This document shows, one piece after another, positions 1 through 32,000 of a DNA stretch of 32,000 nt. A model generated the notes under the pieces. That model was not told where the DNA came from, made no database searches, and was given only the letters and a program-made list of their open reading frames with translations. This DNA comes from Promethearchaeota archaeon (GTDB lineage Archaea; Asgardarchaeota; Lokiarchaeia; Sigyniarchaeales; Promethearchaeaceae): positions 180,001-212,000 of the forward strand of contig JAFGBS010000001.1 in the NCBI GenBank assembly GCA_016933055.1, read 5' to 3'. Position 1 is the stretch's first letter; each line of letters begins with the position of its first letter. Both the position numbers and the translations under genes were made by a program.

Positions 1-1
1 G

Positions 2-1006
2 ATTTGCAGTGCGTTGTTCCTTGTGATTCCCTTTAAAAATCAATTTCTTCTTCTTTTTCCCTTTAATTTTTATGTAACCTTTTTTGGAGCTATTTGGGCT
101 GTGATTTTTCGAATTACGAATAAACTGGGAAAAAATACCGATGAAGAGGTCAACATTACATTGTTAAGGGGATTATCCGAAGTGAAAACTCAAGGGGGAA
201 ATATCCACCTTCATAATTTTGACCTTAAACGAGAGATCCACCGGAAAATCCTACATGGTCTCGCAGTCTTATATATACTGGGATTATTTTTACATGGAGT
301 GTACGCTTTATTGTTTAGGTACACTTATGCCTGTTATCCCCATCGTTTTTCCATAGAAGAATATCATAATGCATACATTTCGATTTCTGGATTTCTTCCC
401 GTTAAGGTCGGATTCATCGGACTTATTATGGGTTTACTAGGTAGTTTTTTTGTTCAAATTCACATGGAAATTTTGCGGTTACGCTCTCCGAAAACTCCTG
501 GAATTTTGAAAAAAGTACTACAGGAAACTCGTCGGGTCACAGAGGTGTACACATTTAGTGCTCACATTCCTTTAATTATTGGTTTTATTACATCTACTTT
601 TTTTCTTTATATACATGCAATTTTTTTACCTCAATATGGGTTTATCAGTTTGATGAGTGCATGCAATGTGATAGTAACAGCAAGTCTGGCTGATGCGACT
701 GCCTGCCTGATTGGTAGAAAATTTGGTAAAAAATACTGGTCGGTCAACCATGAAAAAACGATTTTAGGAACACTTTGTGGGGCGATTGTCGCATTGTTAG
801 TATCCAGTTTTTTTATAGGATGGTTTGCAGGTGTAATCACCGTCACAATTTTTATGATAATTGACATTTTTTCAAATAAGATCCACATCACAGATAATCT
901 CTTTTATCCACTGGTTTTATCGGTGATATATTCTATTTTTTTACCACTCTTTAATCCTATTTTATCAGAAAACTGGTTTTTTATTTCATTATTAATTAAT
1001 GGGTAG
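2..1006 (+). CDS. Phytol/dolichol/diacylglycerol kinase-like membrane protein (CTP-dependent polyprenol kinase family), probably 5'-truncated by the window edge
   Basis: Multi-TM protein with REIHRKILH and SLADATACLIGRKFGKK...KTILGT motifs typical of the family. The frame is open from position 2 (ATT TGC AGT GCG TTG), so the true start is probably upstream of the window rather than the TTG at 14. Confidence 0.75.
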   Translation: MCSALFLVIPFKNQFLLLFPFNFYVTFFGAIWAVIFRITNKLGKNTDEEVNITLLRGLSEVKTQGGNIHLHNFDLKREIHRKILHGLAVLYILGLFLHGVYALLFRYTYACYPHRFSIEEYHNAYISISGFLPVKVGFIGLIMGLLGSFFVQIHMEILRLRSPKTPGILKKVLQETRRVTEVYTFSAHIPLIIGFITSTFFLYIHAIFLPQYGFISLMSACNVIVTASLADATACLIGRKFGKKYWSVNHEKTILGTLCGAIVALLVSSFFIGWFAGVITVTIFMIIDIFSNKIHITDNLFYPLVLSVIYSIFLPLFNPILSENWFFISLLING

Positions 1007-1926
1007 TGAGAAAGTTGCATCAACGAATTTACTATAAAGAACCAATCTTTCGCCCTCCCAGTGAAGCCAGATCCCTTCTAATTCAAGCAACTGAAGGATG
1101 TACCTATCGATGTTCATTTTGTGTATCTAATTTAGGAAAACCTTTCAAAATCCGTAAAGTGGAAGAAATCAAGAAAGATCTAGATATTGCAAAGATTTTA
1201 TACAGTTCTGTCCATAGGATTTTTTTTCTTGATGGGAACGCAATGGTAATGCCTTTTGACGCCTTATTAGAAATCACCCAATATGCGTACAAACTTTTTC
1301 CTGAATTAAAGCGTGTTAGTGTGTACGCACATGGAAAAGATATTTTGGCTAAAAGCGATCCTCAATTATTGGAATTACAGCAAGCTGGATTGAAGATGGC
1401 GTACATAGGTATAGAATCAGGTGATAATGATTTATTGCAGAAAATAGGCAAACGTGAAACTCAAGAAGATATTGTTCGAGCTTTTCATAAATGCTTCAAG
1501 GCGGGAATAATTCCCTCTGGAACAATTATTTTGGGGTTGGCTGGTTCAAAGCTGGATGCATCTCGAAAACACGCTACTAAAACCGCCGAATTGGTAAATA
1601 AATGTAATCCCGTAGAATATGGGTACCCTAAGTGGTATATTGCTACACTAACTCTTATGATTCCCCCAGGAACTCCCTTATTTTTTGAAACACAAGATGG
1701 TGACTTCCATCCCATGAATAGTGATGAGATTCTTCGAGAATTAAAACTTTTGATAGAAAAAACGTCTAGTGAACTGCAAAATTGTGTATTTCGAAGTAAC
1801 CATGCATCGAATTACATTGCATTAAAAGGAGTGTTAGCAGAAGACAAGGAACATATTTTAAAAATTATTGAAACAAATATAAAAAATCCTCGGGATCTCC
1901 GTCCCGAATTTTATCGCGGGTTATAA
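1006..1926 (+). CDS. Radical SAM protein, function unknown
   Basis: CTYRCSFC (CxxxCxxC) motif preceded by IFRPPSEARSLLIQATEG; also FLDGNA, YIGIESG and FRSNHASNY. The GTG start overlaps the upstream TAG by 1 nt. Confidence 0.85.
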   Translation: MRKLHQRIYYKEPIFRPPSEARSLLIQATEGCTYRCSFCVSNLGKPFKIRKVEEIKKDLDIAKILYSSVHRIFFLDGNAMVMPFDALLEITQYAYKLFPELKRVSVYAHGKDILAKSDPQLLELQQAGLKMAYIGIESGDNDLLQKIGKRETQEDIVRAFHKCFKAGIIPSGTIILGLAGSKLDASRKHATKTAELVNKCNPVEYGYPKWYIATLTLMIPPGTPLFFETQDGDFHPMNSDEILRELKLLIEKTSSELQNCVFRSNHASNYIALKGVLAEDKEHILKIIETNIKNPRDLRPEFYRGL

Positions 1927-1928
1927 CT

Positions 1929-2771
1929 TTATTTTTTAAGTTTAGATGCAGCTTTTTTTACAGCTTCCACTGCTTCGGATCCTGACGCATATTTACAGCG
2001 CGTTACGTGACGTGCAACACTTGCAAATTCTTTCTTACAAAACGGACAGCGTTGTTTTCCATCTTTAGTTACTTCAATGGTGATTTCAAGATCAGTCTCC
2101 TTTCCTTTAACAACTGTTACTTGAGCCTCCTCGATATCTTCATCATCTTCAAGTTCATCAATTAACTCTAATGCATCATCATCTTCAATATCAATTCCTT
2201 TTTCTCGAGCTTTAGCGAGTTTTCGCTCTTTACGATCATAAACTTCATGAATTTCAGCAGCATCGTCTTGAATCTCCTCTTCCTCCTCTTCCTCTTCCTT
2301 GCGTCCGAATAATTCTTCAGAGATCTTTTCGTCTTCCTCTTCTTTTTTCTTCTCTTCCTCTTCTTCCTCTTCCTCTTCTTCCTCTTCCTCTTCTACAACT
2401 TTCTTCTTGCGTGTTTTGCGCTTCTTCGGTATCTCCTCCTCTTCCTCCTCCTCCTCTTCTTCTACTTCTTCCTCCTCTTCCTCCTCTTCGTCTTCCTCTT
2501 CATCTTTTATAACTTCATAGAAATCTTCCTCGTCCCAGACTAATTCACTTCCCTCAAGTTCGTCAGCGATATACATTTCTCCTAGTTGACTATCCGATTT
2601 CTTAAAAAGAGCACAAACACTGCATACAAGTGCAGTTTTTCCGAGAACTAGATCTCGAGCTTTACAGTAACATAATGGTTGTAGAGAATAAGATAACTGA
2701 TTCATAGTTTCCAAGTGCACACAAGCATCCTTGGTGTCAAAATTCTTAGATTTGTTTGATTTTGATGTCAT
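1929..2771 (-). CDS. Glu-rich low-complexity protein with N-terminal Cys/His cluster and C-terminal C2HC zinc finger
   Basis: N-terminal CVH..CYC..CSVC; poly-Glu tracts around a basic PKKRKTRKKK segment; C-terminal CPFCKKEFASVARHVTRC. Confidence 0.7.
   Translation of the reverse strand: MTSKSNKSKNFDTKDACVHLETMNQLSYSLQPLCYCKARDLVLGKTALVCSVCALFKKSDSQLGEMYIADELEGSELVWDEEDFYEVIKDEEEDEEEEEEEEVEEEEEEEEEEIPKKRKTRKKKVVEEEEEEEEEEEEEEKKKEEEDEKISEELFGRKEEEEEEEEIQDDAAEIHEVYDRKERKLAKAREKGIDIEDDDALELIDELEDDEDIEEAQVTVVKGKETDLEITIEVTKDGKQRCPFCKKEFASVARHVTRCKYASGSEAVEAVKKAASKLKK
2275..2504 (-). repeat. Imperfect GAA/GAG trinucleotide repeat tracts encoding poly-Glu
   Basis: Runs of TCT/TCC/TTC on the + strand at about 2275-2300, 2330-2395 and 2432-2504, inside the 1929..2771 CDS. 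Confidence 0.85.
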
Positions 2772-2875
2772 TATTTTTCCTCAGTTAACACTATACATTT
2801 CAAAATGAGTAATAACGTAGTAGAAAACTAAACATATCTTTTATTTTTTTCCATTTATAAATCCATCAATAGAAA

Positions 2876-4288
2876 TTAGATTTGTGTCAGAGAATTTTTG
2901 ATATAATCTCTTGCTTCAGAAGATTGAACTTCCTCCACCAAACGAGAAATTTGTTCTTTTAATTCTCCGATTGTTCTTTGCAAAGTTGAAGGCAACGCCC
3001 AGTAGGATTTTCTTTGTGGATGAAACTTATGTATTGCCTGGTTGTATGCTTTAATTGCTTCTAAGTAAAATCTACAAACTGATTCAAAATCACGATATTC
3101 CAGATACGAATGCCCAATTTGGTGATTTATCTGTCCTACTCCCGCATAATCTTGGGCTTTTTCAAATAAAATTGCTGCATTTTGCAGCGTTTCCATTCCC
3201 TTCTGTTTATCTCCTTTTCGTAAGATAATATTCCCTATAAATAGATCCGCATTAGCCATGTAAAATAGGTTTCCATATTTCTCTCCAATGTCTTTGAGTA
3301 GATTACAATACTTTATGGTTAATGTATCATGATTGTTTTCATAACATAATTCAGAAACATCTTGTAAGACATCTAATAGTTTTTCGCTATATTCATCTCC
3401 TAATTCCTCTAGACTAGAGATAACTGTATCATATTTTTCCGTACCCGTAATTGAATCTCCTGAAAGAAAGGCGAGTTTTCCCTCATACTTCAGCTGCTCC
3501 AGCTGCTGAATTTTGGGTTCAGTTTGCTGCTTAGAGGTGGGAATAGAAATTAAGTCGGTTTCTTTAACTTGTGAAATTCCCGTCATGATTTCCTTCGCTT
3601 CTTCCATAATTTCTGCAGTTTGCTTTTCAGTAGTCGTTATTCTGGGGGCGTGACTAGGATCCTCATTATAAGCGGTCTGCAATGGTAAACCAGATGCAGC
3701 ATACGCACTTAATTCGGTCAAAATATTAGCAAAAAAAAATTCATTTAATCCAATTATTTCAAAATCTACTTTATGATAATTATTTTCGAAATTTGAGTCA
3801 TCTGGATTCATTTGAGGATCATTCAATCGATATATATCAAAACCAGGATGATTTGGGTTTTTCTTTTTATCTAACAAGAAAGTATGATCAAAAACCAACC
3901 CTACAAAATCAGGATTGGGTGCTTGGAAGCTGATTTGGTTGATAATGTCCACATATGAATAAAAGAGGCCTAATCCTGGATGGGAGTGGAACCATCCCAC
4001 CATGTAGCGATTATTTCCTTCGGAATCCAGCTTGTCTTGGATTTCTGAGATAAAACCATAATGTTCAGGACCAAGTTCTACGTCAGTGGATTCTCCATAA
4101 GTCATGGGCTCAGCTCGATCGATTATTACAGAATTCTCATCAGATGTTCCTATTAAAATCCCATAAATTTCGCGCCATTGTTCTTTAGGAATAGATGAGT
4201 TTGCATACCGTGTTGAATAAAGAATAATTGTTTTGTAAGCTTCAGCGCTTAGAATAACTTTCTTATCGGAACCTTCGAGTTCTGCCAT
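2876..4288 (-). CDS. MPN+/JAMM (Rpn11/CSN5-like) metallo-isopeptidase domain fused to C-terminal TPR/SNAP-like helical repeats
   Basis: E40 (REIYGILIG) and VGWFHSHPGLGLFYSYVD give an intact E-xn-H-x-H-x7-S-x2-D motif (H101, H103, S111, D114). Residues ~260-450 show TPR-like A/G/Y-patterned helices. Confidence 0.85.
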   Translation of the reverse strand: MAELEGSDKKVILSAEAYKTIILYSTRYANSSIPKEQWREIYGILIGTSDENSVIIDRAEPMTYGESTDVELGPEHYGFISEIQDKLDSEGNNRYMVGWFHSHPGLGLFYSYVDIINQISFQAPNPDFVGLVFDHTFLLDKKKNPNHPGFDIYRLNDPQMNPDDSNFENNYHKVDFEIIGLNEFFFANILTELSAYAASGLPLQTAYNEDPSHAPRITTTEKQTAEIMEEAKEIMTGISQVKETDLISIPTSKQQTEPKIQQLEQLKYEGKLAFLSGDSITGTEKYDTVISSLEELGDEYSEKLLDVLQDVSELCYENNHDTLTIKYCNLLKDIGEKYGNLFYMANADLFIGNIILRKGDKQKGMETLQNAAILFEKAQDYAGVGQINHQIGHSYLEYRDFESVCRFYLEAIKAYNQAIHKFHPQRKSYWALPSTLQRTIGELKEQISRLVEEVQSSEARDYIKNSLTQI

Positions 4289-4372
4289 TTGTAATTCTAT
4301 AAATGTAGTTTAGTCTTAAATTTTTAATTACAATAATTAAAAATTCCTCTGAGATAAAAAAAGTAATATTAA

Positions 4373-5833
4373 TTAAGATTTGAGTCTATCTCCATGTTCT
4401 TCTTGAAGGGTTTTCAAATAATCTTGTTCTTTTTTCAAATGAATATCTAGAATTTTCTTTTTCTCCTTTTCCCAATCAGGTCCATCTAGAGGATAAAATA
4501 ACATAAAAATCAACGCAACAGCGAACACAATTGCAGGAATGATAGTAAAACCAATCATTATACCTAATTTTACAGACTCAGTGGCAACATAAACAGCAAG
4601 TTCGTCAATATTTGGAGGAAAACCAAATGATTGTATAATGAACAAAAATAATGCATTAGCAATACTTATTCCAGGTTTTGTTATAAGGGCGTTGATCCCT
4701 GAATAGGTGGTTTCTCTCCGCTTACCGGTTTTTAACTCATCAAAATCGATTACGTCTGCATTTATAGATCCTTGATTAAGAGAAATCCCACCATATCCAA
4801 TGCCAAAAATAATTAACACAATCATTGCGGGATAGTAACTTTGCCCCACAAAAAATGCAACGGTGCCTGACAAGATGCAAAGAATTAAAGCAATGATAAA
4901 AACCTTCTTCAATCCAAAACGTTGATTTAATTTATTCCACATAAGTGTAAACACAAGAGAAAATGCATAAATTAGTAATAGTGGTAGAGATGACTGGATC
5001 CCCCCAATATTTAAGACATATTCATTAAAATAAAACAAACCTGTGAAGATGATGGTCTGGGCGATAGTATAAAAGAAATTTGCACCTTCGAAGATAAGGA
5101 ATGGAATATTCTTAAAAGTTTCAGTAACACTCTTAAATAAAGGAAGCGCATTTTCATTTTGTGTGTATTTATTTTCTTTGATATGAAATGAAGCCCAGAT
5201 CAAACAACTCATGGAGAAAATGGCTAAACCAATCATTGTTGGACGAAAAACTGGATTTAGTGTACTGGATTCATCTCCTGTCAACAACACCATTGGAAGA
5301 ACAAGTGCAATCACTGATCCGATAGCACTAATGAATGCACCAACCATAATCAAATTAGACCGTGCCTTTGCTGTTACGGCCATTTCTGCGGGTAACCCAT
5401 AAGTTATAAGTCCAATCATTGAGTAGAGTGTATCGAATACAAATAAATTAAGCAAGAAACTGAAAAATAACCCCGTCTGGCTGGCTGTGAAGAATGGAAA
5501 CCACATAAGCACAAAAGAAATAGCATAAAAGGGTGCGCCAAAACGTAAATAAGGTACTCGTCTTCCCCATCGAGATTTTGTACGATCCTCAAGAATGCCT
5601 AGAATAGGATCATTGAGTGCATTCCATATAGCAAAAATTATCCACGCAAGCCCTGTCCAATAAGGTTCTAAACCCATTTTGATATTATAAAAAAATGTCA
5701 CTGCTCCACCTAGGGCAATTTGAGACAAACTCAGATTCCCAATATAAGCGACCCCATAGGCAATTTTTCGAATTGCAGGAAGTTTTTCTTCTGTTATTAT
5801 GGTCCCTCTTGACATATTGTCAATTTTATCCAT
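4373..5833 (-). CDS. MFS transporter, glycoside-pentoside-hexuronide (GPH/MelB) family
   Basis: About 12 TM segments; WNALNDPILGILEDRTKSRWGRRVPY and ADVIDFDELKTGKRRETTYSG are GPH signatures. Confidence 0.9.
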   Translation of the reverse strand: MDKIDNMSRGTIITEEKLPAIRKIAYGVAYIGNLSLSQIALGGAVTFFYNIKMGLEPYWTGLAWIIFAIWNALNDPILGILEDRTKSRWGRRVPYLRFGAPFYAISFVLMWFPFFTASQTGLFFSFLLNLFVFDTLYSMIGLITYGLPAEMAVTAKARSNLIMVGAFISAIGSVIALVLPMVLLTGDESSTLNPVFRPTMIGLAIFSMSCLIWASFHIKENKYTQNENALPLFKSVTETFKNIPFLIFEGANFFYTIAQTIIFTGLFYFNEYVLNIGGIQSSLPLLLIYAFSLVFTLMWNKLNQRFGLKKVFIIALILCILSGTVAFFVGQSYYPAMIVLIIFGIGYGGISLNQGSINADVIDFDELKTGKRRETTYSGINALITKPGISIANALFLFIIQSFGFPPNIDELAVYVATESVKLGIMIGFTIIPAIVFAVALIFMLFYPLDGPDWEKEKKKILDIHLKKEQDYLKTLQEEHGDRLKS

Positions 5834-5882
5834 TACTTAAAATAAATTTAGATAAAAAAATAGATGAAAATGGACAAGATTT

Positions 5883-6752
5883 CTAAACAGATTTTAAGTA
5901 TTTGATGTCATGCAGTACTTGTTTTTCTCCATAAATTTTAATTGAAACATCCTTCAATGAATGATTTTGATTAATTTGTTCGGAAATGGTAATTCTATTG
6001 AAATCAGATTGGATATGACGAAAATCTTTATAACTTAGCGGAGGGAAAAGATGTTTATTCTGCATTTTGAGAAATCCTTGCATAATAAACCACATAGGGA
6101 TGATTCCTACGTTGAATTCCACGATTGTATTTACCAGCATCAGTGTAACACTCCATGTATCTTGCTCCAAGCGTATTCCAGAAACTAATAAACTCAATTC
6201 TAAATTCAATTCAACCAAAGTGCCCACAAGAAAGATATAAAGGATATCCTCCCACCGAAGCTTTCTAATCCATCGGAAAAATAGGGCAAGAACAACATTT
6301 CCTGCAGCTATTACACTCATGATAAGTCTTTGATTACCAGCACTCATATTTCGTGCCAATTCGATACTAGCATCATTCAATGGAATCCACTGGGAAAACA
6401 ATCCTATTATTGTCCACCCAATAAAAAAAAGGAGTGTAAAAATTTTCATATCTCGAAAATTTCTCTTTTCGAACATTATCGACACATAAGAAAATTGTGC
6501 AAAACCAGCAGAGAATGTGAACCATAAAAAAAAGAATTGGGGATTGATGGGACCGGTATAAGTTCGGCTGCCCATAACAATATACCAAATATAATAATCA
6601 ATAATAAGATACGTAAGGAATCCAATAAAACCCCAAAGGACAGGAATCCAGTATTTCCTTTTAACTAAAAAATAAATCCATATTACTAAAAAGAGTAAGT
6701 CAAAATAGATAAAATCTACACCCAGTGTTCTCGTAACAATAGGATCCGCCAT
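5883..6752 (-). CDS. Hypothetical integral membrane protein (about 7 TM)
   Basis: 289-aa ORF with multiple hydrophobic segments, co-oriented 49 nt upstream of the MFS gene. Confidence 0.7.
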   Translation of the reverse strand: MADPIVTRTLGVDFIYFDLLFLVIWIYFLVKRKYWIPVLWGFIGFLTYLIIDYYIWYIVMGSRTYTGPINPQFFFLWFTFSAGFAQFSYVSIMFEKRNFRDMKIFTLLFFIGWTIIGLFSQWIPLNDASIELARNMSAGNQRLIMSVIAAGNVVLALFFRWIRKLRWEDILYIFLVGTLVELNLELSLLVSGIRLEQDTWSVTLMLVNTIVEFNVGIIPMWFIMQGFLKMQNKHLFPPLSYKDFRHIQSDFNRITISEQINQNHSLKDVSIKIYGEKQVLHDIKYLKSV

Positions 6753-6809
6753 AATATAGTTATTTTTGGTGGAATGATTTAAAAAGAAGTTGGTATTTAG
6801 GAAAAAAGA

Positions 6810-6998
6810 TTAACTAAATATATTACGTTGGTCTCGAGAAAGGATCGAATTTACCATGATTGTAGGACCCTCTGCAGGATCTATTTCAATCTTGACATCC
6901 TCAATTAATCCCAATTCTTTCATTATATGATAATAGGAAAAAAATTGATGTAGAGAAGGCATAAATTTATCAAAATCTACTTCGATCGGTTTTGGCAT
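6810..6998 (-). CDS. Small hypothetical protein (62 aa)
   Basis: ATG start preceded by AAGGA, natural-looking composition, co-oriented with the downstream genes, no competing ORF. Confidence 0.55.
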   Translation of the reverse strand: MPKPIEVDFDKFMPSLHQFFSYYHIMKELGLIEDVKIEIDPAEGPTIMVNSILSRDQRNIFS

Positions 6999-7052
6999 AT
7001 TTTAATCCTTTTTTGATTATGTACTTATTTTTACGAAATTCTTTATGTACGC

Positions 7053-7074
7053 TAGTATCATCCCCATGATACTA
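7053..7074. promoter_or_regulatory. Perfect inverted repeat TAGTATCAT-CCCC-ATGATACTA, candidate operator or hairpin
   Basis: 9-bp arms with a 4-nt spacer, 55-76 bp upstream of the 6998 start codon. Confidence 0.45.
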
Positions 7075-7204
7075 TTACAATGTTGATGAAATAATTCCTA
7101 ATTTGATCTCCGAAATCACCTATAAATTCCACATTTTTTAAATTAAAGACTTTTAAAATTATAGAATAATGATCATCATCGGTTTAAAAATGATTCGGTA
7201 ACTA

Positions 7205-7563
7205 TTCCGACAAAAATGAGAGATATGGATAAAAAAGTTAGCAATTAATTGGATTTTCTTCATTGTTTCGGATAATCTGAATAATGGGACGTTGTCCTTC
7301 AGGGTAAACTACTCGTATATCTTTTATAAAATTCATGCGCTTTAGGATTTCAAATTTTCTGTAAAAATCATGCGGTTTGGGAATATATTTTTCGAAACTG
7401 ATTACAATATCCATATTATCTCTCCAACTTTTGAGGTTTGTTTTTGATAGTCTATTTTAGTTTATTTCTAAGTATTTTGTCGGATATTTTACTCATGAAT
7501 GTATAGTGTCGAAAAAGTTTCAATATTTGATTAGAATTTTTCCAAAAATCGATTTTTGTCGGA
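7205..7563. repeat. Three copies of TTTTGTCGGA (7206-7215 reverse, 7475-7484 and 7554-7563 forward) with nested inverted repeats
   Basis: Read directly from the sequence. A fourth copy lies at 29187-29196. Confidence 0.6.
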
Positions 7564-7747
7564 CGGGAGTGGATCGGAAATCCTCCTTCTAAAGTGCTAC
7601 CAAAGAACAAAATCATCTGCATATATACTCATAATTCCATAAATCCCACAGCTGAATTAAAACTGCTACGGGATTAAATTAATCTAAAGATAGGATAGAA
7701 TTTTTTTATGGAATAATGCTTATAGGTGACCGGAAAAATATTCACCC

Positions 7748-8848
7748 ATGGATTTCCTAGAATCAGTATCCGAGGAACAAGCTAAAATCGATTTATTTCT
7801 CAGGCGCTTTTTTAACAAACTCGTGAATAAGGAGGATAATTTCCTTCTTAAAGATTTTTATGGGAGATTACGAGACTTTGTCCTTTCGACGGGTTTAGCG
7901 AAAAGAATACGACCTTTAGTCTTAATTAAAACCTTCACGGGCATCGCACTGGATAATAAAATTGAGAAGTATTTGGATGATATCTATGAACTATCAATTG
8001 CTGTAGAATTACTCCATAATGCATCAATTATTCATGATGATGTAGTGGATCAAGATCAATTTCGGAGAGGAAAACCGACTTTTCATCGATTATATGCTGA
8101 AATGTTCAAAAACTTCAATGAGAACCATTATGGGGATTTCAAATGGTTTGGAAACGCTATCGCTATCCATGGAGGGGATGCTTGTGCGTTTTTAGGTCAA
8201 AACCTCATTGTGGAGTCCAAATTTGGAGCAACAAAAAAGTTTGCCGCATTATGGGACTATACTGAGGGCATGAATGGTATTGCTCATGGAAAGATCATTG
8301 AACAGTATGGACAAATGAAATCTTTAGATAATATCACTCTGGAGGATTATTTAACCGTCTCAGAATGGAAGACATCCAAACAGTTTGAGACGTCTGCATC
8401 GATTGGAGCCGCACTAGCGAATTCAAGATTAAGTCAGCTAAAACCTTTGAAGCAAGCTATGAAATATATTGGTCTTGCCTACCAAATCCAAAATGATATT
8501 AATGATTCCTTTGGCAATCCTGAACTGAAATCAATTGATACGGATATAAAAGAACGCAGACGCACTATTTTACTGATTACCGCATACCATAATGCTGAAA
8601 AGACCCAGAAAAAACAAATAAACAGGATTCTTAATTCTGAGGAGCAATTAACCAAAGAACAAGTGGACTTTATCCGTTCGATAATTAAAAGTACGGGTTC
8701 ATTGGAATTTGCCAAACTCTATTCCAAGAACATGATCCAGCATGCACAACAAGAATTGGATAAAATTTACCCGGGATTGTCAGAAAATACAACCGAATTC
8801 TTCCAAAATTTGTTGGAATTCATTCCTAATAGATATACCACAATATGA
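7748..8848 (+). CDS. Trans-polyprenyl diphosphate synthase family protein with a degenerate second Asp-rich motif
   Basis: KRIRP; ELLHNASIIHDDVVDQDQFRRGKPT (first Asp-rich motif intact); WKT; YQIQNDIND at the second motif. Confidence 0.88.
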   Translation: MDFLESVSEEQAKIDLFLRRFFNKLVNKEDNFLLKDFYGRLRDFVLSTGLAKRIRPLVLIKTFTGIALDNKIEKYLDDIYELSIAVELLHNASIIHDDVVDQDQFRRGKPTFHRLYAEMFKNFNENHYGDFKWFGNAIAIHGGDACAFLGQNLIVESKFGATKKFAALWDYTEGMNGIAHGKIIEQYGQMKSLDNITLEDYLTVSEWKTSKQFETSASIGAALANSRLSQLKPLKQAMKYIGLAYQIQNDINDSFGNPELKSIDTDIKERRRTILLITAYHNAEKTQKKQINRILNSEEQLTKEQVDFIRSIIKSTGSLEFAKLYSKNMIQHAQQELDKIYPGLSENTTEFFQNLLEFIPNRYTTI

Positions 8849-8883
8849 GATGCAAAAGGAAAGGTCCCTTCAACTACGAAGAT

Positions 8884-9351
8884 TTAAAACATCGAACTGA
8901 ATCGATCTTCACTTTTTAAAATTAAATCTTTGAAGATTTTGTCAAATCTACCCGTAAATTTCATAAAATATTTTGAATCCTTGGTTAGAATATCATTCAC
9001 ACTGTATCGATTTAAGAATTGATCTAAAGCTTTTTGCATGCAAACCTTTACTGCTCGTTCGTTCGTATCTTTTTCGATGATTGTGAAGATCATAAGTGTA
9101 TGGGATTTTACTGATTCTTCCGGAATTACGGGGATTTCCAAAATTTTCGAAATTGCCACAAGGGTATAGGAACTGAGAGTAAATGATTCTAATGTAGAAT
9201 TGAATGCATCGTGTGCAAATCCATCAACTGCAGCCAGTAATCCCGCTCTGAGTTGATTATCCAGAGCATTACTTGCGTCATAATATTTCTTCTCGATCAA
9301 AATATTACCATCTACGAGTATACCCGTTTCGTAAATTGCGATTTTTATCAC
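8884..9351 (-). CDS. Longin-like domain protein (Asgard type)
   Basis: Two N-terminal beta strands, helix DNQLRAGLLAAVDGFAHDAF (D-x2-L-x2-G-L-L-x-A-x3-F pattern), three strands, then helices; GTG start. Confidence 0.6.
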   Translation of the reverse strand: MIKIAIYETGILVDGNILIEKKYYDASNALDNQLRAGLLAAVDGFAHDAFNSTLESFTLSSYTLVAISKILEIPVIPEESVKSHTLMIFTIIEKDTNERAVKVCMQKALDQFLNRYSVNDILTKDSKYFMKFTGRFDKIFKDLILKSEDRFSSMF

Positions 9352-9543
9352 CGGTTCATTATCGTCAGTTCACAAGTGTGTACCTATAGATCTCAAGTGT
9401 AATTCTTTCTTATATAACTACTCATTAATACAAAATCCAGAATTTTATTGGAAAATATGTAATAAACGATCGAAAAGCTACGATTAAATGGTTCCAACCA
9501 CCTATTATGAGTAGTTAACACCGTTCATTGACGGAATTACTTC

Positions 9544-9568
9544 CTTTATAAAGAATAAGCTTTATAAG
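9544..9568. promoter_or_regulatory. Paired TATA-like boxes between divergent genes
   Basis: CTTTATAAAG (a palindrome, 9544-9553) and CTTTATAAG (9560-9568) lie between the longin-like gene (-) and the hydrolase gene (+). Confidence 0.4.
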
Positions 9569-9653
9569 GGAGCACAATCTTTTTGAGAGTTCCTTAATTA
9601 GTGCAACCAACATACAAAAACCGGAAAGGAGAAAGCCCGAGGTTACCATTCAT

Positions 9654-10481
9654 ATGCCCTACTATAAAAACAAAAACAATCTAAATTTGTTTTATGAAAT
9701 TTTCAATGGGCATCACAATGGCAAGACTCCCATATTGATGTTGCATGGTTTTGGGAGCAGTGCGGGATTTTTCCAAGAGCAATTACATGTATTAAAATCT
9801 AAACACAAAGTTGTAGTTTTCGACGCAGAGGGACACGGAAAAAGTGAGAAAAATCCCCAAGAAAAACTAGACACTCACTTGATAAGGGATAGTATCGTTG
9901 ATATCCAAGAATTACTCTATATCTTACGATTAGATGAACCCATTGTTATTATTGGTCATAGTTTAGTGGGTGGAGGCATTGCTCAGCAATTTGCTCTAGA
10001 TTTTCCAGAACAAGTCAAAAGCCTTATACTACTAAATTCAGGTAAATTTTTAATTGATAATACTATTCGGAATATTTTCTGGAACTTATTACCTCAACTT
10101 GTGCGCATGGAATTTAACGAGTTGATTCTTGACAATATAGAGATTCTTTTGGATAAAACAATCCCCTTCATCCGAGGTGCATTGATGGGTGATGAAGATT
10201 ATACCGATTTTGTCTACGATCGATTAGACGGGATGGTTGAAACCGAAATCTTTGATATGATCCAACATCCCTTAGATCCCTCAAAAATTCGATGCCCAAC
10301 ACTAGTTATTGGTGCAGAATTAGATAATTATGCACCACTCTGGATGTCCAAGGATTTAGCAGAAACAATACCTGATTCCCGCTACTCTGTTGTTCCAATG
10401 TGTGGTCATTTTGGTCCAAATCATCGTCCGGAAGAATATAATAAATTAATTTTAGATTTTCTTGAAGAAATGAATGTCTAA
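9654..10481 (+). CDS. Alpha/beta hydrolase fold protein
   Basis: LHGFG oxyanion loop, FDAEGHGKS, GHSLVGGG nucleophile elbow, GAELD acid, CGHF catalytic His. Purine-rich GGAAAGGAG upstream. Confidence 0.9.
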   Translation: MPYYKNKNNLNLFYEIFNGHHNGKTPILMLHGFGSSAGFFQEQLHVLKSKHKVVVFDAEGHGKSEKNPQEKLDTHLIRDSIVDIQELLYILRLDEPIVIIGHSLVGGGIAQQFALDFPEQVKSLILLNSGKFLIDNTIRNIFWNLLPQLVRMEFNELILDNIEILLDKTIPFIRGALMGDEDYTDFVYDRLDGMVETEIFDMIQHPLDPSKIRCPTLVIGAELDNYAPLWMSKDLAETIPDSRYSVVPMCGHFGPNHRPEEYNKLILDFLEEMNV

Positions 10482-10570
10482 AATTGAATAAATTCCGTTA
10501 AGATCAGGTTTTTTGTTTTGACAACCACTTAATAGTTGCGTTTTTTCACATCTTTTGATTTTTTTCTTCT

Positions 10571-10924
10571 ATGAATGATTTCTCTACACCTTTGTCTGAA
10601 TTAAAAAAAGAAATGGAAACCTTTGTAAAGGAAAGAAATTGGTTTGATTATCATCATCCTAAGGAACTTGCTATTGCTTTATCCATTGAGTCGAATGAGT
10701 TACTCGAACTTTTCTTGTTTAAAAATCGAAAAGTGGAGGATATAAAACAAAATACAGAACTAATGCATAGTATCTCTGAAGAGCTCGCAGATATTTTTGC
10801 GTATCTATTGTCTATGATAAACACGTTAAAATTAGATTTAACCACCATTTTTCTTAAAAAAATGGACAAGAATCGATCAAAATACCCGACAACCGAATTT
10901 AATGGAAATTATACAAAAAAATAA
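10571..10924 (+). CDS. MazG-like nucleotide pyrophosphohydrolase (DCTPP1/RS21-C6-like)
   Basis: ERNWFDYHHPKELAIALSIESNELLELF, EELADIFAYLL and KMDKNRSKYP match the family. Confidence 0.88.
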   Translation: MNDFSTPLSELKKEMETFVKERNWFDYHHPKELAIALSIESNELLELFLFKNRKVEDIKQNTELMHSISEELADIFAYLLSMINTLKLDLTTIFLKKMDKNRSKYPTTEFNGNYTKK

Positions 10925-10933
10925 GAATTTGCC

Positions 10934-12148
10934 CTATTTCCAACAAAACTGCTTTAATATTTCATAGTAGATTCTGCAGGCTTTTAATAATTCCTTGGTT
11001 TCCACATATTCTGTCTCCGTGTGTGCCTGTTCTATTCCTCCTGGACCTAAATTAATAATGGGAATTCCAAAATATCGATAGTAGATATCAGCTTCAGTAT
11101 AACCTTCCATGAATGATTGATTGGAAGCCCCAAATTTCTGACATACTTGTAGAACAAGTTTATATAATTCATTTTCTTTCCCTTGTGGAATTTGATAAGA
11201 CTCCCCTGGATGACTCATTTTCACTTCAATTTTTTCATCAGGAAACTTACGCATAACAGATCGAATCTCTTCTAAAGCGGAGTCAACCGTTTCTCCAGGA
11301 ATGGTTCGTCGATCAATCTCTAAATGCACATGGTCTGGGATTACATTGGTTTTACTCCCTCCATTGATGATTCCTATATTCATCGTTGGGGGTGTAATAT
11401 CTGAATTTGCTAAATAATTTCTCGATTTAAGGATCCTATGGAGTTTTTTTAATTCTATAATGAATTCTGCTGCCATTTCTATCGCATTTTTTCCTAGATG
11501 AGGCACACTTGCATGAGCAGCTTTTCCGTAAAAATCCAATTCAAACCATACCACACCTTTATGGGAAATTATTGGGGATAAAGAAGTAGGTTCTCCATTT
11601 ATCCCCAAATCTATGAAAAAATCTTTATTTATTCTCTGAGTTAGAGGTGTGTCCTTTTTGGTTAGACTTATTACACCGGCGCATCCTGTTTCCTCATCCA
11701 CCGTAAAAAAAAGCACGATTCCTCTCTTGAGTTTTTTGCGTTTTAAGAGTTTATCTTGGGACTGATTGTGTTCTGTGAGAAAATTTTTCACTGCAGTTAA
11801 TATCGCAGCAATCCCTCCTTTCATATCAGTACTCCCTCGACCATATAGTTTTCCCTCCTTCACAAACCCCTCATTTTCTTTGTATCCTGGGACTGTATCC
11901 ATATGCCCAGAGAATGCGATATAGCGATCGATAGGGTAACTTTCAAAATTTGGATAAATCGCAATTATATTATTGCGTTTATGTCTATATGGAACAAGCT
12001 CAAGAAAAAAACCAAGTTCTTCTAAATAGTTCCATAGGAATCTCTCCATTTCATGTTCGGTTTGGATCGCTTCCGAATTAATTCTGACTAATCTTTGAGT
12101 TAGATCAATTACAGATTCGAATTTATCTTTCTTTTCCGTTTCTCCCAT
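10934..12148 (-). CDS. M20 family metallopeptidase/deacylase (ArgE/DapE-like)
   Basis: Metal ligands in SGHMDTVP, GRGSTDMKGG, VDEETG, NGEPT and QAHTETE; dimerisation domain GKAAHAS...INGGSKTNVIPD. Confidence 0.9.
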   Translation of the reverse strand: MGETEKKDKFESVIDLTQRLVRINSEAIQTEHEMERFLWNYLEELGFFLELVPYRHKRNNIIAIYPNFESYPIDRYIAFSGHMDTVPGYKENEGFVKEGKLYGRGSTDMKGGIAAILTAVKNFLTEHNQSQDKLLKRKKLKRGIVLFFTVDEETGCAGVISLTKKDTPLTQRINKDFFIDLGINGEPTSLSPIISHKGVVWFELDFYGKAAHASVPHLGKNAIEMAAEFIIELKKLHRILKSRNYLANSDITPPTMNIGIINGGSKTNVIPDHVHLEIDRRTIPGETVDSALEEIRSVMRKFPDEKIEVKMSHPGESYQIPQGKENELYKLVLQVCQKFGASNQSFMEGYTEADIYYRYFGIPIINLGPGGIEQAHTETEYVETKELLKACRIYYEILKQFCWK

Positions 12149-12161
12149 TAGGATTCAACTT

Positions 12162-13391
12162 TTAAAATTTTAACGTGATCCGAATCTCGATATCTTGATT
12201 AACGTATTGTTTTATTTTTTCTTGGATTTCATCCCTATCATTTTTTAATTTCTCAAGAAGATGTCGATATTCGGTAGTTTTATGATTTGCATCCGCTTTC
12301 AGATGCTCTAATTCTTGAGTTTTAATTGAATATAAACCCTTCAATTCGGATAATCGTTCATTTAAGGTTTGCTGCTGGGGGTTTCTATTAATTTCTTCCA
12401 ATTGGACTTGAATTTCTTTGTATTCTTTGATGATTGGTTTTAATACTTCTTTTGATACTATTTGATCGATATTTTCAAGTAATTTCTGTTTAGCATCTGA
12501 TTTTAGATTTAAACTACCGCTTTCCAACATATAACGCAATTGAATCAAAAATTCGGTGAGATTTGGGTGATTCCCACTCTCGCTAGTAATTGCACTATAG
12601 GGATCACTAATGTACTTTTTTACCATTTCCGAGGTGATACCCCGAGTGGATCCGGAATTTTCTACTTTTTTTTTTAATTTCTTGAGAGCTTTTCTAAATT
12701 TAAGCTTATTATCAAATTCAATACGAAGATTAAATAGCTTTTTTTCTAGTTCTGCTTGTTTTTGGAACAGTTCATTGTTCTCGATATCAATTATCTGTTG
12801 CTCTAAACCTTCCAATTCATGTTCTAAATTATCGACATCTTGATTGAAATTATCTACAGTAGATTTTGTGTTTATAATACGTTCGACTGTGTTGGCTAAC
12901 TTAGGGAATTGTTTTACCAGATTTTCTGCTTCTTTAGGTTCTTCATACTTCTTACGTATAAAGGTATCGATACGCATATAATGCTCACTTATCTTCCTGG
13001 TGATGAAATCAATTTCTTTTAATTCTAATTGGAATTCTTTAGCAAATCTGGGGATATTTTTTCGTCCCAATTCATTCATATTGATGAATAAACGCTTAAT
13101 TTCATCTATTAGATTATAAACCTCTTCAGCAGTAGGGTTTTCCGGGACGGTAATTATATCTAAGTTTTCCTTCACTTTTGTATAGAATCTATCCACATAA
13201 CGAATTGATTGCTCATCTAATTCAATATTCTCTTTTCTTTCACGCATTTTATCTACTGCACTTTTAAGGTCTACAATATATTTCTCTAACCGTTCGACGA
13301 ATCTTTTTAGAAATTTCTTTGGTTTCATATAAACTTCATTCAATTGCTCTGTATAAAATTGTTCTAAGTTTTCAAGAGGAATTTCAGTCAT
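12162..13391 (-). CDS. Hypothetical long coiled-coil protein
   Basis: 409 aa, E/K/L-rich heptad segments, no NTPase motif; 13 nt upstream of the M20 gene. Confidence 0.75.
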   Translation of the reverse strand: MTEIPLENLEQFYTEQLNEVYMKPKKFLKRFVERLEKYIVDLKSAVDKMRERKENIELDEQSIRYVDRFYTKVKENLDIITVPENPTAEEVYNLIDEIKRLFINMNELGRKNIPRFAKEFQLELKEIDFITRKISEHYMRIDTFIRKKYEEPKEAENLVKQFPKLANTVERIINTKSTVDNFNQDVDNLEHELEGLEQQIIDIENNELFQKQAELEKKLFNLRIEFDNKLKFRKALKKLKKKVENSGSTRGITSEMVKKYISDPYSAITSESGNHPNLTEFLIQLRYMLESGSLNLKSDAKQKLLENIDQIVSKEVLKPIIKEYKEIQVQLEEINRNPQQQTLNERLSELKGLYSIKTQELEHLKADANHKTTEYRHLLEKLKNDRDEIQEKIKQYVNQDIEIRITLKF

Positions 13392-13468
13392 TTTTGATCC
13401 GATCCGCTACCACGTGAAAGATAACGCAATATCACATAAAAATACTCCAAAGGGAATAAAAAGATTGC

Positions 13469-15208
13469 TTAATCGAGTAATATTTCAGGAAAATTTCTTT
13501 TAATAAATTCTTGTAGTTTTTTAATGTTTAATCCAAGATATCCTTTATTTTCAGCGTCCCCTTTGAAAATGAATGTTTTATCTTTGCTGGTTTTTATGGT
13601 TATCCCCTTTGTAAGAAAGTGATTTATGGAGGGGAGTTCCTCGATAAGGCTACCTTGTGAGGAAGGTTCTTGTTTCGCTTCTTCCTTCCTTATCTCGTCA
13701 TTTTCCAGTATTTCAGTTCTTGATAGTTCGGTAATTATTCCCGCAAGCTTTTCTAAGGAAGGTAAACTTTGCTTAAATCTATTCATCTCAGCAATACTTT
13801 GGAGATTCTGTAATGAGAATAATTCCGTCAGTATTTTTAGCTTTATTATAACTATAAGAGGGAATTCCAAATTTGTATTTGCCGTGATTGTTTCTTCCAA
13901 TTCCCCAATTGCTGTAGTAGTTTTTTTGTTATCGAATATTATTTTATATTTTTTCGTATCGAGTTGTTTGTGGATTAAATTTCCCTTGTCTGAGACTCCA
14001 AGGTAAAATAATGAGTTCAATTCTCTCTTACCTTTTGGATTAACAACAAGAGTCGCTACCAAAATTCGTTCATAATACTTTACTATGGATTTTATGGTAT
14101 CATTAAGATGTAATAAGAGTTTATCAGCATCAATTCCAATTTCTGATAATAAACGCGTGAAAATAGATTCGGGATATGTACCGAATAGATTTGATAACTG
14201 TATAATATCTAAGAGGGCACTTAAAATAGTGTATTCGGGATCATTGAAGTTCATTAAAAATTGGTAAAATTGATCTATTTCTATAGTTAATGTGTTGGTT
14301 TTTGTCCTTGTGTATAAAATTCTGGCAAGTTCGGTAATGCTTTTACTTTCGATGTTAGTTAATTGTTCCTTAATAAACTCAAGGGGAACCGGATTGACAT
14401 GAATAATCCCATTTTCTATAATAATTCTCCCGATGCTAATGGGTTTTTTGTTTTTACTCACTAAAAGGAGATTCATGGTTAAACCCTCCATCATCTGAGT
14501 AAAAAAATCGAAAATTTGATTGACATTCACGCCCATCCACTCGCTGGCAAATTTTATAAACATGTTGATCAGAGGATTATTTCTATTTGCCTTACTTGAT
14601 AGTTCAATAACTGGCATTTTTTTCATTTCTTGCCCTAATCCCTTTCTAAGCAATCCTATAAAATCCTTAAAATATCGCACAACGTCTGAATTAATATAAT
14701 CTATGGTGTCTTGAACTCCTAAATGGGCAATGTGCTCAGGTAAAATGAATAGTAAACCTAAATCAAAATTAAATTCTTTCTGAGCAAAATTTTGGACGAA
14801 TTTAAATGCACGCACGTCAAAATTGGCAATAAGTTCTTTTAATTCCTTATAATATTTCTTATTTTTACGATCCAGAGAAATAACCTTAAAGTCAAACCGT
14901 GGTTGTCCCGTTCCAATTTCTTCTTTACCAGTTTCTATAAATTTGAATAAAAAGCATTCAAAAATTTCAGAATAATCTCGATTAGTAATCACAAAACCCA
15001 TATTATCAAATAACTTAAGGCGGTATAGTTCTTTCAAAAGGAAATAGAATTGATTTAAATCCCAAATAAATGGAAAAAACGGAATTCGAATTTTGTGATT
15101 CTTTTCTTCATCTAATGGTTCTTCAGATATTTTGTTCAATTGTGAAACTAAAGTTCGGAAAAATTGCTCTACAGAGCCTTTTTTATACGATGTACGAACG
15201 ATCGACAT
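13469..15208 (-). CDS. Hypothetical protein (579 aa) with apparent threefold internal repeat
   Basis: Long ORF with AGGAG upstream of the ATG; no recognised family. Confidence 0.75.
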   Translation of the reverse strand: MSIVRTSYKKGSVEQFFRTLVSQLNKISEEPLDEEKNHKIRIPFFPFIWDLNQFYFLLKELYRLKLFDNMGFVITNRDYSEIFECFLFKFIETGKEEIGTGQPRFDFKVISLDRKNKKYYKELKELIANFDVRAFKFVQNFAQKEFNFDLGLLFILPEHIAHLGVQDTIDYINSDVVRYFKDFIGLLRKGLGQEMKKMPVIELSSKANRNNPLINMFIKFASEWMGVNVNQIFDFFTQMMEGLTMNLLLVSKNKKPISIGRIIIENGIIHVNPVPLEFIKEQLTNIESKSITELARILYTRTKTNTLTIEIDQFYQFLMNFNDPEYTILSALLDIIQLSNLFGTYPESIFTRLLSEIGIDADKLLLHLNDTIKSIVKYYERILVATLVVNPKGKRELNSLFYLGVSDKGNLIHKQLDTKKYKIIFDNKKTTTAIGELEETITANTNLEFPLIVIIKLKILTELFSLQNLQSIAEMNRFKQSLPSLEKLAGIITELSRTEILENDEIRKEEAKQEPSSQGSLIEELPSINHFLTKGITIKTSKDKTFIFKGDAENKGYLGLNIKKLQEFIKRNFPEILLD

Positions 15209-15404
15209 AATTATCTCCTTTCAATATTCCATCACAAATCAAAGATAACAAAGTAGATTGGTTAGTATATTTAACATTTTTTGCATTTATTTAGGTTTAT
15301 TCATATGATATATGAACAGAAATATGTACCAAATAAAAAGTGTAATATCAATCCAATGGGGCATGTAATCGAAAGTTATAAGAACTCCTTCTACAAACAT
15401 TAGG

Positions 15405-16136
15405 ATGATAAAAATGATATTGCAAGATTACATCGCTGGTTTTTCGGCGGGGGTTATCCTCCTTACTGGATATATTACGGGAATTTTGACTATAATTAAA
15501 GGTGCTAAGCAGAAAGCATCCTTGATGGTATGGTCTGGATTGTTTTTAGTATTAATGGGTCAGTTTTACTTGGGTACCGTCGCATCATTTGTAAAACTAC
15601 TTTTAACTGGTGCTAATTTAACTCCTCAATTTCCATTGCTAGCTGCCAGATTGTGTTATACGGGTTCACCAATTGCGATTACTATTGCTATGTATGTCGG
15701 ATTTTCAATGATAAAACCCGAATGGCGTTATAATGCTACACTCTTTTATGGAGTCACTTCTGTTTTCTATTGGTTAGGAATGTTCGTTCCCCGTTATGAA
15801 AGCATCAATTTGGCGGAAGAGATTCCCATACGTTCTCTTGTACCATATAACGTTGGATTGGTGGATGTCAGTTTGGAGGGGTGGGTTTTGATCTTAACTG
15901 CCATCTACTTATTGAGTATGCTTGTATTTAACACAAGTGGATTGTTAGTGTTGGCGAAAAAATCCAGTGGATTAATACGGAAGAAAGCAATCGTTCAAAG
16001 CTTTGGGTATTTCATATTTGTAGTAATTGGTGCTGTTGACTCCTTATTCGAACTAGCCGAATGGATCTTCATCCCACGAATTATAATGGTCATAGGATAT
16101 ATTTTACTGGCGTACGGGTACCAAGCAACGAAATAA
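15405..16136 (+). CDS. Hypothetical integral membrane protein (6-7 TM)
   Basis: 243 aa with repeated hydrophobic helices, followed by a T-rich terminator-like tract. Confidence 0.7.
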   Translation: MIKMILQDYIAGFSAGVILLTGYITGILTIIKGAKQKASLMVWSGLFLVLMGQFYLGTVASFVKLLLTGANLTPQFPLLAARLCYTGSPIAITIAMYVGFSMIKPEWRYNATLFYGVTSVFYWLGMFVPRYESINLAEEIPIRSLVPYNVGLVDVSLEGWVLILTAIYLLSMLVFNTSGLLVLAKKSSGLIRKKAIVQSFGYFIFVVIGAVDSLFELAEWIFIPRIIMVIGYILLAYGYQATK

Positions 16137-16150
16137 TCCCCATTCTGATC

Positions 16151-16174
16151 TATTTTTTTCTCTTCTTTCTTTTT
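16151..16174 (+). terminator. Oligo-T archaeal terminator-like tract
   Basis: TATTTTTTTCTCTTCTTTCTTTTT starts 15 nt after the 16136 stop. Confidence 0.45.
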
Positions 16175-16262
16175 AGTTGAGGTAAATCATCGAAAAATTA
16201 AAATTGAAGCTTACATAGACAAACGAAAACTCCAAAGTACTATTAATAGTTAGTTGAATCGT

Positions 16263-16751
16263 ATGGCACTAGAAGAAAGTTATCGAAAATCCTCAGATTT
16301 CCGGCTCTTGATACGACTTATAGGGACGAGTATTGATGGAAATGCCCTTGTTGAATATGGCTTATCCCAGATTAAAGGAGTAGGCATAAGATTCTCTCAG
16401 GCCGTTGTTCGTGTGGCCGGGATTGATCCTAATCGACGAATGGGAGAACTATCAGAAGATGAATGTGATCAGTTGGAAAAGATCATAAAAAATCCCACAA
16501 ATTACGATATTCCATCGTGGATGGTAAATCGTCAAAAAGATATTCGTACAGGTGAAGATCGACATATAAGTGGTACTGATTTAGATCTTGTTCTAAAAGT
16601 GGATATCGATCGGATGAAACGCACACGATCATGGAAAGGTATGCGTCATCAGTTGGGTTTGAAAGTACGAGGTCAACGAACCAGAACAACGGGAAGGAAA
16701 GGTTTAACCGTTGGTTATTACCGAAGAAAGAAGAAGACAACCGCAAAGTGA
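16263..16751 (+). CDS. rps13: 30S ribosomal protein uS13 (archaeal)
   Basis: LSQIKGVGIRFS, IPSWMVNRQKD and WKGMRHQLGLKVRGQRTRTTGRKG. The ATG at 16263 is preferred over the TTG at 16254. Confidence 0.97.
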   Translation: MALEESYRKSSDFRLLIRLIGTSIDGNALVEYGLSQIKGVGIRFSQAVVRVAGIDPNRRMGELSEDECDQLEKIIKNPTNYDIPSWMVNRQKDIRTGEDRHISGTDLDLVLKVDIDRMKRTRSWKGMRHQLGLKVRGQRTRTTGRKGLTVGYYRRKKKTTAK

Positions 16752-16759
16752 GTAGATAA

Positions 16760-17368
16760 ATGGGAGATCCAAGAAAGCTCAGGAAGAAGTTCAAAAGACC
16801 ACGCGTACCTTTTGAAAAAGTACGAATTGACTCAGAATTACGCTATTTGGGAGAATATGGTTTACGCAATAAACGAGAATTAAGTAAACACCGATTTCAA
16901 TTAAGCAAATTCCGTAGAATGGCGCGTGATCTAAAAACTATGCCAGAAGATGTCCAAAAAATCATGTATAATGAATTATTATCCAAATTACATGGTATAG
17001 CATTAGTAGATTCAGATGCAACTACCGATGATGTATTAAGTCTTTCAGTTGAAAATATATTGGATCGACGCTTGCAAACCATGGTATTCAAAAAAGGATT
17101 AGCACGTAGTATTTATCAAGCACGACAATTGATTGCTCATAAGCATATTGCGATTCAAGATAAGGTGATTTCCAGTCCTTCCTATTTAGTAAAAGCAGAT
17201 GAGGAGGAACATCTGAAATTTCATAATTATAGCCCGTTTAGTGGCAAAAAAGAGAAAATTTTTGGGGAAAAGATTCCATTAAAAGAAGAATCGACCTCCA
17301 AAGAAACCACTTCCCCTCGAAAACGATCCCGAAAAATATCTAGTAAAAAATCTACTTCTAAAAACTAA
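16760..17368 (+). CDS. rps4: 30S ribosomal protein uS4 (archaeal)
   Basis: [15 protein letters not shown] and [30 protein letters not shown]; basic Ser/Thr-rich C-terminal extension. Confidence 0.97.
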
Positions 17369-17778
17369 TGGTGTATATGATGAGTTTGGATAAAAGTTCA
17401 AAATGGGCTATTGTTAACATTTTTTCCTCTTATAATGACACAATTTTAACCGCAACGGATTTGTCGGGAGCTGAAACGATCGCACGTGTCTCAGGCGGAA
17501 TGGTGGTTAAAAGTGATCGCGATCAAGCGAAACCCTACGCAGCGATGCAATGTGGATTCAGAATTGCGCTTTTATTGAAAGATAAAGGCATAAACGGTTT
17601 GCACATAAAAGTACGAGCTCCTGGAGGTCGTCTTGCAAAAACTCCTGGACCAGGAGCACAAGCGGCGATCCGAGCGTTAGCGCGATCGGGACTTAGAATA
17701 GGAAGAATTGAAGAAGTCACTCCTATTGCGCATGATAACACCCGACGCAAAGGTGGGCGCAGAGGAAGAAGAGTATAA
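17368..17778 (+). CDS. rps11: 30S ribosomal protein uS11 (archaeal)
   Basis: [17 protein letters not shown] and [29 protein letters not shown]...GGRRGRRV. The start may instead be the ATG at 17377 or 17380. Confidence 0.97.
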
Positions 17779-17795
17779 TTTTCATTTTTTTTTTT
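17779..17795 (+). terminator. Oligo-T terminator closing the rps13-rps4-rps11 unit
   Basis: TTTTCA followed by T11 (17785-17795) directly after the rps11 stop. Confidence 0.6.
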
Positions 17796-17878
17796 AATAA
17801 CTTTGAAAATTATTCTGATAATTCTAATTTTATAAGTGCAACCAATTTTTATAGCACTATACCTAGAACAACCCAATT

Positions 17879-19309
17879 ATGAGTACTGAGGATATTTATT
17901 TATTATATAATCCCCAATCAGTTGCGGTTATTGGGGCTTCCACAACTCCTCTAAAAGGAGGGTATCGTATTCTTGAAAATTTACTTGAAAACGGATTCCC
18001 CCCTGACAAAATATATCCAGTAAATCCAAAAATGGGTACTGCCTTGGGATTAGAATTTTACCCATCAATTGAAAAAATTCCTCACCCAGTAGATACTGCA
18101 ATTATATTTGTTCCCAATACAGCTATTCCTGAAGTTTTAGAGCAGTGTATTGAAAAAGGGATTCGAGGGGCTATTATTCAAGCTGCGGGATTTGAAGAAA
18201 TAGGATTTAATGGTTTGGAGTTAAAGCAAAAAATTCTCAAAATTACTAACAATTTCACAAAAATTCGTATAGTGGGACCGAACTGTACGGGTCTAACACG
18301 TGTAGAAACTGATAAAACGGGATTCTTTTCGGCCTTTATCCGACAATTTGGGTATCGTCGAGGAAATATTGGGGTGATCTCTCAATCGGGTATGCTTAAT
18401 GGAGGTTATTTTATCTATCTATCAACTCGTCATGGCTTGAAATTTCGTTATATTGCTTCCATAGGGAATAAAATGGATTTAACTGAGAATGATTTCCTTG
18501 AATTCTTTTTACGGGATCCGACAGTAGCTATTGTTGCATGCTATCTGGAGTCTTTTTCTGATCCGCGTCGATTTCTTGCCCTATGCAAGCAAGCTAATAG
18601 CATTGGTAAACCAGTCTATCTGTTACGAGGGGGAATCAGTAGATTAGGGAAAAAAGCCACTAGGAGTCATACCGGGGCTTTAGCAGAAAATTCCCACCTA
18701 ATAAGGGCTCTTATCAAGCAAAGTCATGTAATCCCCGCAACAAACTTTAATCAATTATTCCAATTTACACAGATGCGATCATTAATAATTGAAGCTGAAG
18801 ATATTCTTCCGTATAATCGAAATATTGCATTTATTACAGTATCTGGGGGTGCGGGAACCATTGCGACAGATTTAATAGCAAAATATCAACTCAATCTTCC
18901 AGAACTTGAAAACTCAACATATCAAAAAATGATCGACATCTACCCGGATTGGATGCCCCCCAACCACTTTAGTTTGCTTGATATCTGGCCGGCGGTGGAA
19001 AAAGCAAAGGGTAATTCAAATAAAGTGTATGAACAAGTCATTGATATCATTCTCCAAGATTCTAAGATTGAAGGATTGCTAATTTCAGTTTTCAATATTA
19101 AAGAATTTCCATTTAATACTAGGTTGTTGATAAAATTACATAATCGATACCATAAACCGATACTAGCATGGGTATTCGGTCCAGCTTCTGATATATCCCC
19201 AGTTATTCAAGATTTAAAGGATAATTGCATACCAACATTCGAAAATTTGGAGGAAATGGTTCAAAACTTCGCAAGTATATGTACCCAAAAAAATTTCATA
19301 CAAAAATAA
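17879..19309 (+). CDS. ADP-forming acetate/acyl-CoA ligase, alpha subunit (CoA-binding)
   Basis: LYNPQSVAVIGAS, IYPVNPK, RIVGPNCTG, ISQSG, SIGNKMDLTEND, the phospho-His motif SHTGALA, and TVSGGAG. Confidence 0.88.
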   Translation: MSTEDIYLLYNPQSVAVIGASTTPLKGGYRILENLLENGFPPDKIYPVNPKMGTALGLEFYPSIEKIPHPVDTAIIFVPNTAIPEVLEQCIEKGIRGAIIQAAGFEEIGFNGLELKQKILKITNNFTKIRIVGPNCTGLTRVETDKTGFFSAFIRQFGYRRGNIGVISQSGMLNGGYFIYLSTRHGLKFRYIASIGNKMDLTENDFLEFFLRDPTVAIVACYLESFSDPRRFLALCKQANSIGKPVYLLRGGISRLGKKATRSHTGALAENSHLIRALIKQSHVIPATNFNQLFQFTQMRSLIIEAEDILPYNRNIAFITVSGGAGTIATDLIAKYQLNLPELENSTYQKMIDIYPDWMPPNHFSLLDIWPAVEKAKGNSNKVYEQVIDIILQDSKIEGLLISVFNIKEFPFNTRLLIKLHNRYHKPILAWVFGPASDISPVIQDLKDNCIPTFENLEEMVQNFASICTQKNFIQK

Positions 19310-19376
19310 AAATAGGTAGATTAGTATAGAAGGTATAGAATATAGTGAGTAAATTCGCCTACTGGAGATTTATGGA

Positions 19377-20930
19377 ATGAACGATGAATTTCGTACTGGA
19401 ATTAAACGATTGAGAGATATCTATAATTATCTCACTGAAGATGAACCTACACCCGATGAAGAAGAGGAATCGAAACAAGAATTAATTTCTTTGCTTGAAA
19501 ACTTAATCATGCACATCGATCCAGATGATATCGAGGATAATCTCGAAGTAATAAAAACCACACTGCAAATGGTCAAAGAATGGGATACATTGGAATTTTG
19601 GTTTAAAGAGAAACCGGATTTGGTTACCAAAATCAAATTACTGTTAAATCGATTCCTTATCCAGCATGCAGAGCCCGAACATTCTTCACCGATGATCTCT
19701 AAGCCAAGTGCGCCTAATGGAGTTGATGAAGAATTGTCAGAACAATTAGCTGCTGCCTTGGAACGTGCTTTAAAAAACCTTCCTCCTGATGAGGATGTAA
19801 CAAAAGTTATCCAATCCGTTACCGCTAGAGTTACAGAGAACTATATGAAAACCTCCTCTTCTGATGATAATGCAATGAAATTATCCTCTGAACCCATTGT
19901 AAAAGAGTCCAACTATTCTCGACTTCAATCTGATATCAGAACTGCGAGTGGTTCGGAAGAAGCAATGACCCAAACAGCGGCAAAGGTAAAAATTAGAAAA
20001 GAAGACATAATGAAAAGCGTGTTAGAACAAGCTAAAATCAAAATCTCCCAAGCAACAGATTCAACCACAACAGCTAAGCTAAGCGCACCCAAAATAATTA
20101 TACCCAAAGTAACCCGTCCCAAGCAGAAAATTGTACCGTATATTGATCAAACCGATCAACTCACAGAATCTGAACAAAAGTATCAAGAATTAGAATCCAT
20201 TCCCCCAATACAACCACAAGAAACATCAAAACAAATTCCTAAGTTAAAAGTGGGAGCTTTTAAAAAAGATGAAACTACAACCCCAAAAATAAAAACTCAT
20301 GGCTCTGTTGTGTCACATCAACCAATTCGACCGAAAATTATTGTAAAACCTTCTATACAAACAAATGAGAGTGAACAAAAATCCCCAATTCAGGAAGTAG
20401 CCCCCCCATCCCAGTCAAAAATGACTAAACCGAAAATAAAACTTCAAGCTCTTTCCGTATCAAAACCAGCACCAGAACTTGAATCCCCAAAACCCGACAC
20501 TTTACCCCTCAAATTTAACATAGTCACACCTACAGAACCAAGTGTGAAAGATACACAAATTAATTTGTTTGAAACATTCACTAAACACAACAATAAAGAT
20601 AAAAAACAGAAAACAAAAAAAAAGACTCCTAAAAACATTGCTGAAGAAGAATCAAAACCGAGTAAATCCCTTCCTCTTGAAGAATTGGATTTTTCAGAGC
20701 AAAAAATTCCTTATGAACAAATGGATAAAACTCAATTATATCAAGAGTTAATCGCATTAGAAGGAAAAAAATATGCCATTGAAAAATCTCGAAAGGATTA
20801 TAAATCCAAACACCAAAAAGGACTAATTTCAAATGGAAATTACGCAGCTCAGCTTGATCGATTCAAATATGATTTAAATTACATCTCGAAAAAAATAAAT
20901 GAAATTCGTCAGCGTATCCAATCCCTCTAA
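19377..20930 (+). CDS. Helical N-domain, long Pro/Lys/Ser-rich disordered linker and C-terminal steadiness-box (Vps23/TSG101 core)-like domain
   Basis: C-terminal LYQELIALEGKKYAIEKSRKDYKSKHQKGLISNGNY aligns without gaps to the TSG101 SB box as recalled; PSAP at aa 110-113; GGAG upstream. The CDS is solid, the domain call is tentative. Confidence 0.6.
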   Translation: MNDEFRTGIKRLRDIYNYLTEDEPTPDEEEESKQELISLLENLIMHIDPDDIEDNLEVIKTTLQMVKEWDTLEFWFKEKPDLVTKIKLLLNRFLIQHAEPEHSSPMISKPSAPNGVDEELSEQLAAALERALKNLPPDEDVTKVIQSVTARVTENYMKTSSSDDNAMKLSSEPIVKESNYSRLQSDIRTASGSEEAMTQTAAKVKIRKEDIMKSVLEQAKIKISQATDSTTTAKLSAPKIIIPKVTRPKQKIVPYIDQTDQLTESEQKYQELESIPPIQPQETSKQIPKLKVGAFKKDETTTPKIKTHGSVVSHQPIRPKIIVKPSIQTNESEQKSPIQEVAPPSQSKMTKPKIKLQALSVSKPAPELESPKPDTLPLKFNIVTPTEPSVKDTQINLFETFTKHNNKDKKQKTKKKTPKNIAEEESKPSKSLPLEELDFSEQKIPYEQMDKTQLYQELIALEGKKYAIEKSRKDYKSKHQKGLISNGNYAAQLDRFKYDLNYISKKINEIRQRIQSL

Positions 20931-21054
20931 AATACTTTCTATCTTTCTATATGGATTGACATATTAAACTCCACTTTCTAGAATGGAAGTTTTTATATGC
21001 ATATTAGTAAACTATTTACTATAGAGAGGATTTTTCCACATAGGCGCTTTAAAA

Positions 21055-21468
21055 ATGAGCAGTAAAGACAAATTAATATCCATTCTAGATTCCGCTTTTG
21101 ATCATGGTACTCCTTTCATTGATTACACTGTAGATTATATCTATTGTTTGATCCCCACCTCAAATGCTGTAAAATGGAAAGAAATATCATACGATATATC
21201 CGGGGGTGAGTTTGAAGAAAAAGAACTCGAATCGGAACTAGGATTTGCAATGTTATGTGAAGAAATTGAAAAAGGTTTATCTATGTACATTGAAGATTTT
21301 ATGCTTTCGAAATTTAAAGAATTTAAAGAGAGTATAAAAGATAAAGACGATACGGAGAAAATAATCGAAATTATCAAAGAATTAGTAAATAATGGTTCTC
21401 AATACTCTCAAAGGTTACCTGTTATCAATAAGAAAGAAAGCTTAGACATTGTTAAAGGAAAAGTATAA
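21055..21468 (+). CDS. Hypothetical acidic protein (137 aa)
   Basis: ATG-initiated ORF with natural composition, convergent with the next gene (7-nt gap). Confidence 0.7.
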   Translation: MSSKDKLISILDSAFDHGTPFIDYTVDYIYCLIPTSNAVKWKEISYDISGGEFEEKELESELGFAMLCEEIEKGLSMYIEDFMLSKFKEFKESIKDKDDTEKIIEIIKELVNNGSQYSQRLPVINKKESLDIVKGKV

Positions 21469-21475
21469 TCATAAA

Positions 21476-21970
21476 TTAGAGAAATATATTATCCCTCTGG
21501 GGGTAATTTTTTTGCCATTTTTTCTTTACTTTTTCCCTTAGCTTTTTTTCGGAACTAGGATATTTCTCTTGAACCCGTTGTTTCAATGTTTTCATTTCCT
21601 GAGGAGCGATACGGGCAATTCCCATTGCATTTATAAGTTCCTGCTCAGAAATAGGAACTGACATCCCAAACATACTATGAAAGGTCTCGTTCTTTTTCAT
21701 CATTTTCGAAGTAGATTCAGATGCAATTTTTTGGTCCAAATCGGTAAGATCAATATTTTTCAATTCTTTACCGAACGAGATGCTCCGGTAAGGATCAATT
21801 GGCTTACTTTTAAGCCAAAATGTACTGGGCTTTTGGGAGATAATCAAATCATGATTAAACTGATCATCTACTCCACCATGTACTTGCCAGCCTTCCTTAT
21901 CTTGGTCATATTTCTTCTTAATCTTTTTGATAATAGAAGAAAGCGGTTTAATTTCAGATTCATCGGTCAT
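21476..21970 (-). CDS. Hypothetical protein (164 aa)
   Basis: ORF co-oriented downstream of purF; no recognised family. Confidence 0.7.
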   Translation of the reverse strand: MTDESEIKPLSSIIKKIKKKYDQDKEGWQVHGGVDDQFNHDLIISQKPSTFWLKSKPIDPYRSISFGKELKNIDLTDLDQKIASESTSKMMKKNETFHSMFGMSVPISEQELINAMGIARIAPQEMKTLKQRVQEKYPSSEKKLREKVKKKWQKNYPQRDNIFL

Positions 21971-22064
21971 GTTTATAACATTCTAGAATGAAATAAACAT
22001 TTTAAAGTTAGAGTGTATGAGAAAAAAGTCTCGATTTTCCATTAAAAATGCATATGTTTGACTT

Positions 22065-23615
22065 CTAATCTCGATGGCGTGATTTATTGAAAGTTGTTTC
22101 TAACGCAAGGTGATTAAGATCACTTTTTACGGGATAATCTCCGTTTAAACATGCCATACACAATCTGTCTTTTCCCAATCCAATGGATTTTACTAAGCCA
22201 TCAATAGTCTGGTATCCGAGCGAATCAGCTCCTATTGCTTGCCTAATGTCTTCGACATAGTTTTCGGAATCCCTAAGTTGCCATTTACCCGCAATTAGTT
22301 CTCCTTTTGTAGGAAAATCGATTCCCATATAACATGGTTCAATTACTGGAGGGCATGAAACTCTAACGTGCACTTTCTCAGCTCCCGCTTGTTTGAGTAA
22401 ATTAACTATGAATGCAGTGGTGGTCCCACGAACGATACTATCATCAATTAAAATTACTTCCTTGCCCGAAATTGAGGATCGAACTGGATTTAATTTCTGT
22501 CGAACCAATTCCTTACGTTTTCTTTGACCTGGTTGGATAAATGTCCTCCACACATACCTGTTTTTCATCAATCCCTCCACATATGGAATTCCGGATACTT
22601 GGGAATATCCAAGAGAAGCACTCCTTCCCGAATCTGGAACAGGTACGATTACTGCATTGTCCGAATCAACTGGATGGCTTCTTGCAAGATTCATTCCAAG
22701 TTTATGTCTCGCAGTTTCTACACTTACTCCATCTAAGTAGGAATCGGGGCGTGCAAAATACACAAATTCAAACATACAGATTGCTTTTCGATAGTGCTCG
22801 TTAGGAATTTTATCCACAACTTGGATTTTATCTGTTCCATTTGCATAGACAATTTCTCCTGGTCTAACATCTCCTAAGTGTGAAGCTCCCAAAATATCCA
22901 ATGCGCACGTTTCAGATGCAATTACATCATGCGTGCATTTATCATGCAATTCCCCGTAACAGAGGGGTTTGAATCCAGTGGGATCCCTTACTCCAAATAA
23001 CTCACCTTGTTTTGTAAGGATGATTAATGAATACGCTCCGTCGAGAAATGATGCAATATTTTTCAATCCCTCGATAAAATCATATTTTTTCGCCAACTCG
23101 GCTGCAAGGAGCTGTGCAATTACTTCTGTATCTGCATCACTGGTGAAAATTCTACCATTCTGGATCAATTGATTCTTCAATAATTGGTAATTCACGATAT
23201 TCCCATTATATGCTAAAGAAAACGAGGTGTGATTAGTTTCAAAATAGTAAGGTTGAGCATTTTCAGCTGTCGCGTTACCTGCTGTACCATAGCGTACATG
23301 GCCAATAGATACATTTCCCCAATATTTCTGTAGCACTTGGGGGGTTAAAACTTGAGACACCAAGCCCAAATCCTTATAAGTGAAAATTTGGTTTGTACCA
23401 TTTACAACTGATAATCCCGCTGCCTCTTGACCGCGATGTTGTAAAGCCATTAACCCATTATAGGTTAGTTGGGATACTTGTTTAGATGTATCATGAGCTA
23501 GGATGCCAAATATCCCGCATTTTTCTTTAAGATCATGATATTTCATGGGTAAGGAACATTGATGGGAAATTGCACATCTCAGACAGTTTGCATTGCATGC
23601 AATGGAATTGTTCAT
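22065..23615 (-). CDS. purF: Amidophosphoribosyltransferase (Fe-S, propeptide type)
   Basis: Ntn nucleophile KEKCGIFG, ALQHRGQEAAG, GHVRYGT, YNGNIVN, PRPP site IDDSIVRGTT, and Fe-S ligands ICMFE, SCPP and CMAC. The start is 23615 or 23546. Confidence 0.96.
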   Translation of the reverse strand: MNNSIACNANCLRCAISHQCSLPMKYHDLKEKCGIFGILAHDTSKQVSQLTYNGLMALQHRGQEAAGLSVVNGTNQIFTYKDLGLVSQVLTPQVLQKYWGNVSIGHVRYGTAGNATAENAQPYYFETNHTSFSLAYNGNIVNYQLLKNQLIQNGRIFTSDADTEVIAQLLAAELAKKYDFIEGLKNIASFLDGAYSLIILTKQGELFGVRDPTGFKPLCYGELHDKCTHDVIASETCALDILGASHLGDVRPGEIVYANGTDKIQVVDKIPNEHYRKAICMFEFVYFARPDSYLDGVSVETARHKLGMNLARSHPVDSDNAVIVPVPDSGRSASLGYSQVSGIPYVEGLMKNRYVWRTFIQPGQRKRKELVRQKLNPVRSSISGKEVILIDDSIVRGTTTAFIVNLLKQAGAEKVHVRVSCPPVIEPCYMGIDFPTKGELIAGKWQLRDSENYVEDIRQAIGADSLGYQTIDGLVKSIGLGKDRLCMACLNGDYPVKSDLNHLALETTFNKSRHRD

Positions 23616-23729
23616 AATTGCCAGATTTTTCGAGTTTTGAGAAAGTTAGGGATCCAGAATACTATGTGAATAAATTTTCCATACTTTTTATTATTTCATG
23701 TTTCTTAAAATGCAGTAAAAGGATATGTA

Positions 23730-24686
23730 TCATTTTAACTTTAGATTTTTCCGAATTCTTTCCAATACCTTACGGTTCTTGTCTGGTGTAAACAGTTCAT
23801 TGGTTAGGATTTCATAACTTTGAATATATCTTTCTGCTAACTCGATACGAACTTCATCTACTATTTCTGGCATTGGACCATCTCCCATATAGCCTTGTTC
23901 CATTAACCATCCACGGAAGAATTCCTTATCTAAAATATCAGGTTCTTCCCCAGCTGCAAATCGCTCTTGATAAGTATCCTTTATCCAAAACCTTGAACTA
24001 TCTTGTGTATGGATTTCATCAATCACTACAATCTCATCATCTTTGGTAGTTCCAAATTCGTATTTACAATCCACTAATATAAGATTATTTTTAGCGCTGT
24101 AGAGTTGTCCAAATTCAAATAATTTGTAGGTGTATTCCTCCAGAATTTCATATACTTCCTTTGTTACTAATCTTTTTTCTAAAATATCTTCTTTTGAAAT
24201 AGGTTCGTCATGTAATCCTTTTTCGGCTTTTGTTGAGGGAGTTATCACAGGTTCAGGTAATTTCTGGTTCTTTTTCAAGCCTTCTGGGAATCTAATTCCC
24301 GATACTCGTTCGCCTCTCTGATACGCACGCCATGCACTTCCCGTTACATAGTTTCTTATAACCATTTCAATGGGAAATGTATCACATTGATGCACAATTG
24401 CGACATTTGGATCAGGAATATCAATAAGATGGTTTGGAACTAGATTTTTTGTCTTTTTAAACCAAAACGTTGAAGTCTGGTTTAGCAATTCCCCTTTGAA
24501 GGGAATCGTTGTTATTACTCGATCAAAAGCACTTAAACGGTCGGTAGCGATGATGAATCGCATGTTTTTTTCATTATCAGTATAATTATCCCGAACTTTA
24601 CCGCGATATAAAGTACCTAATTGAGGAAAATTGGTTTCTTGTAGTGTATTGGATAAGTTCTGTTGAATATATGCTTTATCTACCAT
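23730..24686 (-). CDS. purC: SAICAR synthetase (long, Ade1-like form)
   Basis: GKVRDNY, ATDRLSAFD, ITPSTKAE, LVDCKYEFG, DEIHTQDSSRFW and LDKEFFRGWL. Confidence 0.95.
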   Translation of the reverse strand: MVDKAYIQQNLSNTLQETNFPQLGTLYRGKVRDNYTDNEKNMRFIIATDRLSAFDRVITTIPFKGELLNQTSTFWFKKTKNLVPNHLIDIPDPNVAIVHQCDTFPIEMVIRNYVTGSAWRAYQRGERVSGIRFPEGLKKNQKLPEPVITPSTKAEKGLHDEPISKEDILEKRLVTKEVYEILEEYTYKLFEFGQLYSAKNNLILVDCKYEFGTTKDDEIVVIDEIHTQDSSRFWIKDTYQERFAAGEEPDILDKEFFRGWLMEQGYMGDGPMPEIVDEVRIELAERYIQSYEILTNELFTPDKNRKVLERIRKNLKLK

Positions 24687-24761
24687 TTCACTTCTCCCCT
24701 TGTTGGATATATTCGAATGGTCTAAGTTCTTTAAAGTATTTTGTAATTTTCTATTAATATG

Positions 24762-25454
24762 TTATATTTGAAAGCACGATTGAATAATCTGTATAATTTT
24801 TTTTGAGGCATGGTGTTGGTCAACAATATAATCCGCATTTTCTATTGTATTGATTTCAAAATTGGTACGAATCCCGATGGAAATACAACCGAAGTTCCGA
24901 GCAGCTTGTATATCAAATTGCATATCCCCAATAAGGAGAGTTTCATCTGGAGAGAAACCAAACCGTTTTGCTGGAATTTCTAGATGATTCCGATGTGGCT
25001 TAGGATGTTTTACATCATCTCTTCCGTAAATTGCATCAAAATAATGAAAAAGTCCTGCTTTTTTTAAGGTAGTAACAGCGACCTCATGAGTATTAAATGT
25101 ACATACAATTTGCTTGAAATTTTGACGTTTTCCGAACTGCAATAATTCTTCCATTTCATCTACTTTAATTGCACGCAATGCTGCTTCACGTTCTACTTCC
25201 ACAATTCTCTCGTGAACTTTATCCAACACCCATCTTATTCTTTCTTCTGTGAATTTTAGATTATCTTTCATATATTTACGAGCAAGGGTGAGAGTTACTC
25301 TAGAAGGATTATTTGGTGAAAACATATCTTTTGTATTGGGAATACCTTGGTGTTCTAATTCCTCAATTGCACGTTTTCTTGCCAAAATATAGTCGATTAA
25401 AAAATGAGTCAAGGTTCCATCCATATCATAAAAGATGGCTTTCAAATGAGGCAT
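24762..25454 (-). CDS. HAD-superfamily hydrolase (phosphoglycolate-phosphatase-like)
   Basis: FYDMDGTL (motif I), CTFN, KHPKP and LIGDMQFDIQAA. Confidence 0.88.
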   Translation of the reverse strand: MPHLKAIFYDMDGTLTHFLIDYILARKRAIEELEHQGIPNTKDMFSPNNPSRVTLTLARKYMKDNLKFTEERIRWVLDKVHERIVEVEREAALRAIKVDEMEELLQFGKRQNFKQIVCTFNTHEVAVTTLKKAGLFHYFDAIYGRDDVKHPKPHRNHLEIPAKRFGFSPDETLLIGDMQFDIQAARNFGCISIGIRTNFEINTIENADYIVDQHHASKKIIQIIQSCFQI

Positions 25455-25489
25455 ATGTCATCGGAATACAGAATTTAAATAAAAAATGA

Positions 25490-25816
25490 TTAATCTTGAG
25501 GTGTTTGGATATATTCTACTTTGGTACTTCCACAAACTACTTGGTCTAAACTATGAATTGCGCAATTCAACGATTCTAATTTCCTGCGGATCAGGGGATA
25601 ATTTAAGGAACGTCCTTCAATAATCATTTTAATACTTTGGGTTTTCACATCAACCTCGTCAAGGGTTATATTAACACCAGTCACATTTCCACCTTCAAGT
25701 CTAACCAATTCTATTGCTAACATATCAATACTTGGTTCATGCGGTTTTAATACATCTAATATAATTCTTGTCAAATACACTCTTTCATCTGCATCGTCAA
25801 CACTCATTTTATTCAT
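25490..25816 (-). CDS. DUF211 (COG1888-like) family protein
   Basis: RIILDVLKPHEPS, GVNITLDEVD, IEG and AIHSLDQVVCG. The start may be the ATG at 25807. Confidence 0.85.
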   Translation of the reverse strand: MNKMSVDDADERVYLTRIILDVLKPHEPSIDMLAIELVRLEGGNVTGVNITLDEVDVKTQSIKMIIEGRSLNYPLIRRKLESLNCAIHSLDQVVCGSTKVEYIQTPQD

Positions 25817-25872
25817 GTCACTTTTTATGTCGTTTTGAATAATTTTTGGTTTTTAATACAAAAAGTTTGGGA

Positions 25873-26418
25873 TTATGAATAGTAGAGATCTTCGGGTGCT
25901 CCATCACTCTCGTCGGATGAATCCATTTTCATGGGAGGTAATTGAATTCCTTTAAATTTACCGGATAGGATTTCACTGAGAATAAGCTGCGCTGAAAGGG
26001 ATGCATAATACACTTTTCGCATACGGCGATAGAAAATATCCATAAATAATCGGTCCTCGTATATATGCTCGCTTATGATATAAGAATGATTTTTTAAATT
26101 AAAAGTAAAAAACAAATTACGATTTAGTAATAAATTTCGTAATAAATGATAGAAAAGTGGAATAAAATTCATTCCTTGTCCCTCCATCTTTTTAAAAGTA
26201 TCCAGATGCTCCGGGCTAATTTTCGTTGCAAGTTCGATAGATACATAGTGTTTGTTTTTCGGCATTAATATTAAGAGATTTTTAGGTTGTGGATGCCATG
26301 GTGGATATACTACCTTCAAAGCAAAGTGGAATTTGATATTTTTTTCCATTTTTTCCTTAAAAATTCCCTCAGCTTTACAAATTTCCAGGATTTTTGTCTC
26401 AATTTCTTGAGCTAGCAT
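25873..26418 (-). CDS. Uncharacterised archaeal protein, DUF2299-like
   Basis: F-H-F...YPP...LMPKNK..VSIELATKISPEH pattern resembles DUF2299; acidic tail. Confidence 0.55.
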   Translation of the reverse strand: MLAQEIETKILEICKAEGIFKEKMEKNIKFHFALKVVYPPWHPQPKNLLILMPKNKHYVSIELATKISPEHLDTFKKMEGQGMNFIPLFYHLLRNLLLNRNLFFTFNLKNHSYIISEHIYEDRLFMDIFYRRMRKVYYASLSAQLILSEILSGKFKGIQLPPMKMDSSDESDGAPEDLYYS

Positions 26419-26436
26419 GGGTTTTTTTATCTTCCC

Positions 26437-26814
26437 TCAATATTTACCTTTTGGTCTCTCTGAAGCTTCCATTCCCGATTCGAGTATATAATTAATTTTT
26501 TCTTCTAATTGCTCCTTAGGTGTAATAAAAATGATTTCAAAGGGATCAGTTTGAAAAAATAAATATCCAACAATTCCATAACCCATAACTTGACCAGAAT
26601 CGGAATCAACAAATGTGTGATCAATACCCATTTTAATTGCTTCCACCCTTTTACCATTATGCTCAATTTCTACAAGTGAAGGAGTACATGCAGTATACCC
26701 CATCCCTCGTTCTGCCATCAAGCGATTATTTACCATATAGTCTAATTCATCACTTAATTCCCCTGCTTCTTCTAAAACCTTAAAGATCTTTGGCTCATGC
26801 TGAGATATTGACAT
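26437..26814 (-). CDS. Hypothetical protein (125 aa)
   Basis: Tightly packed co-oriented ORF with GGAG upstream. Confidence 0.75.
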   Translation of the reverse strand: MSISQHEPKIFKVLEEAGELSDELDYMVNNRLMAERGMGYTACTPSLVEIEHNGKRVEAIKMGIDHTFVDSDSGQVMGYGIVGYLFFQTDPFEIIFITPKEQLEEKINYILESGMEASERPKGKY

Positions 26815-26863
26815 AGGAATCTCCCAATTATTATAACAGTAATTTTCCTAATTATAAATTTTC

Positions 26864-27538
26864 CTAACTTTCATGCATGTTCAGTAACAATCGATATAAT
26901 TCGGATTGATAAATATTCCCCTCTCTTTTCAATTGATCTATTACAAAAGAGGAGAGAAAAAGTTGTTCGGAATCTTGTCTTAAGAATATGTGATTTTTAA
27001 TAATATTTACCGAGCGTTTATACTGTTTGAATAATGCAAGATTACGCTCCGACGTTTTAATTGATTCATCAGGTAACTTAAAAAAAAAAGGAGTGAACTG
27101 CTTTTGAAATATTAACATACTAGTATCTGAGGATTCAGTGAGTCCCATGATAATATCTGAATCCCATTTCACCTCCTCTTTAAATATAAGATTTGAAAAA
27201 ATAGGTAACGCACTAGAAATTACCATACAATAGTTCACATTTGAACTTACAAGGGCTCGTTGGATATGAGTGTTGATATGGTGATTTAAAATTGTCAGAT
27301 CATCATTATTTTCCTCTAGAAATCGGAATTGTACATCTTTAGTAAAATATCCTAACACTTCCTTAAGTTCGATTTTATATTTCGCATCAGATAAAATCGT
27401 AATCGTATTATTATAAATCGAAAAAGATGGGGAATTAACCAACTCATGAATTACATTTTTCAGCATTAAATGGGAAAGTATAGAATTTTGTTGATTAGGT
27501 AAAGGAGAATATACGATTAATAAAAATAGAGTTTTCAT
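26864..27538 (-). CDS. Hypothetical protein, weak resemblance to DUF2064/CofC-like nucleotide-diphospho-sugar transferase fold
   Basis: MVISSALP...DIIMGLTESSDTSML resembles the V-I-G-S-D-x-P...DVVLGPAEDGGYYL pattern but lacks the key Asp. ATGA overlap with the GTPase stop. Confidence 0.45.
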   Translation of the reverse strand: MKTLFLLIVYSPLPNQQNSILSHLMLKNVIHELVNSPSFSIYNNTITILSDAKYKIELKEVLGYFTKDVQFRFLEENNDDLTILNHHINTHIQRALVSSNVNYCMVISSALPIFSNLIFKEEVKWDSDIIMGLTESSDTSMLIFQKQFTPFFFKLPDESIKTSERNLALFKQYKRSVNIIKNHIFLRQDSEQLFLSSFVIDQLKREGNIYQSELYRLLLNMHES

Positions 27539-28035
27539 ATCTCTTCCCCTAATATTAATTCTAATATGGATAAAAATGCATTCTCAACATTAAATCCTGT
27601 TTTTGCACTTGTTTCGATTAGTATTGAATTATATTGTTTTTTGATCCTTTTGGTATATTCAACTCCTGATACAACGATAAATTCTTCTAGATCTTTTTTA
27701 TTACCTAACACGAGAAATGGAATATTTCCACAAATTCGCTTACCTTTTTCATACCATTGAGTGAGTTTCTTAAATGATTCACTGGATGTTAGGTCAAATA
27801 CCAGAAGATAGCCGTTAGTTCCTTCTAAATAATAGTCAGCAACTTCATTCCCGGCAATATCCCACAATATTAATTCTACGCTTTTACCTTGATATTTTAT
27901 AGACTTTGTAGTGAAATCAGCTCCTAATGTTGCTCTATATTCAGAAGGGAATCGGTTTTTACAGTATTTGGAAACCAGACTTGTCTTTCCTACATTAGAT
28001 TCACCCAATATGGTGATCTTCACCCGTATTACCAT
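27535..28035 (-). CDS. Rab-like small GTPase (Asgard type), no C-terminal prenylation motif
   Basis: G1 GESNVGKT, G2 YRATLGADF, G3 WDIAGNE, G4 GNKKD, G5 ETSAK. Confidence 0.92.
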   Translation of the reverse strand: MVIRVKITILGESNVGKTSLVSKYCKNRFPSEYRATLGADFTTKSIKYQGKSVELILWDIAGNEVADYYLEGTNGYLLVFDLTSSESFKKLTQWYEKGKRICGNIPFLVLGNKKDLEEFIVVSGVEYTKRIKKQYNSILIETSAKTGFNVENAFLSILELILGEEI

Positions 28036-28071
28036 TTTTCTTCTCCTTATTCTAGTGTTTGGGGAAATTTC

Positions 28072-28920
28072 TTAACTATCCTTAAAATCCTCTATTTTTT
28101 TTGTTCGGATCATGTAACCTTTTTGATAATAGCTGAGATAATTCCATTCAAAAAGGTGTTTAAAACCATCCATCATACGAGGTACTGCATTTTCAACGGT
28201 TAAACCGATTGAATATTCAGGTGTCTTTCCAATACTCAAGGTAGTGAAAACATAACTTTTTTCTGATAAATATAATCCGAAAGGAAACACATTTCCGATA
28301 TCCCATTTATAGATCATAATGTCATGTGAATAAAGTTTTTTAAGTTGAAACTGATAATTCTCTTCTTCCAGATTGAGAGCAACCTCAACTTTAATGCTTG
28401 GAATGGTTCTCTTTTTATTAACGAGCAAATCTGAAATCTCCTTGAAATTTTCTGGATTTTTGGATATATCAGGAGTGATGATGAATTTTAGAAATTCCTC
28501 TGCATTTTCAATTATTGAAAGGATCTCTCTGTAAATAGGATCTTTACCACTGAGGGATACTAGAAATGGTTGTTTCATAGGAGGATGATAATTTTCAAGT
28601 AACTTTTCAAGGGATGCAGACAGAGTTATTTTTTCTCGAAATTCCTTTCGCAATGCGCTGAATATCTCGATAGGATTCTTTGCTTTGTAATATGGTCCTC
28701 GCTTAATGGGTTCTTCTTCCACGTAACCTTTCTTGGTTAATCTTCTAAGAGAATCATATACTCGTGATCGGTCCACTTGGGAATCTTCTGCAATTTTTGC
28801 CGGAATACTGGGACCAAGTACAATTAAAGAGATGTAGACTCGAGCATCATTCATTGTGAAACCTAAATGCTGTAAACCCGTTTCAATCTTCTCTCTTTCA
28901 AAATCCAGATTTGTCTCCAT
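28072..28920 (-). CDS. TrmB-family transcriptional regulator / chromatin protein
   Basis: N-terminal wHTH (LGFTMNDARVYISL...IAEDSQVDRSRVYDSLRRLTKKGYV...YKAKNP), a coiled helix, and a PLD-like C-domain (IYREILSIIENAEE). Confidence 0.88.
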   Translation of the reverse strand: METNLDFEREKIETGLQHLGFTMNDARVYISLIVLGPSIPAKIAEDSQVDRSRVYDSLRRLTKKGYVEEEPIKRGPYYKAKNPIEIFSALRKEFREKITLSASLEKLLENYHPPMKQPFLVSLSGKDPIYREILSIIENAEEFLKFIITPDISKNPENFKEISDLLVNKKRTIPSIKVEVALNLEEENYQFQLKKLYSHDIMIYKWDIGNVFPFGLYLSEKSYVFTTLSIGKTPEYSIGLTVENAVPRMMDGFKHLFEWNYLSYYQKGYMIRTKKIEDFKDS

Positions 28921-29286
28921 TTTTATCCCTAATTCATGATTTGTTCAAAAAATTCCCTAATTCCTACTAGATCCAAGAAAATGATCCATAAAAATCTACT
29001 TTTCCCTATCAATTTTTCAAGTATTTTTTTTTCGTTTCTGTATCCAAGGGATCCTATTTCATATACTGATCAATAACTCTTATACAAGAATTTTTCGTTA
29101 CAATTCCCACATTATTACACATTTTTCTACACAACAATGCTCTTGAGAGGTAAGGTAACGGGTTTGCATCCCACAATGAGCTCATATTTTGTCGGAGTAA
29201 ATTTCAAATGATTAGCATAATTATATACATTATTCGAATAAACCCATTAGTCAAAGGGGTCAAAGAAAGTAAATTCCATGCAAAAA

Positions 29287-29294
29287 TTTATATA
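29287..29294 (+). promoter_or_regulatory. TATA box (TTTATATA) with A-rich BRE upstream of the histone gene
   Basis: CAAAAA-TTTATATA lies about 75 nt upstream of the histone ATG; GGAGGA ribosome-binding site at 29355-29360. Confidence 0.6.
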
Positions 29295-29367
29295 ATACTT
29301 ATGAAATGTATATTCTTAGAATTTAATGCATTTTTTAAATTCTCTTTTCATTTCGGAGGAAAGTAAC

Positions 29368-29592
29368 ATGGCAAAAAAGAAAAAAACCGCCAAAAAATAT
29401 ATTGCAAAAGCCCCAATCCGTCGATTGATGAAGGATGAAGGTGCAAAGCTCGTGGCCGAAGCTGCTGTTGATTTATTGATCAACAAGCTGGAAAAAGTTG
29501 CGACAGATGTAACTAAGTCTGCAATTAAAATTGTCAAAACAGACAAAAGGAAAAGACTTACAGCACAAGATATCCAACTCGCTACAAGATAG
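29368..29592 (+). CDS. Archaeal histone with Lys-rich N-terminal tail (74 aa)
   Basis: Histone fold APIRRLMKDEGAKLV...AIKIVKTDKRKRLTAQDIQLA aligns to HMf. GGAGGA 7 nt before the ATG at 29368 favours this start over 29326. Confidence 0.93.
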   Translation: MAKKKKTAKKYIAKAPIRRLMKDEGAKLVAEAAVDLLINKLEKVATDVTKSAIKIVKTDKRKRLTAQDIQLATR

Positions 29593-29643
29593 AATGATCG
29601 GGGTCTTTGAAGCGTTATAATTTCAAATCAAATTAAAAATCAT

Positions 29644-29662
29644 CTTTTTTTCTCTTATTTTT
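29644..29662 (+). terminator. Oligo-T terminator-like tract after the histone gene
   Basis: CTTTTTTTCTCTTATTTTT about 50 nt after the stop. Confidence 0.45.
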
Positions 29663-29752
29663 AATTCAATCCTTCAAATTTTATAAAAAATTTATTAGGC
29701 TTGAGTGATGATGTTTTCTTAGAAAGTTTAATTTACATCTGAAATTAAAGAG

Positions 29753-30310
29753 TTGGATATAATGAAGTTATGGAAAAGTTTAGTTGTAGGATTAGTATCT
29801 TATGTTTTACTAACCTTCCTAGCTAATATTGTCTTTATAGCATTAACGGGAACTCCTTCTTTTAGCTTGTATTTTAGTGATATCTGGGGGGTAATTGTTA
29901 GTGCATTTACGGGATTGGATGGATTACAACCTGTTTCAGTGGAGATCTTTAATACTATAGCGGTAGCAGTAGGTTCTTATCCATTTACAACCGGTATCAT
30001 AGGATGGCTAACAGCGGGTGCTAGTATATTGGTTCCTATTGTCCCGGGATTAGTTGCGGCGATTCTAGCGGGAAAAGTGGGTAAACGAACCATCAATGGC
30101 TTTTTTGGGATGTTTTTAACCGGAATTATTTGTTCTGTAGTTCCTATTATTATTTACTTTATCAGTCCAGTATCTGTTGCCCCTTATCTAAGTTTCATTT
30201 TGAGTGAATTTTCGGGAACAGCCATTATTCTCACAATGACAGGCGTGATTGGTATTTTTATTGGAACTTTTTGGGCAGCTATTGGTGCTTTCTTCGGAAA
30301 AATGGACTAA
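29753..30310 (+). CDS. Hypothetical membrane protein (4-5 TM, Gly-rich helices)
   Basis: Hydrophobic ORF; the start is TTG 29753 or ATG 29762. Confidence 0.7.
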   Translation: MDIMKLWKSLVVGLVSYVLLTFLANIVFIALTGTPSFSLYFSDIWGVIVSAFTGLDGLQPVSVEIFNTIAVAVGSYPFTTGIIGWLTAGASILVPIVPGLVAAILAGKVGKRTINGFFGMFLTGIICSVVPIIIYFISPVSVAPYLSFILSEFSGTAIILTMTGVIGIFIGTFWAAIGAFFGKMD

Positions 30311-30350
30311 AGGAACAAGACTAAATTTTACCCCTTCTTTTTGTTTTTAT

Positions 30351-30809
30351 ATGTGGCGGAAGTTTCGAGATAGTGTTACGACAAAGCAAGTTAAGCGGAT
30401 AAAAGGACGAAAGACCTCATTACTATACCAAAATCAAATACTAAAAGTACAACAAATCTTCACATATTCCTCACGTAAACGAATTTTTTATCAGTTTTTT
30501 GTCAAGGGGAATCTCCCCCATATTCAAAAAAATAAGAAGCAAACGCAATTTTTAGGAATCCAGCTTAGTAAAGGATCTTCCCTTCTCCTCACTCATCTTA
30601 TTCGAGAAGTGCTGAAATGCAACGGATCCAGGGAGTTTTTTTTTATTCAGTATCCTGTCTATTCGCAAACCAATATTCAATACTTAATTTTATTAATACG
30701 TCTTTATGAAGATAGTCCGATTCATGAATATGAACAGAAATTAATGAAACTTCAAGATGAATTTACTAATACAATCAAATCATTAGTAAAGAGTGCTTTC
30801 AGAGATTAA
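30351..30809 (+). CDS. Hypothetical basic protein (about 152 aa)
   Basis: In-frame ATG at 30351 avoids the 62-nt overlap implied by the track start at 30249. Confidence 0.55.
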   Translation: MWRKFRDSVTTKQVKRIKGRKTSLLYQNQILKVQQIFTYSSRKRIFYQFFVKGNLPHIQKNKKQTQFLGIQLSKGSSLLLTHLIREVLKCNGSREFFFIQYPVYSQTNIQYLILLIRLYEDSPIHEYEQKLMKLQDEFTNTIKSLVKSAFRD

Positions 30810-30854
30810 AACCTACATTAATATATCAATCTTGTTTTTATGATCTCGACGATC

Positions 30855-32000
30855 ATGGGAAAATTAATTGAATCTAAAATTGTATGCACATTGGGTCCTG
30901 CAACCGATACAAAGGAAAAAATACGGGAATTAATTGATGCTGGAATGAATATAGCTCGATTGAATTTTAGCCACGGATCGCATACATATCATGAGAATGT
31001 AATAAAAACTATTCGTGAGATTTCCGATTCCACTGCAATCCTATGTGATATACAAGGTCCAAAAATTCGGATCGGAAAATTACTTGAACCAACAATGTTG
31101 ATACAAGGAGATTTTATTAAAATCACAACTGAAGAAAACTGGGTCGGAACTAAGGAGAAAATACCCATATCATACAGAGGTTTTTTGAATGATGTAAAAC
31201 CGGGGGACATTGTATATATAAATGATGGTTTGGTCAAGCTTGTTATTAAAGAGATCAAAAAAGAAGGTAAGTATGCATTATGTGAAGTACTTTTGGGAGG
31301 ACTAATTTCAGACGGTAAAGGCGTTAACATTCCCAGTGGAAAATTAAGTACTGCTAATCCGACTGAAAAAGATATTAAAGATCTTCGCTTCATTGGAACA
31401 CTGAAACCTGATTTCGTAGCTGTCTCCTTTGTGTCTCAAGCTTCCGAAGTAGAAGATGTAAGACGAATGTTAGCTAACGAGGGTTCTCAAGACACAAAAA
31501 TCATAAGTAAAATCGAACGTGCCGTTGCTTTAGATAATTTCGAAGAAATTTTAGAAGTATCTGACGGAATAATGATTGCTCGCGGGGATCTAGGCGTAGA
31601 AATCCCTTATAAAGAACTCCCCGTTAAACAAAAAGAACTTATCAGGCAGTGCAATATTCATTCCATACCGGTCATCGTTGCCACCCAAATGTTGGAATCC
31701 ATGATTTTTCAACCTCGACCTACTAGGGCGGAAGTGTCTGATGTATTTAATGCAATATTTGAAAGATCCGATGCAGTAATGTTATCGGGAGAAACCTCAG
31801 TGGGAAAATATCCCATTCGCACCGTTCAAACAATGCGTGAAATTGTAAATCTCGCCGAGGAATATATTATTCCTTTAAATCCTGATGAATTAGATTCTCC
31901 TAAACAAGAAATTTACGAAACAATAGGACATGGGATATTTACATTATCAGAAGAATTCAATCAACTGAATTATCGAGGTAAAATCATATGCTTTACACGT
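30855..32000 (+). CDS. pyk: Pyruvate kinase, 3'-truncated by the window edge (absent from the ORF track)
   Basis: Translated by hand: MGKLIESKIVCTLGPAT...GMNIARLNFSHG...DIQGPKIRIG...SKIER...DGIMIARGDLGVEIP...VATQMLESM...PTRAEVSDV...DAVMLSGETSVGKYP. Open to the end of the window; alternative ATG at 30840. Confidence 0.97.
   Translation, partial: MGKLIESKIVCTLGPATDTKEKIRELIDAGMNIARLNFSHGSHTYHENVIKTIREISDSTAILCDIQGPKIRIGKLLEPTMLIQGDFIKITTEENWVGTKEKIPISYRGFLNDVKPGDIVYINDGLVKLVIKEIKKEGKYALCEVLLGGLISDGKGVNIPSGKLSTANPTEKDIKDLRFIGTLKPDFVAVSFVSQASEVEDVRRMLANEGSQDTKIISKIERAVALDNFEEILEVSDGIMIARGDLGVEIPYKELPVKQKELIRQCNIHSIPVIVATQMLESMIFQPRPTRAEVSDVFNAIFERSDAVMLSGETSVGKYPIRTVQTMREIVNLAEEYIIPLNPDELDSPKQEIYETIGHGIFTLSEEFNQLNYRGKIICFTR

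Follow-up and report, generated by a model that had tools for sequence, protein, structure and literature searches.

In eukaryotes, the membrane-sorting complex ESCRT-I is held together by a helical hairpin termed the steadiness box; no known organisms are more closely related to eukaryotes than the Asgard archaea. A first-pass annotation of a 32,000-nucleotide stretch of DNA from a Promethearchaeota archaeon (contig JAFGBS010000001.1, positions 180,001 to 212,000; the window) proposed that one of its genes, located outside any ESCRT cluster, encodes a protein that ends in such a box. The questions raised by this locus are whether the hairpin is a steadiness box, what kind of protein carries it, and whether that protein is likely to work with ESCRT-I. 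The relevant features, in the numbering of the window, are as follows.

19377..20930, + strand, stop codon included: the whole gene, encoding 517 aa (P0001); open ORF, translation and homologues
19377..19676, + strand: acidic four-helix bundle, aa 1–100, predicted by AlphaFold2 on 42 sequences
19722..19874, + strand: two further helices, aa 116–166, predicted by AlphaFold2 and kept in the closer homologues
19875..20711, + strand: basic linker rich in K, S, P and E, aa 167–445; composition, poor alignment and many gaps
20076..20138, + strand: short linear motif 1, aa 234–254, K-L-x-x-P-K-I-x-I-P-K-V-x-K-P-K-x-K-I-x-P
20541..20579, + strand: short linear motif 2, aa 389–401, S-V-K-D-x-x-x-x-L-F-x-x-F
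20712..20927, + strand: helical hairpin of steadiness-box kind, aa 446–517; hhalign and reciprocal HMM searches
21055..21468, + strand: downstream orphan of 137 aa (P0002), a conserved neighbor and candidate partner
21476..21970, − strand: convergent orphan of 164 aa (P0003), a conserved partner of P0002

P0001 is a conserved and hitherto undescribed Asgard protein, and its gene is genuine. Of 400 Asgard genomes, 205 contain the N-terminal domain, in almost every case as a single copy; these genomes cover almost the whole of the Loki-type order. Twenty-five full-length homologues were recovered, and the named members of the family are all annotated as hypothetical. The 517-residue open frame and its coordinates are those of the first-pass annotation, including the correspondence of aa 454–517 to positions 20736–20927, and the C-terminal string quoted there is exact for aa 454–512. 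Pfam searches with the whole of P0001, with aa 430–517 and aa 1–160, and with both neighboring proteins returned only noise below threshold. A scan for promoters and terminators performed no better than shuffled sequences; the consensus used was bacterial and the host is archaeal.

The last ~70 residues were found to be the most conserved part of P0001 in an alignment of 14 full-length homologues. The run from L454 to G463, together with Y466, E469 and the G-x-I turn, is invariant in these proteins, which are 28–63% identical elsewhere. Across 66 diverse carriers of the hairpin, the turn glycine and E462 are at least 90% conserved. Using hhalign, 164 family hairpins were compared with 34 Asgard proteins picked with the Pfam model Vps23_core (PF09454), and the two sets were aligned over 72 columns with a probability of 97.2%, an E value of 3.2e-11 and a score of 62.3 (P 3e-11). 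Twenty column shuffles scored no higher than 14.6 (best P 0.045) and a reversed template scored 22.9; the likeness to steadiness boxes is far above chance. The signature residues that had been singled out (A-I-E, G-x-I and the following aromatic) are the same ones that are conserved in Asgard steadiness boxes. The family HMM matched the Vps23_core region itself in 34 of 34 Asgard proteins tested, at 9–26 bits against a noise ceiling of 13.7 bits (10,445 ORFs of its own genome). When the HMM was built from the Vps23_core-positive proteins alone, it ranked the orthologue of Znr_CC_PH_SB first and P0001 second among these 10,445 ORFs, and it recognized 109 family and carrier proteins at E < 0.01.

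Solved structures were also searched. The best natural PDB match of the 66-sequence hairpin profile is CdvA (E 1.1e-3), and the Pfam CdvA model (PF18822) matches 11 of the 66 family hairpins below threshold. With a 14-sequence profile, chains of the yeast Vps28 headpiece were found only at E 0.17–0.31, and the designed PPR repeats that topped this search were rejected as an artifact of summed weak repeats; neither match is counted as evidence. A single-sequence search of the PDB gave the coiled coils of SMC1A and FBP17 at E 0.26 or worse. Neither PF09454 nor PF18822 matched P0001 or aa 430–517, even at E 10. The profile comparisons (hhalign, the HMM searches and the CdvA match) support the assignment of the C-terminal hairpin to the steadiness-box/CdvA hairpin superfamily, in which it is closest to the Vps23-type boxes. 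Its shape is probably that of a two-helix antiparallel hairpin, to judge by how it aligns with known boxes and by the conserved G-x-I turn. The invariant run, the turn and the strictly C-terminal position point to a specific interface.

The remainder of P0001 is laid out as an acidic N-terminal four-helix bundle followed by a basic linker of ~280 residues that leads to the hairpin. An acidic helical N-domain and a middle region rich in Pro, Lys, Ser and Glu had been described initially, and the composition, the pI values and the AlphaFold2 bundle agree with that description. The first 100 residues have a pI of 4.4, and the predicted helices span residues 3–21, 26–46, 49–68 and 80–97, with pLDDT values above 90 over aa 1–97. 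Conserved motifs include an E-P-T-P-D-E-E loop and W-D-T-L-E-x-W-F, and residues E29, W69, D70, W75, F76 and E78 are invariant in the alignment. The two additional helices (118–133 and 141–166) were predicted with a pLDDT of ~87. The earlier statement that this domain is not a UEV holds, since it is modeled as a four-helix bundle and P0001 has no UEV match in Pfam; cysteine clusters, a PH domain and a PRC barrel are also absent from it. The structural search suggested for this domain was run (Foldseek, VIA wide, Atlas) and gave generic up-down four-helix bundles only, with BRIL, the talin rod, designed bundles and the C-terminal domain of Vps28 (2j9w) among the ties. Vps28 combines an N-terminal headpiece hairpin with a C-terminal four-helix bundle, and P0001 has the same two elements in reversed order. 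A displaced Vps28 C-domain is ruled out at the sequence level, as the hhalign comparison with Vps28_C gave 2%.

The linker (aa 167–445) contains 16% K, 10% S, 10% P and 9% E, has a pI of 9.6 and is presumably disordered. A continuous stalk helix ahead of the box is improbable, because the preceding 280 residues are 10% Pro, rich in K, S and T, and poorly aligned. Two short motifs are nevertheless conserved within it. In motif 1, positions L235, P238, I242, P243, P248 and P254 are invariant among the 14 homologues, and the core P-K-[ILV]-x-[ILV]-P occurs in 59 of 99 family representatives versus 2.8% of shuffled linkers. Motif 2, located ~140 residues ahead of the C-terminus, has an invariant L397 and an F398 that is at least 90% conserved in the same alignment; it was found in 64 of the 99 representatives versus 2.4% of shuffles.

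Vps23/TSG101 (PF09454) and the Asgard Vps23-like proteins end, as does P0001, in a helical hairpin of ~65 residues, and the conserved pattern common to the Vps23 boxes and P0001 has L-E-x-E-x-x-A-I-E in the first helix, G-x-I-x-x-x-E-Y at the turn and a second helix that is amphipathic. P0001 differs from these proteins in that it has neither a UEV nor a coiled-coil stalk but an unrelated four-helix bundle and a Pro/Lys-rich linker of ~280 residues, in that it falls below Pfam's own threshold, and in that its gene does not lie beside ESCRT or ubiquitin genes. Another parallel in layout is the Asgard-specific protein Znr_CC_PH_SB (asCOG cog.011556, PMC10936438), in which non-UEV modules are likewise connected by an extended low-complexity linker to a steadiness box at the C-terminus. 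Where P0001 has the four-helix bundle, this protein has zinc ribbons, a PH domain and a helical stalk, and its linker is rich in Q and N, whereas that of P0001 is rich in K and P. A class of multidomain Asgard steadiness-box proteins is already on record (Makarova 2024, PMC10936438), a point missed in the first-pass annotation, which announced a new architecture. The arrangement itself is absent from the published architectures in the accessible literature, and P0001 is a new architectural variant within this known class.

The hairpin is a mobile module found on very different proteins, a point absent from the first-pass annotation. It was identified in 166 proteins of 71–4375 residues and is at the extreme C-terminus in every case. 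Among the carriers are giant surface proteins with a single membrane pass, a fusion of Roadblock with a Ras GTPase and a protein with a GIFT domain; from its presence on the surface proteins and the GTPase fusion, the hairpin looks like a general docking module. Genomes of family f4 have 2–4 carriers each, with giants among them. The number of carriers is just one or two in most genomes of the order, and the giants occur mainly in a single family. Many genomes contain a single copy of the P0001-type hairpin subtype, and in these the partner of the hairpin must be either itself or a more distant box.

Candidates for such a partner are available. The genome that contains P0001 also encodes a Vps28-like protein (P0029), two Snf7 proteins, EAP30 and an orthologue of Znr_CC_PH_SB (685 aa), the gene for which adjoins a Snf7 gene. 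No UEV was detected by Pfam in this genome, although the control also matched nothing, so that its absence is weakly supported. Complex prediction for the P0001 hairpin with aa 4–100 of P0029 gave a score of 0.02, which counts neither for nor against binding.

We propose, at about even confidence, that P0001 is a soluble scaffold or adaptor of the Loki-type Asgard archaea that tethers the ligands of its N-terminal half to an ESCRT-I-like hub. The hairpin would be the assembly module, by analogy with ESCRT-I headpieces of known structure and the Odinarchaeal complex, in which a Vps23 dimer binds one Vps28, Vps23(2):Vps28(1) (PMC9192718). It may pack side by side with itself, with the N-terminal hairpin of Vps28 or with the box of Znr_CC_PH_SB, and the two linker motifs and the acidic bundle would recruit further partners. 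P0001 could then bring whatever its N-terminal half binds to the hub without the use of ubiquitin or a UEV. Since giant surface proteins carry this hairpin on their cytoplasmic tails, and the Roadblock-GTPase fusion and the GIFT-domain protein have it too, one hub may serve as the docking site of several clients. A function in ESCRT-I is suggested by analogy. Standing against it are the lack of a Pfam match, of a UEV and of ESCRT neighbors, the Pro-rich linker in place of a stalk, and the weak similarity of the P0001 hairpin to the N-terminal hairpin of its own Vps28 (hhalign, 13%); as CdvA shows, hairpins of this class can also form homopolymers outside ESCRT-I. The observation made in the first-pass annotation is confirmed, and its interpretation, an alternative ESCRT-I-like adaptor, is partly supported.

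The hairpin could instead be a steadiness-box homologue that operates in a separate, non-ESCRT network, in which hairpins of this subtype (the L-Y-Q-E-L-I-A-L-E-G type) bind themselves or polymerize head to tail. This is possible but doubtful, as is the combined proposal that P0001 then acts in the cytoplasm as a hub or cross-linker, which would connect the tails of the giant surface proteins with the Roadblock-GTPase and the GIFT protein and might, for instance, anchor or cluster surface proteins. Conservation of the subtype is very strong even between unrelated carriers, its members resemble each other more than they do Vps28, CdvA coiled coils polymerize head to tail via hydrophobic contacts (PMC12818579), synteny with ESCRT genes is lacking, and the f4 genomes possess several carriers. 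However, the closest sequence kinship of the hairpin is to Vps23-type boxes, for which the known role is ESCRT-I assembly. With so few carriers in most genomes, and the giants mostly in one family, a hetero-network cannot be the conserved function, and self-association alone remains for this explanation.

Two other explanations concern the nature of the hairpin itself. It is very unlikely to be a generic charged hairpin or coiled coil of the SHOCT kind, with a likeness to steadiness boxes that is convergent through composition and heptads and with no specific docking. Coiled-coil models in Pfam do give sub-threshold matches to the family hairpins (GvpG in 32 of 66, APG6_N in 31 of 66 and SHOCT in 14 of 66), the reversed template still reached 22.9, and P0001 alone has no steadiness-box match in Pfam. 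The true alignment, however, scored far higher than the shuffled and reversed controls, the Vps23_core-derived HMM picked just two ORFs from a genome full of coiled coils, and the invariant ten-residue run and the turn are strictly C-terminal. The SHOCT (PF09851) matches do not extend beyond the turn, with its motif G-x-I-[ST]-x-x-E-Y, and the Pfam model did not match P0001; SHOCT is a 28-residue element, whereas the unit in P0001 is a two-helix hairpin of ~70 residues with the strongest conservation upstream of the turn. Least probable of all, and in our opinion scarcely credible, is that P0001 is a functional analogue of CdvA, polymerizing close to the membrane and recruiting ESCRT-III directly for the purpose of division or the scission of vesicles. 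The CdvA coiled-coil domain (PF18822; PDB 9s9g, 9s9i) is the best natural match to the hairpin among solved structures, published work treats the CdvA hairpin and the steadiness box as homologous, the P0001 gene is single-copy and core-like in its order, and its hairpin and linker are basic. CdvA, however, has a PRC-barrel N-domain together with a peptide at the C-terminus that binds ESCRT-III; P0001 has neither, and there is no room for the peptide, since nothing follows the hairpin. Its gene does not adjoin those for Snf7 or Vps4, and Asgard genomes already have their own ESCRT-I/II route to ESCRT-III.

P0001 adds to the Asgard repertoire a widespread, single-copy and unannotated family with a real steadiness box, and it bears on how Asgard ESCRT-I recognizes cargo. 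Giant surface proteins have this box at the end of their cytoplasmic tails, and it also terminates fusions of the trafficking type (Roadblock-GTPase and GIFT). If these boxes assemble with Vps28, the recruitment of ESCRT could be hard-wired into the clients rather than routed through ubiquitin. To our knowledge, the Asgard archaea lack Vps37 and ESCRT-0. A bolder proposal, which we think unlikely when taken as a whole, is that in the Loki-type Asgard archaea the hairpin serves as an "address tag" that is portable and independent of ubiquitin, by which the Roadblock-GTPase, the GIFT protein and the giant surface proteins plug directly into an ESCRT-I-like headpiece, with P0001 as the universal soluble hub subunit and a stand-in for the missing Vps37/ESCRT-0. 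The linker motifs and the bundle would in that case recruit machinery, possibly the P0002/P0003 pair or adaptin-appendage proteins. If true, this would be cargo-encoded ESCRT recruitment that predates ubiquitin-based sorting.

The gene for P0001 is flanked by those for the ribosomal proteins S13/S4/S11, a CoA-binding enzyme, purF and purC, and likewise at locus L012. No ESCRT genes were found near it in its own locus or in two related loci, in agreement with the initial report; those of its own genome are on contig C17 or 162 kb away. Little can be read into this location, given that ESCRT genes are dispersed in this genome in any case. The two small orphans noted at 21055 and 21476 do exist and are conserved neighbors, syntenic with the P0001 gene across the order and at that level only. 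P0002 was found as a single copy in 270 of 400 Asgard genomes, and the hairpin end of P0001 lies within the ~1.5 kb upstream flank of its homologue in 28 of 30 loci of the order. Its AlphaFold2 model is confident (pLDDT 95.7) and has no fold match in the PDB; ESM Atlas look-ups for P0002 and P0003 gave no usable match. P0003 was found in 170 of 391 genomes, and its homologue adjoins that of P0002 in 30 of 30 loci of the order. P0002 and P0003 are conserved as partners of each other across Asgard lineages, and P0002 is a candidate partner of P0001. In family f4, the gene for P0003 is co-directional with that for P0002, and the two abut or slightly overlap.

The target gene encodes a 517-aa protein (P0001) and belongs to an Asgard (Promethearchaeota) genome of 3.76 Mb that is 91% complete, in which the window spans C16:180001-212000. 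Translation of the ORF reproduced exactly the C-terminal string quoted in the first-pass annotation, which maps to 20736-20927, and the architecture claimed there (an acidic N-region, a basic linker, and a C-terminal box segment) is present in the protein.

19377-20930, + strand, target gene, open ORF of 517 aa
aa 1-100, + strand, acidic N-terminal region of the target, pI 4.4, net charge -13
aa 167-445, + strand, basic linker of the target, K 16, S 10, P 10, and E 9 percent

The C-terminal segment is by far the best-conserved part of the target. Residues L454-G463, Y466, E469, and G482 are invariant among the homologues, and the remainder is only 28-63% identical. Using 42 sequences, AlphaFold2 modelled aa 3-97 as a confident up-down four-helix bundle (pLDDT >90) and two more helices at aa 118-166. 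Fold searches with this N-domain returned generic bundles only, the Vps28 C-domain (2j9w) being one of many ties; at the sequence level, a relationship to the Vps28 C-domain was rejected after a negative hhalign comparison. In addition to the helix bundle, two linker motifs were shown to be conserved. The motif P-K-[ILV]-x-[ILV]-P, inside K-L-x-x-P-K-I-x-I-P-K-V, was found in 59 of 99 representatives versus 2.8% of shuffles, and x-L-F-x-x-F, inside S-x-K-S-x-G-x-D-L-F-N-V-F-S-S, in 64 of 99 versus 2.4%.

The target gene is real and widespread. A word-indexed search returned 25 relatives, of which the named ones are all from Promethearchaeota and all annotated as "hypothetical". By profile search, the N-domain was found in 205 of 400 Asgard genomes, nearly always as one copy. 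It is near-universal in the order to which the window belongs (families f1, 12/13; f3, 116/135; f4, 4/4) and frequent in further families (f13, 29/31; f18, 11/12; f19, 19/19), and the same search found it missing from some others, such as f16 (0/22).

The C-terminal hairpin (aa 446-517) had been proposed to be a steadiness box. A Pfam search of the target gave no match to Vps23_core, CdvA, Vps28, or Mod_r, even at an E-value of 10, and the protein lies outside the steadiness-box families by Pfam's own criterion. The hairpin was compared with reference boxes from 34 Asgard proteins matched by Pfam Vps23_core (30 above the curated cut-off), which were drawn from 400 genomes and include Znr_CC_PH_SB proteins of ~670 aa. 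For every one of the 34 reference boxes, the best domain of an HMM built from the target-family C-termini alone coincided with the region matched by Pfam, with scores of 9-26 bits; in the target's own genome (10,445 ORFs) the top non-family score was 13.7 bits. The hhalign comparison of 164 family hairpins with the 34 reference boxes gave a probability of 97.2% (E 3.2e-11) over 72 aligned columns, in register across L-E-x-x-x-Y/A-x-x-E, the turn G-x-I-x-x-x-E-Y, and helix 2. As controls, 20 column-shuffled templates scored no higher than 14.6 (P at best 0.045), and the reversed template scored 22.9. In the opposite direction, an HMM from the Vps23_core-positive set alone ranked the Znr_CC_PH_SB orthologue first and the target second in this genome, the sole ORFs among 10,445 with E <0.01, and it detected 109 proteins ending in the same hairpin subtype (carriers) at E <0.01.

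The top natural match of a 66-sequence hairpin profile among solved structures was CdvA (9s9i, E 1.1e-3), whose hairpin is regarded in published work as homologous to the steadiness box. The N-hairpin of the genome's own Vps28 gave hhalign probabilities of 13% with the target-family hairpin versus 86% with the reference boxes; by this measure, the target hairpin is nearer to Vps23-type boxes than to that of Vps28. The profile comparisons and their controls agree where Pfam is silent, and we conclude that, as judged by sequence profiles, the target hairpin genuinely belongs to the steadiness-box/CdvA hairpin superfamily, although it has diverged.

Across 1.84 billion representatives, an exhaustive HMMER search identified 166 proteins of 71-4375 aa with the hairpin (E 1e-3 or better). 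It occupies the extreme C-terminus in all 166, which shows that it is a mobile, strictly C-terminal module. Of the 146 new representatives in the search listing, 99 also contain the target N-domain. Among the other carriers are Promethearchaeota giants 1.2-4.4 thousand residues long (e.g., P0147, P0161, P0162, P0170, and P0172), with a signal-peptide-like start, a T/S/V/N-rich body, and a single hydrophobic segment that lies 260-310 aa from the C-terminus. Pfam found no domain in their ectodomains. Their tails contain a conserved juxtamembrane motif, R-E-E-N-I-Y ... F-L-Q-T-R-D-S-R-Y-A-A-K ... G-Y-A-P, followed by a linker rich in P, A, and K that includes an L-P-K-P motif, and finally by the hairpin. 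On hydropathy alone, these giants look like single-pass type-I surface proteins with hairpin-ended cytoplasmic tails. The public protein P0084 (417 aa) combines a Roadblock/LC7 domain, a Ras-family GTPase, and a steadiness-box-type hairpin in one chain. Between one and four carriers occur per genome within the order, with the giants concentrated in f4. In the second carrier of the target's genome, P0028, an N-terminal GIFT/ABC_transp_aux domain (IFT52 GIFT, E 9e-10) is joined through a Pro/Lys-rich linker to the C-terminal hairpin.

C28:79128-80480 (= L009:5129-6481), - strand, P0028, 450 aa

Two paralogues of 340-356 aa (C11:95404-96426 and C28:19083-20153) begin with the element E-L-E-N-S-F-K-E-G-K-I-D-E-x-S-Y, whose matches to the two steadiness-box HMMs are weak (E 3e-4 to 0.04) and which may be an N-terminal SHOCT or half-box element.

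The target is flanked by housekeeping genes (S13/S4/S11, a CoA-binding enzyme, purF, purC, and a HAD hydrolase), with a Ras-family GTPase gene 6.6 kb downstream. Two adjacent large ORFs, 12162-13391 (- strand, 409 aa) and 13469-15208 (- strand, 579 aa), matched no Pfam family at E 1e-4. The target does lie outside any ESCRT cluster, as had been stated, and the ESCRT genes of this genome are found elsewhere:

C17:165 kb, Vps28-like protein P0029
C17:628197-630551 (= L011:4198-6552), + strand, P0030, zinc-ribbon/winged-helix/Vps28_C protein, 784 aa
C17:285 kb and C17:681 kb, two Snf7 genes, the first convergent with the Znr_CC_PH_SB gene
C16:37 kb, EAP30

Since these genes are scattered, the position of the target is not very telling. 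P0030 has N-terminal Cys clusters, repeated winged-helix/PCI-like units (with UFM1-ligase, DDRGK, and EAP30-like matches), and a C-terminal Vps28_C domain, an arrangement that matches the "Vps28-C multidomain" class described by Makarova 2024 (PMC10936438).

The target hairpin would be expected to assemble with other boxes in the manner of ESCRT-I headpieces and of the Odinarchaeal complex of a Vps23 dimer with Vps28 (PMC9192718). Such assembly would make the target an adaptor linking an ESCRT-I-like hub to the ligands of its N-terminal half. Where a genome holds a single carrier of the hairpin subtype, as many do, the partner would have to be either the target itself or a less closely related box, for example that of Vps28 or Znr_CC_PH_SB. 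In the main rival explanation, the hairpins may form a separate homotypic network or polymer, of the kind formed by CdvA coiled coils.

Multidomain proteins with a steadiness box have already been published as an Asgard theme, and docking onto ESCRT-I has been suggested for them (Makarova 2024, PMC10936438). In the texts of the papers and supplements consulted, we found no description of the target architecture, of the phyletic spread of its family, or of the box on surface-protein tails or in Roadblock-GTPase or GIFT fusions. These features are apparently undescribed in text within the published class and may have been depicted earlier in figures.

The two small orphans beside the target, proposed as its candidate partners, recur as its neighbours in distant relatives.

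21055-21468, + strand, P0002, 137 aa
21476-21970, - strand, P0003, 164 aa

The trio is sometimes interrupted by an NAD synthase gene. Within the order, a P0003 homologue adjoins the P0002 homologue in 30 of 30 loci, and the hairpin end of the target falls within the ~1.5 kb of upstream flank fetched in 28 of 30. In f4, P0002 and P0003 are encoded in the same direction, directly adjoining or with a slight overlap, and the target lies beside the pair in divergent orientation; in f5-f7, the target and P0002 are on separate contigs. On this locus comparison, P0002 and P0003 are a firm pair whose tie to the target holds at the order level only. P0003 occurs in 170 of 391 Asgard genomes and has neither a Pfam family nor an Atlas model. 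P0002 is present as a single copy in 270 of 400, including lineages without the target family. It matched no solved structure (lowest Foldseek E 0.07, highest VIA Z 4.8). Its very confident AlphaFold2 model (pLDDT 95.7, pTM 0.88), composed of a helix, a four-stranded sheet, a long helix, and an order-specific helical insert, may represent a new fold.
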